Of a DNA stretch of 64,000 nt, positions 1-64,000 are shown piece after piece. This DNA comes from Octopus vulgaris (lineage: Eukaryota): positions 209,870,001 to 209,934,000 of the forward strand of contig OX597814.1 of the NCBI GenBank assembly GCA_951406725.2, given 5' to 3'. The notes beneath the pieces are model-generated. The model did not search any database, was not told the DNA's origin, and saw only the letters and a program-made list of their open reading frames with translations. The first letter of the stretch is position 1; each line of letters starts with the position of its first letter. The position numbers and the translations under genes are program-made.

Positions 1-76
1 GTATGTACATATATATGTGGATGTATGCATATATATTTATATATTATTTATATATAATATATATATATATATATAT

Positions 77-192
77 GGCCTGCTCGCTTAGCCAGCGGGG
101 TGGCGTCATTTAAAGGCTAAAACAATGCGAAGCGCATTGTGACCAGCGATATGTAGCAACATCTGATAGCCTGTTCGGTCACGGTGATCACG

Positions 193-196
<4 letters not shown>
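77..196 (+). mobile_element. SINE 3' tail fragment (tail Z, same as 48241-48352)
   Basis: gcgcattgtgaccagcgat...ggtcacggtgatcacggtgat aligns by eye with cgtattgtgaccagcgat...ggtcacatgatcacgtgat near 48300-48352; embedded in (TA)n. Confidence 0.65.
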
Positions 197-234
<38 letters not shown>

Positions 235-862
235 TATACACACACATATGTGTGTGTATTTGTGCGTGCAGTGTGCATGCGTGTGTGCGCCTGCGATTTA
301 GTGGGTATCTATGTGTAATAAAATCAACTATATCATGCACTGATTTTTTGCTTTAGGTTTGAAATATTCAATGTTCATGCGAGAATTCTTCGTAGCAATT
401 GGTTTATAGTTTGCTTGTAGGTCATGAAAATTAATGATTGCAACTTGTGTCTAGGATATGGAAAGTGTTTGCAACATACAGAGAAATGTATATCCGCGAA
501 ACGAAAGGAGAGGCGACTAGAACCACTGAAATTCTGAATAACAGATATGTCAAAAAAAATAATCTCTTCGTTTCATAACGGGATGTAAAGTTATAAATCA
601 CTGGTCACCTATAAAACCAAGACCTTCAATGGCGAGTCCACTTCACATGGAGGACCGCTGGAAGTAGTGAGTAAAAGCAGTAGAAAATACCACTTGGTTT
701 TATGGCTTAAGTAGTTCCTTGTCATTCTCTGCTCGTTGCAAAGTTCGTAATATTACAGAAAAATGTAAATGAATACAGAAAATTCGTCAAAGCAATATGA
801 TAAAATTCCCGGTAAAGATTTGATCCAATACTTTGAAATCTATATAGGTATATATAGATGTA

Positions 863-1121
863 TGGAGGCGCGTGGCTTAGTGGTTAAGGTGTCAGCATCA
901 TGATCGGAAGATTGTGGTTTCGATTCCTGGACCGGGCGACGCGTTGTGTTCTTGAGCAAAACACTTCATTTCACGTTGCTCCAGTCCACTCATCTGGCAA
1001 AAATGAGTAACGCTGCGATGGACTGGTGTCCTGTCCAGCTGGGGAAGGCATACGTCACTGAAATCGGGAAACCGGGCCCATGAGCCTGGCTAGGTTTTAA
1101 AAGGGCGCAGTTATTTTATTT
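863..1121 (+). mobile_element. tRNA-derived CORE-type SINE (head A + CORE + tail X), full length
   Basis: A box TGGCTTAGTGG, B box GTTTCGATTCC, CORE-like tgttcttgagcaaaacacttcatttcac...aaaatgag; 14-bp TSD tatatatagatgta at 849-862 and 1122-1135. Confidence 0.9.
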
Positions 1122-2435
1122 TATATATAGATGTAACGTGGGTGTAAAAAATAATAAATGAAAAAACTTTGGCTTCAATGCTAAATTGAGAAAAGTTGAC
1201 GGAGCTACTACTGGAAACATCAGATGATGAATGCCATCTATAAGTAAAGTTACTAGAGACAGTTTGCGAACAAATCGCAGAAGGAGAGGAGAAACAAGCC
1301 GGATAATATTCTTGATGCGAAAAGATAAAGAAAATCTAAAGCAGATAAAATAGCATTGAAAATCCAAAGCAAGGACGTCTGAAACACAAAGGAAGACCTA
1401 CTATTTGACGTAAGTCAGCAGCCATTTATTATTGTTAAAAATACATTAATAGAAATATATGCAATGGTTTTAATGATATAGATATCATTTGTAGTATGGT
1501 AGAATGCCAGTCGTATCTACAGTTGATTAGGTTCCCTCGACGTTCTCCATCCCAAGGGGTTTTCAGCTAATTGTTTATACGTTCTATATTTATGGCGTCC
1601 TGTGCCTCAAGATCTAGTGTTCTAGGAAGGAATTTATCATCGAAACTTTCATTAATGATGTCAGGCCAACTTAAAGATTATCATTAAGGTGATTACTTCA
1701 TAATGATGCTTTAATTGTTTTACTACAGCGTTTAAGTACAAAAATCTACTCTATAATTTATATGTTCGTTAAAATGAATCGAAAGCCATTTTCTATAGAA
1801 GAGAATAAAACATGTGAGTGGATGTTTACCAAAAGGATAGTTACGATTGAGAAAACATGTTCACTTCAAGGATACATATCTTTAAAGTGGTAGCTAAACG
1901 AATGAAAGTAGTGGCAGAAAAGGAAAAAGAAATGGAAAATATGAGAACAGAGAAAAAGAAGAGACAAGAGATTATTTGCAGTTTGGACACAACTCTCCAA
2001 TTATGTATTTCAAATATTCATTTTAAAACGGCCATTTACTAATGTATTGTGCATCATTAGAATGAGTACAAGCTTTGAAAATAAAATAAAATGGAAAGAA
2101 TTATCCCGAAGCTTAAATTCCATTATGCAAATCTTAATCTTTATAGTTTGTTTGTCCGTAATGTTCTACGATGTATTACGTGTGAATCGTATGATTGCAG
2201 TCATTTAGGGCATAAGGTAGAAAGGAATTAAAAAAAAAATGTTTTTCTATTTGTGAAAAAAAAAATCACTTGTTTGTGTGAGAGCAGAATTATACACAGT
2301 TACAAATACGTAAGTATTTTTTATAAGTTAAGTCGAACAGTTGAGCATATGTATAACAGAATGTCATATCCGAGAAAGTCGTTTCTGCAATTTTTTGCTG
2401 GACAAACTGCACAGATGTTATTTTTTTATAGTAAT

Positions 2436-2440
<5 letters not shown>

Positions 2441-2496
<56 letters not shown>
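2441..2496. repeat. (TA)n microsatellite (one of many in the window)
   Basis: direct reading. Confidence 0.95.
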
Positions 2497-2497
<1 letters not shown>

Positions 2498-2755
2498 TGG
2501 CCTTAGTTTTCCATGTGTATCTGTCCACCAGAAAGAAAATGTGTCCGGTATGTGCAAACACACACACACGCGCCCTCCCGCACGTATGTTCACATAAATT
2601 TATGGATATAAGTATAAGGTTTGATATTATATTCAAATGGTCACTGTTTTAACTGTACTTATATATCAACTATATATATATAATGTCTGAAATCTGGTTG
2701 TTTCACTTCTTTCCACTTTGTTACACATAAGGATTTACGATGTAAAAACACTATA

Positions 2756-3533
2756 TTGGGTCATTTAATAAATAATGTGGTTTTTTCAGTTCGCAGGGTG
2801 ACGGGATATACTACCTGCATCAACTTGCTATAAAAGCAGGTAGTAGTTTTACCTTTTCCTTATTTTTAGTGCAAGTTTTGAAGAGTGCAGTTCGATTTTA
2901 ACAGCTCACGAATGAACCTTTTTTGAATCGAATAGTGACAGTTGGTAAGGAAAGGAGAAACACCGGCACACCACACTAAAGAAGGTCTTCAGCCATGTAA
3001 AATGTTGTTATGTGTTTGGTGGGATATGAAAGGTCTAGTCCTCTTTGAACCCAAAACAAACGATGACAAAGATCTACTACGAGCAGCTTCAGCGACTTTT
3101 CCAGCGCTAGAAGAAAAACGACAATCTTCAGTTTCAAGACGAAATGTATTCTTCCATCAGGATGATGCTCGGTTACATACAAAAAAGATGATATTGTAAA
3201 GGTTGGAGCTGTTTGAATGGGAAACGATGCCCCACCCATCATATTCGCCGGACATTGCTCCATCTGATTATTATTTATTCCGCACTCTTGAAAATCATTT
3301 GGACGGAAAAGATACGAAATCTGTAGAGGAGGTCAGAACAGTACCGGAGAAGTGTTTTTCGTCACGAACAAATAAACTTTGGAAGAGGAGCCTTGCACGT
3401 CTACCACATAGATGGAAGGGCATTGTAGAAAATGAGGGAGAGTATATTTTAGATGAAAGAAGAACTTTGTTTATCTTAATTTTGAAAAATAAATGAAGTA
3501 TAAGAAAATCGCATTATTTCTAGAATGACCCAT
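2756..3533 (+). mobile_element. Internally deleted mariner DNA transposon
   Basis: Imperfect TIRs ttgggtcatttaataaataatgtggttttt / aagaaaatcgcattatttctagaatgaccca, preceded by TA; frameshifted transposase with MLLCVWWD, FFHQDDAR, HPSYSPDIAPSDYYLF, RWKGIVENEGEY. Confidence 0.93.
2910..3496 (+). pseudogene. mariner transposase catalytic-domain pseudogene
   Basis: ORFs 2942-3199 and 3203-3496 carry mariner motifs (YSPDIAPSDY); N-terminal DNA-binding part absent. Confidence 0.9.
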
Positions 3534-3810
3534 TTAAACAAGATGATCCACATTTTTGTTTTAATGTTGTGTACATTTAAATCTTATTTGATATTACTGA
3601 AACTTGTAAACAAACAGCGAATCGTTTTAAAATGTTTTTTGTCATTCATAATTTAAATCTTTTACCATTGATACACAAAAAGTATTGTTCAAACTAATTT
3701 GGTATGTTTGTACAAAAATTCATTTTAAAAGAATTAAAAGGTTTTCAAATGTAGGTGCATTTTCAACGACATATTTTCATATATATATATATATGATTCA
3801 AATGAAATAA

Positions 3811-3849
<39 letters not shown>

Positions 3850-4080
3850 CAATATGATTATGTTGTTGCATCTTGGGATAGTCATTTTTCTTTTTGCCAA
3901 ATGAACACATCCACTAAATATTCGTTCTACGCTCGTTTATTACTGTTTTTATTCTAACTCATGCTCATTGTCCTGAAATCTTTCGTCACACATCTGTGAC
4001 CTCATCAGTGACACTTTCCGTCTTCGCGCGTTCTCTTGCTCCACTTATTTCATTCTGATCTTCTATGATTTGTATCCTTA
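3850..4080 (-). mobile_element. Non-autonomous Penelope-like element (pseudo-LTR-like) carrying an HHR motif
   Basis: HHR core on minus strand; segment tgttgcatcttgggatagtcatttttctttttg resembles the arms of the 58945-59176 palindrome. Confidence 0.55.
3969..4013 (-). ncRNA. Type I hammerhead ribozyme motif (stems I/III degenerate)
   Basis: minus strand: tgtca CTGATGA g gtcaca-gatg-tgtgac GAAA gatttca ggaca. Confidence 0.65.
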
Positions 4081-4659
4081 TATGCGCATGCGTTTGCGTT
4101 CGTGTTTGTTGTGTGTACATATATGTATGTGTGCGCATGTTTGTGTTTCATTGTTCTTAACCGCTCTATGACCTACTCCTCAGCCCCATCCCTACTCGTT
4201 GTCGATGCTGCTGCTCTAGGACCCGAAATTTGGTACAGTTCCAGTGTCACTCTGTGTGTGTGTTCGCCCACGCTTCTGCCATCGTAGTTGTTGTTGTTAT
4301 TGCTATCGCTGTCACTGCTGTTGTTGTTGTCGTTGTTATTCGTATTCTTGATATTGTTGCTGCCGTCACTGAAGCTATCGTTCGTGTGTCTGTGTGTGTA
4401 TACGGGTTCACATCTTATTTTGATTTTATTCGCGCTCTTCATATACATATTTAAAAATAATTACTGTATATTTAACATGAACTTTAAAAATATATGAAAT
4501 TTGAAAGCGAATTAAGTATATATACTTAAGCAGTATACTAACTTCATTATAAAAAATTATGTAAGAACTATAAAATAACAAACAATAATATAATGGAATG
4601 TATCGATGTTTTAAAACTAATACTCATGACACCTTACTTGACTCAAACTATATTAAAAA

Positions 4660-5475
4660 TTGCACTATGTACATCAGTTATCTATCCATCCTAGATTTTT
4701 AATAGACAACCTAATGCATCAACAAACGAGTAAATTTTTAACGATAAAGCCCAACGTTACAACGAGATTTTACAAAGAAATGGTTGTAAAGAATAAGATT
4801 AAGATTAAGAACATTACTCCGAAGGAAAATGGGAGCTGTACAGAAGAATCGATAATTCTTATAAAAGTAAAAATAGTAGTAAGTCTCTTTATAACCATTT
4901 TATTTACCGTCTAATAAATAAAAGCAACATAAAAAGTAAAACTATTATACTTAGGACTACACCTCCGGTTAAAGACCAAAATTGTGTAGCTAAACAAACA
5001 AAATTTCCCTCTCAGTAAGCTACTACAGACACAACTGAGTGCAAGTAATATAACAAATGTGTTAAACCCCAGGATCCAGTACAGGAAAACAACAAATATG
5101 ATCCTGAAAATTATTCTGCTTATAAAAATATTTTTTAAAAAAATGTGGAATATTCTTCATTCTTACAACGTACTAAAACAAACATTAGAAACCAGATATC
5201 TAAAACAGAGGATATATATATATATATAAATATATATATTTACAAGCCGCTGTTTCTTCTAATTCCAATATTGAAATCTCTCCTAAATCCATTGAAAGCC
5301 ATAAAATGATAAATTCTCTAAATTATTCACATTTCGTTGTAGATAAGAACACTGAGAAAAGGCATACAACCTGGTATAGTGTTCCTCGCGCAAAACAAAA
5401 CTCCGCTACTAACGTCCCTAATGTCTCTGATAATGTTCTATTGAAGAACTTTTCTTTTAACCATAAATAGCAGGG
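4660..5475 (+). pseudogene. Highly decayed Penelope-like RT thumb / GIY-YIG relic
   Basis: YVHQLSIHPRFLIDNL (cf. PLE YxHxxSNHP..I.KNI), LKTKI..KFP, IYLQAAVSS, WYSVPRAK in PLE-like order; many stops and frameshifts. Confidence 0.4.
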
Positions 5476-5713
5476 CATCTTCGTATACACGGTAAAATTT
5501 CTGCAACACCGAATCTAGCAGATAACATCGAATACTCAAACATCTCAAAAATTCAAATACATAAAGAAAATCCTCAGCACAAGGATGTGACACAGACTAT
5601 CTCATATATAAACCAACACAGACACTAATCTAGACCGAAATCTTACCCCTCAACCAATGACAGAATTGAACTGAGAAGATAAATCCTTGAAGCAAGAGAA
5701 TAATACTAATAGT

Positions 5714-6097
5714 GTGGAGGCGCAATGGCCCAGTGGTTAGGGCAGCGGACTCGCGGTCATAGGATCGCGGTTTCGATCCCCAGACCGGGCGTTGTGAGTG
5801 TTTATTGAGCGAAAACGCCTAAAGCTCCACGAGGCTCCGGCAGGGGATGGTGGTGATCCCTGCTGTACTCTTTCACCACAACTGTCTCTCACTCTTGCTT
5901 CCTGTTTCTGTTGTACCTGTATTTCAAAGGGCCGGCCTTGTCACTCTCTGTGTCACGCTGAATATCCCCGAGAACTACGTTAAGGGTACACGTGTCTGTG
6001 GAGTGCTCAGCGACTTACACGTTAATTTCACGAGCAGGCTGTTCCGTTGATTCGGATCAACCGGAACCCTCGTCGTCGTAACCGACGGAGTGCTTCC
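5714..6097 (+). mobile_element. tRNA-derived SINE (head B + tail Y), full length, young
   Basis: A box TGGCCCAGTGG, B box GTTTCGATCCC; 12-bp TSD aatactaatagt (5702-5713, 6098-6109); near-identical inverted copy at 32151-32537. Confidence 0.93.
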
Positions 6098-6129
6098 AAT
6101 ACTAATAGTAATAATTAATCAAATATATC

Positions 6130-6790
6130 AAACATGGCGCATCATAACCCTGGCTATTCAATAAACAACAACACCTCAATTTGCTATTTATATACATATA
6201 CATAGAATTTTAAACATCCTGCCAAAGAGCAGAATAAGTTTTCATATATACTCTAATACCAAAAGTATCCACTGTAGCAGTTGCAAAACCCCAACAAATG
6301 CTCAAATACAGGAGAATATAATTAGCAATAAGACAAATTCAACTACTCAATAATCTCTAGAAATTTTCAACTCAAAACTCATGTCTGTAACAGTAGACTC
6401 CCACTAATTCTCCTCTTAATGGTAATGAATGGTAATTAAGTAAGCGATGTTATATACAAATTTATTGTAATAACGCTAGCTTACTATATTAATATTACAT
6501 CGGTTCTACATCAAGTGAATTTAAATGTTCCTAAACCATGCATAGACGTACCTTTAACTAAAGAAAAGTTACTCGCGGAGAATATATGGGATCTAAAATT
6601 CTAAAGGTGTTAGTTTAGCCTGCAATGGATTATCACAGCAACCTACCCCCATAGCTAAAAATAAAAAATATTAGAGGCTTTGTCAAAGGAACAATTTAAA
6701 ATAATCTTGGAAGATAAAATGTTACTTAATCATAGATGCTGGGGCAAGACACCATCGAAGCATTGTTTTCTAAAACATCCCATTTTTATC
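6130..6790 (+). pseudogene. Penelope-like element GIY-YIG endonuclease relic
   Basis: Fragmented, ordered motifs NPGYS, SPLNGN, SDVIYK, YYIGSTSSEFK, LAENIWDLK, QWII, LLNHR typical of the PLE GIY-YIG region. Confidence 0.7.
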
Positions 6791-7009
6791 GTAAAAACTG
6801 CAAGTAAATAGATTGTCAGACTTGAAATCAAGTATAAGACAGTGGTCTAGTGGTTGAAGCTATATCTCTGATGGACCGTATACATAGCTAACATGGCTTT
6901 CCTATTTTCCTATTTTATCTGAAAAAAAAAATTAAAATGACATATCTAAGAAACGGAAATTATTTAACAACATAGAAACGATGAGGTAGGTAACAATTTG
7001 TTAGTGAAT

Positions 7010-9393
7010 TATATAATATAAACGGGTAACATTCCCGAGGCTCCACCACATGCCACCCCTTTTCTCGGACCACAAAAAGGGTTTTGTAGCATATTAGGAG
7101 GCCAGGGTAGTTGATTCCACGCAAAAATATTTTTGTTAGTGAAAATTTTGCGAGTGTTATCTAGAAATTTGCCTGGAGGTTTTCATGGTAAATTTGAGAT
7201 TAAAAACAAATGTTTTCCATATTCTTAATCTCCGTATTTTTCCACGTACATTGAAAAATAGATGGTGAAAAGATCAATGGGTGTGAGGGGTGAAATCTAC
7301 GAGGCTTCCACCACACCTTTTTCGAACCACACAAAGGGTTTTGTAGCATATTAGGAGGCCAAGGTAGTTGATTTCATGTAAAAAATCCGATTTTGTTTCT
7401 TAGTGAAAATCGTGCAAGTGTTAATCTAAAGATTTAATATAAAACCTTTTTTTCCATGAAATTCTCTGTACGTAATTTTGCTTTCTCATTGGTCAAGGCA
7501 AATGATGACTGGCAAAGCAACAGTGCCCTAATGCTGACATTGGATACAATGACCTGATCTACAATAATGCGCTGATTGAAATGGAGGATGCTCTGCTCAA
7601 AAAGGATGGGGCAGTGTTGAACACATTCAGTTTGCCATCTTCATTGCGACAGGACGTTAACACGCTTGTACCAATGTCACTTTTGGCGTTGTCGTATGAC
7701 GCTAATGGCCTTGCGGAGTACTTGACAGTAAATGAACCGCAATTGCTCCCTGATCAGGACCTGGTGTACGAAACTGTTGTCAGTGCCGTTGAAAAACAGG
7801 TGGGCGGCATTTTTTTCCTCGATGCTGCTAGAGTTACCGGCAAATCCATTGTAACACAATTAATACTTGCTAAGATTCGTCGCGAGAAACAAACTACGCT
7901 TGCCGTTGCTTCCTCGGGAATCGCTGCTATGTTATTACCGGGGTGTAGGACGGCGCACTCGGCATTCAAGCTGCCTTTACATTTGGTGAGGGCTGAGTTT
8001 TCTACTTGCAACATTGGCAAAAATTCAGAGGAAGATGAAGTTCTTAGACAGTGCCGTCTCATTGTATGGGACGAATGCACAATGACCAATAATGCTGCCG
8101 TTGAGGCACTGGACCGGTCACTGAAAGGTATCAGGAATTCTACAGCTTCTATGGGTGGTGTAACGCCATTGCTTTCAGGAGATTTCTGGCAAGCCCTTCC
8201 TGTCATCCATAAAGGGAGCCGGGCTGATGAAGTGCGCGCATGCTTTAAGTCATCCACGTTGTGGCTCCAGGTTAAGACCATAATCCTAAGCACAAACATG
8301 CGTGCGCACTTGCTTGGTGATAGCACGTCTGCAGCATTTGCTGGATACATTTTAGCCCTTGGAGAAGGCAAGGATCCTAGGAATGGTAGAGACGACATAT
8401 CCATCTCTGAACTGTGAAACACTGTGGACAACTCTTCCGATCTTTTGGAAACAGTGTTCCTCAATCTGGAAAGTAATTATGCAGACATCGATTGGTTCAG
8501 TGAAAGAACCATCCTGACCCCACCAAAACGTAACTCTCACTGCTATCAACGACCAGCTCATAAGCTGAATTCCGGGTGAGGATCACATCTGCAAATCGAT
8601 TGACCAGACCTCTGACCCCCAAGAGATCGTCAGTTACCTTATCGAGATTTTCAACTCTTTGGAGACAGCAGGGCCTCCACCTCACATTCTTGGGCTAAGG
8701 GTTGGATGCCCAATTATGCTCATCAGAAACTTGCTTCCGCCTAAACAGTACAATGGGACCCGCTTAGTAATCAAGTCCCTGACGCCCCACTTGACTGAGG
8801 CCACCATTGTTACATGGTGCGGGAGGGGTAAAAATGCTTTCATTTCAAGGATGGAGCTTTATTCTTTGGAGTCAGACAAGTCATTTAACTTCCGCAGATC
8901 GCAGTTCCCTGTAAGACCATGCTTCGCCATGTCCATCAACCCCAAGGCCAAATACTATCGGTGGCAGGCATCCATTTGAGGTTTTCCATTCAATCAGGAT
9001 AAAAAATTGATAAACCGATCCCTTTTACGCTTTCTTACTAAAATTGGCTACACTGCATTTTCAACCATAACTTCTACCAATTTTGACATATTTTGCTCAA
9101 ACTTGATGCCAGCATTACTTAAGACTCATGGTATCTTTGAATGCCTTAAGTTCAGAAACAAAAAAAAATGAAAAAAAAGAAAACAATCGATGAGTGGAAA
9201 TAATCGATAAACCGATTGCTTATGAGATTTCCTAATCAAATTTCCTGCAACCCATTTTCAGCCAAGCGTTTCTCAATTTCAAAGGATTTCGCTCAAATTT
9301 GATGTCGGTGTCACTTATTTTGGTTTGAATTAAAGTGCTTGATCACATAATAATCCTAACTTAATCCCGGGCAACGCCGGTATATACTCTTAG
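7010..9393 (+). mobile_element. Helitron (deleted, no Rep domain seen)
   Basis: Pif1-like helicase pseudogene; 3' GC hairpin cccgggcaacgccgg followed by ...cttag|t; internal direct repeats ~7037-7170 vs ~7301-7430 and ~9000-9120 vs ~9200-9320; 5' boundary approximate. Confidence 0.85.
7581..8979 (+). pseudogene. Helitron Pif1-family (SF1B) helicase pseudogene
   Basis: Decayed Walker A DAARVTGKS, AVASSGIAA, RTAHSAFKLP, LIVWDECTM, LLSGDFWQALPV, GCPIMLIRNL, NGTRL, RRSQFPVRPCFAMSIN; stops and frameshifts after 8417. Confidence 0.92.
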
Positions 9394-9447
9394 TGTATGT
9401 ATGTATGTATGTATGTATGTATGTATGTATGTATGTATGTATGTATG

Positions 9448-9488
<41 letters not shown>
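9394..9488. repeat. (ATGT)n-(AT)n compound microsatellite
   Basis: direct reading. Confidence 0.9.
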
Positions 9489-9490
<2 letters not shown>

Positions 9491-10136
9491 GCACGTATGT
9501 ATACTCAAAACTGGTTTAAGCGTCCATATACGTGTCTGTGTGAGCATGGTCTGCCTCTGTTGGTATGTATAGCGGTATTTATTGTGTATGTGTAAATATA
9601 TATGTATATATCTATACCACTGTATATATGTATATATGTGAGCAGTTGTATACGAACACACAGATATGTGTAAATTTTATTATGACCACATGCAACCGTA
9701 CCCACTAAACTTAAGTAGCATCAAAGAAACATAATTGGTAAAAAGACCCAATAAAACTATTAATCAAAATATGGTCTCTTATCTCTGTCAGCCGTCTCAC
9801 TAGCAACATTTTTTCTCCCGTCTACCTTCCACTACTTTTCTATTTTTATGTATATTTTCCTCATATGATATCAAATATAAAGTTCTTCTCGTAGTTAATT
9901 GAATACAGTTGCTTCCTTCACCACGGTAGTTGGATCTATCAAAATCTTTTCAATCTAATAAGGTTATGTAAGAATTTTACACGTCGTTGGCGACTCAGCA
10001 ATAACGTTTCACTATGCAATTTACATGATGCTACTTATAATCGCAAGTGTTAATGAAATGTACATAAGATGATGTAAATGATGTATGTAAGTATCTTGTG
10101 AAAAATCTCTTATGTTTGGTGCTATTGTTATTGTTA

Positions 10137-10186
<50 letters not shown>

Positions 10187-10246
10187 GTGTAGTATGTATG
10201 TATTTATGTATGTATGTGTGTGTGTGTGTATGTATATGCATGTATA

Positions 10247-10652
10247 TACAGTTTTTAGTTACAGCTGTTTCAGGAATAGGCGCGCGACTGGGAAGCAAGG
10301 TTCTGACTACACAGCCACACTTGTAAATAAATAGGAAAGATTCGGGGAATTAATTACAAGGTAGCTAAATTTTGCTTAGATGTATATATATATATGTGTA
10401 TAGGAAAAATTGAAAAAGGAGTTAACAGTCATTTCAATTGTTCCTATTTTCTCTTAAATACGACTTACTTATCCTGGAATCAAATCACACACAATAGTGA
10501 TCATTGTTTCTTAAGACATCTAAGCAACATTTAGCCACCTTGTAATTATTTCCCTGAATCTTTCCTATTTAGTTACAAGTGTGGCTGTGTAGCCAGAACC
10601 TTGCTTCCCAGTCGCGCGCCTATTCCTGAAACAGCTGTAACTAAAAACTGTA
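10247..10652. repeat. Long inverted repeat (arms 10247-10383 and 10516-10652)
   Basis: ~137-bp arms reverse-complementary with few mismatches; ~132-bp spacer. Confidence 0.9.
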
Positions 10653-11190
10653 AATCTCTCTCGTTTCTTTCAGTTACAACATTATACTTGCTATGAGTAT
10701 CTCCTTCCTGCCAAAACTTCGTTGTATTCATAACATAACCTTATTTTCTTCCTCTTCCTGGAGTCTCTCTCTCTCTATATATATATATGCATCACAACTA
10801 CTATGACTATACTAATGCTGAGTTGTTATTGATCTCCTGTCATTTATATTTCTTTATGTATTTGTTTTTCTCCAAATGTAGTATGAATATAAATGTCATA
10901 ATCTAAACCGATACCTTTTCTTTGCCCGTCTATTTTTTTTATTCTATTACACAAACAAAGCGCACACGCACACACGCATTCACACACACATTTTCGAAAT
11001 GCGGAGTTGATGAAAGAGGGACAATTGATGAAGGAAATGTTCTTCCTGTTGCATGTCTCGGTTCTCTGTTTTTTTCGTTGTACGAAAAAAGTTCGTATTC
11101 TATGTTTTTGTTTTTATGTTTTCGTTTCTCATTGTGTCTACATTTTTATGTCTTGTACCCATATATGCATATATATATATACATACATAC

Positions 11191-11241
<51 letters not shown>

Positions 11242-11334
11242 GGTATATACATACTTGTATGTATATTTGCATATATTTATATATCATTATATTATGATAT
11301 GATCGAACTCCACGCGTCCTTTTCCGAGTAAGTT

Positions 11335-11474
<140 letters not shown>

Positions 11475-11586
11475 ATGTATGTAAGCATGTATGTATGAGT
11501 GTGTTTATGTATATACATATGTAGGCATATTGGAACATGACCATGAAAGTTGTAATCGAGAGACACAAAGGAAGACAAACACATAT

Positions 11587-11648
<62 letters not shown>

Positions 11649-11666
11649 ATGTATACGACGTGATTA

Positions 11667-11794
11667 TTTCAGGTTCCGTCTATCAAATGCACTCTCAGGC
11701 TTTGTGTAGACGACACTTGCGCAAGGTGCCACGCAGTGGGACTTAACCATGTATTTGGGAAGCCGCTTTTTACCAGACGGTCACGTCTTCGCCT
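11667..11794 (-). mobile_element. SINE family C, 5' half, decayed
   Basis: Reverse complement aligns with the 5' part of 40782-41160. Confidence 0.7.
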
Positions 11795-11866
11795 ATATAT
11801 ATATATATGAACTTTTGGTTGATGTTTCTATTCCTACAACTATGTCAGCAAGATATGGAACATATT

Positions 11867-12078
11867 TGAGGGCGTTCTGAGAAGTTCCTGACTTCAAGTG
11901 TATCGCGTGTGTCGCCTAGTTAGAGGTCCAAGCTTTCGAGTTCTTTTATAGAGATCAAACACTGAAAGACCGCAACAACATGTGTGTGAATCTGAAAGGG
12001 AAATATGTTGTAGAAAATAGTTAACTGATCCTGCTGTATTTTCTTTTATTCTAAACCAGGACATTTTCTGCACTCCAT
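11867..12078 (+). mobile_element. mariner-derived MITE
   Basis: Imperfect TIRs gagggcgttctgagaagttcctg / ccaggacattttctgcactcc; internal remnant CVNLKGKYV of the transposase C-terminus. Confidence 0.65.
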
Positions 12079-12221
12079 TATATGGTTATCATTGGCTCAT
12101 TTGTTTCCAGAATATAAGAGTACTATTAACGCCTCCAGCTATTCTCTCATACGTTTTAACAGTTGTCTGAAAAAATTTTATGTATCACACTTTGGCATTT
12201 CGTCAAATGAAGAAATGTTTA

Positions 12222-12378
12222 AGGCGTAGGAGTGGCTGTGTGGTAAGTAGCTTGTTTACCAACCACATGGTTCAGTCCCACTGCATGGCACCTTGGGCAA
12301 GTGTCTTCTACTATAGCCTCGGGCCGACCAAAGCCTTTTGAGTGGATTTGGTTGACGGAAACTGAAAGAAGCCCGTCA

Positions 12379-12450
<72 letters not shown>

Positions 12451-12548
12451 CGTATATGTTTGTGTGTCCGTGTTTATCCCTCCAACACCACTTGACAAGC
12501 GATGCTGGTGTGTTTACGTCACCGTAACTTAGCGGTTCGGCAAAAGAG
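12222..12548 (+). mobile_element. SINE family C with internal (TA)n(TG)n, 3'-truncated
   Basis: ggcgtaggagtggctgtgtggtaag head, caccttgggcaagtgtcttc core; matches 40782-41160. Confidence 0.85.
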
Positions 12549-14659
12549 TAAGAGAGATATATCTGATTACTTCAATAAAGCTTCAAAAGACTGTTGTTAT
12601 AACTTTTAGCAAAGGGGAGAGAATTTGTGAATGCATAATATCAAATGTTTTATAAAAAATTTACAGCGTGGACGTTAATCTAAAATCGGAAATGCAAGTT
12701 TTACATACTGAATTGTCTCTGAGTATTTCTAAATGGAAACCACATCTTTAACCGGAACTAAAAGTTGGCTATAGTTACAAACGTACCAGAAATATTAAGA
12801 ATCTGAATTCCAGAATTAACGGAAGTAATCACAATAACAACCTTCCGTATACTATGAGCTACAGTGCAATTGTGACTTTATGTTCATTAGGAGTACGCTT
12901 TTCCATCCGTGGCGCATGATTCCTAGATCAAGAATGAAACCCAACCTCAGGTTATTTCCTAGTTTCGAGATATCGTACGTTACACGTAACTTTTTTTCTT
13001 TTTGAAATTTTGTTTTGTTTTCCCAAAGTATCATTTAATCGATCGAAGCACCAGGAGCTTCATGCCGCGGTCACACCGTGCAATGTATAAAGTGTTATGA
13101 ATATTAATAATGTCGACAAAAATTTTTTTATTCAAAAGCCTGATGGACTGATATATTTCTGGATAAAAGATTATTTTAAAGAATTTTTAAGAGTAGTAAC
13201 AGATAAAAATGTTTTTAAATTCAAGAGCTTTATAAAAGACAGAAATTGCTTTTAACTAGAAGCACCAACGATGAAATATTAAAATAAAATAATGACAAGA
13301 GCTAAAAGAAAAACAACAAAAATGGCAGACAAAATTATATTAGCAAGGTAGATAAATTAAGCGACTATGAATAGCAGAGGGAAAGAATTTTTTGAAGTAC
13401 AAAATAAAGAAACAATCAATATGTAGCGGTTATATTTACCCAAGAAATCGCGTGCACTAATACAGTAATCCATACGAGTACTTCAGCCCGTACATATAGA
13501 TAAACACACACACACACACACACACGCATGCACACAAACACAGACACACATGCACACGGACGTACATACGATATTATACTCATTCGCACATGTATGTGTT
13601 TGAAAATTGTGCAAGAGTATGTTTATATATGTGTGTATGTGTTTGTGTGGGTATTTGTGCATATATATATATGTGTGTGTGTGTGTGTGTATGTGTACCG
13701 ATCAGTAATTTCATTTTAAATAGATTTTTAATCGTTCAAGATACTTGGGATTACAAGAGACGTTGCTAATATGAACCAAAATTAGTATCTAACCACTAGA
13801 AAACTCTTAATTAAACTTCAAAGAAGATGAGATACTCGCACAAAACGATATTCAACAACGTGACACTCGTACACATTGGCATAAATACACTTAAACACAC
13901 ACACGCATATACATATTACCTACATATACATATATATGTATAAAATATGCATATATATATATATATATATACATACATATATATGCGTGTGTATGTATGT
14001 GTGAGCGTGTGTGTGCCTGTATGTGTTTGTACATATGTATCTATGTATGTTTGTATGTATGTATACTATACATACACACGTTCGTATAATACACATACTA
14101 GCATGCATATATGCAAGGGTATTTATCCGGCAAGCTATAGGACACCAACAACATTAACAAGAATATTAAAGTATAATATACCAGCAATAGCTTAATGTAC
14201 ACATATAACTAAGAATATTTCTCTTCTGCTATCCAGGAAGAGGAACTGGCTACTAATTTCGCTATTTGCATTGTAATTGTATTGCGAAAACACACTTCAA
14301 ACAGAACTACTTTGCTCTGCACTTCCGCTCATAGAAACATGTATGACGATGACCACCTCCACTCTTGTTCTCACAAGGGTGTTTATCAAAGACTATGCCA
14401 TATGTCACTCGATTGTGTTCTTGCTCGTGCCGACCTTGCATTTATCTGCTTCTCATTCATGCTAAAAGTTTCTGAAGTTATGTATTTGAATATTCAACGT
14501 CCCTAGAATCTCGATTTCTTTTGTATTAGTTCGATAGATGCATACGTATATACATACGTACGTACATGCATAATCAGTCTCCTAGACCCAAAATCCTTGC
14601 TTCAATGGTCACCCTATCTCTCCTGTCACACACTAAGAATGCTACAACTACCTACGCAT

Positions 14660-16075
14660 TGATAAAAATAAATGATACAGAGGCATTGAAAAATAAAGAT
14701 AAAGTGACCAAAGAATATTATGCCAGACTTATAAAAATATGGCAGTCGGAACTCTCCTCTTACACCAAGGCAATATACCACAATGCACATGCAATACCAG
14801 TGCTGATTCCATCATTTGGGGTACTTAACTGGTCTTAACAGTGCTGAGTTCAACATTTGGGATATTTAACAAGAAATCCATTACATAGACGTTAAAACCC
14901 GCAAAGTACTGAGATCAACTGGAAATCCCTATGGCAATAGTGATATCGACAGGTTCTACATAAGATGTGATAAAGTAAGTAGAGGCTGGAGATCAGTGAA
15001 GGCAGACTTCAAGTATTGTATAGTCTATCAGAAACAGCACTTGTTAAACAACAGCAGCCAAAATAAACACATTAACTTAGTGCTGAACATTGAAGAGAAC
15101 AATATTCTACGTGTCGTCAGGCGCCCTCTGGATGCGCTCTCGTCTTTACGAGCTCCCAAACAGTCTCAAAATACTCGGACTAACATATTTCAGATATTAC
15201 TAGCAAGTGAAACGCTCAGCATACTAAGGGTAGACTGCACATGTGTATGTTTCCTGATTTCGTGAAGAAGACAGTAACATTGGTTTCAGATTTTGGCACA
15301 TGGTTAGCAAGCTGCTAGGAGGGACACACCGATTACATCAAATCCTTTGGGCTACTGGTACATATTTTATCAACTCCGAAAGGATGAAAGGCAAAGTCGA
15401 CCACAGCGGAATTTGAACTCAGAAGACAGTAATATTGACATGTGGCGAAGACTTGGACTCGAGACCGCCACATCACACTTCGAAGGCTGTACATTTGCAA
15501 ACCAAGAACTGGGGATTTCACGAAATATTTAATAAATAAAAGAGAATGTAAAGCCCAAAATTTTCACCAAGTTATACACGCATATACATCAAAATCATTG
15601 GCTAACGTTGTCGCAAAAACGGTATATAATGCCATTCGGAAAAAAAATGTCCTGCAAAAAATATAGAGAACCTCTAGTTATTGAAGACATACACAAACAT
15701 CATCCCAAGGGATACTAGTGGAACATTCCCATCAAAACGTCTGTCAAATGTAAACATAACTGACCGGATATTGTTGTTTGGGGCTCAAGAAAAAGTACGA
15801 ACCGCCAGAGAAGTCAACTGTCTTACTGGTGGGAATGTTTCTTTGACAGTTAAAGAGAAACAGTTTGAGTATGGACCACAGCTTCGAAACATTCAACTTC
15901 TATATCCAGATTATAAATTCACATGTATGCCAGTAATGACTGGTGAATTGAATTTGTGTGTAAATGCCTAAGTGACAATCTGGATGAGCTAAGGTTTTCA
16001 GTAACCAGCTAACTCGCGCATTACAAATCCACTCAGTAAGTGGAACAGAAAAAATATGCAAGCCTTTATCAAGAT
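14660..16075 (+). mobile_element. R4/Dong-like (RLE-type) LINE relic, RT C-terminus to 3' end
   Basis: NKDKVTKEYYARLIKIWQSELS..HNAHAIPVLIPSFGVLNW, IDVKTRKVLR, SDIDRF, NVVAKTVYNAI, QLLYPDYKF; interrupted by a SINE at ~15280-15440. Confidence 0.75.
15280..15440 (-). mobile_element. SINE family D fragment
   Basis: gaaaggatgaaaggcaaagtcgaccacagcggaatttgaactc core. Confidence 0.75.
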
Positions 16076-16244
16076 TAAAAGGTTTCATTGCCATTGTTAT
16101 CTACATTCCGACGATTGACCTTTATATCTTTGGTAGAAACCAGTTCCTTCTTCAAAGGAAAACTTAAATAATCAAGAACATAGATATTTGTATAGTATAT
16201 ATATATATATATATATACACAGACAGACAGACACACACACGCAT

Positions 16245-16291
<47 letters not shown>

Positions 16292-16297
16292 GAGAGT

Positions 16298-16339
<42 letters not shown>

Positions 16340-17244
16340 AAGAAAGAGAAAGAAAGAGAGAAAATAAATCAAACTATCATACCACGATTAAAAGTTTCAT
16401 GGAGAGCAAGACTAAATCTATGTGATTCGATTGAATCACATCATTTTCCGCAATGTTTCTATCTATTGCAGCACATTATCATTATCTACTAGGGCGAGCA
16501 TCTCAGCAAAAAACTCACACACGCACACACACACACACACCCACACACACACACATGGAATTACATAAAGGCATATACATCAAAATCATTGGCAAGCGTT
16601 TGCATAGATTTAAACAGTTTCGTGGAGTTTTTTGTTTTATTATTATTCTGTAGGAGCGCTATTTTGAGGTCTAGTGTGACAACTGGAAAGTCATTACGAT
16701 GTAGAAAAACATCGTAATTTCACCAAGAAAGCATTGTTTCAAACACCTAATTGTAAATACGAAATATTTGACCAAGTGAATGCGTTAGAATGCTTCCTTT
16801 TATCTACAGCCCGACTGCCAGCCAATCCGCAAATATATTCGGATTCAAAGCACGGAAATGCCTTTCCGTATAAAAGACCTTGAGGATTTCAAAGTTGATA
16901 CGATAAACACCATCCAAAAGTAAGATAGTAAAATCAAGGCGTCGTTCTAATCCTTTCTAGACTTTTTAAACAATTATTAAAAAAAAATTAAAACAAACAT
17001 TTAATGTACACATTCTTGCCCACAACGTAAAGAATATACACGAAAGAAACAAATACAAACTAATTATTTCGAACGCCACAACCAAAATATGCGGCAAAAT
17101 AGCATCCTAAAATATAATGGCGTACGCACCAAAGCGAAGGCGCTAGCTGCCTACGTAAATATAGAAGTTCGAACAGATAGGTTCACTCCACATCCCCCTT
17201 TATATCACGCGTAATAACCACTGCCCTAACTTCCTTACATGAGC

Positions 17245-17800
17245 TGTTTGCAACATTTGGCATCCGAGACGCGATAGTGTCTGACAATGGAACTTAATTT
17301 GTGTCTTTTGAGTTTAGAACACAAAACTACGGTTCCATACCATCCCAGATCTAACGGACAGGCAGGACAATTTGTTGATATGTTCAAGAGAGCACTAAGA
17401 AGGTCGAATAAGGGAGTCACGGATGTGGTAGCTCTACAACAACTCTTAAGAGTATATCGTGTGACACCAAATCCAACTACACCAGCAACTATGTAGCCAA
17501 CGAAGCTAATGTTTGCTTCGATAAATTCCTACCTGGGAAGAAAAGAAAAATTGCAATTGATGAAAAGGTATTTGTGAGGGTATATATGCACGGGAAACAG
17601 AGTTAGGAAGATGGCATGATGGCATAGGAAAAATGCTATACTTCGTAAAAAGTAGAAAAAGCGTATATAAGAGACACATAAACCAACTGAAAAATAGATT
17701 CGTTGAGAGCGAACCCAAGAAAATGGAAGAGCCAACGAAATGTTTAAATGATACTATCCAAGTACCATCACCTCTACACGTAATTGAACCCATGTGCAAA
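17245..17800 (+). pseudogene. Gypsy-type LTR retrotransposon integrase relic
   Basis: FGIRDAIVSDNGT, PYHPRSNGQAGQFVDMFKRAL, LRVYRVTPN..T, KRHINQLK. Confidence 0.85.
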
Positions 17801-17971
17801 AAAATGTACGGAGTTCCTGGAAGTGGATACCAGACGGAAAAAGATATTAAATGCATAACTAAGAAAAAGAACTCAAATAAGGAGATGGGTTGATATGAAA
17901 ATTATTGCTAATAAAAAAAAAAAAAAAACGACACCCCCTAAGAAGAAAGAACATCTTGAAAAGGGAGATTT

Positions 17972-18073
17972 TGTGGGGATAATAGTAATAATGGTACACG
18001 CAACCCACGCGACGAGTGGAATAACCAGGTCGCTATAAATAAGGTGACGTCGGTCAGTATAGACGGAGAGACA

Positions 18074-18128
<55 letters not shown>

Positions 18129-18206
18129 GAAAATAGACTTTCTTAGATAGCCGTGTCCTTACTGGTCTAACAACTATACTGCTTTACCGAAGTGGGCGTT
18201 ATAACA
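17972..18206 (+). mobile_element. Putative 3' LTR of the Gypsy relic
   Basis: Preceded by polypurine tract gaaaagggaga; starts TGT, TATA-like ctataaata, (GA)n inside, ends ..ataACA. Confidence 0.55.
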
Positions 18207-18839
18207 ATCTGGCATTAAGGGATTACAACAGAAACCAAGTAACAAGTATCAGCAGAAGAAACTTCAGTCTCTTCTTTTATGAGAGATATTCAACGGTGTA
18301 CTCAAACCCTTTTGCTAAAGTACTGGAGATCAATGGCTGTATTGATGAATTAGCGAATACAAACGACCACTTCTCCCCAAATAAATTTAAAAATGAAAAG
18401 GTATCTGGCTGAAATTATGTTCTGTGGACGCCCCCAGACGATGAAGAAGGCTAGCCCAATACGTAGTTGTAGAGGGAGAAGTCTAACGTCGGGAGTTGAG
18501 TAGAGGACATCGGAACGTGCGATATAACAAATTATTAGTTCAATTGTTGTTAAATGACATATGTAGCTCGACATAATTGTGTCCTTTATTTGCTCTTGTT
18601 TGCTGTATGACGACATTACATTAGTACTTTAAAATTATCATTAGACATTCCTATTTCCTATATTGATATACTTAACAAGAAGGTGAACTGACTACAAAGA
18701 GGCAAGTATCGCTCAACACAAAGGCACCGGAACAGCAACTATGGTGTCGCTTTCTTAGTGTACCGGTGGCTATTTCACAAGCGTACCTGTCTCTTCACTC
18801 TGCCTTTTCTACCTCAAAGATTACTTTTTCAGAGAAATG

Positions 18840-19150
18840 GGTCATATCATGCAAAGTTCATTCAGGCACTTTCAACTTAGAGGTCCCTTAGTCTTTTATC
18901 ATGAACATTGAGGTCATATTTTACTCAGTCCTTCTACATATGTACAACATTTCACTACAATTATCTCTTTGTTCATGTTCCTTTGCCTCTCTCAACTTGC
19001 ACCTATTGAAAACGATTATTAAGTGCGCCAGTCTCACGGATTCCAGAGGGGCTTTGAAGATCACGGACCCTTCCTCTTGCTCCAGACGGAATATATGAAA
19101 GAAAGAAATATCAAACATATTTTATCATGTCCATATATCCATTTAGTTTT
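18840..19150 (+). pseudogene. Very decayed LINE RT relic (I/Jockey-like)
   Basis: YNISLQLSLC..., QSHGFQRG, KHILS resemble RT domains 2-3. Confidence 0.3.
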
Positions 19151-19426
19151 AGTTTTACCTTATATAGCGTCGTCTGATTTATCGACACTTGTTAGTTTTT
19201 TCATCTATCTTATTTTCCAATAACTTATCTCTTATATTGCATTTAATTCTCCATTCACGCATTGTCTTCTAACTTACTTCGACGCTATTCTACTGTTTTG
19301 GCTTCCATCATCTTACTTTTCTCCGTCTCATATTTCGCTCTATATGTAAATATACCTGTTTGTATATATATATATATATGTATGTATATGTATACATATA
19401 TGTATACATATATGTATATGTGTATA

Positions 19427-19468
<42 letters not shown>

Positions 19469-19604
19469 CACACAGACAACTTATATATATATATGCTTAC
19501 ATTGACATAAACATATATATAATGACCATTTATACATATGTATACACGCAAAAATATATGTATATATATGTATGTATATATATTTTATACACACATACAC
19601 ACAC

Positions 19605-19673
<69 letters not shown>

Positions 19674-21356
19674 TAGGTGCAGCTCTTTTTACAACGTTTT
19701 CTCCTTCTATAAAGCTTTTAACTTCTCCCTTACTCAATGTCTAGCTTTTTTACTCAAACCTGTATTTCGCGGCTTTTCTTTGTTTCTTCCTGTCTTCCTC
19801 TCTTGTTCAGTCTCTCACTGACTCCTTTTCTCTGTCTTCTGTATTCACTCACATTTCCAATTTATTTTGCTGCGGTAATCGTATTATCATATAACATCGG
19901 CCCACATGTGCTGAAAGCATTTCAATGTCTTTTAAGCAGAACATAAAATGCTAAAATATCTATCTAAAAGAATGGCTACGATACAAAACTTCTGCAAAGA
20001 AACTACGAAAGACAGGTTTATTTCATATTTTCTGATTCATAGAAAGTAAGGTAATTTGTTGGACATTAGTAAAATCTCATAAAAGTACAATCTCTAAGGG
20101 TTAAGAGAAAACATTAAACTTCCTCCGGAGGTTTTCTTTAGTAATAATAAAACGAAAAAATTATTCTGAGTTTCGATCACATGTTTAATATATCTATACA
20201 TAAAATGGACTTCCGTCGCTTTTGATGATAAAGATTGAGTTGTTTTATAAACCAAATTATCTACTCGGTGATTTTGCACGTAAATGACTGAGACAAACTT
20301 ACCCTTAACTTATTCTCATGCTGGCTCTGCGCAACACGGCGTATGGTACGGCTTTAATTTTAATTGCAGGCACAATACACCCGGGAAGCATAGCTTTTGG
20401 ACTACAGCTTTAACATGGGATAGGACGACTCACTATCAAGGAAATGATAAAAATAGTTCGAATCCGGGTCATCGTAATTGCTGAGAGAAATTGTTTACTC
20501 TTTTGGCGTTGGTATGACAACGATTTTGTGCACATATTTCACATTTCGTCGTGAAATCTTAACTTTACCTGGTAAAACTTCGGAAAATTTGCATTTTAGG
20601 TCATAAAAGTGGGATCATGAAGTATTTTGCTGTGCGTATATTGTTTAGGAGAACTATTCCCCTACAGGTTTGGTATTTTATAGGCCAAGGTGGTACTTCG
20701 GAGATTCAATACCCTATAGCAATTCCCCCGATCTGCATTGTGCTTCATAACTATCTGTTCTAAGATTAATTATAAATATAATTAATATTTTATTGTGATA
20801 GAAAAAGGAAATAAGTTTCCTGCGGTTTAAATAAGAATATATGCAAAAAACGATACAACAATACTGTTAATGACAGGAAGTGACCTTCAATACGTCTCAT
20901 GAAAAATGCGGAGATTTTAGACATAATTTTATTTGATTGTTCTTGCTCGCCATATATCAGTGTATCTCTAATGTACATTATATGTTATTTTATGTGTATC
21001 CAGCAAAAATTTGAAAATATATTTGAAAGCCAATTTCCCCGACGAGTGTGTTGCACATCTATTATGGTGAAGTGCACTGAACGGATACAAATATTGTGTT
21101 TAGTGTTTGACCAGTCATTCATTTTCGTTATTATTATTATTCTTTTGATCATAACCTTTTGCCCTCACTTTTTATAAATTACCGACTGGTGGAGCGTATG
21201 TGCGCATGTATGTGCCTGCGTATCAAAACGTGTTTCTACATGTGTGCATATTATTTGTGCGTATATTTCAAGTTGAAATAGTCACCATGTGTATCAAAAT
21301 TACACCGTATACAATGCAACTGCATTCAAACTTTATTTATAAGAAAACTTAATATG

Positions 21357-21409
<53 letters not shown>

Positions 21410-22703
21410 TGTGGGGGAGAGGTGCACTTAAGTATAGCTATAACTGTGTATGTAAATGACATTTCAAAGAACAGAGAACGAAGTTAATATAAGTAATGTA
21501 ACTTAATATAACTGACTGAACAAAGGTAGATGAAGATGCATTGAATATATTACGTTTTGGGTTAATATTAAACTAAACTTTGTTCCGCGCTTCAACAGCA
21601 GATTCAATAGTTGCAACTATTTTGTCTTGAAAATATGTTATCTTTTAAACAAAATGATGACTTTGTTTTCAAATGAATTTTGTAAGTGATAGTTATATAT
21701 TTTATAGCTGCTTTTATTTATTTAGCAATGAAAAAGTCGTTTATAAAGTTACTATGTCATAAACCGTGTTAGAAAGCAACACCATCACACAGTCAAGCAG
21801 AACTGTTGAGAACAAACAACGTTTTGACACCGGCGGCAGTAAAAACAACTACGTTTAATCAAAAGCAGACAATATTTAAAATAGATGTAAAGCACTAGTG
21901 AACTGCTGACTTTGCAATAAGTAGATAGAAAAGCTGTCTCCTCAACAAGAAATAAAATGGATTCATAGGTGTCAAATTAAAATAATAATATGGCGTCAGC
22001 GTATTATTCAGCAAATACTTTAAAGCGAATAAATATGCAAGATCGAAGGTGTGATGTGGCAAAACATCACAGTTAATATATGGTAGTTATAGATTGACAC
22101 CTTCCACTCGCTTGCTTCATCGTATGACATGGCATGAATGAATAGCATTAAATGAAACAAACTTGCCTCAAAGCTGAGAAGTAATTTATTGTGCCAAATA
22201 GAAAATACATGAAATAAATCTGCAGAATTACTGAAACGATAAAGTTAACAACTATTTTTGCTATGGATGTAATACCTTATGTGTTTAATCATTTTAGTAA
22301 TAACACATTCTGATGCTAAATATTGATAATGTTAGTAAAATTCAAACTACAGCGTGGAGCTAAATATTCTCTGTTCTAATTATTTGCGAAATTTATATAC
22401 ATAAATTAGTCGAATGAGATACATCAACGAACGATATTGAAGCACTGATTTGTAAAATATTAGACAATGAAATCGATAACGAAAATCAATAACCAAAACA
22501 AATATAAAATAATTATAAATTACATTAATTGTTTATAATTATATACAAAAATCAAACGACTATTCTGGAAGTTAAGTTTGATTTATTAGAAATTATTATG
22601 ACTTAACATTGTACGGATGAATGAAGGAAATATTATATTGCGTTAATTACACCTTAAGAAAGAAGCAAAATTCTGTTTAGCTTCACTGACTTGTTCTTGA
22701 TTC

Positions 22704-22754
22704 TCAGATGAAAGCTGTTTTCGTCACTTACGCACTGAGTGCTCTTCAGTCTGA
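22704..22754 (-). ncRNA. Degenerate type I hammerhead motif
   Basis: minus: tcaga CTGAAGA g cact..agtg ac GAAA acagctttca tctga; 5-bp stem I, but NUH register off by one. Confidence 0.4.
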
Positions 22755-24326
22755 TATGAACCATATTTAATATCATTTGAACTTAACTTACACATTTATT
22801 GCAATGTGTTTAATTACTACAACATTTTATTTATTAATTATGCTGACATAAGTAGAGGTAGAATCATTCACTTTATATCAGTCTTGGTTATTAACCGAAA
22901 GCAAATCTATTTGTTTACGCCTAAGTTCTCACGAAAAGGGTATGAACGTCTCAAAACCTCATCTACACTAATTGTACGTGCAACTGTTCTCATAATCATT
23001 TAGCTCCATTCTCAATCGAGACTGAGCCTATCTATGAAATAAGGTATTCCAGGAGTTGTCATCAGGTTTTTTAGGAGTATGTCAGACGACATTACCCAAT
23101 ACGTCCTTTCTCTTTCATAGACGGTAAACATGAATCCATAAATATTTATCTGCCATTTCTAGTCAATCAATGAGCACTTAGGTGCTCTGCTTGTCGTGTA
23201 TGCTGCAAACATCTACCATTGACGCAATTTTTACAATAAAAAATAAAAAGACTTTTCTAATAGTGTTATGTAGTATACTAATTGCCATAAACATATTTTA
23301 TTTTACTCGCGTCTGTAAATAAAAATTATGTTTTTATTTTAAACGATAAATTCGTGTTCGGGGGGGGGGGGAATTATAGTAGTTCTATGAAAAGCCATTC
23401 CTGCATCTTGAAACGAAATTATTTTGAAAATTAACTTCACGTGATACTAAGTATAGAGACTAGATTTGTTTTCGAGATTTTGATATTTTTTAAAACCAAA
23501 GAACATTTTACAAGTCGCAGAGATAAAACAGTCTTAAAGTACGAAGAGAATTATCGTAACATTCCCTAAGGCTACAGTATAGTCTATATGCTAAACAACT
23601 TGACAATTATACTAAAGTATTTGTTAATTATAAAATATTTCACTCATTTTCGTTACCTGTTCTAACGGTTCAAATATGGAGAATGAATTTTACGTTTCTA
23701 CTTCATCGTACTCAACACAAATCATCCACAAACAAATATGCTTAAGAGCAAATTATAAAAGACTCACATGTAAGTGTTTCGATGATATAGTCAATTTATA
23801 TTTCCTCATAGCGCTGGGATATTAAACGTGTACATACGTGTTTGCAAAACTCTAATGAAATAAAATATAGATAATAGGAAATTCAAAAGCAAATATATGA
23901 AATGTTCCTGAACGATATTGAAAATTCCATCACGAAGTCAACCTTTCCGGAAATAAGCAGCACTTTATACTAATCATTTAGCAATTAGAGATACAATAGG
24001 ACTGAACTATTCTATCGACAGGATTGCGTAAAGCAAGACAATATCGGAAGTAGAGCGGCGTGATTTGTTTTCAGTTCCATCGCAACCACGTTCGAGCAAA
24101 GTAGTCGAGTTCCGAATACTGGGAAGGTAATATACATAAAATAAATTTGCGTGTTACGTTATTTTATTTTTGGAGTAGCAAATCAGCGTATGAGCATCAT
24201 ATGATGATCATTTCTTTGATGAGAAGTAAAAACTGAGATGGTATTGATTCGGTAGTAGACAGAGAATGAAAGAAGTTTGTCGTACATTCACACACACACA
24301 CACATACACATACACATGTATACATT

Positions 24327-24480
24327 TACGTGTGTGTCTTTGTATTTGTGTTTGTCCCCACCACCGCTTGACAACCGGTATTACTGTTAACGTTCCTGTA
24401 CATAGCGTCTGAATAAGTACCAGCCTTTGAAAATGTCCTACAGTTGAATTTCTCGACTACAAACCCTTCGTGGTGGTAAT
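24327..24480 (+). mobile_element. SINE family C 3' half
   Basis: tttgtccccaccaccgcttgacaaccggt...ataagtaccag matches 40985-41110. Confidence 0.65.
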
Positions 24481-24552
24481 ATTGATGTAGATCAAATTGA
24501 CTCCTGATACAAAATCCTACCAAAACGCCTTCGTGCCGATGTTTGACACTTT

Positions 24553-24663
24553 ATACATACATACATACATACATACATACATACATACATACATACATAC
24601 ATACATACATACATACATACATACATACATACATACATACATACATAAATACATACATACATA
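24553..24663. repeat. (TACA)n microsatellite
   Basis: direct reading. Confidence 0.95.
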
Positions 24664-25056
24664 CGCATATACACATATATCATATAGCACGTAAACACAA
24701 AAAACATTTAAGACTTACTATTGCTAATTTGGTAGAATCTTTATAATTCATTAACAGATTACATCAAGATATAATTGTTGGAAATTTTAACCGCCATTGG
24801 TGTTTATCTTTTATACGTACGCAACACGAAGAGTCAACCCCAGTATCGGATGTACGGTTTAAAATGGATTTAGTACTTGCACTCAACGGTATCCTACTTC
24901 ATATTTTCAGCCTTATTTGCCTCCTGTGACCCCAGTATTATCGTATCTAGTAATTCCTGTCGTTCTACGTACTGTTGTGCACAAATTCTAAAGAATAATC
25001 ATCACTAAATCATATTTATACATGTATGTATGTATGTATGTATGTATGTATGTATG

Positions 25057-25090
<34 letters not shown>

Positions 25091-25139
25091 TGTATGTATG
25101 TGTGTGTATGTATATATGTGTGTGTGTGTATGTGTGTGC

Positions 25140-25362
25140 GTGTCTTTGTGTCTGTGTTAGTCACGTACCAGCGTGTCTGTGTTAGTCACGTACCAAAAGT
25201 GCTAACCGGTGTTAGTATGTTTACGTCCCCGTAACTCAGCGGCTCCTCAAAATATCTCGATAGAATATGTACCAGGCTTTAAAAATGTTCTTGGGTCCAG
25301 TTGTTCGACTAAAAACCTTTCAAGTCGGTGTCCCAGCAGCATGCCGCAGTTACGCAAGTAAA
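25140..25362 (+). mobile_element. SINE family C 3' half
   Basis: gtttacgtccccgtaactcagcgg...ttcgactaaaa...ggtgtcccagc...gccgcagt. Confidence 0.7.
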
Positions 25363-25871
25363 TTATAAAAAAACTATATATATATATATATATACATGAT
25401 ATGCAAATATACATATACATATATATGTACGCATGTGTTATATGCTCATATTATTTGTATTGTATTTAAAATATTTATATTTTCCTGAAGCATATGTTGT
25501 TGAATGCTCATATTGCAAGTAATGTATGTTATACCTACTTCTCTCTTTATCTCTCTCCCTCTTTCTGTTATACATGTATGTGTTTGTGTGTGCGTGTATG
25601 TATGTACGTATGCTTGGAAGTATTGCATATGAGTGTGATTATGTATGTGTCTATGTGTGAGCATGGAAAAGAGAAAGAGAGTGTCTGTGTTTATAATATT
25701 AATATTTCTATTTATAAGACATAAAACATTTTTTTGCAGATAATGTAAATGTTATTCTTCTCTGTTTTATTAGACAAATATTTCCATCATATTTGCCCAT
25801 ACTCCGTTTACATAAATTTCCAAAGCGGCAATACACAGGTGCACATATATCTACCCGCACCATAAATGTAT

Positions 25872-25924
<53 letters not shown>

Positions 25925-26036
25925 CGTGTATTTGAGTATTAATATAATGTTTTAAAAATTTTGGCAAAACACATCTTTCACCTCTATATATTATTACACA
26001 TATACATCACATTTACATACATATACATATGTGTGC

Positions 26037-26098
<62 letters not shown>

Positions 26099-26639
26099 TC
26101 ATAACTTAAATGTAACTACTTTTACAAAAGATTTGCATTATATTATTTTAATATTTACGAAAAAATTCATTAAAAGAATGTCTCTTCTTATCTTACAAAA
26201 CATTCCATTGTATTCAACATCTATTTTAATCATCACACGCACAAAGTAATTTTATGAAACCTTTCTATTCTACCAATAACACAAGAGTTTTGTATTAAAT
26301 TGTATAAAAAAAACATACTTTGTAGTTATTTCAGTAAAACTCTCGAATCTATTTTAAATATCAAATTTCTAGATCGATATATTTTTACTGATAACTTGGT
26401 TTATGACATTAATATTTTTCATTTATTTGTTTATTTATTAATTCACACTTTAACTTTGATGGCTTCTTAATGCAATCAGTTATCAATAATAGAATACTGG
26501 GTGCGGATAAAAATGTATAGAAGCTCAAAACATGAGATTCTACACTTTCACGTTCATAGTTTGGCTCACTTTAAATATGAATTCAATACTAGATTTTTAT
26601 TTAAGCTCTATCTTTGGCAAATTCCGGAGAGATACTAAA

Positions 26640-27360
26640 AACTAACTACAAATATCTTTAACAACAACGCCAAATGCCCAAATCGTCATCACTAGAGTAT
26701 CCACCAGTTCAATGAACGTAACAATGAAGATATGTTGTGCGTATTTCAAGTATGCAGAAGCAGATAACATTTCATCATGGGAATCATATTTGTTTTGAAA
26801 CCGGTTATTTAATTGCTTTTTTTAAACCTTAATTCGATCTTTTCTTTATTTTATCTATTTAAATAATAACATTGTAGGTTTACTGCTTCATAATAGAACT
26901 ATTAATGTTGTTACTTAATTTCGTTACTAACATCCTCATGACGTTCAGATTAAAGAAACATGGTTGAGATGACAATAAACTAAGCTCCCCAGTCTAATAT
27001 GTCGAAAATATCTTACATAGAAAATTGATTGCTGCTGCTATGAAGAATCTCTCTGATGTCATTAATTTGAATCCAAATTTATATGACAAAGAAATACGCT
27101 GACATCTGTTGGAGCAAATTTACTTCAGATCTCTACTACAATCGTCTAAAGTTCAAAGCAAAGATTAACTATTGATGCACCTGGAAATCAGGGTTTTCTT
27201 TAATAAGGACCTCAACGTAGGTATAAAACGAGAAGAACGTCTGACTAACACCGCAGATATCAATCACAATTTTGTTGAAAGAGATATAATGAATAGAGAT
27301 TACAACGTTCTAACAATGTAAACTTTCACCACAGCCTTTGAGGTTTGCGGAAACATCAAT
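26640..27360 (+). pseudogene. Very decayed CR1-like LINE relic
   Basis: PNAQIVIT (APE-like), LLMHLE, QRRYKTRRT (cf. QYGFR..RST), TTAFEV (cf. SKAFD.V). Confidence 0.3.
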
Positions 27361-27544
27361 GCCAAAGAAATAAGAAAAAAAAAAGATAAACACTTTTGAG
27401 CATTTCGAGAACTTGATTCAATTAATATTACATGAATCATAGCTTGAAATGCCAGCCAGAACGAAACTCAGTTCTATATTTCTCCGTCGAACCTAATCTA
27501 ATTTTCTTAAGAATTGGCACGCGTTGGATTACTTTACATATGTT

Positions 27545-27755
27545 AATTTCAAATTTAGGCACAAGGCCAGCAGTTGTGGGTGAGTGGTTAAGTCGATTAA
27601 ACCGACTCAAGTGCTCAACTGGTACTCACTTTATTGACCCTGTAATGATGAAAGGCAAAGTCGACCACGGCAGAATTTAAACTCGGAAAGTAAAGTCGGT
27701 CGAAATATCGTTTCGAATTTTACTCGGCATGCTAACCATTCTGCAAGCTCGCCAT
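27545..27755 (-). mobile_element. SINE family D, full length, diverged
   Basis: Aligns with 34140-34362 core and head. Confidence 0.8.
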
Positions 27756-27879
27756 CTCTCTACTTAACATATATTGATAAGAAATCTATCTATATAGATG
27801 TTTTTCCTTGTTTGCTTTGGTGAAAGGGGTAGAGCTGATGGTCTTCGCAGGTCATCGGCACAGCCCCTTCCAGTCCGGT

Positions 27880-28260
27880 GAGATTGATACCATTGTGATA
27901 CCATAAAATTCTTTAAACTATGTAAATCACAACTTGAACAAAAGACGTTAACAAACAGGGAATCCCAGACGGCCAACATTATATGAGGGGAGCTGAAGTG
28001 TAGGGAGTAGTGCAGGATGTGAAGGGCTTAAAAATAATGAGGTTGATGGGAGAAGAAACGATAGAGATGTGAGCGCCTGAGTTCAGGTAGTACAAGCTCA
28101 GACTGCTTCAAAGAGCAGATATTATTATAATAAATATATAAAAAGTAGAGAGAGGAGGCAGTGTAACAGTGAATATGAAGCAAAGCATAGAGGTGAGTGG
28201 CATTATGCCAACCAGTCTAGTGGTCTCTTTTGTTGATATGGTGTATGATGTCTGTCGGCG
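27880..28260 (-). pseudogene. CR1/Crack-like LINE ORF2 3' end relic
   Basis: SLYFLYIYYNNICS..SELV..., AVWDSLFVNVFCSSCDLHSLK (cf. LWNSLP..VFP..YDL..FK). Confidence 0.55.
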
Positions 28261-29294
28261 TAGCAACTATTTCCCGTTGTATTCATTTAGTCTATCAGCA
28301 AATAACTATATTGTTACATATCGCACGTCCCAATTTTTATCTACTCTGTATAAACTATTCACAATTGTGTTGTGTGTGTGATACAGCATGGCCGCAGACA
28401 AATGACTGAAACAAGTAAAAGAATAAAAGAACACACACATATATGTATATAAGCACACACATACACACACATTGTGGACTGTAGTAGGTTTGAGACTTTT
28501 TCAGGACAGACAATTTTTTCGAGGAAGTACAAAATACTAGACTCCATCAAGATATGCTGCTCCGATTTCATTGCAGCAGTAGCCTTCCAGCCACTTCGTA
28601 AAAGCCCTCCAGAATGACGGTGTCCAGGACCCTTCTCAAAATCTCCTTCAGCTTCTCTTTCAGCGTAGGAAAGAACTAAATTCACAGGGAGCAACTTCTG
28701 AACTTTAAGGAAGATAAGGGACATTTTGATGCTCCACTCTATCAGGTGGTTGTTTACCAGGATTGACTATTGGACTCGTACATGGCCCTGTTTCAATTAC
28801 TCTCGCCTTTTGCGACAAAATCTCTTCCTGAAATCCCTCAAAATCTCTACAAAATATTTTTTCTTAGCTGTCTGATCAGGAGAAATCCAGTGAATATAGA
28901 TGATGCATTTGCGGTCGGAAAAGGAGATAATCATGTCAGTGTTGGCGTAATTGCTTCGCATGACCATGTGTACCAACGGAAAACAGACGCTTGGCTCATT
29001 CGAATGTATACATAAGCAATATGGAGCATTTCATAAGTTTCTGTAGTGTTTTTGTTCAGTTTAGCACAAACGTTTATTGGTTAGTGAGGTTCCAAATTGT
29101 TTTACAAAACCGACTGCATTCTGCAAAATAGTCAACTGTGAGAAGCAATGTTTTAGTAGGCTGTGTTCAAAGTGCCGTCTCCTTCACCCAGCTTATTAGA
29201 TTGTAATTATATACTAAAATTACAATAATCCAGGACATTTGTAACTGCCTCTCATAGAAAGTATTTCAATACTTCTAGAATGAACCTTGTATAC

Positions 29295-29340
<46 letters not shown>

Positions 29341-29345
<5 letters not shown>

Positions 29346-29545
29346 TAATCCAAACAAGAAAGCACAAAAAAACACAACAACGCGAGGACGTGGAACAAAT
29401 ATAGTATTATTGGACGCTCAGGAAAGAAGGAAAGAAGGAGAGTCTAACGTTTCGAGCGGAGCTCCTCGTCGGAAACATAGGAGAAGGAAAGATCCAGGGA
29501 AGGGAAGACAGAAGAAAAAAAATCGCCAACGGTACACACGAGATA
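29341..29545 (-). mobile_element. Non-autonomous Penelope-like element with minimal HHR variant
   Basis: HHR-like fold at 29442-29476; abuts (TA)n. Confidence 0.55.
29442..29476 (-). ncRNA. Minimal type I hammerhead variant (CCGACGA core)
   Basis: minus: gttt CCGACGA g gagc-tcc-gctc GAAAC GTT agac; palindromic AACGTT stem III. Confidence 0.6.
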
Positions 29546-30037
29546 CATATATGTACATGTGCGCCTTGACCGTTTTTAATGTACTGGGCTTAGTGTATCT
29601 GCTAAATTCCCCCAATTTCAATTAATATGTATCAGTGAAAATTCGTGGTTGTAGTCGTCTTCTGACTGCTATTTTTCGCGTGCCGGTGCTATTTGTAGGA
29701 CCCTTCATTATTAGTTAATAATTTGTTTACCTTGCCACTTGATACAATCGTAAACAATAATATCCTTATATATATTTAGAATCTATAATTCATCTGGATC
29801 ACCTTTTTAAATTTGCCGCGGCTTAGGAAACGGCAATCGCTCACATTGTTTGAAATGGGCAGGTTCTACGATCCTCAGACTCGCTGATGGGAACTAAGTG
29901 GCATCTTTACAATGTTTGAAATCGTGACGGGTATGTCTGGGTTTTTAATTTACGATTCTTTTTGTTATTGTTACGGGGGCTTAGAATTTCCACTCTTTCC
30001 TCCGATTTCAATTAATGTGTATCAATGAAAATTATAT

Positions 30038-30377
30038 TACTTGCTTCATTCATTGGTGTCCGGCCATGCCGGGGCATAGCCTTCAACAAATCAACCTCGT
30101 TATTTATTTTTAAGCACTTATTCTATCAGTTCTCTTTTCGCCAAACCGTTATTACTCCTACTTAAACAAACTACTCCCAGTTGTCAAGTGGTGGGGGGAT
30201 ATAAACATACACTCACATGCGCACACATACAAGCAAGAGGTTTCTTTCAGTTTCCGTCTACAAAGTCCATTGAGGAGGCTTTGGTCGGCACGGAGCTATA
30301 GTAGAGAATACTCGGCCAGAGCACCGTGCATCCAGAACTATGTGTGTGAGAATCAAACTTCTTGACACACAGCCACT
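30038..30377 (-). mobile_element. SINE family C, diverged full length
   Basis: Reverse complement aligns along 40782-41160. Confidence 0.8.
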
Positions 30378-32150
30378 TATGGAAGTAAACGTAACAAAGA
30401 AGGGATTCTGTTGAGTTATAAGTCTATTATAATGTTAGAAACTAATGCATCAAAATGCAAGATTAAATAAGATTAATTAATTACACAAAGATATTTCTAC
30501 GCCTGTATATCTGAAGTGTTAAGAGTTTTATCTCATTTGTAGTGGGTAATTATATGACAAGAAGATAGTAACTGACTTGCAACTCGATGTGCTAGGAACA
30601 GTATTCTATTTCGCTAGAATTCACGCATTACAGACTTTAAAAGGTATTGACATTCGATAATATGACCTGACAATTACGGGCAAATATTGTAGATGGAACA
30701 CAGATCACAGATCTGATGCACCAGAGCAGGACGGGAGCTAAACAACCACGGCAATAGTATTATATAATGTTATATATATATATATTAGACGCAGGATTTC
30801 TGTATTTCTGATTAGTTGCATGATATCCTTTTCTTGAGGATCCAATGATCACAAATGTTCAAGGCATGATCCTCTCTGTCTTTTTCAGATTGTATATTTA
30901 GAACATATTACTAAATACATTGTTAAGTCACTTGAACATCCTTTTAGAAAGATGTGGCTATTTTTAGGTTATCTATAATTCACAAAGAGTGCCATCGGCA
31001 TTTTAGTGAAGTTAGTATATATATAAATATATGCAGTCACAGTTTTAAATATTTCCAGCAAAAATAGTCATAAAAAGACAAAAGTTTTCAACGGGAACAA
31101 TAAAGTGAAATAAAATTTAGTTCTATACTGAACTTTCTCAATTAACATTAAAAGATACCAGATAGCGGTTTTTGATTTAACTCCGAACAGAACAGAAAAC
31201 GTTGTTCCCTCATTGGGACAAGAGAAGTAAATGGTAGCTACTTGCTTGTCTAAAATAACTAATTGTCAATAATGTAGGTAGTTTCCCTAATATATACTGT
31301 TTATACAATCGACACAGCTTTACTTTACATAACTTTATTCTAACAATAGCTCATAGGATGATTCTTTTAATGATAAAGCCATTATTTTTATGAATAATTA
31401 TTTTCAAAAACACAATGAATTATTTGATTATATTTTGGACGAAAGAGTCTTCTGTATTTATTGCGTACTTTATATTTGATTAATAAATAAGAAAAATGTT
31501 GTTGTTTTTTTCGTAAGTTTTATGGTTCCGTGTCTGTGCTTTTACTGTTTCAAAATAATTTGATATATTCACAAAAATGTTTCCGAGTGGCTGTGGTAGA
31601 CAATTGTAGTAATGTTTATATTGATTTTTTTTTCTTTCTGGGTTTCATGTTTAAAAGAAATGTCTGTGCGTCCAACTCAATAGAAGAGGAGACAATCATT
31701 AATATATTGCAAGGAATATAATTTTTATTGCTTCATATAAAGGCGACAGAAATATTATTTTTTGATTTGATATATGAAAAAGCTGTGTAACTAATACCTC
31801 CTTCATAAATAAATTTGAGCAACTGAGAGGGAACATGACAGCAAAAGTAAAATAAAGTTAATTGATGGGAAACTATTCAACTAAAAATATTTAAAAAAAG
31901 GTTATGGAAATACTTTAATAAAATTCATCATAAAACTTGATACATTTAATATATAAGCTGATAGATCTAAATGATAGTCTCGTGACTGAATTCTAATGCT
32001 AATATCTGCAAAATGGTTTATCAATATTATGCGATAGCTTAAGAAATTATTTATCAGCTTCGTTTAATTAACACGACGCAATACCTATTGAAGAAAACCC
32101 TTTCCAGTTATAACTGTTGTGACGAAGTTATACTCCTAGCAAATAATACA

Positions 32151-32537
32151 TGGATGGAAGCACTCCGTCGGTTCCGACGACGAGGGTTCCGGTTGATCCG
32201 GATCAACGGAACAGCTTGCTCGTGAAATTAACGTGTAAGTGGCTGAGCACTCCACAGACACGTGTACCTTAACGTAGTTCTCGGGGATATTCAGCGTGAC
32301 ACAGAGAGTGACAAGGCCGGCCCTTTGAAATACAGGTACAACAGAAACAGGAAGTAAGAGTGAGAGAAAGTTGTGGTGAAAGAGTACAGCAGGGATCACC
32401 ACCATCCCCTGCCGGAGCCTCGTGGAGCTTTAGGTGTTTTCGCTCAATAAACACTCACAACGCCCGGTCTGGGAATCGAAACCGCGATCCTACGACCACG
32501 AGTCCGCTGCCATAACCACTGGGCCATTGCGCCTCCA
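32151..32537 (-). mobile_element. tRNA-derived SINE (head B + tail Y), full length
   Basis: Near-identical to 5714-6097; TSD aaataataca at 32141-32150 and 32539-32548. Confidence 0.93.
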
Positions 32538-32748
32538 GAAATAATACACCAGATAGGTAAATTAGAAGAGGTTGGTGATTTATTTTCTGTAAAATTTGGT
32601 ATTTATTTCAAGGTATTGAGTCTCAGTTCCAATCGACATTATTCAGGTTGCGCATCGTCAAAACAAAATGGTTTTACTGTATTTACATTAATCTACGAAA
32701 GAAATCCTAAGAATCTATATAGCACACAGGCATGTATATACTTAAGTA

Positions 32749-32830
32749 CATCCACCCATCCATCCATCCATCCATCCATCCATCCATCCATCCATCCATC
32801 CATCCATCCATCCATCCATCCATCCATCCA

Positions 32831-32860
<30 letters not shown>
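32749..32860. repeat. (CATC)n-(CATA)n compound microsatellite
   Basis: direct reading. Confidence 0.95.
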
Positions 32861-32861
<1 letters not shown>

Positions 32862-33029
32862 CTACATACATGCATACATCATACATACATATGCTCATTA
32901 CCAGCAGACATAAACAAACGAACATATGTATATACGTATATAAATATATGTACCCTGTAATAATATAAAATAAACATATTTTATTATTTGAGTGGTGTGA
33001 AAGAATTATCAGTGATGCCCAAGACATCA

Positions 33030-33410
33030 GTCGACCTCTAATACAGGTGAGAGTGTAGCCATCAGAATACATTTGAAGCTGTTGGATGTCGACACCTGTA
33101 TGGAAAACATGAGCAGGGAAGATATTACAGAAGTCCAAATATTCTGGGGAGGAAATAATTGGCATAACTGTGTGTATAGATACAACGGAGCTGGACGTAA
33201 CAACGGCTTTGAGAGTTGGACGTAATAAAGGCGTTAAGAATCAGGAGTCATTAGGGCATGAACGAAGAGGCACAAGACCAGACAACTCTTAGGAATATAG
33301 GCCCTAATAGTTGCAGCAGACTGACAGAATAAAGTTATCCCTGTGGTTCTGTTAGTGATTTTATGCCAGTCACTCGAATGGCTTTTCTCTGGATGCAGTC
33401 TAGGATATAT
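33030..33410 (-). pseudogene. CR1/Crack-like LINE ORF2 3' end relic
   Basis: YANYFLPR...[15 protein letters not shown] resembles the CR1-group C-terminus. Confidence 0.55.
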
Positions 33411-34001
33411 GTGTGTGCAAAAGCAATGTAACCTTGACGATGAGACAATCATACTGTAGAATAATAATTGTGGATAATTTATTTAACCTTCGCCTTATTG
33501 AAAATTATATGTTTATACATGTACGTCGAAAATCAATCTGTATTGGTGCTTTTGCTATTAAATCTCAGCTATGTAGTTTGTATCATTATGTAAACTTCTT
33601 TGCGTTAGAGATATTTTGTTTACGTGTTGCATGACAAAATATATCCATCTTCGATTTGATGATTCAAATCTCCTACAAAGATAGAAAGAAATTTTGAAGT
33701 TGACATTTCACTATCTAAAATCTTATAACTGGTTTTACTGAAGAATAACAATGCATTATTGTATATGGCTCTTCTTCATCTATATTAAACTTATTTCAGT
33801 CGAAGAGAATTATATATATTAACTTCAAGATATTTTGTGATTAGGCAGGCATGTATAAAGCCAATGAATTGCAGTTTAAAAAAATATTTATAACGTTTTG
33901 AAATCAAAAGATTCGTACCAATTTATATACAGATAAGTATAATTTAAAATTGAAGGGTAGAAATATTGTCTCGAAATTCTCGGTTGTTTCGACAGAATAT
34001 A

Positions 34002-34033
<32 letters not shown>

Positions 34034-34139
34034 GATAGATAGATAGTTAGATAGATAGATAGATAGATAGATAGATTGATAGATATACATATACATATGC
34101 ATGCACACATACATGCAATACGCACGTGCTATATATACC

Positions 34140-34362
34140 TATTTCTTTACTACCCACAAGGGGCTAAACATAGAGAGGACAAACAAGGACAGACAAACGG
34201 ATTAAGTCGATTATATCGACCTCAGTGCGTAACTGGTACTTATTTAATCGACCCCGAAAGGATGAAAGGCAAAGTCGACCTCGGCGGAATTTGAACTCAG
34301 AACGTAACGGCAGACGAAATACGGCTACGCATTTCGCCCGGCGTACAAACATTTCTGCCAGC
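34140..34362 (-). mobile_element. tRNA-derived SINE family D (subfamily D2), young
   Basis: minus: gctggcagaa A-box region, GAGTTCAAATTCC B box, gtcgactttgcctttcatcctttcggggtcgat central domain; 18-bp TSD gcacgtgctat(a/t)... at 34122-34139 and 34361-34378 with one mismatch. Confidence 0.9.
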
Positions 34363-35856
34363 ACGTGCTATAAATACCGTCATAGTTTGGAAACACAATA
34401 GTTCGGCAGCTTTATATATCACGTCTGCAAGCAATCCTTCAGTCTCGAATACATATGCATGTTGCATTTATGAAAAAAAAAAAAAACGAGAAAAACTGAG
34501 AGAGCTTCTTGCAAAAGGCAGAATGAGAAAAGCTAGAACGAGAAAGCTGAATGGAAATGGGAAAAATTAAAATTAATCTAATATAATGCAACGACGACTT
34601 AGTCTCCAACAAATAGACACAAAATATTCGAACACATCTTAAATTGCCGACATGTTCTAATATTTCTGCTAACTTCGGGTACGTGACCAAAATTACAGAC
34701 AGATAAGGGGTCAATCCCATGTTCAGCCACACCACTGTATACATGACCAACTATAGGATTTAGTACTTGTCAGTAATAAATTAACCAAGTTTAGACTAAT
34801 AATATCAGTCAAAACATGAAGATGCCATCGGAACACTAATAACGGGATTTATTCTGAAGCATGTCAATTTTCTATCTTTGATAAATATTATACTCTACTT
34901 GCCGTGTGGAAAAAAAACAAAAATAAGGCAAAAGCATTTAAATAATCCTACTAACATTCCCTTCCAATATTTATTTCTAAAATTCTGGTTAAGCAACAGA
35001 AAATTTTGCATGTATATATGCATATACATATGTTATGTGTGTGTATATATATATATGTATAGTGTGTTTCGGGATAGTCACTTTTTTTCCAAATAAACAC
35101 ACGCACTAATAGTACATGTATATGTGTATGCATGCATGTATGTATGTATGTATGTATGGGTATTTATGTGAGCATTGGTATGCGCACATAGATTGAAAGA
35201 TATAGAGATACAGAAATATATATTCACAGAAATATATGTTAACACACACTCATTTATGTATTTGTGTTTACTGACACATATACATATAAAATAGAAATAT
35301 CCTTACCCTGTCTAAAAGTTTTGGATACATAAACTTGTTTAGAAACAAAAATATATATTGTAAAGAAAAATATGAATGTTGACGTATAGAGAAAGTAGTA
35401 CAAATTCTTCTGAATTAATAACCAACAAACTTATTTATCAGTGTGTAAGATTTAAGTTATTTTTGCATCGCAACCAAATAATGTAATTCACAACATATAA
35501 TTTATATGTTTACGATAGTATTATATCCTCCGGTTCCAAATTCTGAAAGATTATTGCAACAAAATGATATTATTTGAAAAAATATTATGTCATAGGGATA
35601 ATTTCAGGAGTAAAATATATACTTCACATACGAATAATATAGTCTAGAATGTACAAGATTTACATAAACTTATTTGGAGACATGGCATAGATGAGAGAGG
35701 GAAAGAGAAAAGAAAAACGAATGGAGGTAAGGAGAGAGGGAAGCGGAAAGAAAAAGAGAGAGAAAGAGAGGCGGGAGAGAAAAGCGAAAAAGAAGCAGAA
35801 TATTAAATTTTAGATTTCACAATTCTGGTCACATTTTTGTTTTTGGCTTTCAGAAC

Positions 35857-35887
<31 letters not shown>

Positions 35888-36825
35888 TAGAGAAAAGAAA
35901 TCGAAAATGGATACGTATTTACACGACGAAGTTAAATTGTTATTCGGCAAAAAAAAAAAAAATAAATAAGAAATAAAAAATAAAAATAATAAAAGAAAGA
36001 AAAGAAAAAGAAGAAGAAGAGAAGAAAGTGTTTTGAAAATTTAAGGCAAAAAAATATTACACGGTGTGAAAATATTTTACAAATTGAGAAAATGTTATTG
36101 TAAAAAGTTTTGAAAATGTAACAAAACAATACGTATAATGTCTTCCAGCGTTTTAGAGCGGCCAGAACAGAAAAATGAAAGAAACGCAAAAACAACTTCA
36201 CAAACAACAAAAGTTAAAATAAACCAATAAAACCTCGATAAAACTGCTAAAATATATAATGAAAGTTGACGAAACGTAGACACCAATTCTTCATATTTGC
36301 CGATATATATATATATATATATACATACACATACATACATACACGAATGTATATATATATATATATATATATTCATGTATAACTGATTATATAAAAGTCA
36401 GTAATTGACAGATTATTCATTGAATCTAAGAGATTGCATGGGGAATAAATCAAGTCGGCATTTGAAATCAAAATATGATGTTAGGCAACATGTTAACTCC
36501 AAGTATTTGGACGGTTACGTAGCGATAATGGTTATGTTTATCATAAATACCTTATTGTTTGATCACGGAATTAAATTCAAGTCAGACTTATGTGCAATCT
36601 TGTAGTCTCTTTTCCAAAGTATTTTACAGTATCACTTTGTAGCAGAAGAAAGGAGCCTTGTTGAAATTCCCGAAATTCCCGAAATTCACTCACCATTCAC
36701 GAAATTCGCTTAGGAGGCGAGTTTTGAAATGTGTTGTAGGTGTTGCTGAATTTTCTATCAAAATATCAAATGCTAGTGTTCGTGTACAACTAATGTTGAT
36801 CTTCTTCTTCTTCAAATTATTATTT

Positions 36826-37262
36826 GGAGGCGTTGAGCTGGCAGAATCGAACCAACGCCGATATCCATTTCTTTACTACCCAGAAGGGGCTAAACACAGA
36901 GAGGACAAACAAGGACAGACAAATGGATTAAGTCGATTATATCGACCCCAGTGCGTATCTGGTACTTATTTACTTGACCCCGAAATAATCAAAAGGCAAA
37001 GTCGACCTCAGCGGAATTTGAACTCAGATCGTAGCGGCAGAGGAAATACCGCTAAGCATTTAGCCCAACGTGCTAACGGTTCTGCCAGATCGCCGCCGAT
37101 ACCATTTTGCCCGTTTTTACATTCAGGGTTCAAATTCCGCCGAGGTTGAGTTTGCCATTCATCCTTTCGGGGTCGATGAAATAAGTTCCAGTTGAACACC
37201 AGGGTCGATGTAATCGACTTATTCCCTTTGCCAGAATTGCAGGCCTTGTACCAAAACTATTA
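36826..37262 (+). mobile_element. SINE D copy interrupted by an antisense SINE D2 (36866-37097)
   Basis: Head ggaggcgttgagctggcagaa at 36826, body resumes near 37098; duplicated target cgccgata(t)ccattt on both sides of the insert. Confidence 0.8.
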
Positions 37263-37269
37263 TTATTAG

Positions 37270-37450
37270 TGAGGTGTGTGTTGGCAAAATCCTTAGCACG
37301 CCGAGTAAAATACTTAGCGGCGTTTCGTCCGTCTGTATGTTCTGGGTTCAAAGGTTGCCGAGGTCGTCTGTGCCTTTCATCCTTTCGGGGTCGATAAAAT
37401 AAATACCAGTTGAGCACTGAGGTCGATATAAGCGAGCAGACCCCTTCCTT
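37270..37450 (+). mobile_element. SINE family D
   Basis: ttggcaaaatccttagcacgccg...gcctttcatcctttcggggtcgataaa. Confidence 0.8.
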
Positions 37451-37511
37451 TATTCCCATTATTTGCCTTATTTACAATTGAAGGATATTTGTCCTCATCC
37501 TGTTTGTTGTT

Positions 37512-37557
37512 AGCACAACTTTTCAGCTGATAGTCCCTCCAGCCTTCATCAGGTATA
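37512..37557 (-). ncRNA. Minimal hammerhead motif, decayed copy
   Basis: minus: tatac CTGATGA a ggctg-gagggactat-cagct GAAAA GTT gtgct. Confidence 0.65.
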
Positions 37558-37612
37558 CTGGAGAAATTTCGAACCTGGGTTCTCATTCCCAAGGTATTTT
37601 TCAATGTTGTTG

Positions 37613-37671
<59 letters not shown>

Positions 37672-37683
37672 GTTATTATTATT

Positions 37684-38237
37684 GAGTGAGAGAGCAGTTC
37701 ATGCCATCAAAGTGACACTGGGGTAAAATATACGAAGCCCAATATACCCATCATGACTACCCGCCTGATAAAGGTACACCAGGCACATGCATCACAACCA
37801 TATGTGCGCGACATGGTGATCTCATATCAAGATAAACAGCACATGACCTTGCAGGTGGGGCCCAGTTAGAATTTTCTTCAGGTTGAGTAGCCCATCCCGC
37901 TCAAACGATCCCTGAATAAGGGTTGTTTAAGGATGTTGAAAGAACCACCCATGTTTCCAGAGGTGAACTATTCAAACCCCAAAGAATCCCTCTCAACACA
38001 TGGCTATGATGCTCCCCCACTACTTCTGCTCGTGATCAGAGATGCACATATCGTCAGCCACTAAGGGACATGCTCAACTGGTTAAGGTCAAACAACTGAC
38101 AAGCAAATCTGTGGTATTGAGCAGAATATTTGCTGTAGCCCATCTTTTATACCAAGACAAAACAATGTACATGATAACACTTCCAATCAGTTAAGATCAG
38201 AAGCCATGAGAGCCACTGCCTGGTATTGCATCAGGGC

Positions 38238-38240
<3 letters not shown>
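37684..38240 (-). mobile_element. ~560-bp non-coding element E inserted in (AAT)n
   Basis: Second copy at 55284-55845 in opposite orientation; both flanked by (AAT)n on both sides. Confidence 0.85.
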
Positions 38241-38319
<79 letters not shown>

Positions 38320-38511
38320 GTTATTATTATCATTATTATTATTATTATTATTCAGGCCATTGCCTGGAATCGAACTCGGAATCTTGGGGTTAGTAGCCCG
38401 CGCTCTTAACCACTGCGCCATATCCGTCACTACAAATATCCGTCAATTGTAAATAAGGTAAATAATGTACATAATTCCTCATCTCTTAAATATAGAACTG
38501 TACCCTCCTTT

Positions 38512-38548
<37 letters not shown>

Positions 38549-38640
38549 CCATCCTCCTCCTCATCCTCCTCCTCATCATCATCATCGTCATCACCACCAT
38601 TTTCATCATTATCACCATCATCATCAACAACAAATTTATC
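38512..38640. repeat. (ATC)n degenerate microsatellite
   Basis: direct reading. Confidence 0.85.
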
Positions 38641-38749
38641 ATAATTTTTTCATAACGTTTTCAGCAAATCCCCTGCAAGTTCCTACTGCACCACAAAATA
38701 GTTTCCTTTCCTTGAGGTGTTTTTGGTTTTTGATGTTCCATGTGGGGGT

Positions 38750-38915
38750 ACTAGTCGATTATATCGATCCCTGTGCTTAACCGGTACTTATTTCATCGAC
38801 CCTGAAAGGATGAAAAGCAAAGTTGACCTCATCGAAATTTAAACTCAGTACGTGAAGGCGGGCAAGATGCTGGTAGGATATTTTGTCCTGCGTGCTAACA
38901 ATTCTGCCAGCTCAT
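38750..38915 (-). mobile_element. SINE family D, diverged
   Basis: gtcgattatatcgat...gaaaggatgaaaagcaaagttgacctc...ttctgccagctc. Confidence 0.8.
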
Positions 38916-39351
38916 CATATTAACAAAATGAAATTTCAACATTCATATAGCTCTTCATCATATTTATTTAAAGTAAATCAACAACGTGAAATAAAATCGC
39001 AAATTAAGAATAACGGTAGACAACCATATTGTACATAATTGTGCTTTCCTGATTATAATCAATCTTGATTATATTAAATGACAATACTCTACTATTAATT
39101 CTCATAGCAACACGAAATGGCTATAACGTTAAGAATAAGTGAGCTGCAAAGCTAATAAATTAAACTGACGTGACCAAAAGTCCATACCATCTCACATGCA
39201 ACTGATGCAATTGGAGTGATATTGCTACACATACATTTTTTTGTTGTTGCCATGAGAATTTGTAAACTTTCAAAAGAACAGGAAATAATATAGTTTTGGA
39301 GTTGAATCTCGAAGTACACAAATGCTATAAATAATTCTTTCTACTGTTGGT

Positions 39352-39848
39352 ATTTGAACGCAGAACGTAAAATAGCGAGAAATGCACCTAAGCATTTTGT
39401 CCGACACGCTAACGATTCAGCCAGCCCGCCGCCTTCTACTTTTTGTAATAACCTTTTCTTCTCTAGGCACAAGGCCCGAAATTTTGGGGGAGAGGGCCAG
39501 TTCATTAGATCGACCCCAGTACTTAACTGGTACTTAATTTATCAACCCCGAAAAGATGAAAGGCAAGGTCGACCTCGGCGGAATTTGAACTCAGAACATA
39601 AAGACAGACGAAATACCTATTTCTTTACTACCCACAAGGGGCTAAACACAGAAGGAACAAACAAGGACAGACAAACTGATTAAGTCGATTATATTGACAC
39701 CAGTGCGTAACTGGTACTTATTTAGTAGACCCCGAAAGGATGAAAGACAAAGTCGACCTCGGCGGAATTTGAGCTCAGAACGTAACAGCAGACGAAATAC
39801 GGCAACGCATTTCGCCCGGCGTGCTAACGTTTCTACCAGCTCGCTGCC
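39352..39848 (-). mobile_element. SINE D cluster: head fragment (39352-39433) plus D2/D1 dimer (39453-39848)
   Basis: Two tandem D bodies flanked by duplicated ttctactt(t/c)tt(g/a)taataac. Confidence 0.8.
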
Positions 39849-40175
39849 TTCTACTTCTTATAATAACAGCAATGATTTGCTATCTCATGACATTTTAAAT
39901 TATGGGGAAACGGTACATTCTATAAAATCAGTTCTTGCACAAAATAGGTACTTATTTTAGCAACAACCATCATAATTTCAATTCGGAGAAATTTGAATAT
40001 TCTACATCAGTTTATCCGACACGCTAGCGATTCTACCATCGAAATTGACACATAAAGTGCAAAAAGTTGGGATAAAGACACCAATAGATACAGATGAATT
40101 GCAAAATATCCAAGTAATTCTTAAGGATGGCATTGTAAATGTGCCATGTGTGTTCATATGTGCATCAGCACACGG

Positions 40176-40216
<41 letters not shown>

Positions 40217-40221
<5 letters not shown>

Positions 40222-40613
40222 AATATTAGGGAATAAATCCAAATTTACAGGGAAAAAAATCAGATTTAGGATTAAATCCAATTTTATAGTAAAATATTAT
40301 AATATATTATTAGAGACAAAACCACTATTTTGCAAAACAAACAAGGAAAGACTTAATCAATACATAAAATTTTAATAAATAGTCAAAAAAAACCGCCACT
40401 ACAATTGTTTCTTGTCTTGATCGACAATATTCAGGTGGACTTCCAATAAGTCAGTTTCAAATTATTGAAACTGACTTATTGGAAGTCCACCTGAAGATTG
40501 TCGATCAAGACAAGAAACAATTGTAGTGGCGGTTTTTTTTGACTATTTATTAATATTTTATGTATTGATTAAGTCTTTCCTTGTTTGTTTTGCAAAATAG
40601 TGGTTTTATCTCT

Positions 40614-40623
<10 letters not shown>
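40217..40623. mobile_element. Penelope-type inverted pseudo-LTR palindrome with two HHR copies
   Basis: Arms 40302-40460 and 40465-40623, near-perfect reverse complements with 4-nt spacer; left arm extends further to ~40217; in (TA)n. Confidence 0.85.
40487..40529 (+). ncRNA. Type I hammerhead ribozyme with complete core
   Basis: ccac CTGAAGA ttgtc-gatcaa-gacaa GAAAC aatt GTA gtgg; predicted cleavage after 40525. Confidence 0.85.
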
Positions 40624-40667
<44 letters not shown>

Positions 40668-40781
40668 CTGCTATCGTTAGTTGGACACTACTTATTATTT
40701 TCCTCTTATTTTGCAAAATATTTGTTCTTATATCTTGGATCGTATTAATTTGTGTTTATTAGTTTCTGTTTATTAGTTAAA

Positions 40782-41165
40782 GGCGCAGGAGTGGCTGTGT
40801 GGTAAGTAGCTTGCATACTAACCACATGATTCCGGGTTTAGTCCTACTGCGTGGCAGGCATCTCGGACAAGTATCTTCTACTATAGCCTCGGGCCGACCA
40901 AAGCCTTGTGAGAGGATTTGGTAGATGGAAACTGAAAGAAGCCCGTCGTATATATGTATATGTGTGTGTGTGTTTGTGTGTCTGTGTTTGTGCCCCCCCA
41001 ACATCGCTTGACAACCGATGCTGATGTATTTACGTCCCAGTAACTTAGCGGTTCGGCAAAAGATACCGATAGAATAAGTCCTGAGATCGATTTGCTCGAC
41101 TAAAGGCGGTGCCCCAGCATGGCCGCAGTCAAATGACTGAAACAAGTATGAGACAGTAAAGAAAG
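40782..41165 (+). mobile_element. SINE family C, full length
   Basis: tRNA-like head, internal (TA)(TG) tract, tail ccagcatggccgcagtcaaatgactgaaacaag. Confidence 0.88.
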
Positions 41166-42585
41166 AAAAGAGTCATATTTGCTAATGCATCCTCGTAAAT
41201 GAACAACAATTACAATAATATAATCCATGCATTATATGTAATATGCATAAGTATACATGCACACACACACGTATGCATATACATGTGTGCGTATGTATGC
41301 CTGTCTGTATGTTTGTAAATGTGAGTCTGAGTGTATGTCTCTTGGTATGTTTATAAATGTGCGTTTGATTTTGTGTGTGTGTATTTGTGTATGTGCGTGT
41401 GTATGTGTTTGTGTGTATAACCATTGAAGTAGATGACTATTACGTGTTTTGTTTGAACTATATCACAGTGATTAGATATATTATGTCATATTTATTCTTC
41501 AGTCTCATCCACCATATTTTGTGATAGTGTCCAATAGTTTTGTTTCTTGACTGATTGCCGTCTCTAGGTCTGCAGTATTATAATGTATTTAAGGAGTATT
41601 CAAAATATTATTCTATAGTTAATGTTAAAAATTTACACAGTATTTTGTGAAACCGTCGATATAGACAGACGCCAGAAAACAATACTAAAATCCTATCTTA
41701 ATATAACGATTCATAGCTCAGCAATATTAAAAGAAATAATTTTAACTCCAAAACAAATCTTGAACTCAGAACATTGAAAACAAAGAGCACGTAAGATGAA
41801 GCTTTATATAAAAAAATTGCTTCTCACATGTGATCTTCAGCATCTCTTTTATTGATGGAGAATTTTAATTCAGAGAGCTCCACGCACTCAAACTAAATAA
41901 ACAATATACTTCATTCAAAGCGAATAATATTAGACGTTCATATGGATTTGGAAAATAATGGCTTGTTCTCATCGAACAGAGACAGTTTAGAAAATTCCTG
42001 AAACGTTTCAATGATAGAACCAGAGTTATGATCCATAAACTTGAAATAGCTATTGCAAATTTCTTTGCAATAAGTTTTATTCATATTATCAACACGATAT
42101 ATATGAAAAAGAATCTGCTCTTTATCAACATTTATAAATCTATACACACGTGTATACCTATATTTCGTATATTCTCGTTCTTTCATATGTTCCCGTGCCA
42201 TATATCCCCGTTCTTTCATGTGTAACACGAAACTATGTCCATAAAACATTAAAAGCTATAATCTGAAATAAGAATGTTCTATCAAAGGTGAAAAGCCAAA
42301 AGACATCCGAAGAGTATTTGGGAACATAAGTCAAATTCTATCGAATCACAATAACAAAAGGCTTAAAGAAAAGTATGCTTTAGATAATATAGCCTTAAAT
42401 AACACAGAAAATATAAAATGCTCAAGGCTGGAGTGTTTTGATCATGAGTGTCCTTAGTTCATTTGCACAACTAAAGTGCAGATCAACGGATTAAGAAAAC
42501 AAAATGTCGAATTGAGATCTGAAAAATTAGTCTAATTCGGATTCTACATAAATAGCACAATTAATAAAGAACTCACTCTTTGATA

Positions 42586-42706
42586 CAGGGGTGGACTGAG
42601 CCATCGGTCAATCGGGCACGCACTCTAAATGTTAACTCTACTAAAATACACATTTATAGATGTGCACATTTACAGTTGTGCCCTTAATACTCTCAGTGCG
42701 CCCATG
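42586..42706. mobile_element. 121-bp hAT-like MITE
   Basis: TIRs caggggtggactgag / ctcagtgcgcccatg (12/15 match); 8-bp TSD ctttgata / ctttgaaa. Confidence 0.7.
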
Positions 42707-42763
42707 CTTTGAAATGAAAAAGTAACGTATTTATATATATATATATATACGATATATATATGA

Positions 42764-42795
<32 letters not shown>

Positions 42796-43880
42796 CACTT
42801 TGGAAACACACAAAGTAACATGTAGAAGTTTGGTTGCGTTAATTATTGGTTGTTGCAAATTGCTACCTTACATATATACAGTATTTGGTAACAGGGACAT
42901 GTTAAGGACATAAAAACGTTCAACAAGTTCCTTAAAATATTAGGCACAAAAGATTACTACATAACTCCACTTTGTTTTATATACATATATATATATATAT
43001 TTACAGACACCCACATATACGTACACTAAATGAACCAACGGTATAAAGTGCATATATGCATGTGTAGGTATAAGAACGTATGTATGTTTACATACGTAAA
43101 TGGAATGAGATCACTGCTTGCACATGCCAATAAAAACTTACATATACACATATATATATATATTTGTGCATCGAAGTGTACGTACTTGCAAGTGCATGTT
43201 TGGATATGTGTTTTTCATTGAGGTGAGTTTAACTAAGAAATCACAAAGATTTTTTGTTTGAAACGTGATAGTTCGAATGATTTGTGATTATATAATTTGA
43301 TATACATACACATACGTATGTATATGTATTCGTGTATGCATGTATATATATATATATATATATGTATCTATATAACCTCGTGCATATGTATATACATACA
43401 AACATAGAAAACACATCATTGTGTTACGTGCGGCTAATACTGGGCGTTTTGTAATCAGGTTTGATACATGAACAGTTAATCAATTAAACTTATGTCAAAG
43501 GATTGACAATTGGGTATTGTGATTTTTAAGAGTCTCTGAAGGCATTAAAGGGGTTAAGTGACATAGCTACAACTAGCTTTAGAATCTGGCTTACTGGTAT
43601 GGATCGCCGGACGCTAACGACTTGGAAACGGTGAGAAAATATCATGCTTGTGAGGATGGAGTAGATCGGCTTCCTAAGATTCATTGTGATGGACAACAAA
43701 GGCATTTCAGTAAGCTTTGCGATTTATTGAAATTAAGAAGAATTGAGATAGAAATAGAGATATTCAAATATCGGAATTTACGAAAAGGCTTATATTACAG
43801 TTTAACAAATTGCATTCTAACGCACACGTACGTACTCTCACAAACAACACACAAACATACAAAGAAATGTGTTTGTGTAA

Positions 43881-44051
<171 letters not shown>

Positions 44052-44773
44052 CATGCGTGTGTGCGTAAGTGTTGTGTGCATGTGCGTGTGATTGCGTGAA
44101 TGTATGTATGTCTGTGTATAGGCCATACAATGTGAAAAGTGAAAAAGTAACTGAGAAAGAACAAAATATCCAGAATACATTGCTGTTTTAACGTTTGGAA
44201 GACGAGATAAATGAGTTTCTTTGACATTTCTATCTAGGGTAAGGGAGACAGGAAGACAGAAAGAAAGCGAGAGAGAGAGAGGGAGTGAAGAAGAGAGAGG
44301 GAGTGAAGAAGAGAGAGAGAGAGGAGAATAAAGAAAGAAATACATATAGGAGAATTTATGTGTGAGGGAATAGAATTGAGTAATAATAAGCGGAGAAAGG
44401 TATAATTCTATGAACCAGGTAGGAATGTTATGCTATGCAGAGTAAAAAGGGATGTCTTTGCTAAAAATGTCGGCAGTTGTATCAGTATGTGTTTGTGTGT
44501 TTGTATGTGTTTGTTAGTGTGTGTGTATGTGTGTATGTGTGTGTGTGCCCATGGTGAATTGAATGACGATAATTTATGAGAGAAGGTAAATGCCGGTATG
44601 TTGCGATCCTCACCACAAGGTTGTATATTCTCACATCCTTCTATGTTTTCCCCCATCCATGCGAACTCACTTGCATTCAATGCACATTTGTATACATACT
44701 TACGTTCATGAACTGCAATCTCGAAATGTGTACGTCCGTCTGCATATGCCTTTATGCAACAAATCTGTAAATG

Positions 44774-44820
<47 letters not shown>

Positions 44821-45294
44821 ACAGGTATTCGGGCATGAAACTCATCTGCACAATGTCATCGCAATTCAGTTACTTTTTTAGTGATGGGGTGCAATAAATT
44901 GAGATGAATAAAAATAAGTTAGATTAACATATAAAATAGTTAACTAAAGAGCAAAGAAAAGAGTGTTATAATGTTTCCTTGGTTAGTCTAGGGGCATTCC
45001 AAGGAAAGTTGTGGAAAAGGAAAAAAGTATTTCTCTAGTTTTACCTATGATTTCATGGATTCAATTCTCAGAAACCCTGTTACACAAACTCAATAGGAAA
45101 TTGACTCATCAACGAGTTCCGATGATCTAGGCCAACACTTTAAAGGAAACTACACAGCTTGTTTGCGGGGTACATACTCATGGATATTAGAATAGCTAGC
45201 TTCTTTACGAACGGTCAATATGCAAGTGTAGTCTGATCTAACGAAAATCTATACAAAAGTAACCTGGGTCAATGATTTTTATGTTCTAAAATAT

Positions 45295-45482
45295 CGGTTT
45301 CAAATTATGGCACAATGCCATTATGTTCGAAAGAGGGGGTGAATCAATTACATCGAATACAGTGCTCGACTCCTAATTATTTTATCGACCCTGAAATAAT
45401 GAATTTGTACTCAGAACGTAAGGACCGACGAAATGCCGCTAAGCATCCTGCTCGTGGTGCTAACGTTTCTGACAGCTCGTTG
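45295..45482 (-). mobile_element. SINE family D, diverged
   Basis: ttttatcgaccctgaaa...actcagaacgtaag...gctaacgtttctgacagctcg. Confidence 0.75.
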
Positions 45483-47048
45483 TCTTATATGTTCTAAAAT
45501 ATTAATGACCCAAAATAATTCAAGACAAGTCTATATGCAGGTGTAGACTAACTGCGGTTACAAAGCCTAAGTGTTGAGGTGACAGGATAGCTGAAGGCAC
45601 CAATGCAGTCGGGCCACGTTTGTGGACCACTTCAAATCTGCCAGAGCGAGAAATATTTATATACTACTCGATCATATAGTCAAATTTCAGCTAGTGGCAT
45701 ATTTACGGCAGTGTAATCTTTGTCTTCGTGTGATACATCACAAAACGACCACAATAGATATGACTTATGCATGTAATACCGTATCGCTCTTGCATAAGGA
45801 TTACTCAGTTAGCGTTCTATTTAACTTTCACAGCAGTTTATGATTCATCATAATTATCCCTGTGTGTAGATGATGCTTCAGAAATACTGATAACTGTCTT
45901 CTGAATAATAAATGCCTCCAGAAAGAGCTGAAGCATAAGTACACTTTAGAAGGTGAGGTTATGAGAGAAAATTGCTTTGGCTTTACATAGCTTCATTCAT
46001 ATCAGACGCGAACCGCAATGCCTATGTTCACAAGGCAGAAAAATAATCCTTATTGTGAAATCTGATTCCAAATCTGCCCTTCGACACTACTGCCCCAGAC
46101 ACTACTATATTATACAAGGTCCGGCATAGGTCCAAGGTCCAAATCAATATATTTTTACTTCTTCCAGCAATGAACATACACTTCATTTAGTTGGTTCCGA
46201 GGAGGTTATACGATGTTTCCCAAATATTAAGTTCTGAAACAAAGCTTTTTCTAATAGAAACAGACGTAAGCTAATGGTAATTATAACGTAACGCATAATC
46301 ATTTGGCGTTCATTAATAGATATTACTATAAAGCATAGGCGTATCAAGATTTAACAGCGGATTATTATTATTTCTATGTCTAAACGAAATCATTCAATCT
46401 GTTGTTATTTATTTATTATTATTCAACTCTCACGTAACCTGTTCCTTGCGTAGATCTGAAGTATATGATAGACCGTATATTTAGTACACTGTCATTTCTC
46501 GATTAGGCTCAGGGCTATTGATATGTTTTGTCGGGTACAGTTAGTCGTATACACAACCTGAATATCTTTTCTGCCTGTAGTTGGGAATCTGCCTATATAT
46601 TCAACCATTTTTGTAGTGTACTTTTCGATCCGACCCGGTGCCTTACAATGTGTCTGATTTACTTCAATCTACTTTATATTTAAGGTTAAACGAAAACCTT
46701 ATATATGAGATTTTTTCTAGAACAAACTTCCACAAAACGTTTAGTAACATCCTCATAAAAATTTCATAACATTTAAAAGAACAGTCCTCTTTACACTGAA
46801 AAACTGTATTAAGTAATTATCATTAAATTTCATATATATATATATATATATATGTTATCCGAAATGTATAGTATAAAATATCCGTCGCAGCTGAAATTGC
46901 CAATCGGTAATCAGTTTCACATAAAGAATACAACGGAATCTATTATATAACTTTATGCTCATCAGAGTTTGCCGATATGGAAGGAAATGTACATATATAT
47001 GTATATATATCTATATATTTGTGTGTGTGTGTATACATATATATATGT

Positions 47049-47370
47049 GAAGGCGCGTGGCTTAGTGGTTAGGGGCATTCGGCACATGATCGTAAGGTCA
47101 TGAGTTCAATTCCCGGCGGCACGTTGTGTCCTTGAGCAAGACTCTTTATTTCACATTGCTCCAGTCCACTCAGCTGGCAAAAATGAGTTGTACCTGTATT
47201 TCAAAGGGCCATTCTTGTCACACTCTGTGTCACGCTGAATCTCTCTGAGAACTACGTTAGGGGTACATGTGTCTGTGGAGTGTTCAGCCACTTGCACGTT
47301 AATTTCACGAGCAAGCTGTTCCGTTGATCGTATCAGCTGGGACCCTCATCGTTGCAACCGATGGAGTGCT

Positions 47371-47372
<2 letters not shown>
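47049..47372 (+). mobile_element. tRNA-derived CORE SINE (head A + CORE + tail Y)
   Basis: TGGCTTAGTGG / GAGTTCAATTCC boxes; core as in 863-1121; tail as in 5914-6097. Confidence 0.9.
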
Positions 47373-47448
<76 letters not shown>

Positions 47449-47461
<13 letters not shown>

Positions 47462-47962
47462 AAACTGTAGTTGTGTGAGTGCCTGTCCCCTTCGATTTAG
47501 ATTCCTAACTACTCCCACATTTTGCGGTGCAGTTTAACCAAATTCGGGTATCTTATAGTCATGATTCATATCGAGCCCGTCTGAGTTTTAGCGCGCGTCT
47601 ACGATGAGGCTACGATTTTAAAAATAATTTAACATAATTTTTTATTCCATTTTAATGCATAATTTTTCGTATGTCGATGGCGGCGGAGTTGGCGTCCATG
47701 GTCACACCTGCACCTGTTTGCTTCTCCCCCTTCTTCCCTCCCTCGTGAAGCTGTGGGGAAGGGAGTGTAAGGAAATCAACGTCGTAAAGCGTTGTCAAGG
47801 AGACCAGCGTTCTTTTAGAACAACGACTTCATGGCTTGAAGACACCAAAACAGAAATGGCTAAGAAAGCCCGAATTGGCATCTATAAGGGAAGTAACTCT
47901 CTAAAAATGCTTATATAGTTATTTCCCTTACAAACCCGAGCAACGCCGGGCGATACTGCTAG
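47449..47962 (+). mobile_element. Non-autonomous Helitron
   Basis: 5' ..atatatatataaaactgtag; 3' hairpin cccgagcaacgccggg then CTAG|t; same type of 3' end as 9365-9393. Confidence 0.8.
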
Positions 47963-48079
47963 TATATATATATAAATATGTGTGTGTGTGTATGTATGTA
48001 TGTGATGTGTACACAATGGGAGCAACTGTCTTCGAAGTCTCATAATATTGTCCTTCAATGCTCGAAATGAGAAGTAGAT

Positions 48080-48352
48080 AGAGTGTTGCACTCACGATCG
48101 TTGGATCGTGTTTCGAATTCCGAACCGAGTCGTTCATTGTGTTCTTTCACGTAAAACAGTTCATTTCACGTTGTTTCAGTCTTATTACCTGTAAGTGGGC
48201 GGCCTTGCGACGGACTAGCTTTCCGCACAGGTGGTAATGCTGGTCTGCCCATCAAGTCACTGGGTGGAATCATTCGAAATGTAAAACGATGTGATGCGTA
48301 TTGTGACCAGCGATGTATAACATCCAATACTCTGGTCACATGATCACGTGAT
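48080..48352 (+). mobile_element. Decayed CORE SINE (head A-like + tail Z)
   Basis: ttcatttcacgttgtttcagtc core, ttgcgacggactagc box, tail as 77-196. Confidence 0.65.
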
Positions 48353-51099
48353 GAATATAAAATATGACCAGTATACCATTATTTCCTAATGACAGTATGC
48401 ACAGGTATCCGTCACGAGATTATCAATGACAACTAGCCTTTATTAACTTCAATTGAACAAATGTTAATTTTACACCAAGGAAATATTTTCAGAGAAGGAT
48501 TTTTTTTGCGTAGAACATTCTGCAACTTGGATTGGATTGGTAGCCGACCTAGAAAAAAACTTGCAGCTCTGACACGTACATATAGAGTTAGTCATTTAAC
48601 AGAACGCGTCCACACGTACTAATACACCCACATGCAGGCAAGAACACCTCCCCACCACAGAACTATTCAAATATACTCAAATTCAAGATTCCATGGCTTC
48701 TACACAGGTTAATCTTACGAATTCTGCTAAATAACATTACAGTGGAATGTTGCTTCAAAATGTGCAAATTCGAAACTAATCAATGCACACAAATAAACAA
48801 ACAAAATTGATGAATGAAAATAAATTTATAAATAAATATATATAAAAATTGTTTTCTGTGAATATTTAGTCATTCTTTCAAACATTTTTTGCTTTTTGCT
48901 GAAGGGCGGATAGATAACTATGAGACAGAATTTCATTTCAGCAAATCAATATAGCTTTTTATTTCATTAATAATTAATTTTCTTTTCAAACCCAGAGATT
49001 ATTTTAAGTGGCACAGTTTATGAAGAACGATAAAAAAATTATTCTGGTAGATTCTAGTGTATTTTTTGCAATTTCAGGCCGATTATATCTAATTTCACAT
49101 AAAATTCCTTCGAGAGAGAAGTAAAGTAGGCACAAAAATAAAAGTTTGGGAAAGAGTGACATGGAGTAGGGGAATCGATAGATTCATCGAAAGAGATATA
49201 TCGTATAGATAGGGAGGAAAACAACAAGATAGAACAAGTAGGCATAGCTCGGAGAAATAGAAATAAATAGAATGGGAAATTATGAAGGAACTGCTGTTCC
49301 ATGAGAAGTAGTAATCAACGGCAGGTTGGAACATAAGGAGAAATCTTAAACTAGTAATACAGCGGATTAACATCCAATCTTATACTCTTAGCTTATTCTT
49401 TTTTTCTAAGTGGTTCTCTTTTTCTTTATTTTCTAATGTCACTACATGGAAGTAGAAGCGAGGTTCTCTACTAACTTTCTTTCTATATACTACAACCTCA
49501 ACCGAGGGTGTCGCTTTCACAAGATATTTATATGCTTATACAGGGGCACATTAATGTTCAATTATAGTGGAGTTGATAATGAGTCGAACCTCATAAGAAA
49601 TTGCATTCTTTTGAGAACGGATCTCACATTCTCTCTTAGACACCCTGTGACTATAACTCCAATGTTTGGGCTCACAGGGTGTTTATTAAATCTCAGCATG
49701 TGTCGTATTACCTGCAATTTTTTCTGTAAGTTAACGTTTATTCGCTTCGAAACAAAACAAGAATAATAAATATAACCATCACGCAATAGCCGTTCTCATT
49801 TAACTAATGAAAACTCGGCTATTTTTCCTTACTTCAATTCAATGATTTAATGGTAGGCAAAATGTAAAGATCAAATGCAAAAGTCTACCCTCTGTTACTA
49901 AATTTATTGAGCAAAATAGTAGTTACTGGCTGAAATTTTCGAAAACCGGGAAGTACTACATTGAATCCTGATATGCTAATGGTTTTTCTTGATGTAAGAT
50001 TTTGAAATGCCCTATGTCTTTACTTGTTTAAATGCCCTTCTAATCACCTCAGCTCCCATTAATACTGCTGGATAAGTAGTGTTAGAGCTTTAAAAGCGTG
50101 TGCGCTAATGTACTAAGCATATATGCCCACCACTTACACACATAATCATGCACAAGCTTTGAGAGAATATAGCTGTTATCTTCTCCTTTAAGAAATGTTC
50201 TCATTTTACACAGAACTTAATTTAAATTATCTGCAATAGAGTTAACATTTGTATTCGAAATTCTGGCGTGATTTTCGGAAGTCGATATAACACAGAACGT
50301 AATGTCATAAAAGTTTCACCTTATCAGAATAAACATCTGAAGCAGTTTAAAGGTTCTTTATCTCAGTTTAAAACGGTTGGCGGAATTAACAATGAACATA
50401 TAGGTTCCATGTTCAAGATATCTAATTCAATAACAATTTGTCGCAATGTACAAGATATTAAACACATTAGCAGTAGATATTCTCAAAGTATGGAAACACT
50501 ACGCGTAGGACTCCTCGTTTAATACAATAGTTCTTAGTTTGCTCATAAGCAAAAATCAAATGTATCCTACAAACCGACCTACTTATGTTGAATATGTCTT
50601 TAAAATGCCTCAACTTTAAAGGAATATAAATCTCCCGTTGTTCAACTTGTGTGTTTTAACGTCGAATATAGAATTAGCGCTAATGACAATTTGTGTGAGT
50701 ATATGTGTGTGACTTTGTATGTGATAATACAACCTTTAGATATTCATGGGACAGTTGCCATCCAGTCTAAGACAATTGAAGTCAATTATTTTCTTCACAT
50801 TCTCAGGATGTTAACTGATTTTCCTTTTAAATATAATATATTTATGTAATCTATTTTTGTTGTCAGTATAACTCATACCGACATCAGTATACATTAGTGA
50901 CATCACAGTGGTATTGTAGTTCTTGATGAAAGGGTATTAGGTGACAATTTTGATTTTTTACATTATCAGATATAAAAAGAAAAAAAAACCCAAAAACAAT
51001 TAAGAGGCGATAGACACTTTATCACACTTTTATCTTTCTAAGTGCAAAAATCTTTTCTTCCAAACGTCATATTATATTAGGCACTAAGTAATGACTTGT

Positions 51100-51700
51100 T
51101 ATCTTCACTTTTTGGCCATGGAATTAAGTAGATTAATAATCCGAATAATAGTATTATTAACATATTTAAAAATACGCTGGCTCAGTGTATACAAACAAGT
51201 TGTAGACAAGGCAACGATGGGATTGTATGCCGCCGTTCTCAATAGATATCTTTCGATATCTTTGAGGCGGGTATTCGTAGATATTTCTGTGTGCATGCGC
51301 TCTGTATACACATCTGGGCTGAGCGAATGAGGTACTATTTTTACGATATTGCTTTTTCAGTGTCTGAGGCATTGTATACTTTCTGTTGAAAAAGTGTCTA
51401 ATCTATTATTTGGAATGCTGTGTTTAGCATTTCAGTAGTAAGAATATTATCCGAATTCTTGTTACGTGAATGCCATTAGTTTTGTATTGCCTAATTTTAG
51501 TTTTTAAAATCATGTTTACAAAGTTCGTCTGTGAAATGACTATTTTAAAGTGTATTTTGTGCTTATCAATGATGTAGTGGCGCTTCCCGTTGTAGTACTT
51601 ATTACTATTTCTGTACATTGTATTTCTGGATTAGTGTAATTTGAATTTGTATAAGCATAATAAAATTCTGTTATACACTAGAAGGTAGACCAAATTCTAG
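51100..51700 (-). pseudogene. Possible decayed Penelope-like RT relic
   Basis: KRHYIID, PHSLS, NTRLKDIERYL resemble PLE RT (RYIDD; IPFSLA; RLKEL..L). Confidence 0.3.
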
Positions 51701-54700
51701 CTTCACATCTTTCTTCTAAAGCAATTTCACGAGCTAAAAGGGAGAAAGAGAGAGAGAGAGAGATGTGCCGAGAATTCATCATTAGAATAACTGTCTTGCC
51801 ACGTCTGAGCTACCCGTCTTTTTGGCGGTTTTGCTAATATATCTCAGAATTACATTAATCTGTTTATTCAATATTTTAAAAAACTTTTGGGGTAGTGTTG
51901 AGAAAGATTTTTCTAGCGATTTCATCCAGATCGAACAACTGTGTAGTATCTTGGTTACTAGGCAGATTAGATTGCTGTCAAATGCGTAGCTATGAAAATA
52001 TTGTTCATTTTATACAACACCTACTAATATAAAATACCACATATCAATAAGAATTTAATGGTGCAAATACTTCTAAGTCTGTATATTGTTGGTGGTGAAC
52101 ATATTCAGCTTTCCTGAAGATAATACACATTAAATGGTAATTTGTTTTCAGGTAAATAGATAAGAGATTACTTGCATAAAATGTTAGAGAACTGAAATGA
52201 TGCTTTGACCTAATGTCTTTAGTTTTAGTTTCCTAAATTTATTGTAGAATCTTTCACAATTGTTGCAAACGTTTCGACTAGAGGTTCACGATTTATACGA
52301 CGTCTTTGAATTTCTTGTGCAACTATGCCTTACTTTGACCCGGTCACTAAATATTAATCTGAGAGTAACAATGCTGAAGACTGATATATTCTCCTAATAT
52401 TTATATATTCGAATAATATACTTTTGTATTCTCAAGCCTGCATAATACAGACTCATTTATTTCGTTTGATTTATAATTTCTGAGAGTAAATTTTACTTTC
52501 CGTATAATTTAAAGAGTAACTGCTTAAGGTGTTAATAACTTTCATTTGACAGGTGAAATGTCCTGGTGGATACGGTATTAGATTTTGTAATCGCACTTAG
52601 GATATTGCGTTGCCAGTTCATGAAGTACATTGTAACTCTCATTGTTGCTATACTGTGATATAAGTATATATGATATCGAATGTTGTCATAGAATGTTGTA
52701 CATTCCGACGTGATATGCACATATTACCAGCGACAAATTTCCTTCACATGCACGCCCGTGCGCTCATACAGACACACGCACAGACCATACACACACGCAC
52801 ACCTCACACACACGTTCAAAAATTCACATACGCACATACATTCACAATAACAAATAGCGGAAGAATCACTTTGAAGCATCATGCGTTTTATTATTTTTGC
52901 TCGCAGGTAGTTGACTGTAGATAGGATACCTGATTAAATACCGCAGTTTACTCTGTGTTTTAGAACAGTTGACATAAGATAAGATATCTTAGCATTTGTG
53001 CATTACTGTAACTAGAGACTAAAACGTAGCTAATCCCAGACGTTGCAGTCCGTCAAGTGACATGTCTACAGCGTCCATCTTAATTGTACTAATATCGCAG
53101 AGTTAAATGATTACCTACAAATTCTCAGACATTTCTATATAAGAGGCAAAGCTTCAGAAGCTAACGTGGTTGTAAACATGAATTATCGATCAGCAAACTT
53201 ATAATTGAAAAAATGTAGCAGGAGGTTTTCAACATGGCATTCATTGACTCACTGAAGAGTTTTAGGTAGTGGTCCTCAATGCGAGACTATGGCAATATTA
53301 GCCTTGAGACAGGTATCACCAATAATAAGTAGGTACCTAACATGTCATGTATAAAAGTGTGAGAAAAACTTAAGATATATAGAAAAATGGAAATTATGAA
53401 AATCAATTCTATTTCTACTACAAGAATATTTCTCCACTTCTTTCCTTCCTGGCATCCTCATCTTTAACTATTATGTTAGACTTGATTCAGGTGCAAATTA
53501 TATTGCAAGAGAGACAAATGTATCTTTTATATATAAGAAATAAATTAATGCATTTCGCTGTAGAATATAGACAAGTGGAAGCACAGTAACAGACAATACA
53601 CGAATTCATTAGAAGGTAACTTGATAGAGGAAGATTAATAAAACTTATTAATATATTCTCTTAGAGAAATAGAGTTCAGAAAATTAGGCCAAATATAAAC
53701 TTATATATATATATTCGGAATGAAATGAATAAACTAGCTAGAATTCAAAACACAAAAAATGAAACATTAGGGAAGAATATTATGGAAACATTACAAAACT
53801 ACTTAACATAGAGCTAAATGTCAAAGAACTGATAGACTTCAAGACTGCAAGAATTTCATTATTCATTAGTTGATGTAATAATCTAACTTGCCGCTAAGTG
53901 ATTTAGGAGCACTAAATAAGAAAAGAAAAAAAATTATAATGAGACCTATCAGTTTTTGTTCATATTTATTGAACTATAATATTGGCAAACATAATGAATT
54001 ATTTATCCAAGTAAAATCATAATCGCAAGATCTCGAGAAACATTATTCCAATGAATAATCCAGCTTTTCAACATGGAACTGATAGTCATGTTAAATAGTC
54101 TTGCTCACGTTATCTTCAAGAGTAATCGCCTAATATAGAATTCATGAAAATCATATAAAACTCATAAAATTACAATAATATGAATGTTGTGTCACTCGTA
54201 TATTTTTAGGATACGTGCGTTTGTCTTTAAATTTAAGCCGGTTGAGGATGCATCAAACTCTACTAGAGATACAACCCAAATCAATCCATTCTTTTGAAAG
54301 AAAATGGGGTGTGTATGTTAATCAAAAAGCATTATTGAATTGCATTCTCCTGCAGTTAGTTTTGGTCAAATGTTTCCAACGTGGAATCTGACAGTAATTG
54401 CTGAATGTAACTGGTCACTTTGAAAAGCCAGCTGCACGTTATAAACCATCTTAATTTATAACATCTGCGACTATGGGACATAGATATCCGTAGTGAAAGA
54501 AATATTGAATTATCTCTCTATACAGAAATTCTAGAAAAGTTTTGGTATAAATTTTAATGACATATAAAAGTAGAAACAGTGGACTAGTCTCTTAAACTCT
54601 ACGCCATATTAGAAGAAAAGTTACGTCAAGTTACTCTTAAACGTGACAAAACACACGATTGTACTCAATATACAAAAGACACAACAATATTTTAACTGAT

Positions 54701-54959
54701 ATATGAGATAAACTGTCAAGAAATCCTTCATAAACTTACGCACTAAACTCACATGAATATCAAAAAATATTAAATAAAACAAAACAGTTACAGAATGAAT
54801 GAAGGAATTAAAAAAAAGAAGGATCGAAAATATAAATAAATTATGGGAACTGAAAACCTCTATGAGCAATTCCGAAAAGAATTCATGAAACTGCAGACCT
54901 AAAAGCAGCTCTGGGGTTTGCAGCTGAAAACGGAGAATGGCATGAAACAATTGCTATCT

Positions 54960-55157
54960 TACATAACAAAAACACCAGGACTTACAAACACATATAACAT
55001 ACAGAAAATTGCACTACTAGGCACTGCACACATCCTACGCAGAACACTTTCCATACAATAACCAACAGAACATCACAACAAATCACAGCACATACTCAAG
55101 GCACACAGAGCTGCGCTCGGTAGTGAGTGAAAGCACGCTATAAATATAAAACTACTG

Positions 55158-55158
<1 letters not shown>
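54960..55158 (+). mobile_element. R4/Dong-like LINE 3' end, 5'-truncated, with (AAT)n tail
   Basis: YITKTPGLTNTYNIQKIALLGTAHILRRTLSIQ*, 3'UTR, then (AAT)n. Confidence 0.85.
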
Positions 55159-55845
<687 letters not shown>

Positions 55846-55869
55846 AATAATAATAATAATAATAATAAT

Positions 55870-56063
55870 AGACAACATTATCGATACCGACAGGTATATA
55901 TAAATTTCAGAAAACAGCGCCACTATGCACCGTACATATCCTACGCAAAACACTTTAAATATGGAGAAAATAAGAACACCACAACAAACCACAACAAATA
56001 CCCAAAGCACACAGAGCTGCGCTCGGTAGTGCAGTGAAAGCCCGTGATAAGATTATAATTACT

Positions 56064-56065
<2 letters not shown>
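55870..56065 (+). mobile_element. R4/Dong-like LINE 3' end, second copy
   Basis: FQKTAPLCTVHILRKTL plus the same 3'UTR gcacacagagctgcgctcggtagtg as ~55101-55125. Confidence 0.8.
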
Positions 56066-56440
<375 letters not shown>

Positions 56441-56449
56441 CTATCTAAA

Positions 56450-57672
56450 AAGATCTTCCAATGGGACTGCCTGTCCCCACTGATTTTTGTAATGTGCTTG
56501 ATACCACTGACACTGATTCTGAGGAAAGCAAAATTTAGGTATGTATTCAAAAGTCGCCACAAAAAGTCAACCATTTGCTATTCATAGATGACATCAAACT
56601 TTATGGTAAAGATGAAGCCCAAGTCAGTTCTTTCGTTGATACGGTGTATAACTTCAGTGCTGATATCAGAATGGAGATCGGACAGAGAAAGTGTGGTGTG
56701 TTAGTATTTAAAAGAGGCAAAATCAAATGTATAGGAATCAATACCGTCATGGGAGGTTATGAAGCAGATAGAAGAGACCGGCTGTAAGTACTTGGGGATT
56801 TTGGAAATGGATAAATTAATGGAGAAAGAAGTGACAGAAAAATTTAAGGTGGAGTACTTACGCAGACTGAGACTGATCATAAAGTCGAAATTAAACGGAA
56901 GGAATAAGATCGAGGCTATCAACACCTGGGCAGTTTCACTCCTTATCTATGGAGCAGGGGTAATCGCATGGACAGTAGACGAATTAAACAGCTTAGACAG
57001 AAAGACAAGGAAATCGCTAAATAGGTATGGGTCACTCCACCCAAAAAGTGACACAGAGGGAGAAGAGGACTTATTGGATGTGAACATAGCATTAGAGCAG
57101 AAGAAAACAACATAGCATGGTATGTAATAAATGCCACAGAACCGCTATTATTAGAACTCGGAAGACCAGGCTCGTGTAGGTTGAACGATTGCAAAGACAA
57201 AGCAGTATACATGAAATTGAATAGGTCCTATGTGATTTTATGAGTCAGTGGGACCATGAGATTGAGAATAGGAAGCCGGACATAGGAAGTCTTAATTGAG
57301 AAAGAAAACAAACTATGCTGGATCAGAGACATACCACGCCCAGTTGACAACAAGTTGTGCTATAAGGAAGAAAGAAAAAAGTCGAGAGATATGACAGGTT
57401 AGCTTGGGAAGTTAAGCAGTTGTGGTCGAGGAAAAAGGTCGCAGTAATACCAATATTTGTTGGAGCCCTGGAAACAGTGAGCAAAAATCTCGAGACGTAT
57501 GTAGAACAGATAGGGGTTGCAATACGGGTGGAACTCTTGCAGGAAGCAGCACTGCTTGGGACCGCTCGAATACTCCGGAAGGTGCTCGAAGAATAAGATG
57601 TGTAACCTTATTTAACTGGTAGTGATCAGCTGACGCTGTAGTACATCTCCAGCGTTAGAAGCTGTGCAAAGA
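56450..57672 (+). mobile_element. R4/Dong-like LINE, RT to RLE 3' part with deletions
   Basis: IFQWDCLSPLIF, HLLFIDDIKLY, KYLGILE, EYLRRLRLIIKSKLNGRNKIEAINTWAV, RKPD, VGALG, LQEAALLGTARILRKVLE*; followed by (AAC/AAT)n. Confidence 0.9.
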
Positions 57673-57750
57673 GAACAACAACGACAACAACAACAATAGC
57701 AAAAACAACAACAACAATGATAATAATAATAATAATAATAATCACTACGA

Positions 57751-57837
<87 letters not shown>

Positions 57838-57855
57838 CATAATCATTATTATTAC
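57673..57855. repeat. (AAC)n/(AAT)n followed by inverted (ATT)n
   Basis: direct reading. Confidence 0.9.
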
Positions 57856-58944
57856 TTTAATATAAAAGAAGAGAGTGCAGCAGAAACCGCCATGAGTTCT
57901 TGAAAAAATATCCTATAAAAATGATAATGCTAGAAATAGCAGCAATTCAGATGAATACCAACCATAGTAATATAGATGATAAAAATAATGATGACAATGA
58001 AAATAACGATGATGACAATGACGACGATGATGATGGTTGCAAAACAGCAAAACAACAAAGCAATAACAATGACGATATGAAAGTGACATTGCTGCTGAAT
58101 GTATTGCAGAACATTGATAGGAAAAACTCCTGGCAGCCAAAAATACGAAATAAACTATAATCTGAATGAAAATACAACGGTTCATTATATTAAATCCGTC
58201 TAGTGATGATATGTAAAGAAATGGCTCACAAAAATAAACACTCTACTGTGAAAATCTTTAACTCAATAATTGTAGCCAATAGACTCAGATACCTAAGAAA
58301 TTAGGAAACACAAAGAACACATTTAAAATCATATAACTTACAAATCTTCACAAATTTCTAGCCATTAGTTAACACACACACAAACACGCACACACTCTCA
58401 CACGCTCACAAATAGACGTGTTTTTGAGTGTATTCATATGCTTTGGAAATATAGACGGCACAGACCATTAACTGTTGTCATAAAATGAATTCCACATAAA
58501 TAATGTAATATGATATTTTTATGTTCAAAACCAATGCAGCTACTAACAAATAAGGTAGAGAGTCACACATGTGTAGGTTTGTGGAACAGCTTTGGAATAA
58601 TGTCTCATATTCGAACATTGTATTCGTTATGCGTGTATAGGTGGAAGCTAATATGTAATAGCAGTCACATCTCATCGATATCTATCGCTGCCGTTTTGAA
58701 ACAAGGATGCATTAACTAATGTGGGTTTAATTTCACTATTCTGAAAATTATGAGCAAAACACACGGCTGAAATATTTTTGATAATAAACTTGTTCGATCA
58801 GGGCTGACCAAGGACTTTACACCATCAGAGTAAAATAGAGTGAAACGCGTGGTAGCTATTCTGTAGCACAATGCCGGTTAACTGAGATGTAATTAGCTAT
58901 TTCGTTTTTGGATTTGGTATCAAGATTCTTTAAATGAGTTCGTG

Positions 58945-59176
58945 TGTTGAAGCATATTTTGTTGTGTCTGGGGAGAGTCATTTTCTTTTTGTGCCTTATA
59001 ATGTAACACACTCATCGATACGATAAAATTTCCATTTATTTCTTATTGAAAAGGTTGCAAGACGCAACGAAAATATTAGGAAAATAAAAATAAGAAATAG
59101 GTGGAAATTTTACCGGTGAGTGTGTTACAAAAAGAAAAATGACTCTCCCCAGACACAACAGAATATGCTATTAACA
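58945..59176. mobile_element. Penelope-type inverted-arm palindrome with HHR-like hairpin at the centre
   Basis: Arms 58945-59047 and 59089-59176; centre ttgaaaag gttgc-aagac-gcaac GAAA. Confidence 0.7.
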
Positions 59177-61261
59177 ATGGGAAATATAACCAAACTTTAT
59201 ATTTCTTCTTCTACTGTTACTGTAAATATTTTGCTACAGGGAATTGGCCAGCTACATCTTCATACAACTAAACGCACCCGTTGCCATTATCTCATTTTCC
59301 CGTTTCGTTATCTCATTTTTCAGGCAGTCTTCCAAAAACTGGCAACTGCAGACTCGGTCTGTTCAAACCTTAATTCTAGAATTACAGCGTTCTGAAACTC
59401 TTTCTGCCCATACATTCTTTATGAAACATCAACTTATAAATGTTTTACATAAACTGCATTAATTCTGCAGTCAACACATGAAGTATTAGTGTTCTCACCT
59501 CTGACTATTTACTTCCAATGAATAATTAAGCTATACATAATAATTAAGCTATACATATACATAATGAAATGAAGTTCTTTCACATTAAGCAATTTGAGTG
59601 ACTTTGCTCAAATCTTGATATTATCTTGTAGAACATTTTCGAATACTAGAGATAACAATGAAGTGTTTGTTTAAATATCAGGGATTAAAATTCACGTAGG
59701 ATTAATTGTTTACATATATATGTTGCATAAAATTTACACACTTACATATGTAACTACAAACATATACATACACAGTATTTTCTATGCTCTCGTACGATAC
59801 CGTGTAATATACACGAAAAGCAGAGAAATGTCCCAACCTTAAAAAAAATGAACAAAATTAAACAATACTTACTAACACTAACATCTAAGCGTATCCGTTA
59901 CATCCTCAATACAACACATTTCTCTGAATTTCCAAAAGTCTCAATATAAAAGAGACATAACAGAGAATGAAAATACCTCATGATTTTAAAAGACACAAAG
60001 AACTGTCAACCCTGTATGAATCGGGGAAAAAAATAATGAAATCGTATTCATAAAATTCAAAACAAATTTCAGAGCTGAAGACCAAATGAAACAATAGATG
60101 CAAGCAAAGAGTCTTTCAGAAATGAAAGAGGAACTTGCCCAAAATATAATTTTTGCAATTCTTGTTATCTGTGAGTAGAAATAAAAGACCAAAATTATTA
60201 CGTTAATAAACAATTAACAATAAAGATTTTTGCCAAAAAATACTTTAGATATTCAGAAAGAACAACCTTTAAAATTTTTGAATTTGAATAGAATTAGATC
60301 ACATTAAACAATATACGTAACGAGATGCCGAATACACTATGCTATAAAATTCAAGACTTAAATTTGCATCTGACGCACGAAAAGTTAACGTAAAGTATTA
60401 ATGTACATAAAATCAGTAGAAGAAATATATATGGTTAAAACAAAATATAAACATTCCCTTGCAAAGTGACAGCCGTTTACTATAAAAAACAAAATAACAG
60501 CTTCATCACGCGCTACTTTTACAAACCGTCAATTAACTTTTGATTGGTATGGTAGTTATCGAACGTATAGATACTTAGATTAAAGAAGACTGAATGTACA
60601 ATGAGCCTTATGGATAAAAGGATAAATAATTTGGAAGATAGTATTATTAGTAATATGATCGGTGAGCTACAAATTACATATACGTAAGATCTGATGCCGA
60701 GTAGCAACTGAATATATAACACACATTTATTAGTAATTTACGGACCACAAACCGGACACAAAAGACACAAATTATATTTTTATAACCAAGAGTAACTATA
60801 AAAATCGTCACCATCAAAAGTTTGGTCTGTTTATTTCTGCATCTATAATGACATGTTTATTTATTGGATAGAACAAACTTCGAGTAGGACATAAAATGTG
60901 GAAAGTAAACCGAATTTTTCCATGGATGACTTACGAGTTACGAAGAAGAGGAGATGCCTACAAAAGACATTTTAATGTAGTTTACAATTAATGAGAGGTG
61001 CAAGTGACACATAAATAAACAAATTTCTGAATTAAACAAGAGAAGAGTAATAGAATAAAGAAGTTGAAACGACTGATCAAAGTGTCAGAAAAAATCCAGG
61101 AAAATCTTTAACAATAATAAAAATAATTATATGGAGTTATATACGAGCCACACAAGAAGAGGGTGGTACGGCACTAAGTTTAAAATACAAGTTACATCCT
61201 CAAAATGTTTCAAAAATATACACAACTTTGAGGTGAAATGGAGAGTCAATGTAATCTTCAG

Positions 61262-61400
61262 CAGTACTTCATATTATCGCCTCAGAAGAGATTAAAAGGA
61301 TGGTTGATACCGACGTTATTTGGACTCAAAACATAGGGAAGAGAAAAAATGACCACAGGTTACTTAGCCTAACGCTCTAAAGACTCGGCCAGCTCGCCGC
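61262..61400 (-). mobile_element. SINE family D, very diverged
   Basis: ...aacgctctaaagactcggccagctcgccgc head end. Confidence 0.6.
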
Positions 61401-62549
61401 ATTCTGAAAAGTAGATATATAATTTAATGTAATAGGAAATATATCCAACATTATAAGGTACATATTGAATAAGCAAATAGTAATTTCTTTGAGGCAAAAA
61501 GCCAAGGTTTCAAAATATGCTATTGAATTATATAGGTTTACTCTAGTACTTTATTTACTGTCTTTGAAGGAACGTCAATGAAAGTCTATTTATTTTAGAG
61601 GGATCTGATCTCAGTAGCTACATTTAGAGGCGAACTCCTTCACGTTAAATTCTAAATAATATCGAGTAAGATATTAAGAAATATGAAGCATAAAAGCGAT
61701 ACAAAAATACCAACGAAAAGTTACTATTGGATGGATTAACTTTACGTCTTGGAAAAATATCAATACAAACTGACTCTAGGCTAAGCTGCAACTATATGAC
61801 AAAGTTTCTTCTGAAAGAAAATAATAGAAACGGTATATGCAATGAACCATGTTCGGTAGATGCTAAAATCAAAACGCAAGACATATAAGAAGCTACTTCT
61901 TAGGCGTCTTTGAAAAAACTACATCTCTTGTGGACTAACCTGCAGAACCAACGTCGCATCGCATTGAGTTTCAAAAATTATTCTATGGCTATTTCAGCTA
62001 AGTTAGTATGATGCTTCTCTCTACAAACTTACCTGTAAACATCTGAATTTCCTATTCTCTTTACAATCAAAATACACCATCTAAAGCATTTTATTAAATT
62101 ATTTGCTGAAATCTTCCTCTCCCAAAACTTAACTTGTTTTAGATTACCTAAACAGAACTATAGATATTACTGATAATTCAAGATGTACATTAACGTTGCC
62201 CATTTATTCTTGTTTAAGATGACATGATGCAATTATATTTACTGAAACGTTCCGCAAACTTTATAAAAATCTCAACGTATACGCGTTATTCAAGAAAACT
62301 ATATAAAATTTAACCACATTTTGTTGAAAGTTCTATATGTTATAAGATGATATAATGTCACGAAGGAGGTAAATAGCACTTTAGTCAGACTACCCCTGAG
62401 TGTCTAATAATACCTTGGTTTAAAAAGGATAATCTCATTATGAAAATATAATATGGAATATTTTAATTTATTTCTAAAATTAACGTGCTATGAAGCAGTT
62501 ATTAGATAAAAAGAAAATATGTTGAAAGAAAAAATATTAATATATATAA

Positions 62550-62960
62550 AGGACTTCAAAATAAAATTTACATTGAAGGATTTCAGGAAGATCCTCAACA
62601 GTACGATGAAGAATATCAGGAGAAATGCTCACGAAATTCATTACCAGCATATTAAGATACCTTCACAGATTCTCAAAAGAGATAATGTCAAGTTGTCAAG
62701 TTGTGCTTTCTTAATGTAATACAACGAATTTCTAATCTATAATTAGAAATCTCTATACATGGGAGAACTATCATCTCACCAATATGTATGTGAAGAGAAA
62801 AAGTTATTTCAAAATATATCCAAGAATAACTGTTATGGAAATATAGCTTCCAGTTATAAATACAAGAAAACATGTTCAAAATTAAAACATTCAACGGACT
62901 AATTTCAATATTCGGAACTATAATTATTCTCATATTCAGCATTAAACTCCCAGTGATAAA
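62550..62960 (+). pseudogene. Decayed LINE RT N-terminal relic (I/Jockey-like)
   Basis: FTLKDFRKIL...EIHYQHIK (cf. PGPD.IHY..IK). Confidence 0.35.
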
Positions 62961-63093
62961 ATGATTGTAAATGTTAGTGACTAATAACTATTTTACATAT
63001 ATAGAGTAAATAACTATACAAAGAATCATTACTATAGTACAATGTATAAAATTTAGAACTCACACTATAAACCAACCTGAGCAGAGTACTACT

Positions 63094-63553
63094 ATATAGT
63101 TCTATATTTAAGACATGACGTATTATGTACACTATGTACATTATTTACATTTGACGTATATTTGTCCTCATCTTGTTTGTTGTTAACACCATAGGCATAT
63201 GGCGTAGTGGTTAAGAGCGTGGGCTACTAACCCCAAGATGCGGAGTTCGATTCCAAGCAGTGACCTGAATAATAATAATAGTAATAGTAATAATAATGAT
63301 AATAACATTGAAAAATACCTTAGGAATGAGAACCTAGGTTAGAAATTTCCCCAAGACACCTGATGATGGCTGGAGGTATATCAGCCGAAACGACAAAGAC
63401 AAAACCAAAATTTACATATTGTTGATGGTATTTAATTACCTACAGGTGAATTTCTGTAAGTAAGGATTAGGTGTGATCACAGAGTAGTTCATAAACAAAA
63501 CAAGAAACAAGATGAGCAAAAATATCCGTCAAATGTAAATATTGTACTATTAT
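63094..63553 (+). mobile_element. tRNA-head/(AAT)n/hammerhead element, copy 2, with inverted tail arm 63094-63189
   Basis: A box TGGCGTAGTGG (63200-63210), B box GAGTTCGATTCC (63243-63254), (AAT)n, HHR 63355-63392, tail resumes ~63495-63553. Confidence 0.85.
63355..63392 (+). ncRNA. Minimal hammerhead motif, interrupted just before the cleavage triplet
   Basis: gacac CTGATGA t ggctg-gaggtatat-cagcc GAAACG then unrelated sequence. Confidence 0.75.
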
Positions 63554-63945
63554 GAACGTAAATTGTAGCCTAGCTGACTGCATACAAAGCTGTGGGTACT
63601 TGCACGAATACATGCAGACTCATACAAATATATAACTATATGTAAGAGAATAGGTACGATCAGACAGATCGATTTGAATCCTTACATTGGAATTCCATCA
63701 GAAACTAAATTACCTCTTGAACTACAAAAATATTGTCTATAAAACTACTCCTAATAAGTACATCAGTAAATTGTGTAGACTGATTTGCATGCAGTAACAC
63801 TCTTTGGCGGCTGTATCGATAAGTTGATGATACATATCAGATATGATAATCTGATAGCTATAGAATAAATTTATCTTAAAGCTATAGACTGTACTAAGGT
63901 AGACGAAAATAAGAATCAACTAATCAGCTTTAAATCTTTATTTTA

Positions 63946-64000
63946 GGTACAGAATCGTTAGGATGCCGGGCGAAATGATTAGTGGTATTTCGTCTGCCGT
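63946..64000 (+). mobile_element. SINE family D 5' end, cut by the window edge
   Basis: cagaatcgttaggatgccgggcgaaatg...tatttcgtctgccgt. Confidence 0.75.

Follow-up and report, generated by a model that had tools for sequence, protein, structure and literature searches.

Two inverted hammerhead repeats in an Octopus vulgaris locus: probable solo terminal repeats of a Penelope/Poseidon retroelement with a tRNA-like head

A stretch of 64,000 nt from Octopus vulgaris (contig OX597814.1, positions 209,870,001 to 209,934,000; in the following referred to as the window) contains two copies of a repeat in which a tRNA-like head, an (AAT)n run, a linker, a hammerhead motif and a tail follow one another, and in which an inverted piece of the tail abuts the head. 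This raises the question of what kind of element these copies represent and how an inverted arm is repeatedly formed upon insertion. A sequence-only reading of the window had regarded them as a stand-alone tRNA-hammerhead element, spread as a mobile family by a reproducible insertion mechanism and subject to variable truncation.

Direct reading and alignment located the complete architecture, including the inverted tail arm, at 37457-38502 on the minus strand (copy B) and at 63095-63547 on the plus strand (copy A), 24.6 kb apart and in opposite orientations, as had been described (Table 1). Similarly, the inverted arm of copy B begins deeper in the tail, at family positions 117-187 as opposed to 93-187 in copy A, and the arm letters that had been quoted were recovered to within 1-2 nt. 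The hammerhead of copy B carries the changes that had been pointed out, a G-U instead of a G-C pair closing stem II and GAAAA instead of GAAAC, and two further differences reside in stem I; it is degenerate and likely to be inactive. The insert between head and inverted arm of copy B repeats 10 nt of the arm (ATATCCGTCA on the plus strand) and has ATAT in common with the head, and it probably arose by end-joining. In copy A, the target duplication comprises ~9 bp with one mismatch. Neither Rfam at its gathering threshold nor ARAGORN made a call in the 64-kb window, and the terms 'tRNA' and 'hammerhead' therefore denote motif and alignment evidence; Rfam scans by E-value yielded microsatellite or hairpin noise and one sub-threshold tRNA match on a head.

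Table 1. Positions of the repeat copies and their parts within the window.
Feature	Copy	Position	Strand	Remarks
Degenerate target-site duplication, left	B	37440..37453	+	8-nt exact core, about 12 nt with one indel
Linker, hammerhead and short tail (first codons of the PLE ORF)	B	37457..37608	-	Contiguous with the ORF in full-length copies
Minimal type I hammerhead	B	37513..37556	-	CUGAUGA core 37552-37546, predicted cut 37517/37516
(AAT)n run, downstream part	B	37609..37683	-	
Element E, 556-bp insert inside the AAT run	B	37684..38239	-	
(AAT)n run of the pLTR, upstream part	B	38240..38352	-	
tRNA-like head of the pLTR (+6..+79)	B	38350..38423	-	A box 38420-38410, anticodon-like hairpin, B box 38377-38366
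8-nt junction insert	B	38424..38431		Between head and inverted arm; direct reading and junction table
Inverted arm	B	38432..38502	+	Family positions 117-187, reaches the long (full-tail) end; 97% to family majority
Degenerate target-site duplication, right	B	38502..38513	+	
Element E, second window copy		55290..55845	+	91% identical to 37684-38239 (-)
Whole copy	A	63095..63547	+	Long inverted arm 63095-63189, head 63194-63270, hammerhead part 63304-63392, 106-nt interruption, short tail to 63547

The proposal of a mobile family was borne out by the distribution of its copies. Ten 100-kb blocks taken at arbitrary positions (1 Mb) contained 17 loci, corresponding to an estimated 48,000 loci genome-wide (95% interval 28,000-76,000), and 584 exact copies of a 50-nt hammerhead word were found. 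The inverted arm is likewise reproducible, as arms on both strands occur in 8 of the 17 random loci and in 69 of 106 loci which had not been chosen via the ORF. No tandem monomer arrays were present among the sampled loci, and the 1-Mb sample gave no evidence of a head-only SINE. A comparison of the flanks of copies A and B revealed nothing homologous past the element: the best local score between the 5' flanks was 29, in AT-rich sequence, and the best match between the 3' flanks (score 55) corresponds to a different SINE at a distance of 372 nt. This excludes a segmental duplication and, together with the thousands of dispersed candidates and the recovery of the flank-to-arm junction of copy A in independent sequencing runs, leaves virtually no room for the notion that the two copies result from duplication, an assembly artefact or chance. 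The insertion of copy A predates the split from a second organism, as a contig of the latter, with 39 differences in 469 bases, spans the junction between flank and inverted arm; an empty-site check on copy A showed no joint skipping the element among the matches listed. The family is old, since its arms are 80-97% identical to the family majority, the longest open frame among the protein-search matches is 569 aa, and copy A is shared with an organism that is 8% divergent in the flank.

The assumption of a stand-alone element had to be abandoned, as the unit turned out to be the pLTR plus tail of an ORF-bearing Penelope-like element (PLE). A search of the genome (2.8 Gb) with hammerhead and tail of copy B returned 3,511 candidates, 40 of which were scored. 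At locus L029, coding sequence for a reverse transcriptase (RT) and a GIY-YIG domain is located directly upstream of the head, and an inverted tail is found at the 5' end. The head lies 3' of the ORF stop in nine out of ten loci that had been found via the ORF end, and upstream walking showed the pLTR unit to be continuous into the ORF start in 8 of 30 loci, one of which (L114) includes its head. The hammerhead overlaps the first codons of the PLE ORF, the likely start ATG in copy B being located at 37586-37584 (-) and its short end at position ~152. In the family majority, linker, hammerhead and RT share one open frame of about 840 codons, with one alignment artefact and one internal stop. 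Its RT segment matches Pfam RVT_1 (E=2.4e-9) and has 678 relatives at E<=0.001, while the GIY-YIG domain was identified by motif and by the annotation of homologs and not by a Pfam match on the family's own C-terminus. The RT segment is 54% identical to an 836-aa protein of Anolis carolinensis (P0095), which, by its fit to the description, appears to be Poseidon_Ac (PAc), and a further protein with 63% identity (P0059) carries the hammerhead-overlapping peptide at its N-terminus. The majority translation is devoid of a Zn-finger linker, and the tentative placement in the Poseidon clade is based on this feature and on the RT identity to P0095.

Thus, given the ORF linkage on both sides and the RT relatives, copies A and B are solo pseudo-LTRs (pLTR plus tail) of an EN+ Penelope/Poseidon retroelement, and it is quite probable that they were formed by twin priming. 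The family combines an ORF encoding RT plus a GIY-YIG domain at the C-terminus with a pLTR on both sides of the ORF, an inverted 5'-truncated copy and a one-ended tail; the minimal type I hammerhead within the pLTR is recognized by its motif, without an Rfam match. An A/B-box head, as in tRNA-derived SINEs, is present, and an independent non-coding family with source copies of its own does not emerge. Tandem hammerhead monomers without an ORF, which define the non-LTR retrozymes, are also lacking, the copies being solo or head-to-head and ORF-linked. All 30 loci retrieved belong to the same family, none of them representing a sister family without the tRNA-like head, and the search yielded no relatives of the family in viral contigs.

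The architecture as such is already known for PLEs; the end rules are quantified here, and the tRNA-type head is the unusual part. As described for EN+ PLEs (Poseidon_Ac, PMC11167929; Adineta Pen2a, PMC3846280; general anatomy, PMC8557442), the element has a pLTR overlapping the start of an ORF for RT and C-terminal GIY-YIG, a minimal hammerhead within the pLTR, an inverted 5'-truncated copy, a one-ended tail of 30-40 nt, a target duplication of 8-10 bp and a palindrome at the 5' end of the pLTR. Inverted copy, one-sided tail, short duplication and 5' palindrome had thus been noted before (PMC8557442, PMC3846280), and the rule of one long and one short end is dealt with qualitatively in PMC11167929, PMC3846280 and PMC8557442. 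In contrast to the EN+ PLEs described there, the pLTR opens with a tRNA-like head containing A/B boxes, followed by an (AAT)n run. The hammerhead resembles the minimal type I hammerheads of metazoan PLEs (Cervera and de la Pena 2014, PMC4209133) in its CUGAUGA core, its short stem I and a palindromic stem III region for which dimerization is predicted to be required; the same work notes single motifs as well as pairs on opposite strands at distances of 100-700 bp. Unlike those hammerheads, the motif of copy B is missing core letters, and a full core is present in only 4 of 18 random arms.

A Pol III-type promoter followed by a type I hammerhead is also found in schistosome Sm-alpha (PMC6765202), and kinship with PLE pLTRs has similarly been described for metazoan non-LTR retrozymes (10.64898/2026.07.22.740005). 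However, Sm-alpha/Sj-alpha and the retrozymes are non-coding and tandem, whereas the unit described here forms the end of an ORF-bearing element and occurs in dispersed copies, solo or head-to-head. Likewise, the TRIMp3 elements Helenus, Cassandra and Ajax (Kojima 2024, PMC10886601) possess a Pol III promoter derived from a small RNA inside the terminal repeat of a retroelement, but these are non-autonomous LTR elements whose autonomous partners are expected to depend on Pol II, while here the tRNA-like head resides in the repeat of the protein-coding element itself. No ORF-bearing PLE with a tRNA-derived pLTR head was among the papers listed by literature searches, the main text of PMC13282606 mentioning neither hammerhead nor ribozyme; the family may already be held in Repbase or Dfam.

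How the inverted, one-tailed insertions of PLEs originate has been called unresolved (PMC8557442). To define the ends, 83 distinct two-arm insertions were pooled from all locus sets, a collection that is not unbiased, and ends at family positions 183-187 were classified as long and those at 139-166 as short. One long and one short end were found in 69 of the 83 insertions, two short ends in one and two long ends in none, while 13 have a decayed or interrupted end outside both classes. Copy B conforms to this pattern with a short forward end, a long inverted arm and the minor letter, a T variant, in both arms. From the variable truncation proposed earlier, the variation in arm length can thus be retained; the outer ends are not merely truncated but follow the one-long/one-short rule. 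A repeat of at least 8 nt, mostly about 10 bp, is present at both outer ends in 57 of the 83 insertions, compared to 4.1% of shuffled pairs. Element and target overlap by 3.3 nt at short ends, compared to 1.3 nt at long ends (33 pairs, P=0.005), and the arm reaching further 5' is the short-ended one in 38 cases and the long-ended one in 27, with 4 ties. When one arm carries the minor letter at a two-state site, the partner arm does so as well in 11 of 12 readable pairs (from 29 loci), the minor letter being present in 9 of 60 arms overall; disagreement at a variant site was observed in 3 of 30 arm pairs. Such shared variants reflect a shared source gene and are not proof of a single RNA molecule. 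A single arm is present at 37 of the 106 loci, and only 5 of the 24 that were scored have a duplication, so that either twin priming is not the sole route or later decay hides the duplication. As a separate observation, the tail in 5' regions of the L114/L124 type is predicted to fold into a 9-bp stem with the short ends in its loop and the long end at the foot of the next hairpin.

Twin priming would be the simplest reading of the two-arm insertions. The element protein may cut both target strands about 10 nt apart, whereupon one target 3' end would start a cDNA at the fixed long site (position 185-187) and the other, aided by microhomology, at the variable short site (141-161). Both cDNAs would extend toward the 5' end of one RNA (or of sister RNAs) and would be joined end to end, with microhomology, templated inserts or a brief snap-back at the junction. 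If RT started on the 5' pLTR of a full-length RNA, head-to-tail copies of ~350 nt would be the only product. As the start sites are located just inside the ORF start, the dominance of ORF-less copies, ORF sequence being absent from 16 of the 17 random loci and present in one, can be explained without the need for a separate SINE. In L1 twin priming, the second target strand primes a second cDNA, leaving a microhomology junction and a target duplication. The insertions proposed here would share a second-strand cDNA, a microhomology junction and a target duplication with that process; they differ from it in that the inverted piece in L1 is an upstream, non-overlapping part of the RNA, whereas here the arms start within ~35 nt of each other and the same sequence is copied twice. 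In vitro, PAc cuts and extends both target strands and is predicted to act as a dimer, and its RT has two internal start sites bounding the tail (PMC11167929). The long end of the octopus element, 86-95 nt past the hammerhead cut, is at the same distance from it as the main of these sites (85-92 nt; PMC11167929), and by analogy the one-long/one-short rule fits twin priming from two such start sites.

Two other routes to these copies have to be weighed. The inverted arm might be formed by fold-back or self-priming, either by snap-back of the cDNA at the GCCC-AC-GGGC palindrome or by self-priming on an antisense template as considered in PMC3846280, the difference in the tails being made by endonuclease resolution. 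This would agree with the variants common to both arms and with the palindromic junctions known from rotifer PLEs (PMC3846280), and among 25 heads that include G(-4), 20 leave the element at this position and 15 continue with 2-18 snap-back letters. However, the snap-back sequences are short and give way to the other arm, and in 38 of 69 pairs, those of both window copies included, each arm has sequence that is missing from its partner. Neither arm is thus a copy of the other; simple fold-back of a cDNA is disfavoured, and we rate this route as a whole as decidedly improbable. Alternatively, the solo copies might be a self-propagating, non-autonomous SINE or retrozyme resembling Sm-alpha; Pol III would transcribe them by way of their own A/B boxes, and the PLE protein would copy them in trans. 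The rarity of ORF sequence at random loci, the internal boxes within solo copies, the 41 of 85 heads that begin within -6..+5 and the precedents of PMC6765202 and 10.64898/2026.07.22.740005 are compatible with such a life cycle. On the other hand, ORF-bearing copies have the same unit as their pLTR, the two tail variants and the two 9-mer unit numbers all recur in ORF-linked 5' pLTRs, and the sampled loci contain no tandem monomer arrays. In addition, the RT of PAc needs RNA up to ~55-60 nt beyond its start sites (PMC11167929), and the corresponding sequence past the tail is absent from solo copies. A self-propagating SINE or retrozyme therefore appears unlikely, and an origin of the solo repeats from the PLE by twin priming is preferred.

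The head itself is tRNA-like. Compared to 25 distinct genomic tRNAs of seven isotypes, it scored best with tRNA-Arg(TCG) (61) and (TCT) (58), the maxima of the shuffled controls being 44 and 41, and thus above all 300 shuffles; on the head of copy L003, the Rfam tRNA model reached 23.8 bits, which is under the cut-off of 29. In the majority of 57 ORF-linked heads the A and B boxes are perfect, while the cloverleaf is decayed, and single-strand folding favoured neither a cloverleaf nor a monomeric hammerhead. The 5' limit of the element is sharp at G(-4), 13 nt before the A box. At L112 (~1788) and L116 (~1913, element orientation), a short A-run terminates an N-terminal ORF fragment and is joined exactly to G(-4) of a second pLTR, an arrangement that looks like a template jump from the 5' end of one RNA to an oligoadenylated fragment.

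The 5' end of the RNA might be set by the tRNA-type A/B boxes and Pol III, or by a TATA-like motif (TATAAG) located 28 nt upstream of G(-4) and hence by Pol II or with the aid of TBP. On the 2,645-nt majority unit including the pLTR, the sense strand has no T4 run as opposed to 29 A4 runs. This absence has a probability of 0.035 under synonymous shuffling, 0.002 under equal codon use and 0.22 under a second-order Markov model. Two control families of the same genome are not depleted of T4 (10 vs 8.8; 3 vs 3.7), and at least one T4 is present in 33 of 34 related ORFs of at least 350 aa (from 79 loci). However, two relatives without A/B boxes, L346 and L344, are T4-free over 1,992 and 2,264 aligned nt, and together with the Markov estimate this renders the absence of T4 non-diagnostic as proof of Pol III. 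No A/B boxes were found after the ORF in the 15 relatives with downstream sequence. RNA-seq of the second organism (2 runs, about 6%) showed equal strands, a depth tracking the genomic copy profile and no pile-up at start or end, and is uninformative on the promoter. Given the TATA-like word, the T4-free relatives and the RNA-seq, we consider it conceivable, at less than even chance, that the tRNA-type boxes and Pol III set the RNA 5' end.

With a slightly better than even chance, the head is instead a passenger: an old, AAT-tailed SINE or tRNA pseudogene would have inserted into the pLTR, and Pol II would transcribe the element from the TATA-like motif that an upstream tandem partner carries at its ORF end. 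RNAs made by Pol III are uncapped, which counts in favour of Pol II. The CCAAT/TATA-like motifs upstream of the hammerheads in the relatives L337 and L344, the existence of T4-free ORFs without A/B boxes and the LINE-like internal promoter of D. virilis Penelope (PMC2377424) point in the same direction. A passenger role is less readily reconciled with boxes kept perfect beside a decayed cloverleaf, with the position of the 5' limit relative to the A box and with a T4-free unit among relatives and control families that have T4. It might be speculated, and this more comprehensive proposal is doubtful, that a protein-coding PLE captured a tRNA-type internal promoter, that the whole 2.6-kb ORF is read by Pol III after oligo-T terminators were purged, and that internal RT initiation gave rise to tens of thousands of SINE-looking solo repeats with ends shaped by two-site twin priming. 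If Pol III indeed reads the ORF, this would break the working rule that autonomous retroelements rely on Pol II (or Pol I read-through) and that only non-coding parasites use Pol III, and the translation of an uncapped RNA would then call for an explanation.

Some 48,000 dispersed copies provide rules that any model of insertion must meet: one long and one short end, a duplication of ~10 bp, more microhomology at the short end and both arms from one source. These end rules link the pattern seen in the genome to the two start sites that have been measured for the RT of PAc. In practical terms, solo repeats of this PLE family will be mis-annotated as SINEs.

Element E, which interrupts the AAT run of copy B, is a non-coding repeat of 556 bp whose 5' end is fairly fixed. 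It is always located between (AAT)n runs and also occurs at L119, L160 and L167 as well as in unrelated AAT runs. The E sequence of copy B is 98-99% identical to that at L300, L155, L273 and L023, whereas the PLE parts at these loci are only 84-90% identical to copy B; E is thus an independent, younger insert in copy B, and a role as component of a composite mobile unit was rejected. Members of a young E subfamily with 98-99% identity have repeatedly inserted into the AAT run of the PLE repeat. E is likely a partner of an AAT-targeting Dong/R4 LINE. A decayed Dong/R4-like LINE in AAT runs is present at ~56300-57660 (+) and L251-L270, with a family majority frame of 790 aa, and the regions at about 54990-55155 and 55900-56065 are apparent 3' ends of another such LINE family.

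Several further repeats were observed. A second PLE family (L231-L250) has a Zn-finger-like motif before the GIY-YIG domain and an 811-aa majority frame followed by TA repeats. Around copy B, an older, unrelated SINE-like repeat, several of its copies being inverted neighbours, occupies positions 36861-37435, 38745-38913, 39464-39850, 34135-34365 and 27554-27751. A 384-bp repeat is located at 5715-6098, 32155-32537 and 47187-47370, two of the copies being 97% identical and in opposite orientation. Finally, near-perfect inverted repeats which resemble MITEs or foldback elements are present at 40285-40640 and 10244-10655 (176-nt arms 4 nt apart and 140-nt arms 132 nt apart, respectively).
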